The notes beneath the pieces were generated by a model. It was given only the letters and a program-made list of their open reading frames with translations, made no database searches and was not told the origin of the DNA. DNA of 64,000 bases, taken from positions 1 to 64,000 of the forward strand of contig KZ538261.1 of NCBI GenBank assembly GCA_000934665.2, given 5' to 3'. The translations under genes and the position numbers were made by a program. Each line of letters opens with the position of its first letter. Within the stretch, counting starts at the first letter, position 1. This DNA is from Catajapyx aquilonaris. Taxonomy: Eukaryota. Shown here one piece after another: positions 1-64,000 of the stretch.

Positions 1-119
1 CTTTCTGGATGCGCCTCGTAATAATAGAAATATGTTATGTTTTCATTTTTTATCCAAATAATGATGGCAAGAAATAGTTCACATTAACAAAAAATGTCTT
101 TGAAATGTATTTACGAAAG

Positions 120-259
120 TATCTAAATACTTTTGGTGTATTTAGTATTTAGTATCTAATTACTTTTGGTGCATTTAGTATTTAGTATCTAATTACTTTC
201 TTATTCAGTATTTAGTATTTAGTATTTAATTACATTCAAGTCTTTAGTGCCCATCCCTG
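120..259. repeat. Short AT-rich tandem repeat (~33-bp units built on TATTTAG), possibly the end of a non-autonomous TE
   Basis: tatctaa(a/t)tacttttggtg(t/c)atttagtatttag occurs twice plus a degenerate third copy, ending at gcccatccctg. Confidence 0.55.
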
Positions 260-905
260 TGTATATTTATGATGTTGGCTGCGTGGTTGGTGGAATCTTT
301 GCTTGCCCCATCACATCACTTCGATAACCAAGCATGTATCTTCATCATCATCATCATTTACTTCGCGGCATAAATCCTGTATGGGTAGCCTGTAGCCAGC
401 GGAGTCCAGGTTACACCTGTCCTCCTCGTATGACCGACAAAATGAAGTCTCTGGTGGATGGTCAGGCCACGCAAAGGGACCAAGCACGTTTCGATATTAT
501 GTTATGTAACTCCCTGGTGTATTTTGGATTGACATGCCTGCAGTAACTATAGTGTCGTTTGAGGAAATACCCGGTGTCTTAGTTACGCTGGTAATTTGGA
601 GGACACTATGGCCTTAACATGTGATACGCAACGTCATCAGCATTTGGATTGCATTCCCATTCCGAATGTGCGATTTAGGAGAAGACCAATAGGCCTACTA
701 TCCTGTCATCTACAAGGAATAATATTCCTCAAGTCTTCACCTCCGGTCAGGATACTCATCAGTAAGCTAACCTTTCAATCTGATATACTGTATAACCGTC
801 GCATAGGTCCTATATACTGTATAATAGTCTATTAATATCTACTATGATAAGTTTTGTCACCAGCATATACAATAAGTTTCAGGTTTTGGAACTACAATTT
901 AGAAC

Positions 906-3900
906 ATGGATAATTTTCTTTCTGATCGATATCATGATGCAATTGATTCTTCTACCTCCGATATCTGGACAAGAATCAATCCACCGAAACGTACCACGCC
1001 GATGCATTCAAAGATGAAGGGACTAGCATGGAGTACCCTAAATCGCAGGGTCATGTCTCAATCGCGTCCGACCAGAAAGAAAATCAAGAAATCTGCATTT
1101 GTATTCAAGTGCGTCAAGGAATACTGCGATAACACTTCATTACATGGACTCAAGTACATTACTATGGACTCAAACTGTACATGCGAAAGGTAGATTATGT
1201 ACAATTATTTAGTGTAGAGTGAATAGTATATACATCACGCTTTTTCGCACTAAAGAGGGTCAGATATGCTTGAGACATGGCGGCATGTAGTTCCTATAAT
1301 TATGCTCAAAGCATAGAAATTGTGGTGACTTGTGTCTGTATAATTAACGACATGGTGACGGCATCTCGAGCGCGGCTGGTCCTCTATAGTGTAAATGCAC
1401 CTGTTGTGTTGTTTTGTGATGAAAAGGTACCACTTCCAGGGTCCTGTGGATATTATTTTGCATCTGTGCAACATTAGGAACGGCTTACTACTTGCATCCT
1501 ACTTTTGAGAGATACATGGAGACGCCTATAGCTACAAATATAGCTTCAGTGTCGGAACCAATATGGAATATCCACTTTCCAGGAATTACTATTTGCAATG
1601 TGAACAAGGCGATCAAATCACGGGTCCGTGACATGCTTCATAAGCCGAGGTGAATTTTATATAATGGCTTATATTAAAACAGAGATGAATAGAATATAAT
1701 GCAGGATCACAGCATACCAAATTCCTCTTTCAATCCTGTCCTGTTTCAGATGGAGCCAATATTCTACGGAGATTATTGATGCTATTGTAGATAATATGGC
1801 CAAGATTGGAGAGGTGGATACGAATATGTGGTCATCAAGTAACGTTCCAAAAGAGGATTTCGAAAGGGCAATTGGAGAATTGACCGGTGAAGACCTGAGT
1901 GTATTAATGAGAGCGGTAAGGGAGGAAAAAGTAACTTAGAAAAAACAATGCACGTATATGTAGGGCGTTTCAATATTGTAATGTCCGTAGTTCTTAGTGA
2001 TTTTTCCAGTAATCTTCTAATAAATTGCACAGTTTTTGTGATTAGCAAAAGTATCAGCTGCTAATAAAAATCCAAATTAAATCAGCAATTCCTTCTTTGT
2101 ATCGCAATATAATTAGCTATTTCTTATTTGAACATTTGGCATCTATCGTAAAAGAAACAATTCATTTTCAGACTAGGACCCCTTTTTGAGCTATAAAAGC
2201 TAATGTACTTACGACCTCCTATTATTAGCAGCTAATAATGGCGAAAAAAATGTTAAAAACGTTTGGAGGTATAAGTTACAATTTGAAATTACCAGATTAA
2301 GCCCAATACTCATAATGACAACTATGGATATTTCAATGGGTATACTTTGCAAATGGAAAATTGTGGCATTTCTATGCCTGGTCTTTACACTTTATGCCTA
2401 CATGTGACTTTTCCGGTTTTCCTACAGGTGATGCAGCCAATTGAACGTATGGCAATTGCCTGCTGGTGGATAAGTGAGCCAGTAAACTGTTCAGACATTT
2501 TTCAACCCATGGCGACAGATGCAGGATTTTGCTGGGGATTCAACGTGGGAGTCCGGATAGAAAGGTAACTAAGGCATGCATATACTAGAATATATTACAA
2601 ATGGTCTAGACTAGGCTAGACATAAGTATTGTGCCTGTGTGCATGGTATGTATTTTGAAGTGGTTCAAAAATAGTGTCACAATTGTACTACCTGTGATAC
2701 AATCTTGTCCCCTGTATTAGGATAAGTACCGCCTGGGCGTAGAACGTCAAATAATAATTTATTCCAAAAATCTTCCTGGCGTTATGACCTTCATTAATTA
2801 CCACTTGATTATGTGCTGTACATCAAATATTTTTTTACGTCCGTGGTACCAAATTTTGTAAGCCTGTGTCGAGCACCTCTTTCGCCACACCAATTTTTTC
2901 GCTCCTTGGTCAGTCTCCTGACAACAAAATTTAGCAGAATTTGGGGTAACATGTTAAGATCTTCCGTTTATAGGTCTGGGCCATGGTCATGTAACGTTTT
3001 TGATCTTTGTGGCTCAAATGTCTTCCACTGAAAGTGTTGGAGTATAGGACTGACGACATTGCCTGACTGCTCATTTTAGTCTTTGGACAGGCCTTCTCAA
3101 AGTCTGTAACAGCTCCAAGGGTGCGAGCACGAACACTGTGGTCGTCACCTTGCACTTAGTGACCTTCACATGCTTCACCGTATGAAATATTATAGGCTGA
3201 AAAATAGGGAGAGTCAAAGATGCGAATAAATGGGATTGGTGATCGTGCTCAACACAGTTAATTTGTTTGCAGGTCTACTACAGTAATGTTCTAAAAGTAT
3301 TTCCATATAGACATGTTGATTGTTGAGCCTGTCAAATGGTTAAAAAAGGTCTGCGGTGCGACTTAATTATGTAGATTTGAATATTATTCTTTAAGAAACT
3401 GGCGGCCAAACTATTCTCTTAATGCGGTAATATTTACAAGTATGACTATCACTAATATGGAACATTTGAGTTAGTTGAAGCATTATTTTGCGCGACTCAT
3501 ATTGTATATATAGGAATAATCTGGAAGTACTACTTATTTGCAGAAACATTTGAGTTAGTTGAAGCATTATTTTGCGCGACTCATATTGTATATATAGGAA
3601 TAATCTGGAAGTACTACTTATTTGCAGAAAATCTGTAAACGGAGCCGGACCAAACGTGGGATTAGTCGTCCTTCTGAATCCAGACGCGCATGAATACTTT
3701 TCATTTTCTAGTGACATTCATGGATTCAAGGTACTATGGTTTTACTTATTTCTGTCATATATTTGCTTCTTAATGTTTTCTCTTCATTTTCCGGTGAATC
3801 CGGAAAAACCCTGTTTCCAGGATGGATTTTGCGATGTATCCTACCAAAATATTATAACAGAAATAATCGTGAAACATCGCAAAAACCCTCATGGAAGGGA

Positions 3901-5076
3901 TCCTTACCTACAGTATAATTATTATTAATTTACTAAGGCATGTCTTTCTGCAGGTGAAGATTGATGATCCTAAAGAATTCCCATTCGTGGCCTCGAAGTC
4001 ATTTTTAGTGGAATCTGGCAATGAGGTGCACATGGCAGTAACTCCAACCGCGTCTAGAAGCTCAAAACGAATTAGAGAAGTACCCGCATCAAAACGAGTT
4101 TGTAGGTATTATGATGAGAGGAAACTAACACATTTTCCAAGATACACCCGCAGCCGTTGCCGCTTGGAATGTGCCTTCGTGTCTATGAGAGAAACATGCG
4201 GCTGCGTCCCTTATATGTACTCTACCTTGAGTGAGTATGTATGTTCACTTCAACGTACAGTATTTTAATATTCAGTGTTCTATAACCTGAGGTACATTGT
4301 ACTACTAATTATCCGGATGCGGATTATCCGCGCATCGCCAAAAGAGGTTAGAAATAAAGGTCCGCAAGAATGCCAATATGTCCCACAAAGATAATTAATT
4401 ATGTAACATACTTTTTCCAGAAGACAAATTTAAAATATATAGTAAGTTACATTATTTTGATTTAAACCTTATTTAAAGCAGTATACATATACTGCATGAT
4501 TGTATAGCAGTTCATTCATAACCTCTGGACGGCTTTTTTTCCTTGCCTATGACCATTTTCGGATTATCCAGTCACACCAGTGCATAAATTAGCACGGATA
4601 ATCGGGAGTACAGTGTATATGATTCCTGAATAGATCTCACGGAATAGGCTCAATAATTTTAAGTCACGCAATAATTCCTTTGTATACTGGGAAATACTTT
4701 TCGAATGAATTCTAGCCAATCAAACTGTCTGCAACTACACAGGAACGCAGTGCATCAACAGACATACGAGTAAGTAAGACTGTACTTACACTGGGTTTCT
4801 TGCCCATATACTGGGGGGATTTTATGTAATACCATTATCCTCACATACACAATCATCAAAATCAGAGTGGATTATTTCTCCTGTGATATGTTTCTTATTG
4901 GAGGGACATATTGATGATGTAACTCAACAAAACTGGGACGAGAACCCCAGTACTTAAGCTTCTATTTATTAATATTCAATAGTGTACTGTACATGCACAA
5001 ATTTCTTCAAATACAAAATGGGAGAAAATCACATCACCTTCCTCCCACATAATGTCCAATATACATGAAGCTGAGA

Positions 5077-5158
<82 letters not shown>

Positions 5159-7058
5159 TACACATGATAATGAGCAAAAGCGTTCCATTTTTTCTCTGAT
5201 TATGTATTAAAAATCCATAAAAACTGACAAGGGAAGGTCACGGGGTGATAATGACGGATCTTGATGAAATTGATCATGCTAATACAGGACAATATAATTA
5301 TGATACACAAAAATTAAATATTTCGTGCGGAACCCCATATTTGCAAAAGTTATGGCGTCTTAAAGTTCCAAAAATAAGACATTTTCATACTCCATGGGAT
5401 TACATTAGCGACCACATATAATGAGTTTGAAGTGTGCAATCACAGTTTCTAGACCTTTTCTCATTCTTTCAGGGAGCATGTGAATCGATATATCGTAACC
5501 TAGGCAACATATCGATTCCAGTATCGGCTTGGTCGATAACATCATGGCGGCCGATGACGCTCATTGCAAACTTGTCCAACGTCAGGAATAAATTCCACAG
5601 CCCCTGTGCCAGAAAGTCAGGCAAAACCCGGAGTAAATCCCAGAAAAACACGGTCAGGAATACACGGAAACTAACTTCGAAATCCAACGATAACCCGCCC
5701 GTAAAGTAGACTTGTGCGGATAGAGTGAACCCGGAAGACCGGAAGTGGCGTGTCACCAGAAGTTGACCATGAAACCTATTTTGGTCACGCTCAATCCGAA
5801 TATGAAAACCGTTTGTCGCTATCTCTTACGGTTTAGACCTTGATACCTGTCCACAGACAGACGGACGGACGGACGGACGGCCAGAGCCGTTCTGTAGGAC
5901 TTTTTTCCGATGAGAAAAGGTCTAGAAACTGATTACACACTTCAATGTCATTATATGTGGTCGCTAATGTAATCCCATGGAGTATGAAAATGTATTATTT
6001 TTGGAATTTTAAGACGTCATAACTTTTGAAAATATGGGGTTCCGCACGAAATATTTCATTTTTGGGTATCATATATTGTCCTGTATTAGCATGATCAATT
6101 TCATCAAGATCCGTCATTATCACCCCGTTTTTGGCACTTACTCGTAGAGCTTTGTGCATGTCCACTTTTCAATATATTATTACATTGACAAGACAATATT
6201 ATGCATTGCAGCTAAATTTTTAACTGTTACTCCGGATAGAATAATTAAAGGATTAATGAATATCACATCAATGGACTCTTGCGACTGCCCTCCCACCTGC
6301 AACTTTGCCACTTATAGTTGTGAAATAAGCATGGCCAACTTTCCAAAGCACCCCCAAGACCTTAAGAATGTTCCGGAAGGTATTGACAGGTGTGTTAATT
6401 AAGTTATTATTAATAGCTTTAGATGTTTAGAACATTCGTTGATGCATGTTAGTATATACGAATGCCGAAAATAATACTGTTTTTTGTGTCATTTGAACGG
6501 CTTAAAGCAAGCCTGTAAATCCCTATCTCAAAAAGAGATGAGTTACAAAATGTATAGCATTTCAGAAAACACAGCTATTTCATTTTTATCTACTTGTATG
6601 CCTCAAAATATAACCATTCACGGTTAACTGCCACCACAACATAAGTTATAATATGTAACATCATCGCAAATGTTGATGCATTTCTTCCTGCTGGATTCCT
6701 GCTCATAGCTATACTATATATTTTCCTTTTTCCAGAAGCAACTTGGTGCTTCTCAAAGTGTTCTTTAAACAGGAAAGCTTCGTAGTATTCCAACAAGATG
6801 TGACCTTCACAGCAAACGATTTCATTGGTAAATACGAACTGTGATACGAACTTGTGCTTGGAATTGATGATGATAACGACGATGATTCATATTCCAGCGT
6901 CATTCGGGGGCATTGTTGGCCTCTTCATCGGATTCAGCTTTGTCAGCTTGGTAGAGCTCATCTACTATTTCACTATCCGGCCAGTGATTCAATGGAGAAG
7001 GTCAAACACAAATAAAATTAGGCAAATGACACCCTTGCGCCACAATATGCTACCTTGA
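906..7058 (+). CDS. DEG/ENaC (pickpocket-like) sodium channel subunit, copy 1; 10 coding exons, 553 aa
   Basis: Exons 906-1189, 1440-1649, 1750-1915, 2428-2564, 3628-3730, 3954-4230, 4716-4769, 6212-6389, 6736-6827, 6898-7058; all GT-AG, total 1662 nt, in frame. Motifs YCDNTSLHG, TM1 VLWILFCICATLG, FPGITICNVN, GFCWGFN, CRLEC..CGCVPY, CDCPPTC, TM2 ASFGGIVGLFIGFSFVSLVELIYYF. Confidence 0.92.
1248..1391. mobile_element. Degenerate MITE-like insertion in intron 1 of copy 1
   Basis: Imperfect terminal inverted repeats cactaaagagggtcag..gcttgaga / tctcgagc..ctggtcctctatagtg. This intron is 250 nt versus 59-71 nt in the paralogs. Confidence 0.45.
3461..3628 (+). repeat. Exact 84-bp tandem duplication that includes the exon-5 splice acceptor of copy 1
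   Basis: 3461-3544 is identical to 3545-3628 (aacatttgag...cttatttgcaga). Confidence 0.95.
4295..4615. mobile_element. Tc1/mariner/pogo-type MITE in intron 6 of copy 1
   Basis: Imperfect ~21-bp TIRs cattgtactactaattatccg / cggataatcgggagtacagtg, flanked by TA at 4293-4294 and 4616-4617; internal ggattatcc subterminal repeats. Confidence 0.7.
5079..5158. repeat. (ATT)n microsatellite in intron 7 of copy 1
   Basis: Pure trinucleotide run. Confidence 0.95.
5240..6128. mobile_element. Foldback/MITE-like element with ~220-bp terminal inverted repeats in intron 7 of copy 1
   Basis: 5240-5464 is the near-perfect reverse complement of 5910-6128 (acggggtgataatgacggatcttgatg.. / ..catcaagatccgtcattatcaccccgt); internal (GACA/GACG)n run at ~5852-5880. 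Confidence 0.85.
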
Positions 7059-8552
7059 ACAAATCTGCACAAGACATCAGTACTAGCAATACAATCATGT
7101 CTACAGTGTGCCATTATGAACGATATGATGGTGTCGAGGGTGCTGATTTTTCCACATAAAAATGAGCCAGAAATAGCTGATACTGCGTATAGGAGCCAAT
7201 ATGAATTAAAGCCAACCGTTACATACTCTTCTATTGTTACAAATCGCATATTTTGCTTTTTAAATTTTATGAATATCTATTGTTGTAATAATATTATGAA
7301 TTACCTGGAAAAAATAAAATGTCCTCAATATTATGACGTATGTTCTTTAGTTACGTTGTCGCAATTTAAAATGTCTAGCTAAGAAGATGATTATAATTAT
7401 GCATTACAGTATATTATATCATCTCTACATGACGTGTTACACAAGATTAGACTATAGAGTGATGCAATACCCTATACACTCGCCTACACCGCTGGGTCTT
7501 ATTTTTGGTTTGCGTCATATCAACTAGGTAACAGGAGTGTCTTGGATATTGGGTAGCGGAGACAACTGCATTAAGCCGTCAAATTAGGGCGTTCCTAGGA
7601 ATGCGACATCAGCAGGAGCCAATGACATGCCCATTGCGATTTTTGCTTTGACTGATCGACTCGTGTCATTATTCGTACTTCAATTATAGGAATTCTACTA
7701 CACTGATCAGGACACGGAAAGTGAGCTTGGCCCAGCAACTTTATTAGTTAAGTATACCCGCAGTTTACTCTACCTTTGGTGGTCATTAATTATTATTTTA
7801 TGCCCGTTGTGTCATGGACAGGCTTGCTGATTCTATATTTTGGCCCGGACTTTATTTAATATCTACCCTTTGATCTGTCACAATCAGTTTGTGCCATCCG
7901 CAACATACGTCCAATACTCTCATAAGTGTTTCATGGACCAAAAAAGGAATATTAAATATTCCTTTTCTTTGTCAATGAAACACTTATGTGGTTCGTGTAC
8001 AAAAATTCACAAATTCACAAATTTTTGTACACGAACCACAACCACATTGAAACTGTTGGCAGGAAGAATAATTATTCACCGATTGCACCAACAAAATTAC
8101 AGATTCGATAGCTCCCAACAGATCGTTAGCACACGTTAAAAAGGCTACCTAACGATCTGGTAGGAGCTATATCGAATCGGTAATTCAGTTGGTTCAATCA
8201 GGGATATGCATTGCCTAGTTTCACACCAAGCATAATTAATTATGAAGATAACAATATAATGTAACGTAATGCTCAAATAATCATTACTACACTCATATCC
8301 GGCTCCCTGGGCAACCATTGACTTTTTCCTCATATTTTGGTGCAGGTGCGCATTAAAGACTGGTTTCCCAATACCTAATTATATCGAACAGTCATTCTGA
8401 TTGCTAAGAAACAATGTGCGTCATTCCATTAATGAATAATGCATGTAATGCAAGTGCATATACTGTACAGAATCACTTAAAAAGATATCTTACTATAACA
8501 GTAAAATGTATTTTCTACAAAACTTTCAGGTTTTGAATGGATTTCTTGTAGA

Positions 8553-11024
8553 ATGTACAATACTGACAATCAGCATTTTGGCGCCAACTTTGCCTTTCCT
8601 TACGAGAACTGGGCAAGAAACAATGCAGCGACAAATAGGCCTTCCTATTATTCACGGGCCGAGGAGCTAGCAAGGAATGCATTCAAACGGAGTCACTTAT
8701 TATCAGCACAATCGTATCAAACAAGCAAGAAGATCAAGAAATCTGAATTTGCTTACACATGCGTTGAGGATTACTGCAAAAACACTTCACTTCATGGATT
8801 CAAGTACATTACTGACAACTCTAACTTTAATATTGAGAGGCAGGGCACTGTTCATTATATAATATGCCAGGAATATTTAGGCAGTCTGAACTAACAGGCT
8901 TCATTTTCAGAATACTATGGATAGTATTTTGCATCTGTGCAACATTAGGAACAGCATACTATCTGCATCCTATTTTTAAGAGATACATGGAAACACCAAT
9001 CACCACTACTATAGCGTCAATGTCAGAACAAATATGGAACATTCCTTTTCCAGGAATTACTATATGCAATGTGAACAAGGCCATGAAAAAAAGTGTGCTT
9101 GCTCTGGAAAACAACTCGAGGTAGGCCTACACATTATTAGCTTTATTATTTTCTATATCAGCATAATTATGGTGTACATTGATGGCATCACAAGAATAAT
9201 GCAATCCCTCCTCATTTTCAGGTGGAACAAATATTCTGCACCCCTTTTGGATGCTATGGTCGATTACATTGCCAAAATTGGTAACACGGATACAAATAAG
9301 GATTTTACAAATGAAGTGACAAAAGAAGATTTTGAAAAGGCGATGGGAGAACTGTCTGGTGCAGATATGTCCAAATTGATGAAAGAAGTATAAAGCGATT
9401 AAAATCCATAAATTCCTAAAGTGGACAATCTCGTCTTACACCAACATATCATGTAACATTATGGTCTGAACCTATTCCCAGGTGATGCAGCCAATCCAGC
9501 GCATGGCAGTAGGCTGCTGGTGGATAAGCACCCAGGTCAACTGTTCAGATATCTTCCAACCCAGAGAGACAGACGCAGGGTTGTGCTGGGCATTCAACTC
9601 TGCGATACTGGAGAAGTAAGTGTATGATGGATACACGTAACCTAATATTATCAGCAAATACTTTTGATAACAAAAGTGGCTGCTAAGCAGTGTAATGTCA
9701 GCAAATAGCCACAATATGGTATGCATTTTGCATCACTTCTGTGATATGCAAAATTACGAATTTGGCTGCAAATGACCACAATTATTACCTTTCAATCCCC
9801 AAACTCCATGGAATAATTTAACTCATTTATTTACAGCAAATCGAATGTCCCAAAAAGAGTGAACGGACCTGGCCCAAGCGTTGGATTAATTGTTTTGCTG
9901 AATCCAGATGTAGAAGAATATTATTCATACACTAATAACTTGAACGGATTCATGGTAGGCCTACTCGATTTTGAAACAGTCATTTTAGGAAGAGCTCAAA
10001 ACAGGACCCTGATATTCGAAGGGGGGTAGGGGGCTAGTTGTGGCTAAATATAATTGTTGTGTCCTCTGGCACTTTTTCTGAACTGACAGTTTGCATTGGT
10101 GATTTTGTCATTGCAGTGTGTTTAATTATTATTATCCGTTGAATATCATTCTATTGAATATTCGTAATAAGTTACAGTATGTCGATTATTTTGGTGCAGG
10201 TCAGGATTCATTCCCCATATGATTTTCCCCGCGTTGCCTCAAAGTCATTTATAGTGCAAGCAGGCACAGAGGCTTACGTGGCAGTAACTCCAACAGCTAC
10301 AGGAAGCACAGGAAGAATTAAAGGAACCCCTCAATCCAAACGTTCATGTCGATATCCTGAAGAGAGGAGTCTCAATTATTTTGATAACTATTCCTACACC
10401 AACTGTGGTTTGGAGTGTGCCTTGGCCTCCATGCAGAACACATGCGGCTGTGTTCCTTACATGTACTATCAATTGCGTGAGTTTTCTTCTAATAATATTT
10501 TGCTAAACTTATTTTTCAGTACAGAGGTCATAGTAGTGTTTGATCTACGTAATATTTTACTTACAGCTAACCAGAGTATCTGCAATTATGAAGGAATGGA
10601 ATGTATCAACAAGCATACAAGTAAGTACAGGTCCGATTTATAGTCCGGTTTATAGTGTGTTTGCAAAAGTTAATAGGTTATCGAATGAGAAACTGGACCT
10701 GTTCTTCTTCTACAATGAAAGCCAATTAATTTGATAATTTCCTAATGCACTGTGCCATTGTTCATTGCAGCAAAATTTTTAACTGTTACTCCAGATAAGG
10801 AAGTAGGAGGCTTAATAAATATCTCATCCATGGCCTCTTGCGACTGCCCTCCAACATGCTGGATGGTAACCTATAATTACGAGACGAGTGAGGCCACATT
10901 TCCCAAGTATCCCCAAGATCTCACGCATGTGGCGGATGATATTGACAGGTGCGGAACACTGTTACAGTATTTTCACATCGTATCCTTAGCACACTTTTTT
11001 CTTAATAAGCTAGTAAGAAAATAT

Positions 11025-11105
<81 letters not shown>

Positions 11106-11527
11106 GCAGGCAATAAAGTTCACTTCCTGTTCTGATATGATATTTTCTACATTAAAAACTAAGACGATGCAATGTACAGAGACAAAATGAACTTTGCGGT
11201 TGTTTCAGGAGCAATTTAGTTCTTCTTCGAGTGTTCTTCAAACTGGAAACATACGTGCAATATGAAATGGATTTGGTGTTCACCGCGAACGACTTCATTG
11301 GTATGACTCAACAAAAAGAATAAATTGAAAATCTGCAAGGGATTAAAACTGTGACTGTTATTTCAGCTGCATTTGGTGGTATTGTTGGTCTGTTCATCGG
11401 CTTCAGTTTTGTCAGCTTCGTTGAGCTCATATTCTTTTTCACCATCAGGCCAGTGCTTCGATGGAAAATTTTGCAGAAAGACACAACAAGAAAAGTAACT
11501 CCTCTCCACCACCGATTGCTACCTTGA
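8553..11527 (+). CDS. DEG/ENaC (pickpocket-like) sodium channel subunit, copy 2; 10 coding exons, 558 aa (needs a GC-AG first coding intron)
   Basis: Exons 8553-8839, 8911-9120, 9222-9387, 9482-9615, 9837-9954, 10200-10476, 10567-10620, 10771-10948, 11209-11300, 11367-11527; 1677 nt in frame. Motifs YCKNTSLHG, FPGITICNVN, CGCVPY, AAFGGIVGLFIGFSFVSFVE. Donor at 8840 is GC. Confidence 0.88.
11026..11105. repeat. (TAA)n microsatellite in intron 8 of copy 2
   Basis: Pure trinucleotide run. Confidence 0.95.
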
Positions 11528-11589
11528 ACCTACAGTATATGCAACCACTGTGGCACTGTATATGACTCATATTACGCTAACATTCCGAT

Positions 11590-11595
11590 AATAAA
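11590..11595 (+). terminator. Candidate polyadenylation signal, copy 2
   Basis: AATAAA about 60 nt after the stop codon. Confidence 0.5.
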
Positions 11596-12224
11596 TACAG
11601 AAGGTTCAAAACAATATTGTGATCGTCCTTTTGTCTGAACTTCTAATATTGAGCGTAAATCCTGCTCGCGCACACGCACTGAAACAAATATAATTATTAT
11701 TATTCTCCTTGCAAAAACGATGTGCATTGCACCGTTAACGTACTACACATGGATTATATACAACCCCACAACGGCAACAATATTGGCTTTTAGGATTTCT
11801 TCATTGATCACGTAGTTTCTGAAGAAGCTGTTACATAACCCTTACGCCCAATATTATGCACTGAGCGACGCAACGCGTGACAGTAACTGTCACATTATTT
11901 TGCACATTATGATGAAACTGGCGTGCGGCTCTACGGCCATTTCTTTATCACTAATGAAGTGGCATTTATGGGTACATTGCCAATCAATCGTCACTTGAAG
12001 GGCAAATGCAATGAACTTGATGAGAACTTAGCTCGACTCCATTTTCGCTTTGGGACCTGTTGCTGTGTTGTGCGTAGCCAGAGCAATGGGCGGTGTCCAG
12101 GAGCATTTTTAAATAGATACACTACTCGCGTGCAAATGAATCGTCAATAACGTATGACGCAAAAAAATTTGTGGTGACAACGTCAATTAATAACACATAG
12201 AGCCGTATACTGAAGGACAAAGTG

Positions 12225-12284
12225 TCAGTTTATTGAAACGACTAGTGCTGATAAGAGTGAGCTGCAAAAGGAAAGGAATCCGAG
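12225..12284 (+). promoter_or_regulatory. Putative initiator (TCAGTT) and non-coding first exon of copy 3
   Basis: TCAGTT at 12225-12230, strong donor GAG|GTGAGT after 12284, acceptor tttcag at 13520-13521 just before the ATG; same layout upstream of copies 4 and 5. Confidence 0.5.
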
Positions 12285-13545
12285 GTGAGTGATAATAATT
12301 ATTATCGCACAGGTATGGTGTATACAGTACCGGATTTTCCTTTACCAGTTCATGACTTACGTGTATGCTATCTAATGCAATTTACCCGTAATTGATTAAC
12401 AATATTGCTCATTAATTCAGCTATATTACCCTTGAGTAGGCCTATACATCATAAAATCCCTTGTATGCAGTGAAGCCTTTTGACCTTCAAAATAACCATA
12501 AAGGGATATATTTTATTTAGACACTTGCAAAATAATATTATTAACATGCTCCAGCAATACATTGTTGTGGCTAAAACTCTTACGTACCGGTACAGTAACC
12601 GAGCAATTTTTGAAACGTTCTTTATTGTGTCAGTTTACAGTAGAGCAACTGTTCGAAAAGTTTCAAGATGTTGCTTTTAGCAGACTTCATTTTTTAGGAT
12701 GATATTGTAACAAAAAAAATAATTATAAAGTCCTGCCACAAAACCTACAAGTACGTGGAAATATTTTTAGGCATTTCACGATGACTTCCACTGATAAATC
12801 TCCACATTTTTCATGATTCCGAGTAAAAGTGGGCGGTAGTATTTTTTAGCCTGAAGATTTGGTATCAGTTTATCCTTTCCGGTGAAAATGTTTATTTTTT
12901 TCTAAGACACATTAAAACACTTCCGTAAAAACCTAACAAAATATACTAAACCTTTGGTTTCTTCACTGGTTTCTTTTCAAAATATTAACTGCAGAATAGG
13001 GGAAAAGTGTGCCACTCTGTGAGGTGATTTTTAACTAAAGAGTCCATTAGACAGATTTACATTAGAACCATTCCGATGGCTTTTATTTCAGAAAAATCAT
13101 TCTTAGACGTGTCCCTGAGCGTGGGGCATTACATTTTCAGATCCATAATTAGGTTCTACCTAATGGATCAATATGAATAATTAACAGCCGGTGCTAAGTC
13201 ACACGGTAATGTGGAAGATAATAATGAACACAGGGAGTGATTAATTAATGAATAAGTAAGTTGTTTTCCTAATGGAGATCATCGAATGTCCGACCAGAAG
13301 AAGTCACGTATTTATATTTGTTAATCCACGTAAAATATAATTATTACGTTGTAGTGCTGCAGCATTCTTCACTTGAACTGCAACTACTGTAACTACATCT
13401 TATAATGGGACTTACCTGTAGTTACATTACGTAAGTAGCTAGTAATGGGGCATGTAACTGAATTTTACAGTTACTTATATGACCTCTGATATATAGTTCC
13501 AGTGTCATATTCTTGTTTCAGGTTTTTATATTAAAATCTCAAAAT

Positions 13546-16500
13546 ATGCACAGTACTGGTAAACGTGAGAATAGTAATCCTTACATTACCTGGAATAAGA
13601 ACAACACGAATCATAATCCCACGTATCGATTGAGCAGAGATCATCAATTGTCATCTACAAATAATCATGTAATGCACCAGCAACAAACTAATGAAAGAAG
13701 ACTTACTTCTGAATTTGTCATCATGTGCGCCAAGGATTACTGCGACAATACATCACTCCACGGATTCAAGTACATTACCGAGAATGATAACTTCAAAACC
13801 GAGAGGTAATGTTCACTGATGACCATGAACCTACAGCATTACATTAACCGTCTCTTGATTTCAGAGTACTTTGGATATTATTCTGCATATGTGCCACAAT
13901 AGGAACATGCCTGTATCTGCAGCCAATATTTTCTAAATATCTGGACACGCCAATGGCAACCACCATTGATTCAGTGGGGGAACCAATATGGAAAGTGCCG
14001 TTTCCAGGAGTAACCATATGTAATGTGAACAAAGCCATGAAATCACTTGTTGATCGTATTCCAAATACAGAGAGGTGAAGTATCTCCAGGCTCCACAAGC
14101 AATTAGATACGAAAACCACTATATACATTACAGTATGTTGCTCTTCATCAGGTGGAAGAAATACCCTGCAGCTGTTTTGCGAAGTCTCATCAAATATTTG
14201 GCTAAGATTGGTCACGTCCAGGCAAATCGCGCGTCATTAGACGTGCCTCTGGAGGACTTCGAGGCGCTGATTGAAGAAGAAATTAAAGTAGGAGGTCTGC
14301 ATGAACTGATGCAAGGGGTAAGGAGAAAACAAATGTGAATTGTACTAAATGAATGAGCTATTTTTCTACGCAGGCCGTGATAACTGATTTTTAACAATTT
14401 TCAGGTGATGCAACCGCTAGATCGAATGGTTCTCAAATGTTGGTGGATTAGTCAGCTAGTGAATTGCTCAAAATTTTTTGAAATAAAACACACTGACACG
14501 GGATTTTGCTGGGGATTCAATTCTGTGTCCATGAAACTTGTTGGTGATAAGTAAGTTGGTACTGCCCTCCAGTAACTCTCTCTCTGACAATTAATTAAGG
14601 TGCATCTCAGTATTTACTGTATATACATAAACGCCATGTGATTTAGAATTATTTAGCTCTCTTCCATTTGAGTGAAGGTCCTTCGCATGACACTTATCTT
14701 AAAATTGGCGTCCCGGATCACATGTGTGGCTACTCTGTACTGTTCGTAAGGAAAGAGATGCGAATTTAAGGATTTTAAATGATTTGCTCTTAAAAAATAA
14801 TAGTGTACTAATAAGTTATATAACTTACATGAAAACCATTTTCAGGCGGCACGATGACTTTCAACCCGTAAGAGTAAGTGGAGCTGGGCCAAATATTGGG
14901 TTAACCGTGCTGTTGAATCCGGAGGTGGAGGAATACTTCTCATTCTCAAATAATATTAAAGGATTCAGGGTAATGATTATTTTGAAAATTTATACGACAT
15001 GGCAACATTACCGTAGTGTAACATAATAGCCGAATTTCTGCATAATACCATTCGTTTTTTTGCTTGAAAGCTACTGTATATATGAAACAGTATTGATATA
15101 TGAGAAGGGGTGAAAATGATTTCTCAAATGAATGAAACATTGGTTAAATTTTCTGGAATACGGAAATAACTAGATGATAATTTTAAAATTATATACACAG
15201 GTGCGGATTCATCACCCAATGAATTTCCCCAACGTCGCCACCAAGTCCTTCTTACTTGAGGCAGGAAAAGAGGTGTACGTGGCAGTAACTCCAATAACCA
15301 CAAAGAGCACAGTAAACGTTCGCAACACACCGATGTCGAAGCGTCGCTGTCGGTTTGAGGACGAGAAAGAATTGAGCTACTTTCCGTCATACAGTTATAT
15401 GAACTGCCGTTTGGAATGTGTCGTGGATTCCATGAGAGACACGTGTGGTTGTGTGCCTTACATGTACTCGAATTTGAGTAAGTACCGTAATATTTCGCTA
15501 GAGCGAAAGTGTGTAGATAGTTTGAACAAAAAGGCACAGATGCAGTAGCCATAACACTGATATTGTGCGGTAGACTCTTTACATACTGCACAACACACAA
15601 TAATTCAAAATGTTTAATTTTTTCCGTGTGTGTCCTTCTGCTCAAATGCTGTACACTTGTCATCCAATCTAGTGCATTATTTCATGAAGAATTTTTACCT
15701 TGCAGAGAACCACAAACTTTGTAATTATACAGGGATTCAGTGCATCAACAATCACACCAGTATGTGTTAATTTATTATGTTGTGCTGTTCAGTACGTTCA
15801 CCCTTCCAGTTACCTAACATGTACTGTTTCTGTTCCCAATGCAGCCAAGTTTTTAACAGTGGCTCCTGATTCGGATGTGAATGGATTGGACAAGATGAAA
15901 TCTATGGAAAAATGTCATTGCCCTTCGAGTTGCACGGCAGTGATCTACAATGACCAAATGAGCCAGGCCTCGTTTCCGGAATTTCCTGAACAACTCACAG
16001 TGATTGATGACAATATCAATAAGTACTTTCCTTAATAGTTTCTTGAGAGGGACGATTTCAATATAATTATTGATACTGACATTTTTCAGAAGAAACTTAG
16101 TTCTCCTTCGAGTGTTCTTCAAATCGGAAACATTCGTACAGTACCAGCGGGATGTGATGTACACTGTCAATGACTTAATCGGTAAGAATGTACTTTAAGA
16201 ACAACACAATAAGAATTTATTTTGGAGCAATTAAAATTCACCTTTACGGAGCCTCACCATGTGTCTATAAAACTAGTTTATAAATGAAGATAATTATGGT
16301 CACTTATTTGTGATGAAATATTTCTGCTCTCCTAACATCATATAGAATAAGACGTTAGATCATTATAATATAAGTTCAAATGACTCTCCTTGCACATTTT
16401 CAGCATCTTTTGGCGGAATTGCCGGCCTGTTCATTGGATTCAGTTTTGTGAGCATTGGCGAGCTGATTTACTTCTTCACTGTTCGACCATTTCTTCGATG

Positions 16501-16570
16501 GAAGAGGCGCTCGCGGGAGATAAATAATGTCCGACCCATACGGCCAGTATACCCAACAATAATGCCATGA
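13546..16570 (+). CDS. DEG/ENaC (pickpocket-like) sodium channel subunit, copy 3; 10 coding exons, 557 aa
   Basis: Exons 13546-13805, 13865-14074, 14152-14317, 14405-14550, 14846-14969, 15201-15477, 15706-15759, 15845-16022, 16090-16181, 16404-16570; 1674 nt in frame, all GT-AG. Motifs YCDNTSLHG, FPGVTICNVN, CRLEC..CGCVPY, ASFGGIAGLFIGFS. Confidence 0.92.
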
Positions 16571-16779
16571 GAATGCTGGAGTGAACAACGCCCTTCTTAG
16601 AACACAGTGATATTTAATTAAATACTCACATGCAATGGCGATTTGTGCCTGGTATAGTGCTTCAGATTTGTGGACACGAGTGTCTGAAGCTGTGATATGA
16701 ATTATCTAGTCTAGTGAATGTCATGGAAAACGTGGGAGCTCCTTAAAACTGTATGTACCTGTTTTAAGCCATTTAAATT

Positions 16780-16785
16780 AATAAA
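16780..16785 (+). terminator. Candidate polyadenylation signal, copy 3
   Basis: AATAAA, also present at the paralogous position downstream of copy 4 (21812-21817). Confidence 0.5.
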
Positions 16786-16990
16786 AATCATTATTGTGCC
16801 AGTTGCAAAGTTATGTCATGTATCCAACCAATGAATAGTGCCCACGGGAATACTTAAACGAAATATACTCATCGCGTGTAAATGAGTCTTCTCAGTATAT
16901 GCCAGGATTCGATGATGCAAGACATTGCATCATGACCACGCGACGTGAACAAACAAACGACTTACATACGGGACACCTGCTGTATTTATA

Positions 16991-17043
16991 TCAGTTGACA
17001 GAACCAACCAGTACGGAGACAGACTCAAGGAGAACAATCAAAG
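16991..17043 (+). promoter_or_regulatory. Putative initiator and non-coding first exon of copy 4
   Basis: TCAGTT at 16991-16996, donor AAG|GTAAGT after 17043, acceptor tttcag at 18525-18526. Confidence 0.5.
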
Positions 17044-18550
17044 GTAAGTGAAAAAGTGCAAGAATAGTTTGCAGTTACCAGATCATCATTTACAGTATGT
17101 CCATCCTAATGCAGTTTGCCAGTAATTGATTATTATTAATATTGCGGAATAAACCAGATGCAGGCTATACTCCTGCTGCCTTACAAAGCACAAAACATTA
17201 TTTGCCTCAAGTCAGTTCATCTGTTGGTCCAAGTACCATAACACAATAGACTTATTTAGACATCTGCACAGCAATTACGAACGTGCTCCCAAAACACTTA
17301 TAATGTATATCCTGATAAAACATCAGTGTTTGATTGTCTTTCTCCTTTTTACTGCATCCTTCCTATTTGAAATAATGACTTTTCGGAAATAATTAGTCCG
17401 TTGATTTTCTGTAACAGAACTTCCATTATAAAGGCAAGTCTTAACCCTTCAATCAAGTTGATAATTATTTTCCTCGAAATAACAGTAGTATTTTTATTGA
17501 AAAATTATTATAGTCCCATTATTAATAAATTATTCTATAAATAGCAAGTTTCCGTTATTTTTCTTGCAAAATGTTATTGCATAACAATATTATAATATAC
17601 ATTATACCGTGGCATTAACGATAATGCAATTTTATTGCACAGTAATATCAATTCACAACATGACTATCGCGATTAATTCTGTGAAATTCCATTGCGACCC
17701 TTTGTATGACGTTTACCACCGCATTATTTATCAAATGTTTGGTATCATCACATTAGTCAGGTTCAAATAACTTATGATTTTTTTTTGTTAGCGGTATTAT
17801 TTTGGAGACAATTTTGCGAATTGTATTATTTTTCCCCAGATGTCCTTGACTGCTGGAAACTGTTTACTCTGCATCTAATGGATTGACATGATTCTACAGT
17901 CACCCGATCATGACTGTGTGTAGGTGAACCAAGAAAAGACTGCAGGGATTAGGTGGGCTTTTCCAACTTTTCTGCCCGCCTACATATGTTTACCACACGG
18001 ACTAGTGCCCGATTACACCAACTGAAATTACCGATTCGATAGCCCCTATAACGGATCGGTCGGAGCCCTTGTTGCGCCAACAATAGGTGTTGCACTAACC
18101 GAACAGATAAGAGTTGCAGGGGGAATATTTGGCCCGACAAGAACTTATATAATATATACAGAGGGCTTTACGGAGGTACGATACTACCCCAGGGTGAGCG
18201 TGTGGGACGAACGTGAGGGACGCAATTATTATAGGCTCTTTGCAAAGAGTGCAAAAGGTATTGTGCATGCTAGAGTGAATAAAACATCAAGTTCCAATGT
18301 CCTTGGGTTTTACTGTACTCATGATCATCCGGGATAATTACTGCACGGATGTTGCCGTCACAACATACTAAAGCACATGTAATTCTGGCAAAATAATGTT
18401 TCCAATAATTACTCCTACATTATACGTAAGTACTGTATTACACGGTGGATGTCACTATAATATTTTAATTAGTGGCTTTCTTTGACTGAGAGTTACAGCT
18501 ACTTATAAGTAATACGTATGTTTCAGGTTTAAGTGTCACATGCTAAAAAT

Positions 18551-21189
18551 ATGAACAGTATTCGTGAAAGTGGTAATCCTTACATGACGTGGAATAAGAA
18601 CAACATAAACAACAAGACCACGTATTCGTGGAGAAGAGATCTTGAATGGTCAGCCACAAATCATAATGTGACGCACCAGAAGCAGCAACCCAGTGAACGA
18701 AGATTCACCTCATCTGAATTTGTCATCATGTGCGCTAAGGATTATTGCGACAATACATTACTGCACGGATTCAAGTACATCACAGAAAATGACAACCTCA
18801 AAATTGAGAGGTAATGGTTCATCTAATATCATAAACTACTCTACATCACATTAACTTACTCTTGATTGCAGAATACTCTGGATATTATTCTGTATATGTG
18901 CCACAATAGGAACATGCCTGTTTCTGCAGCCAATATTTTCCAAATATCTGGACACGCCAATAGCAACCAGCATTGAATCAGTGGGGGAACCAATATGGAG
19001 AGTACCATTTCCAGGAATAACCATCTGCAACGTGAACAAGGCCATGAAATCAATCGTTGAGAGTATTCATACTACAGAGAGGTATTTTCAGGGTCCTCAA
19101 GCAATCATACATTGGAATACTAACTATTTACTCGTTGCTATTTTGCAGGTGGAATAAATATTCTCCAGCTATGTTGAGTAATCTCATCAAATATTTGGCT
19201 AAAATTGGTCACATCCAGGCAAATCGCGCGTCGTTAGACGTTCCTCTGAAGGAGTTCGAGGCAGTGATTGATGAAGAATCTAAAGTCGGAGGCCTGAGTC
19301 AACTGATGAAAGATGTAAGGAGAGCAGAAGCAGTCAATTATCATCATGAAACCCCTATAATTATCTGGATATGAATACGCTGTATTATGTTGTGTATGTT
19401 GCTGTCTTGTAAGAACGCAGGTAACTGTGAATACTGTATACCGGATGATCTTATGTCTTACAGGTAATGCAACCCATACATCGCGTGGCTCTAAAGTGTT
19501 GGTGGATTAGTCAGCTGGTGAACTGCTCAGAAATTTTGAAAATAAAACGCACTGACGCAGGATTTTGCTGGGGATTCAACTCTGTGTCCTTGAAACTAGT
19601 TAATGACAGGTGAGGGATATGCTCGCCAATTACTGACAATAAATTACTGATGTATTGAAAATCTGGTTATATATAATTTATTATATGCCAAATATTTTTA
19701 GTGGACATGACAACTTTAAACCCATAAGAGTAAGCGGAGCTGGGACATATATTGGGCTTACAATGCTGTTGAATCCGGAGGTGGAGGAATATTTCTCCTT
19801 CACAAACAATATAAAAGGATTCAAGGTAACATAAATATTGTCAGAATTTACGGCTTAGCCACTACACTTTCGTTGCATGAGGTTCAGAGTTAATGTGAAA
19901 ATTTTAAAATATAATATTACACATAGGTGAGGATAAATCACCCTATGAATTCCCCCAGCATTGCAACCAAGTCCTTCTTACTAGAGGCAGGAAAAGAGGT
20001 TTATGCGTCAGTAACTCCACACACCGTCCATAGCACGCCAAACATTCGAGACACACCGACGTCCAATCGTCGCTGTCGGTTCGAGGACGAGATAGAATTG
20101 AGTTACTTTCCGTCATACAGTTACGAAAACTGTCGTTTGGAATGTGTCGTGCATTCCATGATCGACACGTGTGGATGTGTACCTTACATGTACTCGAATT
20201 TGGGTGAGTCCTTTCTCTTGATGCTCTACATATAACTAACCGTACAATAGTTATGTACTGCGCGCCAATGCATCATTTCATCGCTAACTTTTTTACCTTG
20301 CAGAGAACCACAAACTCTGCAATTATACGGGGATTCAGTGCATCAACAATCACACTAGTGAGTATTATTAAATACTACGCGTGTACCGGCATTAATTAAG
20401 TACGTTCAGCACCTCCTAGCATCTAACATGCATGGTTGTGTTCCCAATGCAGCAAAATTTTCATCAGTGGCTCCTGATTATCATGTGGACGGATTGGCCA
20501 AGATGATATCTATGGAAACATGTCATTGCCCTTCGAGTTGCACTGCAGTGATCTACAATGTCGAAAGGAGCCAGGCCTCGTTTCCGGAATTTCCCGAACA
20601 ACTCACAATGGTTGACGACAATATCAATAAGTAGGCCTATACTTATACGTGTATTAATAGTAACTTGAGATGCATGATTTCAATATAATTATTGATGTAT
20701 ACTGACATTTCAGAAGAAATTTAGTTCTCCTTCGAGTGTTCTTCAAATCGGAAACATTCGTACAGTACCAGCGGGATGTGATGTACACTGTCAATGACTT
20801 CATCGGTAAGAATGTATCTACTACGTCTTGTACTGTAAGAACAACATAATAATAATTTAACTTTACGGAGCCTCACCATTATTCTGTCTATAAGACTAGT
20901 TCATAATGTTCACTTATTTGTGATGAAATATTTTTGCTCTCCAATCATCATATAGAATAAGGTGTTACATCATTACATAATATTAGCCTATTTGAAATTT
21001 GACTCTCATTGTACATTTTCAGCATCTTTTGGCGGAATTGTCGGCCTGTTCATTGGATTCAGTTTTGTGAGCGTTGCCGAGATGATTTACTTCTTCACTG
21101 TTCGACCATTTCTTCGATGGAAGAGGCGCTCGCGGGAGATGAACAATGTCCGACCCATATACGGCCAGTACCCAATATTAATGCCCTGA
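18551..21189 (+). CDS. DEG/ENaC (pickpocket-like) sodium channel subunit, copy 4; 10 coding exons, 557 aa; probable chimera
   Basis: Exons 18551-18810, 18872-19081, 19149-19314, 19464-19609, 19702-19825, 19927-20203, 20304-20357, 20453-20630, 20714-20805, 21023-21189; 1674 nt in frame, all GT-AG. Motifs YCDNTLLHG, FPGITICNVN, ASFGGIVGLFIGFS. Confidence 0.9.
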
Positions 21190-21232
21190 GAATGCTTGAA
21201 TGAGCAACGCCCTTCTTAACACACAGTGGTAT

Positions 21233-21637
21233 TGTCACACTCCTGTACCTCCGGATCTCATAAGGATCCCCCTCAATGATCACACGGCATGTTTTGCCGC
21301 TTTCTCATTTAATTATAAACACACTAATGTATACATAACACTCTTATACGCTACACATTCCGATCCTTTCTGTCTGGAGGTCCTGGCTTCGGTCCATCCG
21401 GACCCTCAGCTTCCCTGGCTTCTGCTTCTTCTTGTTCTGTTGCTACCAGACCTCAGACCATCCTCTGCTAGTCAGTCTCTCCCGTCCTCTCTGCATCCTT
21501 CCCTTTTAATACTGTTTCTCTGACTCAGTATGGGATTTCCGCCGAATTCTTCCCCAAAGGCGCGTGCCTACGACATCCTGGCTTATGCAACGTATGTGTC
21601 ACTTATTTTGATGTGCCACTTACGTTGACGTGTGACA
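21233..21637 (-). mobile_element. Solo LTR (405 bp; 4-bp TSD, Ty3/gypsy-like) in the 3' UTR region of copy 4
   Basis: Ends TGTCACAC...GTGTGACA (perfect 8-bp inverted termini, TG..CA), flanked by GTAT at 21229-21232 and 21638-21641; absent at the paralogous site after copy 3. Strand inferred from minus-strand TATTAAAA and ATTAAA. Confidence 0.85.
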
Positions 21638-22030
21638 GTATTTCATTAAATACTTACATAATTATGCAATCACTATTTGTGCCTGGTAGTGCTTCAGATT
21701 TGTGGACACGAGTGTCTGAAGCAGTAATATGAACTCTTTTGTCTTGTAAATGTTATGGAAAACGTGGGAGCTCCTTAAATCTATATGTGCCAGTTTTATG
21801 TCATTTAAATTAATAAAACTCATTATTGTGCCAGTCGCAACCATCTCAATTTTAGTGCTGTCATGTTTCTACCCAATGAATAATTCCCGCGAGAATACGT
21901 AAACAAAATATAGCCTATTCATCGCGTGTAAATGAGTTTTCTCAGTATGCCAAAATTCGATGTTGCAAGACATTGTTTCTTGACGACGCGACGCGACGTG
22001 AACAAATACAGGACCCCTGCTGTATTTATA

Positions 22031-22083
22031 TCAGTTGACAGAACCAACCAGTACTGAGACACACTCAAGGAGAGCAATCAAAG
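22031..22083 (+). promoter_or_regulatory. Putative initiator and non-coding first exon of copy 5
   Basis: TCAGTT at 22031-22036, donor AAG|GTAAGT after 22083, acceptor tttcag at 23532-23533. Confidence 0.5.
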
Positions 22084-22937
22084 GTAAGTTAAAAAGTGCA
22101 AGAATAGTTTGGAGTATCAAATATTTCTTTATACCAGATCATCATTTACAGTATGTCCATGCTAATGCAGTTTACCAGTCATTGATTATTATTAATATTG
22201 CGGAATAAACCAGATGCAGGCTATACTCCTGCTGCCTTACACAGCACAAAACATTAGCCTCTAGTCAGTTCATCTGGTGGTCCAAGTACATGACCATCAA
22301 ACAATCCACTTGTTCTAGATATACCTGATGCAGATCAATTACGAACGTGCTGCCAACGAAGCACTTATACTGTATATCCTGATAAAACATCAGTGTTTGA
22401 AATAGTCTTTCACCTAATTAGTTTACTGAGACCTTCCTATTTCAAATAATGACTTTTCGGAAATAATTAGTCGGTTGACCTTCTGTAACAGAACTTCCAT
22501 TATAAAAGCAAGTCTTAAACCTTCAATCAAGTTGATATTTTTCTCGAAATAACAGTGGTCTTTTTATTGAAAAATTATATAGTCTCATTATTAAGAAAAT
22601 ATCAAGCAAGATTCCATTATTTTTGTGCAAAACATTACTATTGCATAACAATATATATTGTACAGTTGAATGGCATTAATTATAATGCAATTTTATTAAA
22701 CTCACAACATGACTATCGCGATTAATTCTGTGAAATTCCATTGTGACGCCTTGTATGATGTTCACCACTGCATTTATCAAATATTTGGTATCATCCCATT
22801 AGTCAGGTTCAAATATGATATTTTGTTGCCGGTATTATTTTGGAGACAATTTCGCGTATTATTGTAATTATTCTTCCGCAGATGTCCTTGACTCTGTAAA
22901 CTATTTTCTCTGCATCTATTCGTTTTACATGATTCTA

Positions 22938-23178
22938 TAAGTGTGGCTTGTGTTGTGCTCCAGTGGTTTCTTTCGTGTCTTTGATTTTGGACTTCGTTTT
23001 CTGTTTGTTTTTATGTTGTAAATAGCTTTTGGACAGGGACTCTGTCTAGGATTTATATAAATAGGCTTGATTGATGAACCGTGTGCCCCGGCCGTATACT
23101 GCTCGACAGCCTGGACTTTGACTGTTGGTTGTCCCCGGGCTGTTAGGCCTGTTAGGCTACGTCAGTCCGTACATTACC
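22938..23178. mobile_element. ~240-bp insertion, possibly a decayed solo LTR, upstream of copy 5
   Basis: Absent from the paralogous spacer (gattctacagtcacccgatc at ~17890); flanked by direct repeat ttcta; internal tttatataaa. Confidence 0.55.
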
Positions 23179-23557
23179 TTCTAAAGTCACGCGATCATGT
23201 GTGTATAACTAACGGTGAGTGAATGTTTCACCATGGAGATCATCGTATATATGACTAGAAGTCACGTAATATAATAAATTATTATCTTCGTCAATGAATC
23301 CAAAATTCAACTTTGTAGTGATGAAACTCCCTTGAATACCTAAATTAAACGTATCGTTACAACCAAGAACATACTAAAGCACTTGTAATTCTGGCAAAAT
23401 AATGTTTTCAACAATTACGCCTAAAAATATTCGTATGTACTGTGTTACAAGGTAGATGTTACTATAATATTTTAATATAGTGGCTTTCTTTGACTTGTGA
23501 GAGTTACAGCTATTTATAAGTTACATATTTCAGGTTTAGGTGTCACATGCTAGAAAT

Positions 23558-25994
23558 ATGAACAGTATTCGTGAAAGTGATAATCCTTACATGACATGGA
23601 GTAAGAACAACATAAACAACAAGACCACGTATTCGTGGAGAAGAGATCTTGAATGGTCAGGCACCAATCATAATGTGACGTACCAGAAGCAGAAACCCAG
23701 TGAACGAAGATTTACCGCTGAATTTGTCATCATGTGCGCCAAGGATTATTGCGACAATACATCACTGCACGGATTCAAGTACATCACCGAAAATGACAAC
23801 TTCAAAATTGAGAGGTAATGGTTCATCTAATATCATAAACTACTGTACATCACATTAACTTACTCTTGATTGCAGAATACTCTGGATATTATTCTGCATA
23901 TGTGCCACAATAGGAACATGCCTGTATCTGCAGCCAATATTTTCCAAATATCTGGACACCCCAATAGCAACCAGCATTGATTCAGTGGGGGAACCAATAT
24001 GGAAAGTGCCGTTTCCAGGAGTAACCATATGTAATGTGAACAAAGCCATGAAGTCACTTGTTGAGCGTATTCATAATACAAAGAGGTATTTCCAAGGTCC
24101 TCAAGCAATTATACATTGGAATAACTATTTACTCGTTGCTATTTTGCAGGTGGAATAAATATTCTCCAGCTATTTTGCGTAATCTCATCAAACATTTGGC
24201 TAAAATTGGTCACGTCCAGGCAAATCGCGCGTCATTAGACGTGCCTCTGAAGGAATTCGAGGCAGTGATTGAAGAAGAATCTAAAGTCAGAGGCCTGAGT
24301 CAACTGATGAAAGATGTAAGGAGAACAGAAGCAGTCAATCATCATCATAGAAACTTCTATAATTATCTGAATTTGAATGCGCTGTATTATTTTGTGTATG
24401 TTGATCTCTTGTAAGAACGGCGCAGGCAACTGTGATTATACCGGATGATCTTTTGTGTTATAGGTAATCCAACCCATACATCGCATGGCTCTAAAGTGTT
24501 GGTGGATTAGTCAGCAGGTGAACTGCTCAGAAATATTTGAAATAAAACACACTGACGCAGGGTTTTGCTGGGGATTCAACTCTGTCTCCTTGAAACTAGT
24601 TAATGACAGGTGAGGGATATGCTCGCCAGTAACTAACAATTACTGAGGGTATGCAAAATCTGAATATGTGAAATATTTTTAGTGAACAAGACGACTTTAA
24701 ACCTATAAGAGTAAGCGGAGCTGGGCCAAATATTGGGCTTACAATGCTGTTGAATCCGGAGGTGGAGGACTATTTCTCCTTTTCAAACAACATAAAAGGA
24801 TTCAAGGTAACATAAATTTTGTCAGCATTTACAGCTTAGGCACTACGCTTTCGTTGCATTTGGTTCAAATTTGAAAATAATTTTTAAAACACAATATATT
24901 TCACATAGGTGAGGATTCATCACCCGATGAATTTCCCCAACATTGCAACCAAGTCCTTCTTACTAGAGGCAGGAAAAGAGGTGTATGTGCCAGTAACTCC
25001 ACGAACCGTCCAGAGCACGACAGACATCCGAGACACACCGACGTCCAATCGTCGCTGTCGGTTCGAGGACGAGATAGAATTGGATCACTTTCCGTCATAC
25101 AGTTACGAGAACTGTCGTTTGGAATGTGTCGTGCATTCCATGATCGACACGTGTGGATGTGTTCCTTACATGTACTCGAATTTGGGTAAGTCATTTCTCT
25201 TGATGCTCCACAACTTACCGTACAATAAATATGAACTGCGCGCCAATGCATCATTTCATTGCAGAGAACCACCAACATTGCAATTATACGGGGATTCAGT
25301 GCATCAACAATCACACAAGTGAGTATAATTAATTACTGCATGTACCGGTATTAATTCAGTACGTCCTCCAAACAACTAATATGTACGGCTTTGTTCCCAA
25401 TGCAGCCAAATTTTTAACAGTGGCTCCTGATTCTGATGTGGATGGATTGGACAAGATGAAATCTATGGAAAAATGTCATTGCCCTCCGAGTTGCACGGCA
25501 GTGATCTACAATGACCAAATGAGTCAGGCCTCGTTTCCGGAATTTCCTGAACAACTCACAGTGATTGACGACAATATCAATAAGTACGTAACTGATAGTT
25601 ACTGGAGAAAATATGTACATGAAACATTAATTTACAGTAAATGCAATTACTGATGTTTTCTGCCATTTCAGACGTAATCTAGTTTATCTTCGAGTTTTCT
25701 TCAAATCGGAAACGTTTGTTCAGTACCAGCGTGATGTGATGTATACTGCCAACGACTTCATCGGTAAGAATATATCGCACTATACGAACAACAAAAATGT
25801 TACAGTATTCTGACGATTGAACATTTCCAGCATCCTTTGGTGGAATTGTTGGCCTGTTCATCGGATTCAGTTTTGTCAGCTTTGCAGAGCTGATTTACTT
25901 CTTCACCATTCGACCATTTCTTCGATGGAAGCGACGCTCTCAGGAGATAACCGACGTCACGCCTGTACAAATTATGTATCCAATAATGCCATAA
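23558..25994 (+). CDS. DEG/ENaC (pickpocket-like) sodium channel subunit, copy 5; 10 coding exons, 555 aa
   Basis: Exons 23558-23814, 23876-24085, 24150-24315, 24464-24609, 24683-24806, 24909-25185, 25265-25318, 25406-25583, 25672-25763, 25831-25994; 1668 nt in frame, all GT-AG. Motifs YCDNTSLHG, FPGVTICNVN, ASFGGIVGLFIGFS. Confidence 0.92.
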
Positions 25995-26600
25995 GTATTG
26001 AATAAGCGCAGGCATCCTCCGAGGACTAGTACAGTAGATATTTGCTTAATTACTACTATACAAGTACCGAGTAGTAAGCACAAACCTGGCCCAAGTGTGG
26101 CAGGAATCAGAGCCGAATATTGAACAAAAGGTGTGTGTCACGGGCCTGCTCCAAAATGTTATGCATGGAAGGAGACGGATACCTGGCACCAAGCCCGTTT
26201 AAACTGAAACACACAGCAGCTAACCACCACCCTCTCTCTCCAAGCAAACAGGCGCCTCTGACTCGCCAACAAGCCGGCAAAAGGGTCTTCTTTTGTCTCC
26301 CAATACACTGTGGGCGCTCTGTCAGAACCCGCTCAGTCGCACCTGTTCCTTGCACCTCCTCAATCTTGGAACTGAGGCTTTAGAGGGCTTCAAGACACCC
26401 ACCCCCTTTTCTTCCCACCAGGCTCAAACACGCCGACTAAAAGGTAGCTCCCAGTTCGGCTTACCTGCGTTCGAAGTGTTGATCCTAACTCAACATCCCG
26501 CCCGGAAGTTCCGCAGGCGACATCACCATGTTATACGCATTAATATTTTTTAAAAAGTCAGGCACAGTCACGCCTACTGTTACTATATACTGTTACTATA

Positions 26601-26693
26601 AACCTGACAAGTTGGACACCTTAATAAGTTGGACACCTCTCTATGTTGGACATGATTTAAATCGAACCATCAGTGTCCAACATTAGACAGGTT
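26601..26693. mobile_element. Miniature inverted-repeat element remnant
   Basis: aacctgacaagttggacac ... gtgtccaacattagacaggtt inverted ends, with three direct gttggaca motifs in the left part. Confidence 0.5.
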
Positions 26694-29600
26694 AGGTTAT
26701 ATTATAATTACCTAACCTTTTGTCTCAAGCAGCTCTCTCAAGGTTAGTTTAGGTTACCTACCCTAACCTGATCTAACCTATGACCATGAGAACCTGTTAT
26801 TTGAACTAATCCGTAGCCTGTTAATTTCTTTTCGCTGCGTGTTGTAATAATATGTCGCAATAAAACGAGATTCGGCCATTGGGTTTTGATAAGGGCCAGC
26901 TGAGAGTAAAGTTTGGGTGGAACACTTCCTGGAGCGCTGATAACCCTCGGTTGGAGCTCCTCTCTCTCTGTGTTAATGGCAAGGATGGGGGCCAACTGAG
27001 AGGCGAGTGAGGATTTTGGGCAAGGTCGCAAGAAACTCGCAAAGCTCCCCTGCCTCGTTCGGATGCCCATATTTTGGTCATAACTATCGAATTCAGTCGG
27101 CTGATGGCGTTTTCCTCTGCCTCAGCCCCAGCCAATGATTAGCTTCTGCCAGCCTCTAGCTCCCTGGTTTACAGAGGGGAGGGGGGGGGATGTGGAGGAG
27201 GAAGATCCCCAAATTTTGGGTCCCCTGGAAATGGGATGGGATTCTTGGAGACATCACTGCTAAATACAAGGTGCTCCGGAAGCTGCGTACCTGTGTTTAG
27301 TGCCGACATTTTAGACATAAAGGGTGTACACGTACTATAGTTCGAGCAAGATGAACCTAAGAAAGGGTAATACAGTACAATTTGCAAGACGTATACATCT
27401 ACATATTCATATGAGACTAATTGAGCACTATTGCGTGACTTACACTAACATATTCTTCCTCCTGTCCAGACTTGAGCTCTTAGAAGGCGGTGCTTGCATA
27501 ATGCGTGACTGATTACAGTACGGTGCACCAATTTATTACCGACACCTTCGCGCGTGCAGATGCAATTACGGGTTACCTTAAACTGCATCAGAGCCGGTTC
27601 ACTGTACGACTATGCAATTAGAACGATTACAGTGAAAATTCCAGACACAAAGGAACTATCGGAACTGTACAAGAGCAGAAAGTGGCTGGAAAGTACCGCA
27701 CTGTTCCTTTAAGATTTCCTTGGTGTTAATTAAAGAGCTGTTACTAGCAGAGCTGAACATTTACACTGAGAAAATGGCAGTGTCTTATCACAAATGCTTA
27801 ATATTTAAACGACTTGCGAAGAAATAGCTATAGGGGAATCTGAGTCTTCCTTCCTATAAACACGTGTTTTATTTCTACTTCCACAATATTTAGTCACAAC
27901 AATAATATTGTTATGTAATATTGTAATGCACAAAAATAAACGTAGGCCTGTAATATTTATTAAAAGGGGGCAAGAAATAATCTTGGTACCAGGTCTCCTT
28001 TCATTACACGATATGCCCACTGAGCGGAACTGAGGGAAACCAATGTGGCCCGCTCCTCAATTACAAAACCAGTCAAGTTCCGCACCTCACAATGAACCCG
28101 GATCCTGATTCTACACAACAACAACCCCAAGTTTGTGTGCAGCAAAAGGTGAAGCCCAGGATACGGATCGTGCTGCTGCTATTCAAACACTAGGTACGCA
28201 GCACTTCCGGGGAATTGAATCATATCAGCCTATGATATAACATGATGTCTGGCAGGATTAAGCTCTTCATAAATCTCCCGCCATTTTCCCATATTTGCCA
28301 CACAAAAAAACAGGATCCGGACTTAACTTTCCTTTAACCACATATATTCTGCTCCCTTTTAGAGACTTACACAAAACAGACGCCCTATAAAAGTCTGATC
28401 CCATTTCGGGTTTGAAAAGAATCCAACGTTCAAAGGTAGGAGTGTCTCCAGGCTGCGGGAGGAGGCAATAAAATATTCATACCCGCATTTCTTTCTCTAA
28501 GGCTCCCCCTCCCCCTTTTTGCCATTTTTTCCTCCTCCATTAATATTATCTCTCCACCACGGCTTTTCATGCTCCACCTCTCTTATCTCACCCGTACATG
28601 GAGGTAACTCCACAAGTTAAAAACCCACGCTTTTACAAATGTACTCGTTTCAAAACCTAGATTTTTTTTAAAAAAAATGTCAATTCTTGGGAGGTTCACC
28701 ATCCTACCTTTTGGCTGTGTGTATACCTCCATATAAAACTTGTGTGTTCTGAGGTATAAAGCAAAAGGGAGGACTTTCCCCATTGATTCTCGCTAATTAT
28801 ACAGGCCCAGCTCTTTTGTGCTCTGTGAGCAGCCCCTATATATGCCTTACCGATCTTCCTCCAAGTCCACACTTCAAAAGGGGGGGAAAAGCATTTTCTC
28901 TCCCAGTTGCAGTAGTTTAGTTCCCATGATATTTCTTTTCAGCTCCTTGCAGATTGTTTTCTTTCCACCATTTATTTGAATTCAACTTCATAAATCGACA
29001 GAGAGAAGAAAAAAAAAACGTACGTGTGTGTTCATTATCTGAAGGCTGGACTAGTCTACTAGAGAATGCGAGGGAAAGATATAGAGCACACAGTATTGGA
29101 AAGGCGGGGGTAGTTTTATGAGGAAATTCCAAATTCGTCGGATAATAAAATGTGTACTCCGCAGATTAGCGTTGTGCGTCTCTGGCTCTTCGGGATTTTC
29201 GAACGTCACGTTTCTAATTAAACGCAGCGGATTACATGCAAGGAAATTAAAACTGGTAGCTATTTTTAAAGCTCCGGGGATATCGATTGCGAATATTTTT
29301 TTTCAGAATAATTCGCAACGTTCGTATACTACAAGATTAGCTGTAGTATCCACTTGTTGGACGACGCATTATTTTGTAACCATTTTTTAACGTAAATATG
29401 TTGCAGAGTTGGGAACATTTGAATTTAGTTATTACTGATGCAACTGTTTCAGAATAGCAGTCAGCAGCATGTATATTTAGGTTACTACAATTTTCAGGTA
29501 AGGAATACAAAAAGCAAGGTCAGATTACACCGATTTCATGACTTCCAGCAATTATAGGCCTGCTGGCATCAAAATTTTATGCACATTTATGAAGTACCCT

Positions 29601-32600
29601 GTCACATGTAACGCATGCTATTATTATTTTATTCACCTGACTTCATTTCCGTCACGTGAAGGCAACAAACCCCGGTCCTTTTTTTTTCTTTGATTCCCCA
29701 GGAAACTCATGAAAGATCCCTTAATTGCGGCCACGAGGAAGACAATTGAATTCCATCGGGCGTTATTCAAGTAATTTCTACGTAATTTAATCAGGTGGCT
29801 TGGGGATTCCAAGGAGTGAATCCAGATTCAAGCCTCGGGTGCATCTGATTTTCCGCCACATGAACTCCACAAGTTATATTCGGTCACATCCCCAAAATTT
29901 GTCCCAGTTTGGAACACTTTTTTTTTTAGAACTCAAAGGATTGCGGTTCCAAATTGCGGTAACGAGAACCATTCTCGAGCTCTGCCAGGTTTCCGTTTAG
30001 GAAGGAAATCATTGGCGCAAACGTGTACACAGCCGGGCCATTCAAGAAGTAAGTAATGAAATTTCCTACGCTGTCTGCAGGCCTTCACTTGACTTACTTG
30101 GAGAAGACTTTTGGAAGGCTTCCCACTGCAAACCGCAACTTCTGCGAATTACTTTCCAAAAAACCGGACCTGCATTTTTTTAGCAAAATAGCCCTTGCAG
30201 ATCTTAACTTTCAAAAAGCTGAAAATGTCCCCAGTAAATGCTGCTGGATACATAATTACTCCACATTAAAATATATAATTGTCAATTTAGGACAGGTTAG
30301 GTTAATATTAACCATTCTACAAACCATTTAAGCTATCATTTTTATCCATTGCAGGTGTCCATTACTGCACAAAAGGTGCTAGCAACTTATGCAAATTTTG
30401 ATTCGATTACTTACACCCTGTGGGTAGAAGCATGGTCTGCAAAAATGTAATAAGCGTGCCTCACATCTTCAACTATCACTTTGCAGTTTGCACCCATAAG
30501 AAAGTGCGAACCGCACTGTAACGAACCGCTTGACATCCTTTGTGCCTCTTCACCATTAATGAACTGCGAATTTTTGCAGACGAGAAAAGGTAAAAGAGGG
30601 TGGGTGCGAAAGGATGCACCCAGTTCAATTACCCGTCTGGTTCTCATTGCAAGGTAAACGCTATTGATTAAGAATGGGGGGGATGGGTGCTGGGAGGGCA
30701 TCAGGAGAGAGGCAATTAGGCCAGGTTCTTTGTAGGAAAATCGCTCCAAAGAGCTCTTCTTCCTACTCCCTCCAGCCTGCGTGTCTGGGAAACCAAAGGT
30801 TCTTTGAAGTGAAAGCACTCTCAGCTTTCAGAGGCTAACACGATTAACCCTTTTCGTATTGAAGGAAAAGGAGGCCCCCCACGATGGAACGCCTTTTCTT
30901 GCGGGGCACAAACAGCAAAAGTATGTGGCGAACCAGGAGCGCCAAGTGGGTCTTGCAACCAGAGTAAATCACAAATTGCGTGCCATAATGGGTCTGGCTC
31001 CTGTGAATTGCGAATATAGGGGGCTTGTGTATGAGAGAAAGGAGCGGCCATTTTCACCAGCAAAGGTTGATTGCAAGTCCCAGTCGCCACAAGGGTCGTG
31101 CATGTTTACGACCAGGCGTCCCCCAAGCAGGCGTTTGAGGTCCGATCCGAATTCGCCAGGAAATCAAACCGTGTTGCTGAGACCGACTTTACGAGAAGAA
31201 AGTGGCCCAGATATTGGCTACGGGGTGGTGATGCTAAAGTGAGCGAAAAGTTTTTGTCCACGGATCAATATAACGATGCTGACACTAATGAAAGACGCTT
31301 TATTGAGCCAAGGAAAGTCAGAAAAATTCAGTCAATTTTTGGTAATTTTGGCTTGTATCGCATTATAGCGGAAACAATGTCCGAAAAAATATCTGTGGTC
31401 ATCGAATCAGGATATAAATACAAAATCAGGTTAACTTACAGCAAATAATGGATAAACATTTCTGATAAATCATATGATTGTAATGGCTATTTGAAAATAA
31501 GCTGGATCGTGCTGTAATATGCGTATATTATGAGACTTGCACTGATTAGTTTCCAAAAAAATGTCTGAAAAATTCTGTGCATCATATTTCACTCATCGCT
31601 ACGATAGGAATAACTCCATACATTCCTCCCTGCTGCGTTTTTACTGTCAATATATCAGGTCCTAAATGGCATGCAAAATTACCATCTTCCCTAATTTGAC
31701 TGCGAGCTCGAGATGAAGGCATGCATATGGCGAGAAAATACGTAAAAAAAAAAAAGCTTGCGAGCTGGAGGGTGGAAAAGGTCCACCTAAAAGAGCGCGG
31801 ATTTTTTTTTTTTTACATTTTATGCAAGGCAATTTATCTTCATTAATGAAACTCGTGTATCCCATCCAGGATGTTGGCACTCTTCCCTGCTCAGATTAGA
31901 GTTTTATGCCGCGGTACAAATTCCTGCTCTCTCCGACCGGAATTAAATTTTCTTAGCCAATTACATCGCACTGTATAGAACACGCAATAACTTCATGCCT
32001 CCGGGTTAGCGACAGCAACTCGTCACTTCCGGGGGTCAATTATACGCGAAACTGACAATTGTTTTAAACGTCCAGGGCTCACATAAAAGCTACAATTGGC
32101 AACAATTAAGGGCTCGTAATTCCGCAGGGTCTTTTTTTTGTTCAAGCGACTGACTTATTAACATTCGCAATTCTGGGGGGTTGAGGATTTCAAAGAGCGG
32201 AAATTCTCATCTGAACCGTTTCCAGCTTGCACGTGTATCCTACAGCATGGAACCTACCATTTCATTTTAATCCTTGAAGTGCGTATAGGGCCACAGACGG
32301 CTATGACATTCAACTGTTCCCGACTCTCTTGTTTCGACCTAATGGAATCTGAGATGAAAGCCCTTTTGCGCCATATCCCCACCCCTCCCAGAGGGGGTTC
32401 AGTATCAGATGTGGATGACAAAAAATAGAGCTGGAGGAAAAAAAAATCCTGTAATTGCTTTCGCTCCAACTACATTTGATCCAGGACCGATAATCATAAT
32501 AGAGATCATTAGGGGCAGCGATGCCGCCATGTATTTTGAATGCAGCATCAAACTCACACTGCATGTGATAATCACGTTTGAAAAGTAATACATTACAGCA

Positions 32601-33991
32601 GGACTCGTTTTTGAGTTCAAAAAAAAAATCGGATTTGATTCCGATGTCATTATCAGGGCGGGTCCGAGTTGGAACTCTGGGACTGAAAATATTCGCACGT
32701 CTGCAAAACAGCGGAAGGTAATTGGCTAGATGACGCGAAAGATTCCGCGAACTAATTTCCGATGATAACGCCAATTCGTGCTGCGTTTCCAGATGCAAGC
32801 AGATTGCGCTACAAATTACTGCAACCGCGACTATTAACCGGCAATATTGCAGTCGCCGAGGCCGGACTTTGCAGAAAAGGGCATCGAGGTATATAGTCTG
32901 CTGTTGGAAAAAATCCATTTTCGCGACACTACTCGCGCCAAATTCACATCACATCAACTAAAATTTTCTGGTGCATATTCTGGACAAGTTATTGTGTATA
33001 GAATATTTGTAATTATTACAGAATACAACAATACATGCCACATACCTATACTATTTTTATTATAATTTGAAAAAAAATCATGTGTCGCAATTGCTCATAT
33101 TGCAAAAAAAAACTAGTTTTCCGCAGACTCTATCAAATTAATGTAATCACAACGTGTACTTGAGATTATAAATACGTGCTGACTCGAGTCAGGATACTTT
33201 CTCATCATGACATGTAACTTAGCATTTTCCTTTGGCCGCCATCCATTCAGGTTTACTTCAGGGAATCCGGAGGAGTGTACGAAAAAAAAAAACATGAAAG
33301 AACTTTTCCCCGTCATGGCAAGGTGAATGAGCTTTCTCCGACTCTAATTTTTCTGCGCTAATGCGACTAATTCCACTCCCTGACATTAATAGGACTAATT
33401 TAATCCAGATTAATTCAGATGCGGATGATGATGGGAGCTTTGTGAAACTCTGGAACCACATGGCTCACATCCGCAGTCAAAATGACAATTTTTTTTGCGT
33501 CTCATTTATATTTTTCACCGGTGAGTACACACACACGATTGGACAAATAATGCAAAAGTGTATTGCGACTGGATATGCACAGTGAGCAAACACATTTTTT
33601 TGCAGTCTAATTTGCACTATACTTGATCAAAAGACTATACCCGTCTGGGAATTGCGACACTGACCAAACAAATAGCCACAATATTGCCCTGCCGGATATT
33701 AGTATTCTCATTTTTTTAAAATTCGAAACGGAGAGGTCGAGCGCTCAGAAAACCAAACACAGTAGTCAGATGGTTTGAATTTCAGTTCCCGACGGATCCC
33801 AGCGAATTCTCATTAATAACACACGAAACGCTATTGGAAACCCATGCCACACATGCCCTCTTTTTATTTTCCTCTGAAAACTGATCCGCAGAATAAATGG
33901 CACTGAGGGGCCCATCCTTTCAACCGGCCAAAAATCTCCGGATGAGATTTCGTATATATGTGTGATTCCTTTTTTTTTTGGGGGGGGGGGG

Positions 33992-34002
33992 NNNNNNNNN
34001 NN
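33992..34002. other. Assembly gap inside a poly-G run
   Basis: N run. Confidence 0.99.
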
Positions 34003-35928
34003 GGGGGGGGGGGGTGAAAACTGTGATGCCGCCACCTTCTTCTCCTTTCCTTGTCCATAGGAACGAGTTATAAATATCAATAAATTTCTCCTTTCCCCAT
34101 GCCGGAAATATATCAAAGTGGAAGCAATCTTTCACCCCTTGGCCAACTTAGCTTTTTTTTTTCTTCTTCCTTTTTTATTTTTTTCTTCCTGACTGAACCC
34201 TGTGACGGCAAGTTATTACGTGATTTCCCGCAGGACTCGGCCTCTCTGGACGAGACTTGCATGCACCCCTTACGGTCAGGACCAATTCCTTCCCTCCAAA
34301 CCCCTTTTGATTTACTGCGAAGCTGATACAGATACCGACCACTCGGTGAACGCCAAACTTCATTTCGGACAAGTCAAACACATATTCACGAACGCAGCAA
34401 ATATGTCCGGGACGAAAAAAAGAGCGAAAGTTGGGACGCCATTTTTTAAATAGCAGTGAGTGCTACTAGCCGTAGCAGTTATTACGTAGAAGTATTAGTA
34501 ATAGCAACAATCCAGCAAAGAAGTTTACAAGAGATGCTCTATTTGCTATAGCACCGAACTTACTTTATCCGCGACAAGACGTTTAGAAGTAAGTTCCTAA
34601 ACTTTTCCCCTACCACCCCCCTTTTTCCATGTGTCCCATGGGAATGTTACGTATGCACGTCACACGCGCCTATTTCCAACTCTGATTTAGCTCCGCAGTC
34701 GTCCTGACATTTCGAATTCAGCGTGTGTACCACTGTTTGGTGTCTATGACAAAAGGAGTTCCCTCAATAGAGTCGGCTGTAGTTGGAAAGTTGCAACCAT
34801 CGAACTACGTATATATAGGAAAAAGGGGTTGGAAATATTTCTTCCGGCTTAACTCATAAATCGCAATTTTAGCTAAGCTCCCCCCCTAATAGGATTGAGC
34901 TAACATCGAATTAGCGGCTCTCGTGTAAAGAAAACGAGGGTTCTGATTTCCTTATAAGCTTCCCTTCAAAATTACAGGAAGCTTCCTATAATAGAAGATG
35001 ATCAGACTCGATAGACGTCACGTCCATGTAAGCATCCATCCGATTGATGGGCATTTTTTTTAAAAAAAGTCGAAGGCAAAGTTAGGTAGAAAAAAAGAGG
35101 GCATATATCGAGCACAGATGTTGTTACTAGAAACCACCCAACCACCCACCAAAAACCTTTCAAGTATACACTTTGCACACTTGCCCCCATCGATCCTTGC
35201 TTATCATCGGCTTGCATGAGGAAGCTATGAATCTCCAATGTGGAAAAGGGAATTTCCAGCTGCGGGTGTGACTAGCTAATAATTCCGAGGGTTTCTGGCA
35301 CAAAAGTCTGCGAATATTCTCATAGTCGAAATTTTTTTTTTGGCCAAAAAAAAAAGGCGGAGAAGGATTTTTATCTCTAACACGCTCTTAGACTAGACGA
35401 AACTTGTGTAATGGCGCGGTTGAAGAAAATAATCCTTGATTGACCCTTTCCCAAGTTTTTATTCGGGTACTGGGCTTCCCAGTAGCTACATTAAGGGAAA
35501 GGAGAGGCTGGAAAATAAGAAGAAGAAGAAAAAAAAAACATATCTGCCAGGCGATAAGAGGCCTGACGAGCGGCATGAGATTCATCAACGTCGCAAAGTT
35601 GCTGCGGCAACGGCCTCTGGGTAAAAGGAAGTAAGGAGGAAGAAAAATCTTTAAGAAACGGAGGCTGAGTCGGCTTGGTTTTCATCACGCGTGCACGGTG
35701 CTCATTTGTTTCTTTAAGAATATTAAGATAAATCAGGAGAAGGGTTAGTTACGCGTATCATGCGAGAGAGTGCGGTTGGAATAATCTGATGTAATTGCTA
35801 GAAATGAGACCGCCTAAGGGAATGTCATTAGGATGCACTTACTTGTTAGACTAGACGCGCTCGAAACGCAATGATAATAATAATTATTATTATTATTATA
35901 AATAATTTAATTAATGACAATCTTTCCA

Positions 35929-36370
35929 CTAATAGGCTTATTCTCTCCGCCGGATGTTTGTCCAACCCGATAGTATAGCACGACCTGAGGGGGGCAGGAG
36001 TGTGCAGAGGCAGGTATGCGCCATCTATGAGTGACGAATAGTACTTGATGGTAAATCGTCGGGCCATCTCATTAAAGTTGCTTGATTGTCACTGCCATAC
36101 CGATCAACGTGTTCACTAGTAATTAATAATTAATATTATATGCAAATTTTCCTAATAGTCTTATTGTCTCCGCCGGATGTTTGTCCGACCTAATAGTATC
36201 GCGATCTCTCCCTCGACCTGAGGGTTGCAGGAGTGTGCAGAAGGAGTTTGCGCCATCTATGCGTGAAGAAGATAACTACGTGGTAAATCGATGCGCTGTT
36301 TTGATTGTCACTCTCCTACTGATTATAGATTTTACAAAATTTTGGGAACGTGTTCACAATTAATAATTAA
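35929..36370. repeat. Diverged two-copy tandem duplication, ~223-bp period
   Basis: ctaatag.cttatt.tctccgccggatgtttgtcc..cgacctgaggg..gcaggagtgtgcaga..tgcgccatctatg..aacgtgttcac starts at 35929 and again at 36152. Confidence 0.85.
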
Positions 36371-39300
36371 TACCGGTATTGTATGAAAATGCTTGCTCTT
36401 ACAATTGAGCGTCAGATTGGTGATGAATTTTTCTCCCCAAGTTGTTTCACTAATAATAACCGTGCACTAATTCTACTCCATTAAGTCCAAAGTGCAGGTA
36501 AATGTTCCTCTTTTTTTGTGTGTGCGTATGTGTCGGGTGGGTGGTTGGGATGGTCGGAGGCAAATGACACGTTTTTGTGCCAGGGCTTGAGAGAGGTCGT
36601 CGGGGGCCCCCCATCCCCAGTTTTGCGGGACAAATAGGCGCGCGTTGCACTAATTGCAGCGCGAAACACATGTCGGCAGCCATTACAATGTTAATAGAGA
36701 GGGACCCGTGGTGACAAATGTCCAGTTCGATGAATATTGAGCAGATGCGTCATTATGATCCCAAAAGCAAATTTTATTAATTCACACTTTATTCACTGTG
36801 GCATGTTTTGTGAATCCTCCCCCCCTACCACCCTACCATTCAAAAAAATGGGAACCCAGAGAGAGGAAATTTCGGGAGTGTGTGTGTACTCCCCGAAAAT
36901 GCACATAATTTGCATCATATCGGATCCGAACACTCGCACTGCGAATCCATCAACTTATTAGCGGGTCACTTTTTACCTCGTCCAAAATGACACGTTGCGG
37001 GAGTGGGTCATTATGCGCGAATCACTGCATGCATTGCAGCCCCCCCCCCCCCACCCACTGTAATGCGTTACTAAAATCAGGAGTGCATGCTGTGTTTTGT
37101 CGCATTTTACTTTGGGTGGAAGGTTAACCTGCACTTAACTCGCAGGAGTGTTACTGGCGGATTCAATATTATGGCGTTGCTTCTGAAGATAATTATACCG
37201 GAAAGGAATTAATGACTCTTCTCCTGTTAATTAATTCGATATTTATTATATTAATGAATCGACATAAATCAAATTCCATTTATAAATATTAAGTTAATTT
37301 TGATACTTTTTCACATCAAAAAAGAATTATAGAACAGTACTACTAGTACAGAAATGTCACCATTGAATCAGGGCTTACTTTAAAACATAAAGTTACGTTT
37401 AGGACAAAAGGGCGTCCGTTAAATCGATGGGTTTTCGCCTGGAGCCTAATTAATTATGTTTAAACATAGAGGGGGAACCTGACTGGTCACCCCCCCCCCC
37501 CGTTTTAATAATGATATTCATTACGGTGTGCCGGACTGTAAATATTTTACGATATCCAAACCAATACGCAACCCCCCTGTTGATTGCTCCGACATAGGGT
37601 AGGAAATTATTAATTGTCAGCCGGTAGTTATATCGCCATTACTTTGCACCCCATTGGAGTAATGGCTCAATAGCACGGGGTCTGACATGTGCACGGGTAT
37701 GCACGACCGCATGGGGCCGTGTTATAGCCCCCGCACAGGTCACCGCAGGGTCACCACCGAAAAAAAAAGTCGGGTCATCGACTATAAATCTTGTCCCCCG
37801 TTTGCATTTGCAGTCCGATTGAATCAGCTAAAGGGGAAGGAGAGATCAGCGTGCAATCTTCTCTTCAGGCGGTCCGAATTAGAATGCCAAAAGCCTTGGC
37901 CCCCTTCTACCTTTTGTGTGCTCTTCCTTCCACCTTTTACGAGGCGGTTCTTATCGCGGTCCCCACAGAAATCCTCCTTCTTCCTCTCCTTTTTTTTCTC
38001 GACAGCAACCTCCCCAATCATCCAACCCAGAGCGATTTTACGGGGTCTATTGTGACTGGGTCCCCTTCGCCAGGAGACCAGGAAATATTCAACGAGCTCC
38101 ATTGTCGGCGAATTTCAAGACTTTTGACTCTGCCATGAGGATCTGATGCGTTTTTTTTTATTGGCGAGGATGTGACATTATATGGAGTGACCACTCGAAT
38201 TTTTTTTTTTCGAGTAGTTACTCTCACAGGAATATCATTTGTCGATCAGAATCGTCTAATCCAACTTTGGGAATTCGGTCGACCCAAATGGCAAAAAAAA
38301 TATCTGCAGCCTTTTTGACACCTGCATAAATTTTGCAAGCCACATAATATCGAGAGTTGCACGTCATTCTGCAGCTGCGATGCAAGATTCATAATCGAAT
38401 CACACAGGCTTTGCATTGTTTATTATCCATCTGGCCTCCGGATCGATACGGTAACGATGCCATAAACTGTGATTGACACGTTAATATTAATCACTTTACG
38501 GAGCGCATTATGCTGAAGGGGAGGAATCAACGGCGGAAGTGCCTTTTAACCTTTTAAAAGATAATTGCGCTTAAATCCTTTCAAAATGGAATTACTGCTA
38601 CTGTGGCCTATTGCAAAAATTTGCGCAGAATTTTTTTTTGTCGATGCTTATATTGTCTTGGATTATGGAGGCATAAGCAGGTTCCAGATTCGCACGATTG
38701 CAAAATGAGCGATTTCGCTTTCAAAGGCTATAAATCTGCGGAATTGTGCGCCGCAGTTTGACAGCAGGATGATTCCGTCCGGACCCGGAGCAGCCGCATT
38801 GCCACGGCTGCCTCGGATAGGGGAGAATTCGCACAAAAAAAAATTATATATAGATATCCGGGGCCATGTTTTGCACAGACGAGATCATCCGGACGGAGAA
38901 AACTCGAGCAGAACATTTCCCTATCCTGATTCGTGTCAAAAATTGGCTCCTCGCTCGCTTCCAGGCTGTAACATCGGGTGGGGCCAAAATCCGATCAGAC
39001 AGCGCACAAGGTCCAATCATATGCTTTAAAAAAAATGTATTTTTTTGTAGCATATATATAAAGTTCATGTATACCATTTAATTAGAATTAATCATCGTTA
39101 TGACACCCTGTCGGCAATAAAAATAGCATTCTGTACTGTACGTCAACGCATATTATCAGTAATGAATGGGATCAATCATGTGATTTACCAACTTTGGTGC
39201 AACGCTGCTGTCCTGATTTAATAATCACCTGACAGTTTACGTGCGGATTTTCAGCACGGATACATTTATTTTCGCATTAGACACACTGCAAAAAAAAATT

Positions 39301-40102
39301 GTCTGTAACTCGTCATCAGGCGTGTCAAGCGCAATCAAAAGTTTCGCTAATAAACGCGAAACACATGTTACCACGACCAGTCATCTGAATTGGCCAGAAA
39401 TTTTTATGCGTGAAAAATATGCCCGGCTTGTATCGAAGGGTTTTTTTTCGAATAAAAAAAATACAGGGCCCGGGCATGAGAGTTGTCGGAATGTGAAACT
39501 CGCAACCTAGAGCGAACAAGAGAGATGGTAGGAATGTGATGTTTTAGGAGGGTTATTATTTTTTAATTTGTGTTTTCCAGCACAGGACCGGCATTACGTG
39601 CAACAAAGTCCTGATCGCAAAAATGAGCCGCACACGCCAGACAAAAAAAACATCATTACGTGCTAGACATTTGAAAATTTTGCGAAACATTATTTCCACA
39701 AAATTTACCTAATTATCCGAAACGTAGAGTAGGAAAACAAAAGTCGGTGCGAAAATATTATCATAACCCTGAGCCTTCGCAGGTGGCAAGGGTCATAAAC
39801 AAATGCTCGTCAGGCGCACAGATTGGTCAAACGGAGACTAAATGTAATCAGTTGTGAAATTCGCAAATGAGCAGGGATGCAGACCGGGACGTGGATGTTG
39901 TTCAGAAAAAAAACAACATGCTCAAAATCAAATTCCGTCACAATCCATATTAAATGACAGGCGTGAGTGTCGCACTCTCTAGGGACGTCGACGTCAGCAG
40001 TGAAGCACGTCACGTGTGGTCATTCACCCTGTATGATAATGTGCCAAAGGACCAATTAAGTACGTATGTTGCATAACAATTACCTGCAGTAGTTGTTGCA
40101 AG

Positions 40103-40205
40103 TTGTGCAAAAAATGGAATAATTCCATTTTTTGCACAAATTGACAAATATGCAAAATATGACATTTTCAGAATTATTATGAAAATGTCACATATTTTGC
40201 ATATT
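40103..40205. repeat. Two adjacent palindromes
   Basis: 40103-40139 has perfect 18-bp arms with a 1-nt spacer; 40147-40205 has ~24-bp arms, a 9-nt loop and one 2-nt bulge. Confidence 0.9.
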
Positions 40206-40673
40206 ACAGTACAATGTTGAGCTTGAAGAATATTCTTGAAAACTAAGAAATTAATTTATCTAAGCCTAGTACAAACACTGATTAGTTTATAGGGGGAGGA
40301 AAAGGCCAACTTTTTAAAACCCTCCCTGAAAGCTCAGTAGTCGACGGGTTTAATTACAGTGCAGAGGTGTTTTGTAATATATTCTGCAGAAGAAAGGGCA
40401 ATAATCGATTTCTGTCAACGTGCAACCACTTCATTAGCAGCGTGCAGGCTAATTAGATGCCCGCTGGTGCCTATGCGACACATAACAAAACGCTACGCTC
40501 CCCAAAAAAGAGCAAATTTTTTTATCAAACTCTGGTCACGATAGGCTCACGATAGGCTGTAAGATATCCTGACGTACAGCACCCAAGAAATTGAACTCTT
40601 CCTATCTCTTATCCATCCATATCCCACCGAAAATCGGCTCACGTACAGACAATTTTGTGTGAGAAAGGGGGGC

Positions 40674-40878
40674 NNNNNNNNNNNNNNNNNNNNNNNNNNN
40701 NNNNNNNNNNNNNNNNNNNNNNNNNNNNNNNNNNNNNNNNNNNNNNNNNNNNNNNNNNNNNNNNNNNNNNNNNNNNNNNNNNNNNNNNNNNNNNNNNNNN
40801 NNNNNNNNNNNNNNNNNNNNNNNNNNNNNNNNNNNNNNNNNNNNNNNNNNNNNNNNNNNNNNNNNNNNNNNNNNNNNN
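40674..40878. other. Assembly gap flanked by G runs
   Basis: N run. Confidence 0.99.
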
Positions 40879-42800
40879 GGGGGGGGGTTCTACCAGCGAT
40901 TTTTGTGCCTGCGATACCAACCGAAACATTGAGCTTCCTGAGGCCGAAATTCCATGCTTAAAACACCCCACCCCCATGCTCTACCTCCAGGCCAGTTTCG
41001 GGGTGAGAGGAAAGTTAATGGTCTTATAATTACTAAGCCTGCCCCTTTATTTCTTGGTGCCAACACGCCATGCACGCCATGTACGTCTTGTTTTAGGCGA
41101 AGGACGAGCCTGGCTTTTCGGGGGGGTGTTTTGATGCAGCATTTTAGCAGGGGACGAGGCAAGGATCAGATTGCATTATCTGCGTGTAAGGCTGTGAGCC
41201 AAACCTATGCACGAAGTGTCACTTACTAAAAAACTGGCGATTTATTTATAAAACTAGGTTTATTCTAGCTACTGTACTCCGACCGACCGCGAACGAATAT
41301 GGATAGTTCCTCCTCCCACCCACCAGAGGCGCTGCCAACACCCATTGCGCAGACGCAGAACGGGGGCCAATCGGAAGCGTCGCGGTAACAATGTACTTAC
41401 CCAAACACCATGAATACGATTTTAATATTATAAATAAGGAAAAGGCTGCGTAATATGACATAACCAAAAATTACTGCCATTGGATGCAAAGATTTTCTGA
41501 CAACTAACGGTTTAGTTTATTGTTTATTCGAGTGGGTTAGGATGAAATTTATTTATTTATGTATTTATTTATTATGGAGAGTGAAAAGAAGGCATTTCCA
41601 TAATATTATTTTCTCATCAGTATGTGTCCAGCTTTCGTTTTATTTCCCTGTGGCACCATCTTATTATGCATTACGTACACTGCAGTTGGGACTAGGGACA
41701 ATGAGTGTCCAGACCTTATATATGTGTTGTTTCCTTCGAATTGAAAAACTTGGGGATGTTTTGTCACATCATTTCCTCCAGTCTGCTTGACGTCACGCCC
41801 TGCAGGAGATCAATATTACATTCGTGACGAAGCAATTCCAGGCAGATCGTGCCCGCGTGCCTGGAGTCCCATCAGTGTCTTCATAATGGGACTGGATTCC
41901 TGGACGTGTCTTCCTTTTTTTTCTCTCTCTCTCTCTTCCCTTCTTCCTTCCTTGTTCAGGCTTCACGTGAGCTGCTGGCTTTTCCCTGTAATATCTCAAT
42001 TCCTAGACGAAACTAATACATAGCTGGGTTTCAATTGGTTGAGAGAGGGCAGATTCAGGACCGTAAAAGACATCTTCAGTGCTCCTTTCCAGAGGGTTAA
42101 TCGACAGTTTGGTTTAAGCAATGGTAGCATTCAAATTGAGGATACGCCTCGACAGATCTGATCCTCTTTAACGGTCAGAGATATCTGACAAAATAATTAA
42201 TCCCCACAAAGATCTTTCCTTTTGGTTCTGTACCGAGGGGCTCAAAATGTTTGTTCGCAAAATTTTATGTTAGGAAAACCACGGCTATAAAGTGCGGAAG
42301 TTGGTTTCGGGCGCTGGAGCTTTTGTGTTGTCAAGTTTGCTTAGCATTCGTGACAAACCGCTCGACAACATTCAAGCCAAATTGAATGAAGGTCTTTGTG
42401 AAGGCTAAAAAGCTTCCCTCTTTATCTAATCCGAATCAATATAATCCGAGAGGGTCGGGTAGGGGGGACAATGGCACAAATTCGTAACCTTAGAGAGGCG
42501 GGATGGATGTTGAAACCGACCCCACCCCTCCTCTTCTAAAGTGCATTTGGGGTAATACAGTACACTGAGGGTTTCCCGCTACATCTCTCAGGACAAAAAA
42601 AGTGCATATATTTGCCTATCTTTTTGAAAGCCACTAAAAACAGGATCAATTTTGAGCGAAAATTGTGAATAAGCCATTATGCGATTTTCCTAGAATGAAC
42701 AACCAGGTTAACTAGCCCTACCTTTATACACTGCGCATGCGTATCGCATGGCTTAGTAAAGTCCGGCCAGTTCTGCGGATGCATAGGGCGTGGCTTAGTT

Positions 42801-42944
42801 AAGTCCAGCCACCTCTGCGCATGCGTAGTAAGTCCAGCCACCTCTGCGCATGCGTAGTAAGTCCAGCCACCTCTGCGCATGCGGAGTAAGTCCAGCCACC
42901 TCTGCGCATGTGTAGTAAGTCCAGCCACCTCTGCGCATGTGTAG
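42801..42944. repeat. 29-bp minisatellite, 5 copies
   Basis: aagtccagccacctctgcgcatg(c/t)g(t/g)agt starts at 42801, 42830, 42859, 42888 and 42917; no spacers. Confidence 0.95.
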
Positions 42945-45900
42945 GGCGAAGTTAGGTTTATTTCAGCTAGTTATGCGCATGCTCAAGGTGTAATATGATC
43001 CTTCTCGTGCAGGTATCTTACCATCATCCGATAACGGTCGGAAAGAGCGCTGTAGTCGCATATTAACCCCCTCAAAACTTCTAGAGAGAAGCAATTGGGA
43101 TGCTTCCTCACGCCTGGCCCGCGTTTTCTCTAATGAACCAAGGTTAGGGACAAGTTGGGCAAGGTTATGGGCCTTCCCCCTTGGCTACAAGGACCCTCTT
43201 CCCTGATGAACTGGAGGGTAGGGTAAGTGATGAAAAGGCCAGGTATTTTATATGGTAAGGTATAGGTAGGTAGGAGGGGGGCGGAGACAGAAAAGAGCTG
43301 GTTCTTAATCCCTTTCCCAGCAGCCGAGGCAATTGATGGTTTGCAATTTAATGGGATGGGAGTGGAAGAGGGGGGGAATTAGTGGGGCGGGGATGGAAGG
43401 AGGCACTTTGGGAGACCCACCTCGGGACGTGTTCTGCGAGCTCGTTTGAATGTTGGAGGCTAGGAAGAGCCGCTCGCCTCTAATCCCTCAGGGACTGTCG
43501 CCCAAATAAAAGGAGACCCCTCCACTTTGGAGGAAATGGACCCTTAGGGAATCATGATGCTTCGAGTGGACCAGCCACGGATTTTTACTTTTTTGGGGGG
43601 AGGAGGGGAGGGGACAGTGTTGGTCGTGACTCCGTTGATATGACTCATTATTAAAATAACCTGATTTCGTCCAGGGGATGGAGGGGAAGGATTAAAGAGT
43701 TCAAAAGTGACAACAAAATACATGGTTAGTTCGCTCTAGTAGGGCTCGATGGTTAAAGGGGCAGTCATTAAGCTTTGGCGAAGTACAGGGTGTGCCTACA
43801 GAATTTTTGCACATTACGTTAATGGTTTGAGCAGGGGCTGACAAAACGACATTTTCACTTATACCTGACTGGTCATGATAACACTATTGTAGGGTTTACG
43901 GATAAAACCGTGTATGTGAGGCCTACTCTCGTATGATAAAACTGTGCAGCCCTCTAATATTTATGTTGCACTATGACCAACCCCATGCAACACAAAAATA
44001 GCTCATAATTATAAAAGCAAGCATATAACTATCTGGTATGTGTGGCGAGACCTACTTGCAGGTTAATATATTATGGATGCTGTGGACCTTTACAGTAACT
44101 CGCGTTTTATAAATATGTAAAACACTCGTTACACGTCCTCTGCTGCAGTTACAGAAAGCATTGTAAGGTAATTAATAATTATTTCAGTTAATTTTTTTGC
44201 TAAAGTTTACTTTTCTTAGGCTTCTATACTGTATGTAATATTTCACCATCGCTATTATTAACATACACCATTGTTGGCTCCCATTACATTATTATTATTC
44301 CATTAATGGTGAATCATAAATCAATCTCGTGCAACATAATAATTATTTATCGTTGTTTTTTATTCACAATACTTGTTGCGAAGAATGTACCAGCAGTAAA
44401 AAATCTGCCCATGAAAATACTATCGCGTAGGAGCATTTGACAAATGGTCATAGAGTTCACCACATAAAATATCCAGGACCTTCCTGCTGTTGAGCGCTCA
44501 TACCAAATCTATTACCTCAATAATACATTATCTGCCAAATCTGGTACATACTCAAGTAGGGTATATACCTGTATCATTTATCACCCTTCACATTTGTTTA
44601 TTATTTATTGACCATTAGATCATCTAAAATAACCTGCCATTTTTTTCCTCCGGCCAAACATTATTTACGCCCCAGCAAAAATCCTCTATAAATATTTCTC
44701 ATCAAGCCCCGGGCATGGTATGGTCGTCCTACGTAGCGCAACAATCGATGTTATCCTCTCCGCAAATTCAGAGGCACAGCGTCACGTACAAATAATCCTA
44801 AATTAACATGAGAAGTGCCCAAAAGGGACTGCACGAGCGCTCTCCTCTAATGGCCTCCTTCCTACGAAATATAGGTCGCCACAGACTCCACTGCAAAATC
44901 TACACTGTCAGTGTATTATGCTTCCAACCCTGTTTTTTTTAGAGCACGAAAATGTACACGCTTCATATTCGTAATAACGTACTGTTTCACATACACCAAT
45001 ACTTTGTTGAGGTCACTGTCAAAACCATGGATGTTAACGCGCTTCATATATTTTGGGCTCTGCGTATACCTCATGCCTAGACCACTGTGTAAAGTAGCAA
45101 AAGCTTTGTGACAATTTCGACAAGGCTCACAGACCGCCTGTATGCTAGTCTAGATGCTGCCGCATCCACGACACTGTAACGAGCGTGCCATTTTCAACCG
45201 TACAGTCCCTTATACATGTATAGTTGTGCGGCTTATAGTTACTCAACTTCAGCATAACTCCCATTAAACACAAACCGCACATCGATATCAGCGAAAAGTA
45301 CGGTAGTTGATTAAGGACCACCCCTTAAAAAATAATGCGAATTTCTTCCCCCCCTCTTCTTGATGCCACAAGTGCTTCGCCATACAACACTTTCCGCGGC
45401 ATAATTAGCAATCCTCCGAGGTACTGTACGGAAGAAAGAAGGTTTCTCGCCTTCAGCCCGTAGGCGTTGGTATATAAATGGAAATATACGAGCTGCGAGA
45501 CCAAGAGCGCTAACATTCTACCTCCCCCCTTATAACCCCCCCCTCTTTTCTTTCATTATTCCACTCCCTGGCCCGAGTATATTATGCCATCCAATTAGCT
45601 TGTCGGAGACTCGAACCCCTTGCTCCTTACACCCTCACGATAAGTTCACCCCTCAGCCATTAATCTCATCCGAAACATACCAGTTGAATTAAGATACCAC
45701 CCTATCTTCCCCCTTTTTTTCTAATTCATTTATGTATCTACGAGAGTATTAACTAATTAATTAATTTGCCCATGAGGGACGGTTTGACAGTTATGTTGAG
45801 TTATATTTCGTCGGGTAATCATACTTAAATTGGCAGATTTTTTTTACTGCATGTGTCTTTCTGCTTGCCCATTAGCAGGTGAATAAACTACCGGATTACA

Positions 45901-48900
45901 CACTGTTTACCGACCGAATTTACCGGCCCTTTTTTTGCGCATTCTAAACAATCCGCAAGGCAAATTGATGATGTATAGAGGCGGACCTGAATGAGCAGGG
46001 GACCATGTGTTACACACACACAAAAAAAAAGAGCGGGAAACACAAACCACAGGCACGCAGGAGGGATTACCTGGGGAGGGGTTTTTAAAATAGGAAATGT
46101 GTCATTTCGAGATTCAATAGCTCAACCATCGTCACGAAGCACTGCGGGGCGATGATGTGTAATTGGTAGAACTGCATGGGCCTACCCTTGGAGAGCAGTC
46201 ACGTGAAGTCCAAGTATGAAACCACGCCATTTTTTGAGCGCTCGATCTCTCCTTTCTTATCTCACGGAATGTGCGAGCTTGCTAGGGGGAGAGAAAAAAA
46301 AACTTCACGTGCAAGATTTACTCGACATTTTCGGTCGACTTTATCCGCAAGGACACCATATTTTTGGCCTGCGTACATGTCGAGTACAGGATATGACTAC
46401 GGAAGGAACGTTTGCCTATATTCACACGTCGTGACGTGTATTTATAGTGTGATATGTTGATGGTATGACATGCATGGCAATAATACTTGTGGCATGATGC
46501 AGATTATTATTCAACAATACCTGACTTCTTTCACTATCCATTTCTTTAACTGATAACACACACTGCGACACACTGTATAGTAAATAGTAAACACTGGAGA
46601 GAAATTTTAGACACCCGGTGTAATATAATGTGACGGCATTTTATTGGAAGCAGGATCGCTATAACTTTCGAAAGCTATGAAGAAGAATTTTCCTTCTTGA
46701 TAACCTTTACTGGGTCTTCGCTCCTTGGGAAACAGTTTTCCTCCGTAAGGGCTTTCGCGCTCGTAATTTATGCCCTATTAAGGTTGCATGAATTCCAGCC
46801 CTGAATATTGTTATTTTTCCTTATTTCCTATCCGTTCCCAGGAGGCGGCGAAGCTCTTTGGAAGTCATTCGTTACCATGTCAGAACAAGGTGCATCAATT
46901 TTCTCCGCGATTAGCAAAAAAATGGCGCCTTGGCGAGATGGCAAGGAAAGGCCAAAAAAACAGAAAATAAATAAGAGATGGGCAAGGAAACTGAAATTTC
47001 ATTACGCATAGTAAGTGAAAAGGGGACCATTGTCGCGGTGGGGGGAAAATGCTAAATTTTCAGAGGGCTCCATAAATTAGGGTTCGCGAATTGCACAAAC
47101 ACCTAGGCAGGAGTGTTTTTCCCCCTCTTCATTTTCAGGGTGGAAAATGAGCAAACTCTGCTCCATGTCGTTGCAAAAAAAAAGGGGGGGGGGACTGCTG
47201 GGTAGAGTTCCTTTTGTGGACCCCCGTAAATTTGCAAGACAACATTAACGTTGGCGAATTTGGGCCCAGGATTTAAGCAAGGGCTGCGAGTCCATCTAAT
47301 AGGTGCAAACACAGAGAGAGATGTTAGCTTCCTCCCATATTCCAGCTTGAAGGAAATCCATAGCAGGAAGCCAGCAACGGAACCAAATGAAATAATGGTC
47401 AGCTCGGTTCAGCGGTGATTGGAGCGGAAGCGTCGCACCCAATGTAAGGAAACGGAACTCGTAAAAAAAAGGAGGGGGGGGGAAAAGAATAAAAGGAAAA
47501 GGAAAATCGGAGTGAGGAGAAGAAAAGGATCGTTATCACTTGCGTCCCACACTTCCGCATTTGGAGCACGAGGATGTTGGCTATCCGCCATATTCCTTCC
47601 CCTCCTACACCCCCTTCTTGCCAAGCTTATCTCCCACTGTTTGCACTTTTCGAACTTTTCCTCCATTTTTTTTTCTCTCTCTCTGCAAGCTAACTACAGT
47701 TTGAACATGTCAGCGTTTTTTACCCTCCCCCCTCCATCCCTCCCCTTTTCCTTCTTGTACCACAAATTATGAAAATGCGTTTTTACAGTGTCACCGAAAC
47801 CTCTCGGTGCCAAGACCAATACTTGCCAAGAATATATCAGGAGAGAAACGATAAATTGCAAATGGCTGGTTGCAAGCAATGACACTAACGTTCAGTAGTG
47901 TGAACTGAAGTGTTAGATAGCACCAATTTTTTATATAAAAATGACTGTTCTATATAATGTGTGAATGTCAAAATATTAGTATAGGTAGACACAATGGTTC
48001 GACTGCCAAAGTGCGTCCGATTTTGCGTAAATTTATTGCACTGGGCGTTTGTTGTCTCTCTAAATTCGCATCAGGAAGGCAGGGGTTTTTCAAACGAGAA
48101 CGCAATTAGCGCAAACGCCCCTGTTTTTCATGGGTTACAGAGTATGGGTGAGGTGTAGTGAGGCTGGAACTAAATGACAAGCCCCTATATATGAAGCATT
48201 AGCGCTTTGATCATCAACGCATCGTGACCATTTCCTTATCAGTTCACGTCTGATTCGAGCTGGCACCACACACGTGCGCCATCCCACATCAAACTGTAAA
48301 ATTAATTCAAAACACACCCACGGTCAATTTTATTTCCAGGCGCAGTTTAAAGCACCCCCTGGCGGTTTCCATTTGTGGAATGTTTACCCATTAAGAGTAA
48401 ACAAAATACTGGGTAATTGATGTACTTGTGCGCACTTCAGCTAGACCGCGACGCACACGTGCACACGTTAATTCCCCGTCTCTCTTCGCGCCCGGGACAC
48501 TCTCTAATGGACATGAATTATTTCCAACTGTTGGGGAATACTCTATCACATGTACAGGGAGTGAAAGACCGTACCTTCAGGTCGATGTGCTAGGAACAAA
48601 CATGAGATGGGTTGCTTCCAACCCACCCCACTCGTACCTTCCACACAAAAAAAAGAGTGTAATGTGTAGACGTACAAGTGCATCAAAAGCGCGTTTTGCT
48701 GGCCCGGAAGCGCCGCCATCAGAGCCAGCTGCGAAAATAACGTCGGAGGGTGTTCCTTTTACTCCCAGCTTTGTTGTGTTCTGCCAGGATCGGAGCGACG
48801 GACACGCCTCTGTTGTGTTTTATATAGTGCCGTGAAGCCCCTTACCGATAGTGTATGGGAGACTCGGAGGATTTTTACACGGGACATTCTGAGTCCTGAA

Positions 48901-51900
48901 AAGGCGAGCGTCCAGGAATTTTACGACCGGACATGCCTGAGAATTATAGGGCTTTGTTGACGGTGATTGGTGGAAAATAACCACAATGAACTGAACACAA
49001 CAACATTGAGTGGGCATGTGAAGCCAGTGTAGATGGCTCAGTTGTTAACTCGGGCAATTTACACAATTTTTTAAGTAATTTGTTAAAAAAATAGTCATTG
49101 TACTGCAACGTACTGTGCATGAAGGTTTCAAATAACATTTAGATGTGAATGTATCCTGCTAATTTCAAACGCAATTCAGCATCCATATTGCGCATTCCAC
49201 CAATCAGTACTATGCATTACGTATAGAAAAACTATAGTCACAAACGATGACGGTCTGCTGTTGTTTATGTGCTTTTAACGCTTGGTATTCATTGCGGCAC
49301 GTAAGCCTAACAGTGTAACGGCTAAAGGCAGCAGGTGCACATAATGTTGTCGACGTTATCCCAATATGGTATTGCATAATTGTGAAATTTGGCATGGGTA
49401 ATTAGCTATACATAGGCCCATGGAGGTGCCAATTTTTTTCACAAAGCCTCATTTAACCCATTGTCTGCCATGGCGTCAATACACGTCACGTGCCAATAAT
49501 CCTCGATCAGAAAAACACTGTTCATATGCAGGTTATTATCTGTAATCTGCCGGTAAGTTCTCTGTGATTAAATTCTATGTTGGCTTTTAGTGTGCGCAAC
49601 AAATGCGATCAAGCATTGAATAGCAGTACTTGAGAAACACCCAGGAAGATAATTCACCAGGCTCCGATTTCCACCAAGTGATACACATTCAGACAACTCC
49701 ACTTTTGAGCAAACATTTGGAATTCACAACAAAACCTTAGAGACATTCCAACGGAATGCGAACACTCGTGAAAGCAAATCTTCTCGCCTCAGAAACACTC
49801 TCTTCTTGCTCTGGTTTTCCCCTCCAGCATCGTCCTCTACAGTAACTGACAGCCGATGCCATTCGCACTAAAGCAATCCGGACAGGGACAAAGGGTAGTG
49901 AGCTGTTTAAGGCATTACCAGGCCCCCCGCAAATGTTCCCTTCTATGGTCTGCCCGTGTCCCCCATCGGAACTAATCAAATCAAAGATAGGGCCTACTAT
50001 TGTGAAGGAAGGCTTCGAAATGACTAGTGACACGAGCCATGGCCACTCGGGGATGTACCCGCATTGTGAAGGCTCAACACGACCTGGTTCGTCTTTCAAA
50101 CCACGCGGCCCAAATGGGAACACAGCGCTCCAAACGGACGAGTCCCAATAAAACCCATCGGTCAAAATGGCTGGCAAATTTTGAAGTCCTAATTAGTGCC
50201 CATAATGAGTACCATGGGGGGAAAAAAAGAAGAAATTAACCTACACACAGCCTCTATTTATACAAAAGGGGTGGATGCACATACGGGTTTGGGTCACGTA
50301 GGAAAACTGGCCCCCCGATTTGACCCCGGGCCAGCTCGGCTGTAGTGTGCGGGCCTGCACATAGGCCATTTTCATCAGCTTCAAATGAGCAAGCTGACTC
50401 CTCCCCATCAAATACCCATCAAGGGGCAGGCTGGGGGGAGGAAGGGAAGGGTGCGTGGGATGGGTTGGAAGCCCAGGCCTGTTGTATGAAACTCTCGCTG
50501 CCAAATCACCGGAGAGACTCGGGGGGGATCTCGCCTCCCATGGGCACAACCCCCAATGATCTACGGTCCGGGTACGTGTGGAAATTCGGGCTATCGTCAG
50601 GGGCCAAGGCATCGGCACACTCTGGAGCCTTGGGTCACCCCTCCCAAAAGTCATTTTCGAAATATCGAGGGAAATCGGCCACGAGCATAATTAATCTCCA
50701 TTGGCAGGACCTGCTTTATCAACACTAAAGTATGAAAAATCACCGATTATGTTCAGATTTACTGGAAGCATTTCGGACGGTTTATCACAAGAATGTAATC
50801 TACATTTTTGTAGATTGGATTTGGATTTTTTTTTTGCTCTTAAACTTGTCGTGTCAGCACTTTTTTCCTGTGCTTGTTTTGGGGGTTACTGCACAGCTTC
50901 TCCCTCATGGAGTGGGATTCTCCAGACCACTTTTCCAGCCTATAGGAAACAATTTTCCCGATTAGAGAGATTGGAAAGCCCGCTGTCCATGAGGCCAGCC
51001 AAAAAACTATGGGGAAGGGGAACCGCTGCTCAATCCTCCCTAGAGAGACTAAAATTCAGCAGCCAAGTGACAAACGTCAGAGCTCACAAAATGAGGAGAC
51101 AATGGGAAGGCAGGGAGGGTGTTCGGCAAAACGAAGAGAAGATTGGTAGAATGGAGGAGAGTAAAAAAGAGAGAGCAAGAGCTAGGGGAGACGAAAATCG
51201 AATAAAGGAAAAGAAGTAGGGTGCAACATAGGCTGGGAGGTGTGCTGCAGGGTGGGGGACAAAAAAAAGGAAGAAGGAAGAGAATGGCATGACCATCTGA
51301 CGCTGTACGAGTGGCAAAGTTAGAAGACAGATTCAACTGCTTCATCGAATGAAACGAGTTTCCCGTTTCGGGACGGTCGTTCGCAGGGTGTTCTCATGTA
51401 AATGACCGCGATAACAGAAGCGCTATAGAAAACACGCTTCCCCATGTCGGGCTCCTATATACTTGGTGGAAGGTTGGAAATAGTTTCTTTGCCTTATTCG
51501 CAATCACCTGCTGCTTGGAATATAAAAAAAACTCTGAACATATCCACAATGCTGTTACTATACTGAACCGATAATGGCCCATGTCAATGGGATACATTCC
51601 CTGCTGCCTGCGTCAATGTCTCCAATATTGGCAATTTTAGGAGGACATCAAGGGAGAAAAGTGCAGGCGCCTTGGGGGGGCGAAGGGAGATTTATCACGG
51701 GATTGATAAGCCGTTGATTAAGTTCGGAGCATCTGTTGCTACATGACACGTCTCGGCACTTTGTCGGAGGGTCATGCACCATTTTTTTTGCGTGTGTCAC
51801 CAAAAGTCGCGGGGGTTTCGATCACGTACCTTTTCCTTTGCCCGCAGATCTGACCAACAACATGGGCGGCAGCACGAGAACCAACAGCACGAAGGACGTC

Positions 51901-54900
51901 CAAGTCGAGTAGTTGGTCATCTGGTCTGGGGAAGATCAATAGAACAATATGTTACCACATATATACATACACACAGCAGTACATGTAGAGCATTAGGGGC
52001 AATACTGTACAGAGACTTTCTTACAGATTACTTTCTAAAGTTGATGTAAAGGTAGGATGGGGTTTCCAATTGTTTCTACAGCACGTCTTTCCCTAAAAAT
52101 TAGTGTAAGATCATATCAATTATGCACCAGATTCTTCAGTAGACTGGAAAGCACAACCCTTCTCAATCAGTTTATTTCCAATACCCTGTACAACTACTGT
52201 AGTAACTATCGAGTCATATTTTAGCAAATGTTAAAATCCGTACATGGTTGATTAATCTATAGAACAGGACAGTCTGAAATCAATAGCTCACTTCATAATT
52301 GCCCTGCAAATTAATGGCAGCATTACACTAAACTAACCAATCCCCACACCTCCCCCGTCAAAAACTAGTAATTAAAATTAAGGCCTACAGAATAGCAATA
52401 AAATTTTTATAGTCGACGCGAACAAATTGGAACCCACAACCTCATCCTACGATTTCCCCACCAATAGACTATAAACGTCCAGGTTATTTTGTCTATCCAA
52501 CATCATAATGTCAATTTCTCCTCATGTTTCCGGATTATAATTACGTTCATGACCGCCGCCGGTCATATCGACGAACATGTCACAGGTTGTACCACGTGTA
52601 TGTAACAAACGCACGTATAAAACCAGCGGCGCTGAAAAGTGTGGAGATTGTAATGACATTACACTTGAATGACGAGTTCGTTGCAATTAACCGGCGGGGG
52701 ATAGAATTGAACAGGGAGTGAAAATTACGCGGGCGGATTTCCGGCAAGTTGACAGTCGAACAGATACCACAACCCGTTCAAATAGTTGGTTCGTTAGAAT
52801 ATTTTCACACAGTTGGGTTTTAGAGAGTGGCCAAAAGCGCTAGATACCCTCAGCACACACGTTTCAAACCCCAGTGTTTTTTTTCTCTTTTTTTGCGTGT
52901 GTGCTGCTTCTCTAATTAAAAATTGAATTTCTACCTCTCCGGAGAGGAATCCAATCCCGGGGTGAAAAGACTTCCCCATGAATAGTTCAGGTTGATCAAT
53001 TGGGTAGGTCCCCCTGAAGCCAAGTCTGAATCGGAACGCAGATAGAACTCGTGTTGTGGCGGACCAAACGTCGGTGCCCGGGTCCATTTTGATCCTCGGT
53101 TTTGTACCCGGTTTTTTCGTGGGGTGAATTTTTTTTTATACCTAATGGACTATGCTGGCATTTCAAGCGAGTGAGGCAAAACATAATTCGTAACAGCTTA
53201 GTGTAGAAGAATTTAATACTCTAAGTGGCATGTGTAATTACCGTACTTTTTATGCAGGATTCTCATCTGGTTTTTAAGCCAAATTGTACAAAAAAATATA
53301 TGCTAGGTATTTACTTGAACCAGGTAAGCCATTTTCCATTTTATGGATAATTCACTCCCGTTTCATAAGCTCCATTTGGATGTGCGCATATTCCGTGATG
53401 AGAATGGTACTGCATTACATGCCATTAATTTATTCCCTCTTGATTACAGCTTTTCACATTTTATAAACACGCACTGTATTAAAGTAGAGCATCATTCATT
53501 TTTGTAATCATTAATATCCATCTATTAATACTGTATAATGATGCTTCGGCATTTTGAGAGAGAGTTTCAGTTCAATTTAAAACATGCACATGCTTTGCAA
53601 ACTCGCAGCATACTTGCAACGAGTTGAATTCTGTACAGTATTCCGTTTCTACACTGGCCCATGAACAATAGACCAGTGCATAACCAGAACGCCACACTCT
53701 ACAGTACGTAACATTAAAGGGCCTGGGGAAAGAGTCACATTCCATATTCGCACATAATGGAGAACCCTTCTCCGCCGAAACAATGTATAGTTTTTCTCAC
53801 TGTACAACAGCATCAATACTTAAGGACCACAGTAGTTAAGCGCACTTTGACGCATTGTTTCGCTATATCATTACTCAATATTAATTACCGCTCAATTACA
53901 TGTGTGTTATTTTTTTTGTTTACTACCAGTGGAGAGTTCTTCGTGTGTTTTAGGCTACATTTTAGCATGGATCCCACAGCCAACCACTCATTCAACAATG
54001 TCCAACACCATCCGATGTGACAGGTGGCGATATTTAAGGGGTCGAAAGCAATAAAACAACGCTGTGCCAGCAGTTGATCCGTCCTGGAAACATCCAAGCA
54101 ACAGCTCCACTGTGCTGAAGCTTCAAAAACAAACTTTGGCGCCACAATTATAGGAAGAAGTTGCTTTTCACCAGGGTTCCATTTCCGAAAGCACATTCCT
54201 CAAGCGCCATTCGACTCATCCCTACCCCCTACCCCCCCCCCCTTCCAAATAACAACTTGCGAAAACCCTGAGGTGCCCTACCCACCCCCCCTACACGAAA
54301 CAACTTGTCCAATAATTCGAGAAAGGGAGAGGATGGCAAGCATGGAAGAGCTTTTCCAATCCACTCATTCCTAAACCCTCTTCGTAGCCAACTAAATTCT
54401 CACACCCACCACCCTCATTTTCCAGATAACTTTCACGTCATGCCTTTTCAAAAAGCTCCAGCACTAGAGAGGAGGGATTCCCATACTTTTTTTCCCCCTT
54501 CTCTTTTTTGAAGGGATCCATGGAGAGAGAAGCCCTATCCAGAAAATCCGGGGGAACAGTATGCAAAAAAAAACTCTCTCTACCAACTTTCCGAATGGAG
54601 GTGCATCCAAAGAGCCAGAAAATATCCTCAGTGCTTCTCTCTCACGCTGTGGGTGTAAGGGACGGCCAAAAAGCAAGCTCTGGACCCATTATGACCAGCC
54701 CTGGAAGGTCTTCCGTCCAGGGGAAATGGAAGTGCATTTCCTTCATAAAAGGGAGGGTCAGGCCCCGGTGGAGAGATGGCGGCCGGCAGGAAATTACATC
54801 AATGCTACCGGATTAATGTCTGCCAGTGCATGCCCTCGGAGAGAGGGGGGTATAAAAAAATGTGTGAGTGAGCAGGGGGTGGAAATGTAATTTGAGTAGT

Positions 54901-57900
54901 GAATGGTCATTGTTTGCTTCGTCGGGCACGTGAAACCTTTTTGTTAGCAGTCTGGTAGAGTGAAAGTCTCACCCCGGAGGGGTACATTAATACGGTGATT
55001 TTTGACTCCCAGTGTGCTGTTTAAAATGTAGCTGTTATTAACATTTTAAGGATTGGCTGCTTGCTAAAAAAGACTGCATTTAGCCGCCTGAAAATAATGG
55101 AAGAGATTTTACAAGTTCACATAATGCAAGAGCGCAGTTAAGTAGAGTTCACAAGTGTTCAGCCCTCCTGGAATTAAAACCGCCTGCAAATTCCTCCAAT
55201 GTAATGAAGCTCAATATCCCGCATTCCTTCCTAAGCGGATTTCAGGGCTCTGTATAAAATTACTGTATAAATATTTCATACTTTAAATCAGCCTCCCTGA
55301 ATATATTTTTTTTGTTGCATCCAATTCCTTCCCACACCCCACCAAAAGCGCTTCAGAGTCAGGAACTCTGGCTTTAATTAGTCGACTTTCAATGTCTCGC
55401 CAGCAACATCTAGACAAGATCCTTTTGCATAGAGCTAGAGAATCTGCTGGTAGAGGGAGAGAGAGAGCAGCGACCTGGATAAGTCCCAAGCGGTCGTTAG
55501 GGCAAGTTTCCAGCAAGTCTTTCTCGCCCTTAAGTTGCAGGCATGTGCACCAAAGGAGGAGCAATGGGCGACGACCAGCAGCGACGTGGATGAATTGCAA
55601 ATTACCACCTCACATCTACAATGGAGACAAGCCTGGATCTTCTCCCCTTTCCCCGAGGATAATTATTCCTCTCCAGCAGTACTGTTACACCCTAGAGAGA
55701 GAAAGGCACATGCAATTTTTTTCTGCACATTTTTTTTGCAGAGTAAAATGTATGAGGTGCGAATAGAAGTTATCGTTGCTCATGCAAAAGGGGCTCTCTC
55801 AGGACGCTTAAATTAATATTCTAATGCGTTCCTTTATTTCCGGCGGGGACTAATTTGGTATGTAATCCGGTGGAATGAATGCTCTTACGCCCGTTTCCTT
55901 TATTTCCGGGTCCCAGTGTATGTAGAAGCCCCCCTCCCCCTTCTGTCTGTTACTCATTTAGAGAGCAGGTCATTATTGCATCGTCGCAGGAAATTGTGAG
56001 GTTGGAGAACAGACGTGCTTTTATTCCGGGCATGAATATGGCTTTTCAGTTGATTTTTTAGGGCGCACCTGAAATTGGGAGGGTACGCTGCAAGAACGTG
56101 ACTTTATTATCTCGGAACAGTCAATATTTAATCCTGCGAAGCTCAAAGGTGAGGTACACATGAAATCGAAAATTGAGGGCTGTTCACACTGTAGCTCGTT
56201 ATGCATGTTTTTTTGGGGAAAGCAAATGTGCTTGTTCTAAGGTAATTTTGATAAAAATTACTTTTTGCAAATTTTTGGACCACTTAGTAATTTTTTCTTC
56301 CACATACAGTGTCTACAGAATAACTTCTCAAAAAGTAGGAGGCGACCTCTAGACACCCTAAGCGATCTGATTGGTGGAACAGAGGTCCCCTGGCCACGCT
56401 TAGGGACTGGTGGGTACAGTGCGGTCCATAAGAAACCCTCTTTTGAAGTCGGAAGATTTAGGACATGCCATTTTTTTGGAGGAGTTAGGTTGTTGGTAGT
56501 ATAATATGTAGCAGAATTTTCTTCTCAGCAGATCAGCCTAAAGCAAAGTCGACATTATATAAGAGGCACAAGTTGCTTCCAGTATAAGAAAGGCGATGGC
56601 GAGACAAGTGCCCCCTGAAGAACCCACAGCTCCTTCCTAGCTGGTGCCCCATAAACGTCCAATTCGGCCAATTTACAGCCACCTTATCTGAGTCCCCGCC
56701 GCAATGTGCATGGAGAATCCGTGAGCGCTATAACTAAACAATTAGCGGATTAGATTAAGGGAAAGGAGCCGGGGTGGGGGAGCCTCAAAGCTTCATGAGG
56801 ATGGTCGGGCATGTGATACCGATTATGCGAGAGATAATTACATCACCTGCCTCAGGTAAAGTGCGCCGTCTGTTATATACATGCGGGTTAAAGGAGGGAA
56901 CCTCCGAGCCTCATGGAGTGCTGCTGTTGCTGGCTAACCCCCATGTCCGCATCCCTTTCAATTAGCCTGTTGCTCTTCAGCCAGCTACTAGGTTTATAAA
57001 CGGGGCATAATTAAGGGAAGCTCAAATTTGGCGACGGAATTTTCGCAATGCAAACTAGCTACAAAAATGGTCTTAGCCCGTAATTAATTGCGGAGTAGCA
57101 ACTTACATCTCAGGTTCATGTCCATGCCATTTGGCTCAGAATCAGCAATATTTTCCATCTTCGCTTTGTTTCATCCTGGCATGATGCTACCCAACGAACA
57201 CGCTTTTCATTTCGCAAACGGTCATAAAGCATGAAAATGCTAACGGTTTAAGTTATAGTGTGTGTCAAGCGGTACGTCAAAACGGCGACAAAACTCTCAA
57301 ATACGTGACACCAATGAGAGGGTCACTGCTCACGGTATATGATACGTATATACCAGAGTCGTTCTCGGGAAGTTTGCCTTAGTAAACCGCCACGTTTGAA
57401 TGACTGATGACCGGCATTATAATTATTATAGGATGGCGTGCGAAACGCACGACGTCAATGACTTATGAGCTTTTGGCATGAGCTATCCTTAACTCACTCG
57501 AGGGATTGTGGCTTGGACGCTTTCAGTTCGTGAAACTTATTACTGTCAACGAAACGCATACAATAAAAAAAAATCAAGGTTGTAAGAGACAAACACTACA
57601 TAGACTTGATTCTGCATTCTATTTGCAAACTTTTCCTTCGAACGAAAAATCGGACCTGTGCCAAACGGACCGATTCGCGATTTTTTTTTCTCTCTCTCTC
57701 TCTTCTCCGAGGTCAGCAACTCTCGCCCAATTGCAATGTTCGGACCAACTTTCGCAAACACAGACGTCTTGGGAGTCCCCAACATTCCGAATATTTTTCG
57801 ATCGCTTGTTAGGACCCCCCCGAGCAGCGACAGTTTGTGCAAAAAAAAAAAAAAACTGGGGGTTCAAAGTACGTTGCTCCAAAAGGGGACGTCCAATTAA

Positions 57901-60900
57901 GGCGCTTGGGACCGGCCACAGCGTTTTTGATTGGCAGGTGCCAAGTTTTTTTTTTTTTTCCTTTTGCATTTCAGGGACCGTCTTGCGAGGCGAGAAAAGC
58001 AATGTTGCAAGAAGACAGTGTTGACACCACTCGTGCTAAACGATATGTAGTTAGGCGTCTGAGTTTGACTTTGACGGAGTTGGGTCAACTGAAACATGCT
58101 GTGTGGAAGGAAAGGTGTTGACTGCTGACTTGCAAATGCCTACAATTTTATTATTTTGGACAATTTCATATAAATTTTTGAATACACATGCAATATTATA
58201 TCCGTAATGTATACTCACTCTATTTTCGTTGAATATTTAGTAAGTAGACTTCATGTACACTGTAGATTGTACGTATGTAACTGTAGACTTCGCTGAAAAT
58301 ATTCAATTATTCCCTAAGCAGTTCAAAGGCAACATATTAACTCGTTTAGTATCCTTGACGTTATTCATAGCCTGTGCTCCCGCCACGGTTACCCCCAGTC
58401 ATGTATTAATGTACTCCAGGGTCTATGACCCTACCATTAAATTATCTGTCAGTTCGATGTAATGTATAGCCGCAAAACTGGGAATAGAGCAAATGCCAAG
58501 GCAACTCTTCGAATCGAGCTCCAATATAATGTACGCTGCGACTCATGACATTTTGTACTGTATAAGGCACTCGCAATGTGACATCTTAGCTTTGCAATTA
58601 CCGGCTTGTTACTCATGTGTAATCCGTTTAGCGAGCGTATCATTTTGGAGGTTTAATGTTTACATGTGGGTGGTGCAAAATATACTTTCATTTGCAGTCG
58701 CTTCCAGGGTGAAACTCGTTTGCATAGAAACCGTCACACCATATAATTACCTCTATTTTAGGCGGACGAGTGACGCATTCTCTGCAATCAATAATGCAGC
58801 AGTACAGTGGCACTAATCACAATGATGCTGACATTTTCAAAAAAAAAATGTTCCTTCGACATGCACTGCCACAATCGAGATCAACTCTGCACTGTCAAAT
58901 TCGTGCCTGTTGAAGCATGTCAAAAAAATGTTTCGGACAGGACTCGAACAACTTTTCTCCAATTATGTTGGTTATGCATTGCCATTGTCCGAAACATTGG
59001 CATTATGCAAATGAGGCCCCACCTATACTGAATGTCCCCTTGGTAGGTACCAGATTGGAAGAGCTTTTCACAACAAACGAATTCGTCATGTCGCACCATG
59101 CCCGTGGGTGACAATTTATGGTGCGCAGCATCAGTCAGGCATCGTGATACGCGTGTAAGCTGGGCCCGATCGTGTCAGCATCCATACAAAATACGTCGTT
59201 ATCCACATAAATCACGATCCACCATCCGCCAATACAAAGTCACGCAAAATACCACCATTTGCAAGCAGCACTTTCATCCCTCCATATATTTTTTTGTCCA
59301 GCTTCCAGCCTGGATGCGGCGCTTTATATTTCTCCAGTTGTCCGGGGATAGTGTCCGGATTATTTGCCAGTTCCAGTGCCGAGCTCCACAAGCATAACAA
59401 ACTCGATATGAAAAGCAGGCTTTTTTTTATTTAAAAAAAACGACCATAAAGCGAGGCCATGCCCGTGCAGAAATCGAACTGTCAGGCATTGGGGGCAAAA
59501 GGTCACAGGTGAAGTATCACGTGTTGTGAGCACAAGAGTTGACATCCGTTCCCATGGAGCAAAAAAAACTTCAAAACAAACCGCCTGGTACTGAAAATTC
59601 AAAAGCCTAAAAATGGTGGGACGTTAGCTTCTGATTGGCTCAGATCACGACCGGTCCTCCAATTAAACCGTGGACCATTCCAGGCAGGTACATCCCCGAA
59701 ATTGTGGTGCTTATGTGAGGCACGGAGCACATTTTGGAAATTGGGTGCCCATTGGTCCCCCACAGCAAAAGCTCACACGTTGACATGCCGGACGGTTTCG
59801 TATGTAAACAGTCCCACTTTTAGCCTAATTGGAGCGAAAAAGGGTCAAGGTAACACCTGGCCTTACACCTTGTGGCTTAAAAAGGGCAGAGATTTAAATG
59901 TAACTATCTTTTGAGGACTACCCTACCTGTGTACAAACGAGAATAATTATTTTCCAGCAAAGCCAGCTCGAGGCTAACCGGTATAAAGTTAGCGTAACTG
60001 TTGCTTCATGGAGAACATTTTTACAGGAGAGGTTCTCTAAATACCAACATATTCAGCACTCCATGCAAGTTAGAGAGCAATCAGAATAGGGTACAGGGAC
60101 CGGTTGAAAGAGATGGAAAAATCGATGGGTGCACAGGACACTACGAGGTTTCCTGGCCGGTCCATTTGGAAAGGGATGAACACCATTGGTGCTGACATGC
60201 TCCAATGTTGAAAAGGGTTTTTACGACATATTTTTGGGAGGGAAAAATTGCGGCTGGATAAAAAAAGGACCCGATACAAAAAAAATATAATCTCATCAAT
60301 TGCTATTTTGTAAACAGTGTAAAAGCATCTGTCCACGAATATTAAGCGGAAGCCGTTTTTGCATATACGTTAATTTTTTTTGCTCCATCATCGTAATTTC
60401 ATAGCGAGTAATAATTTTATGCGCGATGGGCTCAATCCTATTTTAATATGATTTGTTCCACACCATTAAGCTGAAATTTCACTCTCCATTTTCTAATATT
60501 CTGCTTCGGATTATCAATCCTTTTTTGGGGGGAAACATTGTTCAGACTATGGCCTACTTGATATTTCGGACATTGTGATTGAACGTTCAATTGCAGGTGT
60601 GAGTAAAATTTTCGAACTTAGCTGGAGGCTTCAGAGAGAGAAAAAATTAACGATTTATGATGCTCCATAACTTCACTGGACTTAAATGTCATGAGATAAA
60701 TACTCAGCCAGGCAGAGTTTGGATGGAAAAATAATGCTCAGACGAACACCTTGACACAATATTTCCAGGACATCTCCAGTAAGTACAAAATAAAAAGCCA
60801 TGACACTTCCGTCCCACCGCATCAAAACAATCCTCTCCACTAATAATGCACACTTCAGTCATTTACTTCAATTCCAGCCAGCATCTTCATTCCATTAGGA

Positions 60901-62512
60901 AAGCTCTGATGGAATAACCTCCTGAGTAGTTGAAGAAAGTTACCATTGTCAAGGGAAATAGCTTGTGGCTGAGAATTTTCTTACGACGTCGTATCCCAAC
61001 CACTAAAACATCCATTCTCGCCTCCATTACGCTTGGCATTACTCGACTCAGCACAGGTCGACCTCCCCAAAAACACAAACCCAGCCCATTAACCCCCATG
61101 AATTGAAGCCTACCCCAAGATAATACCTCATGCCCATTTTTTTAAAAGGAATGCGGGTCTTAAGCAGCAGGGCTTTCGGAACAAAACTTTGGGGACGCTC
61201 GGAGGTGTGTGTGTGTATGTATCGACCCGACGCCTGCAGATGCACTTTGTCCCCCTGCATGGTACCCAGCAACACTGTTTACTACGACGTTGCAAGGTAT
61301 AATCAGCTTGATGCAGGTATTTAAAGAGTATATTTTATGCCTCCAGGACCATTTTGTGGCTCAACTCACTCCCAGTGCCCTGGTAAACAGAGTGTGTTTG
61401 TGCCAAGCGGTTTCTATATAATATGCACTTTGTCTTATGTCTAAGCCTAGAGTGTGTGTATACAGGGTGGTGCACTCCCAAGTAGTCCGAATATAATAGT
61501 TCACTCCAAGGAGAGGGAGTGTTTCTTTCTATTGTAAATGAGCCTTTGCTTTGTTGGATGTTTTAGACACACACAAAACGAGTAGGTTCTACTTTACCGT
61601 ATCTTGTGACCTTGTGACAGTTTATCCTGGAAGTACGCTAACCTATGCGCTTCTCTTGTGCACCCAATTGCCTCTCTTACAGGGGCAAAGCGGAGCAGGG
61701 AACTTTAAAGTTTCTTAAAGTATGGATCTTAATAATTTATCATATCGACATGATGCAACGCACTGTAAGGAATTCAAAATTTCGCAGTGTTTGCGCTATA
61801 TGTAAAATGCAAAGTTACAGTGTCGCTCATTGTCTGCGGCTCACTTTGGGCATTTCTAATTATTCATAGACGGCACTACAGTAACTCTTTGGAACAACAT
61901 TATGGTTTAGTGAATATTATTATAAATTGACGACCATTATTCATGTCCAATTATTTCATGTACTGAATCAACCAAGGTGGTTAATATTATTTTAACGAGG
62001 CAAACTTCACACAGAGGGCAAAAATTTCAGCCACACGTCCGTCGGGTCCTCATTTGTACATTTGCACAAACGTGCGCCGCTCGGACGTTCAACTCACACG
62101 CTTGACTAGCATCCGAATAAACGATACCGTGCAACATACTACAACCCAATTAATGCAATATTTAATTGCACACGATTCTTTTCGTCCTCACTAACCGTGA
62201 AACCTAGCTTTACATTAGCCAGCATCCATTTTTGATCATACCACATCGATTTCCCGTCCCTCTAGAAAATGGCCTTTCACGCCATGCATAAAACAATTTT
62301 TTTTAACCACCGTTAACAATCAACAAAGGCAGCAGTTACAACAAATCAAGTTTAAACTCTCCCCAACCCCCGTTTTATTCTGGCATACTTACTATCAGGA
62401 GCCTTTAATAAATTCCATTCCCAGTGTCAACACAATGCAGGTCGGTGTCAAGTATACATGTCAAGTCAGATCTAGTTTGTCGGCTCCGGCAACGCCGCCC
62501 CCCCCCCCCCCC

Positions 62513-62521
62513 NNNNNNNNN
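62513..62521. other. Assembly gap inside a poly-C run
   Basis: N run. Confidence 0.99.
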
Positions 62522-64000
62522 CCCCCCCCCCGAGTTGAGAACGACTCTGACCTGTCGCGTGGGGCGAAGTGAAATGGTCAACAAGGGAGCCCAGGAAATA
62601 GCTGCACGGGTGTTATTACGTCCCCCTGCATGCGACGACATATGCGCCTCTGAAAAACTACACAGCTCACCTTTTTTTTTTGCGCTCCAACTCTCTGGTG
62701 TGCATCCGCTTACTGCAGGGAGATGCATGTATATGTGATGCGAGTGGGAGGCAATCCCAGCTGAAATACTAGCCCCTCCAAAAATATTATGAAAAATAAG
62801 CACGACTAATTCCACACCATTTCGTTCTTAATTCCCTGCGTTTTACATGGCTAACCCGGGAGCCGCATTCGAGGGTACCATCTGCACAGAGCTTGGTTAC
62901 TCGATTCGGCTCAAATTAAACGCAACACTGCAGCACTTGGAGGAATCGCAGTTTGTGACTGAATTGAATATTTTTCTGGCAGTCCACAGGGTGTTTCGAA
63001 AGATAGCTGTATTTCGGTCAGGTTGTGGCAACATGGCTTCCCGCCATTTCAAGCCAAGAACAACCCTTGCGAATTTTCCCAGAAAGATCGAGTTTATCTA
63101 ATCGATGGTAACAGGATCAAGCAAGTTGGCACACAAAAGAGGGCTGGTGTGTTTAAGAAAAACTGGGGAGAGAAGAACAAACGGCAGGGTTTGAAAGGCA
63201 AGTCCTATAGTTCCAATGTTGGAAGTAATGTTGAAAGCAGTCAACATTTTTTCCCCCCTCAATCTGGCTTTGTAGATCGTACCGCTAAGTGGTTAGCGAT
63301 GAGGCACAATGCGAAAAGAACTGGCCTCGATGCAAAAAGGGGGGACATTAATTCCGCATTAGTGGTCACAGGGTATGTGATAGATCTCCCTCCAAAAAAT
63401 ACGGGCAAATTTCGATACCCGCCACAACATAGCACGGCTATGCACACTCGGAAAAAGAATCTGAGTTTGTGCTCAGAGGAGCATGAACTGTGTAATCAGT
63501 GCAGGGCCAGATCGTGAAATAAAATTGGGCCATTGAGACGAAACGGGGCCTCATTAATTTACTCCCCCCTGTGATTTTAAACTTCCCAAGGCCCGTCCTC
63601 ACTCTGCAAAAAAAAAATTAGCAAAACGAGGGGTGAGAGTGGGTGCCTGGAATTTGCGGAATCTAACCTATCCGGTGTACATGAAAGAATGGTGGTGATC
63701 GCAAGGATGACTGTGTGTAATGCAAACGATTTTCCGCAGCAGTTGGTGACACGCGTGACTGAATGATTAGCCAAATTATAATTTCTGAAATAGAATGTTA
63801 TACCGTATACCTGCACAAACAAAATTTGCAATTTATAGAATCGTTGTATTGGTTTAATATCAGTTTTGCAGCTGGGCGATGCAGCGTGAACCCCTGGAGT
63901 AATAATTTTAGAGCTTTCAACAACGTTAAGTCTCTCCTGTCAGTTGGTGAAATGAATATATACGAGCTAGATAATGAAGCAAAAACTCCAACATACTGCA

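Follow-up and report, generated by a model that had tools for sequence, protein, structure and literature searches.

The fourth of five pickpocket-like genes that lie in tandem on one contig of the Catajapyx aquilonaris genome is a hybrid of its two neighbours, copies 3 and 5, and its sequence makes it very probable that one unequal crossover between these two genes gave rise to it. The 5' part of copy 4 comes from the downstream gene and the 3' part from the upstream gene, which is the anti-Lepore layout, and copy 4 sits between two intact parents, in an order that is taken from the assembly and whose pieces are backed by contigs derived from reads. Such an origin had been proposed in a first-pass annotation of the window, by which we mean the whole stretch of DNA that was analysed: 64,000 nucleotides, positions 1 to 64,000 of contig KZ538261.1 (assembly GCA_000934665.2). 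Unless another contig is named, coordinates are window positions, and all features given below for the window are on the forward strand.

Five tandem genes of the DEG/ENaC family

The first 26 kb of the window hold five head-to-tail genes of ten exons each. Copy 3 (parent A, coding sequence 13546..16570) and the hybrid copy 4 (18551..21189) encode 557 amino acids each, and copy 5 (parent B, 23558..25994) encodes 555. All three have nine GT-AG introns apiece, with identical phases and open frames; the exon ends were read directly off the window coordinates. In copy 4, exons 1 to 5 are located at 18551-18810, 18872-19081, 19149-19314, 19464-19609 and 19702-19825, and exons 6 to 10 at 19927-20203, 20304-20357, 20453-20630, 20714-20805 and 21023-21189.

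Judged from their sequence, copies 3, 4 and 5 are pickpocket-like DEG/ENaC subunits. Seven exon pieces were searched against Pfam profiles; six matched ASC (PF00858), four of the seven over the curated cut-off, and the exon-1 piece gave no ASC match. The matches on exon 6 reached E values of 3.7e-21 for copy 3 and 4.1e-22 for copy 5, and copy 4 matched on exons 2, 6, 8 and 10. The His-Gly motif before TM1 is present in 24 of 24 paralog exon-1 pieces, and 19 of 19 ectodomain cysteines are common to copies 3-5. The best solved relatives of exon 6 are chains A and B of 9pzn (E 2.2e-13 and 6.1e-11), and one chain of this structure is named Pickpocket 26; exon 9, searched alone against solved structures, gave no match. 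Going by the ASIC1 architecture and the Pfam positions, exons 8-9 probably lie on the thumb, knuckle and palm. Copies 3-5 form a clade of their own among the paralogs (UFBoot 100). A representative protein library gave 1,865 matches at E 0.001; the best 150 of these are 26-48% identical, and no close relative from outside this genome is found among them. Among longer proteins, a search with exon 6 turned up 20 candidates, of which none reached E 1e-8. By analogy with the rest of the family, copy 4 is most likely a sensory DEG/ENaC subunit, one among many in a lineage-specific array that undergoes birth-and-death evolution.

Copy 4 changes its affinity near exon 8

Upstream of the gene and in its first exons, copy 4 resembles copy 5. 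The two are identical at 131/145 positions in the upstream 150 nt, at 244/257 in exon 1, and at 60/61, 61/64, 129/144, 63/72, 85/96 and 72/79 aligned bases in introns 1-6 (88-98%). The lengths of introns 3-6 are 149/92/101/100 nt in copy 4, 148/73/102/79 nt in copy 5 and 87/295/231/228 nt in copy 3. The likeness to copy 5 had been extended to the whole of intron 7, where we find it clear only in the 5' half. Further downstream copy 4 goes with copy 3, as proposed: the two agree at 59/65 positions in intron 8, 90/92 in exon 9, 170/188 in intron 9 (217 nt in copy 4, 222 nt in copy 3 and 67 nt in copy 5), 156/165 in exon 10 and 38/45 in the 3' flank. Percent identity of introns is a weak measure on its own, since gap-tolerant alignment leaves just 0.12-0.22 differences even in the old pair, copies 3 and 5; the result is carried by the lengths, the shared indels, the z-scores and the silent sites.

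We counted the exon sites at which the parents differ and copy 4 sides with one of them. To the left of the switch 143 of 172 such sites are of copy-5 type and 29 of copy-3 type, and to the right 37 of 46 are of copy-3 type and 9 of copy-5 type. None of 200,000 permutations gave an affinity walk as extreme, and the same was found with silent codons alone, of which 50/58 are of copy-5 type on the left and 21/23 of copy-3 type on the right. Trees built with 19-20 paralogs join copies 4 and 5 in exons 4-7 (UFBoot 100) and copies 3 and 4 in exons 9-10 (UFBoot 96). That copy 4 is a mosaic, with a 5' part of copy-5 type and a 3' part of copy-3 type, is thus borne out both by the permutations and by trees that differ on either side of exon 8. 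AU tests, which rest on short constrained searches, reject ((3,4),5) in exon 3 (p 0.032) and in exons 4-6 (p 0.046), and reject ((4,5),3) in exon 8 (p 0.025); they reject no alternative in exons 9-10 (p 0.11), in exon 7, in the exon-2 tract described below, or in exon 1 with early exon 2. The crossover interval runs from about 20400 to 20660 and covers the 3' half of intron 7, exon 8 and the start of intron 8, very close to the proposed breakpoint of about 20400-20630. It cannot be narrowed further because exon 8 is nearly identical in both parents. The frame and the exon structure are preserved at the break, which falls at homologous positions in the parents.

A pattern of this kind could come from an assembler that joins alleles or neighbouring genes, and the assembly is indeed fragmented and of short-read type (20,583 contigs); the whole stretch is spanned by none of the read-derived contigs listed. 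The sequence of copy 4, however, is distinct throughout, at about 10% from either parent. Contigs from four read runs were compared with the region from 12 to 27 kb. Among the matches listed, a contig of 425 nt spans 20326-20750, with one end in exon 7, the other in exon 9, and intron 7, exon 8 and intron 8 between them. It thereby bridges the junction with 0 differences in three runs (X1, X2 and X3). Depth in X1, again among the matches listed, is 22.6-37.3 for pieces in copies 3, 4 and 5 and their spacers versus 32.7 in the flank, and the window from 12 to 33 kb holds no N. We therefore find an artefact scarcely credible. The four runs come from one sample and are possibly the assembly's own source, so the contigs check the assembler and not a second animal. 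Two joints among the contigs, from 20761 to 25836 and from 25930 to 12000, were considered as a real deletion and set aside; they most likely reflect a long contig in which the last exons of copy 2 fit copies 4 and 5.

The spacers and gene flanks are duplicated

The spacers on the two sides of copy 4 had been called paralogous, and they are: 16611-17896 matches 21639-22937, and the sequence from 18362 onward matches that from 23368 onward. They are colinear apart from two copy-specific stretches. The first, 465 nt of the 3-4 spacer (17897..18361), has no counterpart in the 4-5 spacer; it lies in the predicted first intron of copy 4, carries short dispersed repeats, has 47 matches in the genome, and stands in for sequence that copy 5 retains (22938-23367). 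The second, 409 nt of the 4-5 spacer (21230..21638), has no counterpart in the 3-4 spacer; it belongs to the 3' flank of copy 4, is absent from the flank of copy 3, has a single match in the genome, and lies upstream of a shared polyadenylation hexamer (21812; 16780 in copy 3).

Between 1.2 and 1.5 kb upstream of each start codon we found a conserved hexamer, a block of about 50 nt and a splice donor (12225-12290, 16991-17049 and 22031-22089). We presume the hexamer to be an initiator or initiator-like element, and the block is a probable non-coding first exon. For copy 4, the segment 16991..17049 would hold the start site, the short non-coding first exon and its splice donor; by alignment it is of copy-5 type, with counterparts near 22031-22089 and 12225-12290. 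Much of what looks like spacer is thus predicted to belong to the downstream gene, as its promoter, its non-coding first exon and its first intron, and for this reason copy 4 has a promoter of copy-5 type together with a 3' flank of copy-3 type. The promoter block of copy 4 differs from that of copy 5 at 32/289 positions and from that of copy 3 at 104/278.

One age along the duplicated unit

A single crossover between A and B duplicates the sequence from break to break, so that the left and right copies of the unit should be equally diverged throughout. The left copy (15845..20452) consists of the 3' part of copy 3, the spacer and the 5' part of copy 4, and the right copy (20453..25405) of the 3' part of copy 4, the spacer and the 5' part of copy 5; the ends of both are nominal. 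On the 3-4 side, 53/417 non-coding positions differ; the upstream part of the spacer has 107/943 differences, and introns 1-6, on the 4-5 side, have 48/432. These divergences of 0.127, 0.113 and 0.111 are homogeneous (p 0.72, or 0.30 unmasked), and a second aligner gave 62/531, 108/1172 and 46/516 (p 0.22). The power of this test is 95% against a 3' side of half the age and 100% against one of double the age, and 81% and 58% against a 1.5-fold or 0.67-fold difference. Silent sites agree: the young pairs differ at 25.5/250 sites (copies 4 and 5, 5' part) and 5.5/64 (copies 3 and 4, 3' part; Fisher p 1.0), and the old pair, copies 3 and 5, differs at 75/251 and 29/63 in the same two parts. A comparison of six blocks gives borderline values (p 0.057 masked, 0.018 unmasked), owing to introns 1-2 (18811-19148 and 23815-24149), which flank the exon-2 tract and are too alike in copies 4 and 5 (4/115 differences); this likeness may reflect further conversion or constraint. 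Within the limited power of the test below a 1.5-fold difference, the whole unit of 4.6-5 kb has one age, as one crossover of the anti-Lepore type predicts.

Two other histories could give the same mosaic. Copy 4 could have begun as a duplicate of the whole of copy 5 (or copy 3), with its other half brought in later by a single long conversion. In this array conversion is frequent, and it is able to yield the same chimerism (PMC4041002), and silent divergence between copies 3 and 4 is low in exons 9-10 without the tail (1/51, p 0.06). The tract would, however, have to reach from exon 8 to about 300 nt into the 3' flank, there is no step in divergence where it joins the upstream sequence of copy-5 type, and the three blocks are equally diverged, so we regard this history as improbable. 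Alternatively, copy 4 never recombined, and copy 3 took its 3' end and copy 5 its 5' end from copy 4 in separate events (or copy 5 has a 3' end from a lost gene). In favour of this history, copy 3 is likewise marked as a child by the three-sequence tests, which are symmetric. The history nevertheless requires two events that share both their break and their age and leaves the colinear spacer copies unexplained, and we judge it highly improbable. The order of A, a gene with the 5' part of B and the 3' part of A, and then B, the duplicated spacer and the single age all fit the proposed single crossover as the origin of copy 4. They do not make it the whole history, since the identity of copies 3 and 5 in exons 2 and 8 also needs gene conversion.

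Conversion tracts in exons 2 and 8

In exon 2 (199/210 identical) and in exon 8 (172/178) the closest pair is formed by copies 3 and 5. The exon-2 tract of copy 5 lies at 23981..24059 and is of copy-3 type (13970-14048), and copy 4 keeps the older state (18977-19055). Eleven consecutive sites here join copies 3 and 5 against copy 4 (10 of 200,000 permutations). Silent differences in the tract number 1/20 between copies 3 and 5, where the background is 0.30 (P 0.008), 8/19 between copies 4 and 5, and 7/19 between copies 3 and 4. The value of 8/19 is at the old level, far over the young rate (P 0.0003), and at two conserved codons of the tract copy 4 agrees with 19/21 and 18/20 other paralogs. 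From both points it follows that copy 3 most likely overwrote copy 5 after copy 4 had arisen, which would make the tract younger than the hybrid.

Exon 8 (20453..20630 in copy 4) differs from this. Its three pairs are about alike in silent differences (6/36, 4/36 and 4/35), and the 4/35 between copies 3 and 5 is far under the old level (P 0.003), so that exon 8 of the parents was homogenised at about the time of the duplication. Most simply, this patch would have seeded the mispairing. Some exon-8 states of copy 4 look ancestral, among them codon 37, at which 18/19 other paralogs agree with copy 4; for this reason a part of the identity between copies 3 and 5 may postdate copy 4 and stem from conversion shortly after. 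In both exons we see a short bounded tract with divergence well below its flanks and no change in copy number, as expected for interlocus conversion. A fourth gene as donor of the odd exons of copy 4 was rejected, as the assembly holds no close match: exon 8 has 3 matches in the genome, all in the window, and the other 14 matches of exon 2 are at 71-77%, apart from one of 85% over 73 nt. Whole-gene trees of copies 3-5 thus mix three histories.

Protein consequences and selection

The hybrid had been described as a channel with the ectodomain of copy 5 and the TM2 and C-terminal tail of copy 3. Exons 9-10 hold 19 variable positions. At 8 of them (477, 498, 529 and five in the tail, 540-548) copy 4 shares its residue with copy 3 alone, and at 4 (501, 509, 521 and 554) with copy 5 alone; the remaining ones carry a residue specific to copy 4. 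Within TM2, for which the span of about 499-528 is an estimate, three positions of copy 4 have the residue of copy 5, and none has that of copy 3 alone. The tail of copy-3 type therefore stands and the TM2 does not. Nor is the ectodomain wholly that of copy 5, since exon 9, which is extracellular and precedes TM2, comes from copy 3, and exon 8 is nearly alike in the parents. The swap brought in few residues specific to copy 3, and its consequence for the protein is small: the hybrid would have begun as nearly a copy-5 protein with a different tail and 3' UTR. In the TM2 region (exons 9-10, 16182-16500) copy 3 itself carries three replacements of its own, at positions 501, 509 and 521 as numbered in copy 4; copies 4 and 5 have the same residue at each.

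What sets copy 4 apart probably arose after the swap, namely the changes in exon 8 and the replacement Ser70Leu. Codon 70 (18758..18760) encodes Leu in copy 4 and Ser in 23 of 24 paralog exon-1 pieces, and lies two residues before the His-Gly; the read-contig differences listed include no alternative letter at it. A nematode loss-of-function allele may lie at the position of this Ser, but the papers checked for it contain no mention of such an allele. In chicken ASIC1 the residues Ser 24 to His 29 line the lower pore (PMC7308080), and residue 70 of copy 4 may be matched to this stretch when the register is set by the His.

In exon 8 the branches carry about 12 replacement and 3 silent changes in copy 4, 1 and 3 in copy 3, and 1 and 1 in copy 5. 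Twelve of 14 replacements on one branch is an uneven share (binomial P 8e-5), in a comparison that was chosen after the fact. This and the unique Ser70Leu beside the His-Gly could mean that the hybrid was kept as a functionally new channel, with positive selection on exon 8, an altered pore loop, and new gating or selectivity. Against this, 12 replacements compare with 8.9 under neutrality (P 0.19), replacement and silent changes on the copy 4 branch differ little from those on the other two (Fisher p 0.12), copy 4 evolves as copy 5 does elsewhere in the 5' part (22 replacement and 11 silent changes versus 19 and 9), and the pattern is explained by relaxed constraint as well. The comparison with the neutral expectation does not show positive selection on exon 8, and we consider a new channel rather doubtful; it concerns the fate of copy 4 and not its origin, and is compatible with the crossover.

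Copy 4 as a whole has been under purifying selection. This follows from the ratio of replacement to silent changes, which is like that of copy 5, from the cysteines that were kept, and from the rarity of neutral simulations that gain no stop (311 of 20,000, frameshifts not counted). Moreover, gaps that are not multiples of three are confined to non-coding sequence (36 of 47 gaps there), and the one gap in an exon is of 3 nt. Relaxed constraint and early divergence of function both fit the pattern of copy 4.

The wider array

The stretches examined hold at least 22 near-complete copies of the family, on the window contig (C471) and on C925, C646 and C2462. Family stretches are found at 60212-78211 of C646, on C12021, at 63033-944 of C925 and at 966-25994 of the window. 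C925 holds 12 copies head to tail, which run out near the contig end, and copy 1 of the window is related to C925_9-12; C646, C12021, C925 and the window contig may be one array of over 20 genes. Between 26000 and 64000 the window contains no further family copy and six stop-to-stop frames of at least 150 amino acids. Several smaller features were seen in passing: a two-exon family fragment at C646:67390-67846; one in-frame stop within the matched pieces of the copy at C12021:85-1912; no exon-8 match in C925_7 and C925_8 at the threshold used; in intron 7 of copy 1, a pair of inverted repeats of 225 nt (93%) at 5240-5464 and 5910-6128 that resembles a non-autonomous DNA transposon; and an exact tandem duplication of 85 nt at window 3461-3630.

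A triplet scan of 23 paralogs found 15 of 136 triplets past the Bonferroni cut-off, with 9 genes as the child; the scan used codons anchored by tblastn and can also flag misalignment or a change of rate. There is a second sharp hybrid, C646_4 (C646:68852-74590, set against C646:75062-77958 and C925:63033-58953). Its 5' part is like C646_5 and C12021; the likeness to C646_5 lasts until about 73552, and from about 73560, inside exon 9, the sequence is of C925_1 type, which continues through 800 nt of 3' flank (91%). Pieces of an inverted repeat (74501-74751) lie at the junction that follows it. If the contigs are adjacent, the order suggests that C646_4 would be a Lepore-like product. At third positions, the divergence between C925_2 and C925_3 is 25% in exons 3-4 and 9-10 and drops to 1-2% in exons 5-8, so C925:50706-52043 and 55266-56591 probably represent a long recent conversion tract.

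The break of copy 4 at introns 7-8 and the switch of C646_4 inside exon 9 could be taken together. The array would then repeatedly recombine just upstream of TM2 and shuffle ectodomains against modules of pore, tail and 3' UTR, and copy 4 would be a subunit with new properties or a modulator of the trimers of its siblings, as its remodelled exon-8 loop and altered pore loop might indicate. We think this unlikely.

Discussion

The evidence suggests the following course for the origin of copy 4. Two old paralogs in tandem, copy 3 as A and copy 5 as B, with a silent-site divergence of about 30-45%, would have acquired a near-identical exon 8 by gene conversion. A and B would then have mispaired and recombined in or beside this exon, and the crossover would have duplicated the stretch of 4.6-5 kb between exon 8 of A and that of B. 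The expected product is the order A, the 5'B/3'A hybrid and B, which we see as the mosaic, the duplicated spacer and the single age. At its birth copy 4 would have been an extra copy-5-like subunit under a copy-5 promoter, with three copy-3 residues around TM2, a copy-3 tail and a copy-3 3' UTR. Later, a tract of 80 nt in exon 2, itself plainly visible, was probably copied from 3 into 5. Since its birth selection seems to have kept the frame of copy 4, yet the gene appears to be drifting, with exon 8 at about the neutral rate and a conserved serine of the pore loop lost.

The mechanism is a textbook one, and a similar patchwork occurs elsewhere in the array. Known anti-Lepore-type hybrids likewise join the 5' part of the downstream gene to the 3' part of the upstream gene between intact parents and take the promoter of the downstream gene, and in the dolphin there is a two-step history with conversion on top of the crossover. 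Copy 4 differs in that it belongs to an ion-channel family in an arthropod-type genome and is known here from sequence alone. Both of its parents are intact, which among the taxa with a known anti-Lepore-type duplication has been reported for one only.

Another parallel comes from Drosophila melanogaster. Or22ab is, like copy 4, an in-frame chimera of tandem sensory-receptor paralogs; in both, the swap itself contributed few residues, and point changes were added afterwards. Whereas Or22ab is a deletion (Lepore-type) allele that is polymorphic and has been tested functionally, with altered ligand responses, copy 4 is a duplication product with a neutral divergence of about 10-12% (PMC6502086).

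General background on the DEG/ENaC family is given elsewhere (PMC10148893). The ENaCs of Tetranychus urticae form clustered lineage-specific expansions, with 17 genes in the largest cluster, and the main text of that report does not use the word 'chimeric' (PMC5203786). They and the insect pickpockets resemble copies 3-5 in the Pfam ASC domain, the His-Gly before TM1, the cysteine-rich ectodomain and the head-to-tail lineage-specific clusters, but copies 3-5 are intron-rich, with nine coding introns. We found no report of a chimeric pickpocket gene in literature listings on pickpockets, which is weak evidence of absence.

Copy 4 thus offers a clean and datable example of how an array of sensory ion channels grows. 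A patch of conversion together with a crossover would suffice to yield a new gene in frame without the loss of either parent. Provided that copy 4 is expressed, copies 3, 4 and 5 would be a natural trio for mapping the roles of the exon-8 loop, the tail and the pore-loop serine.
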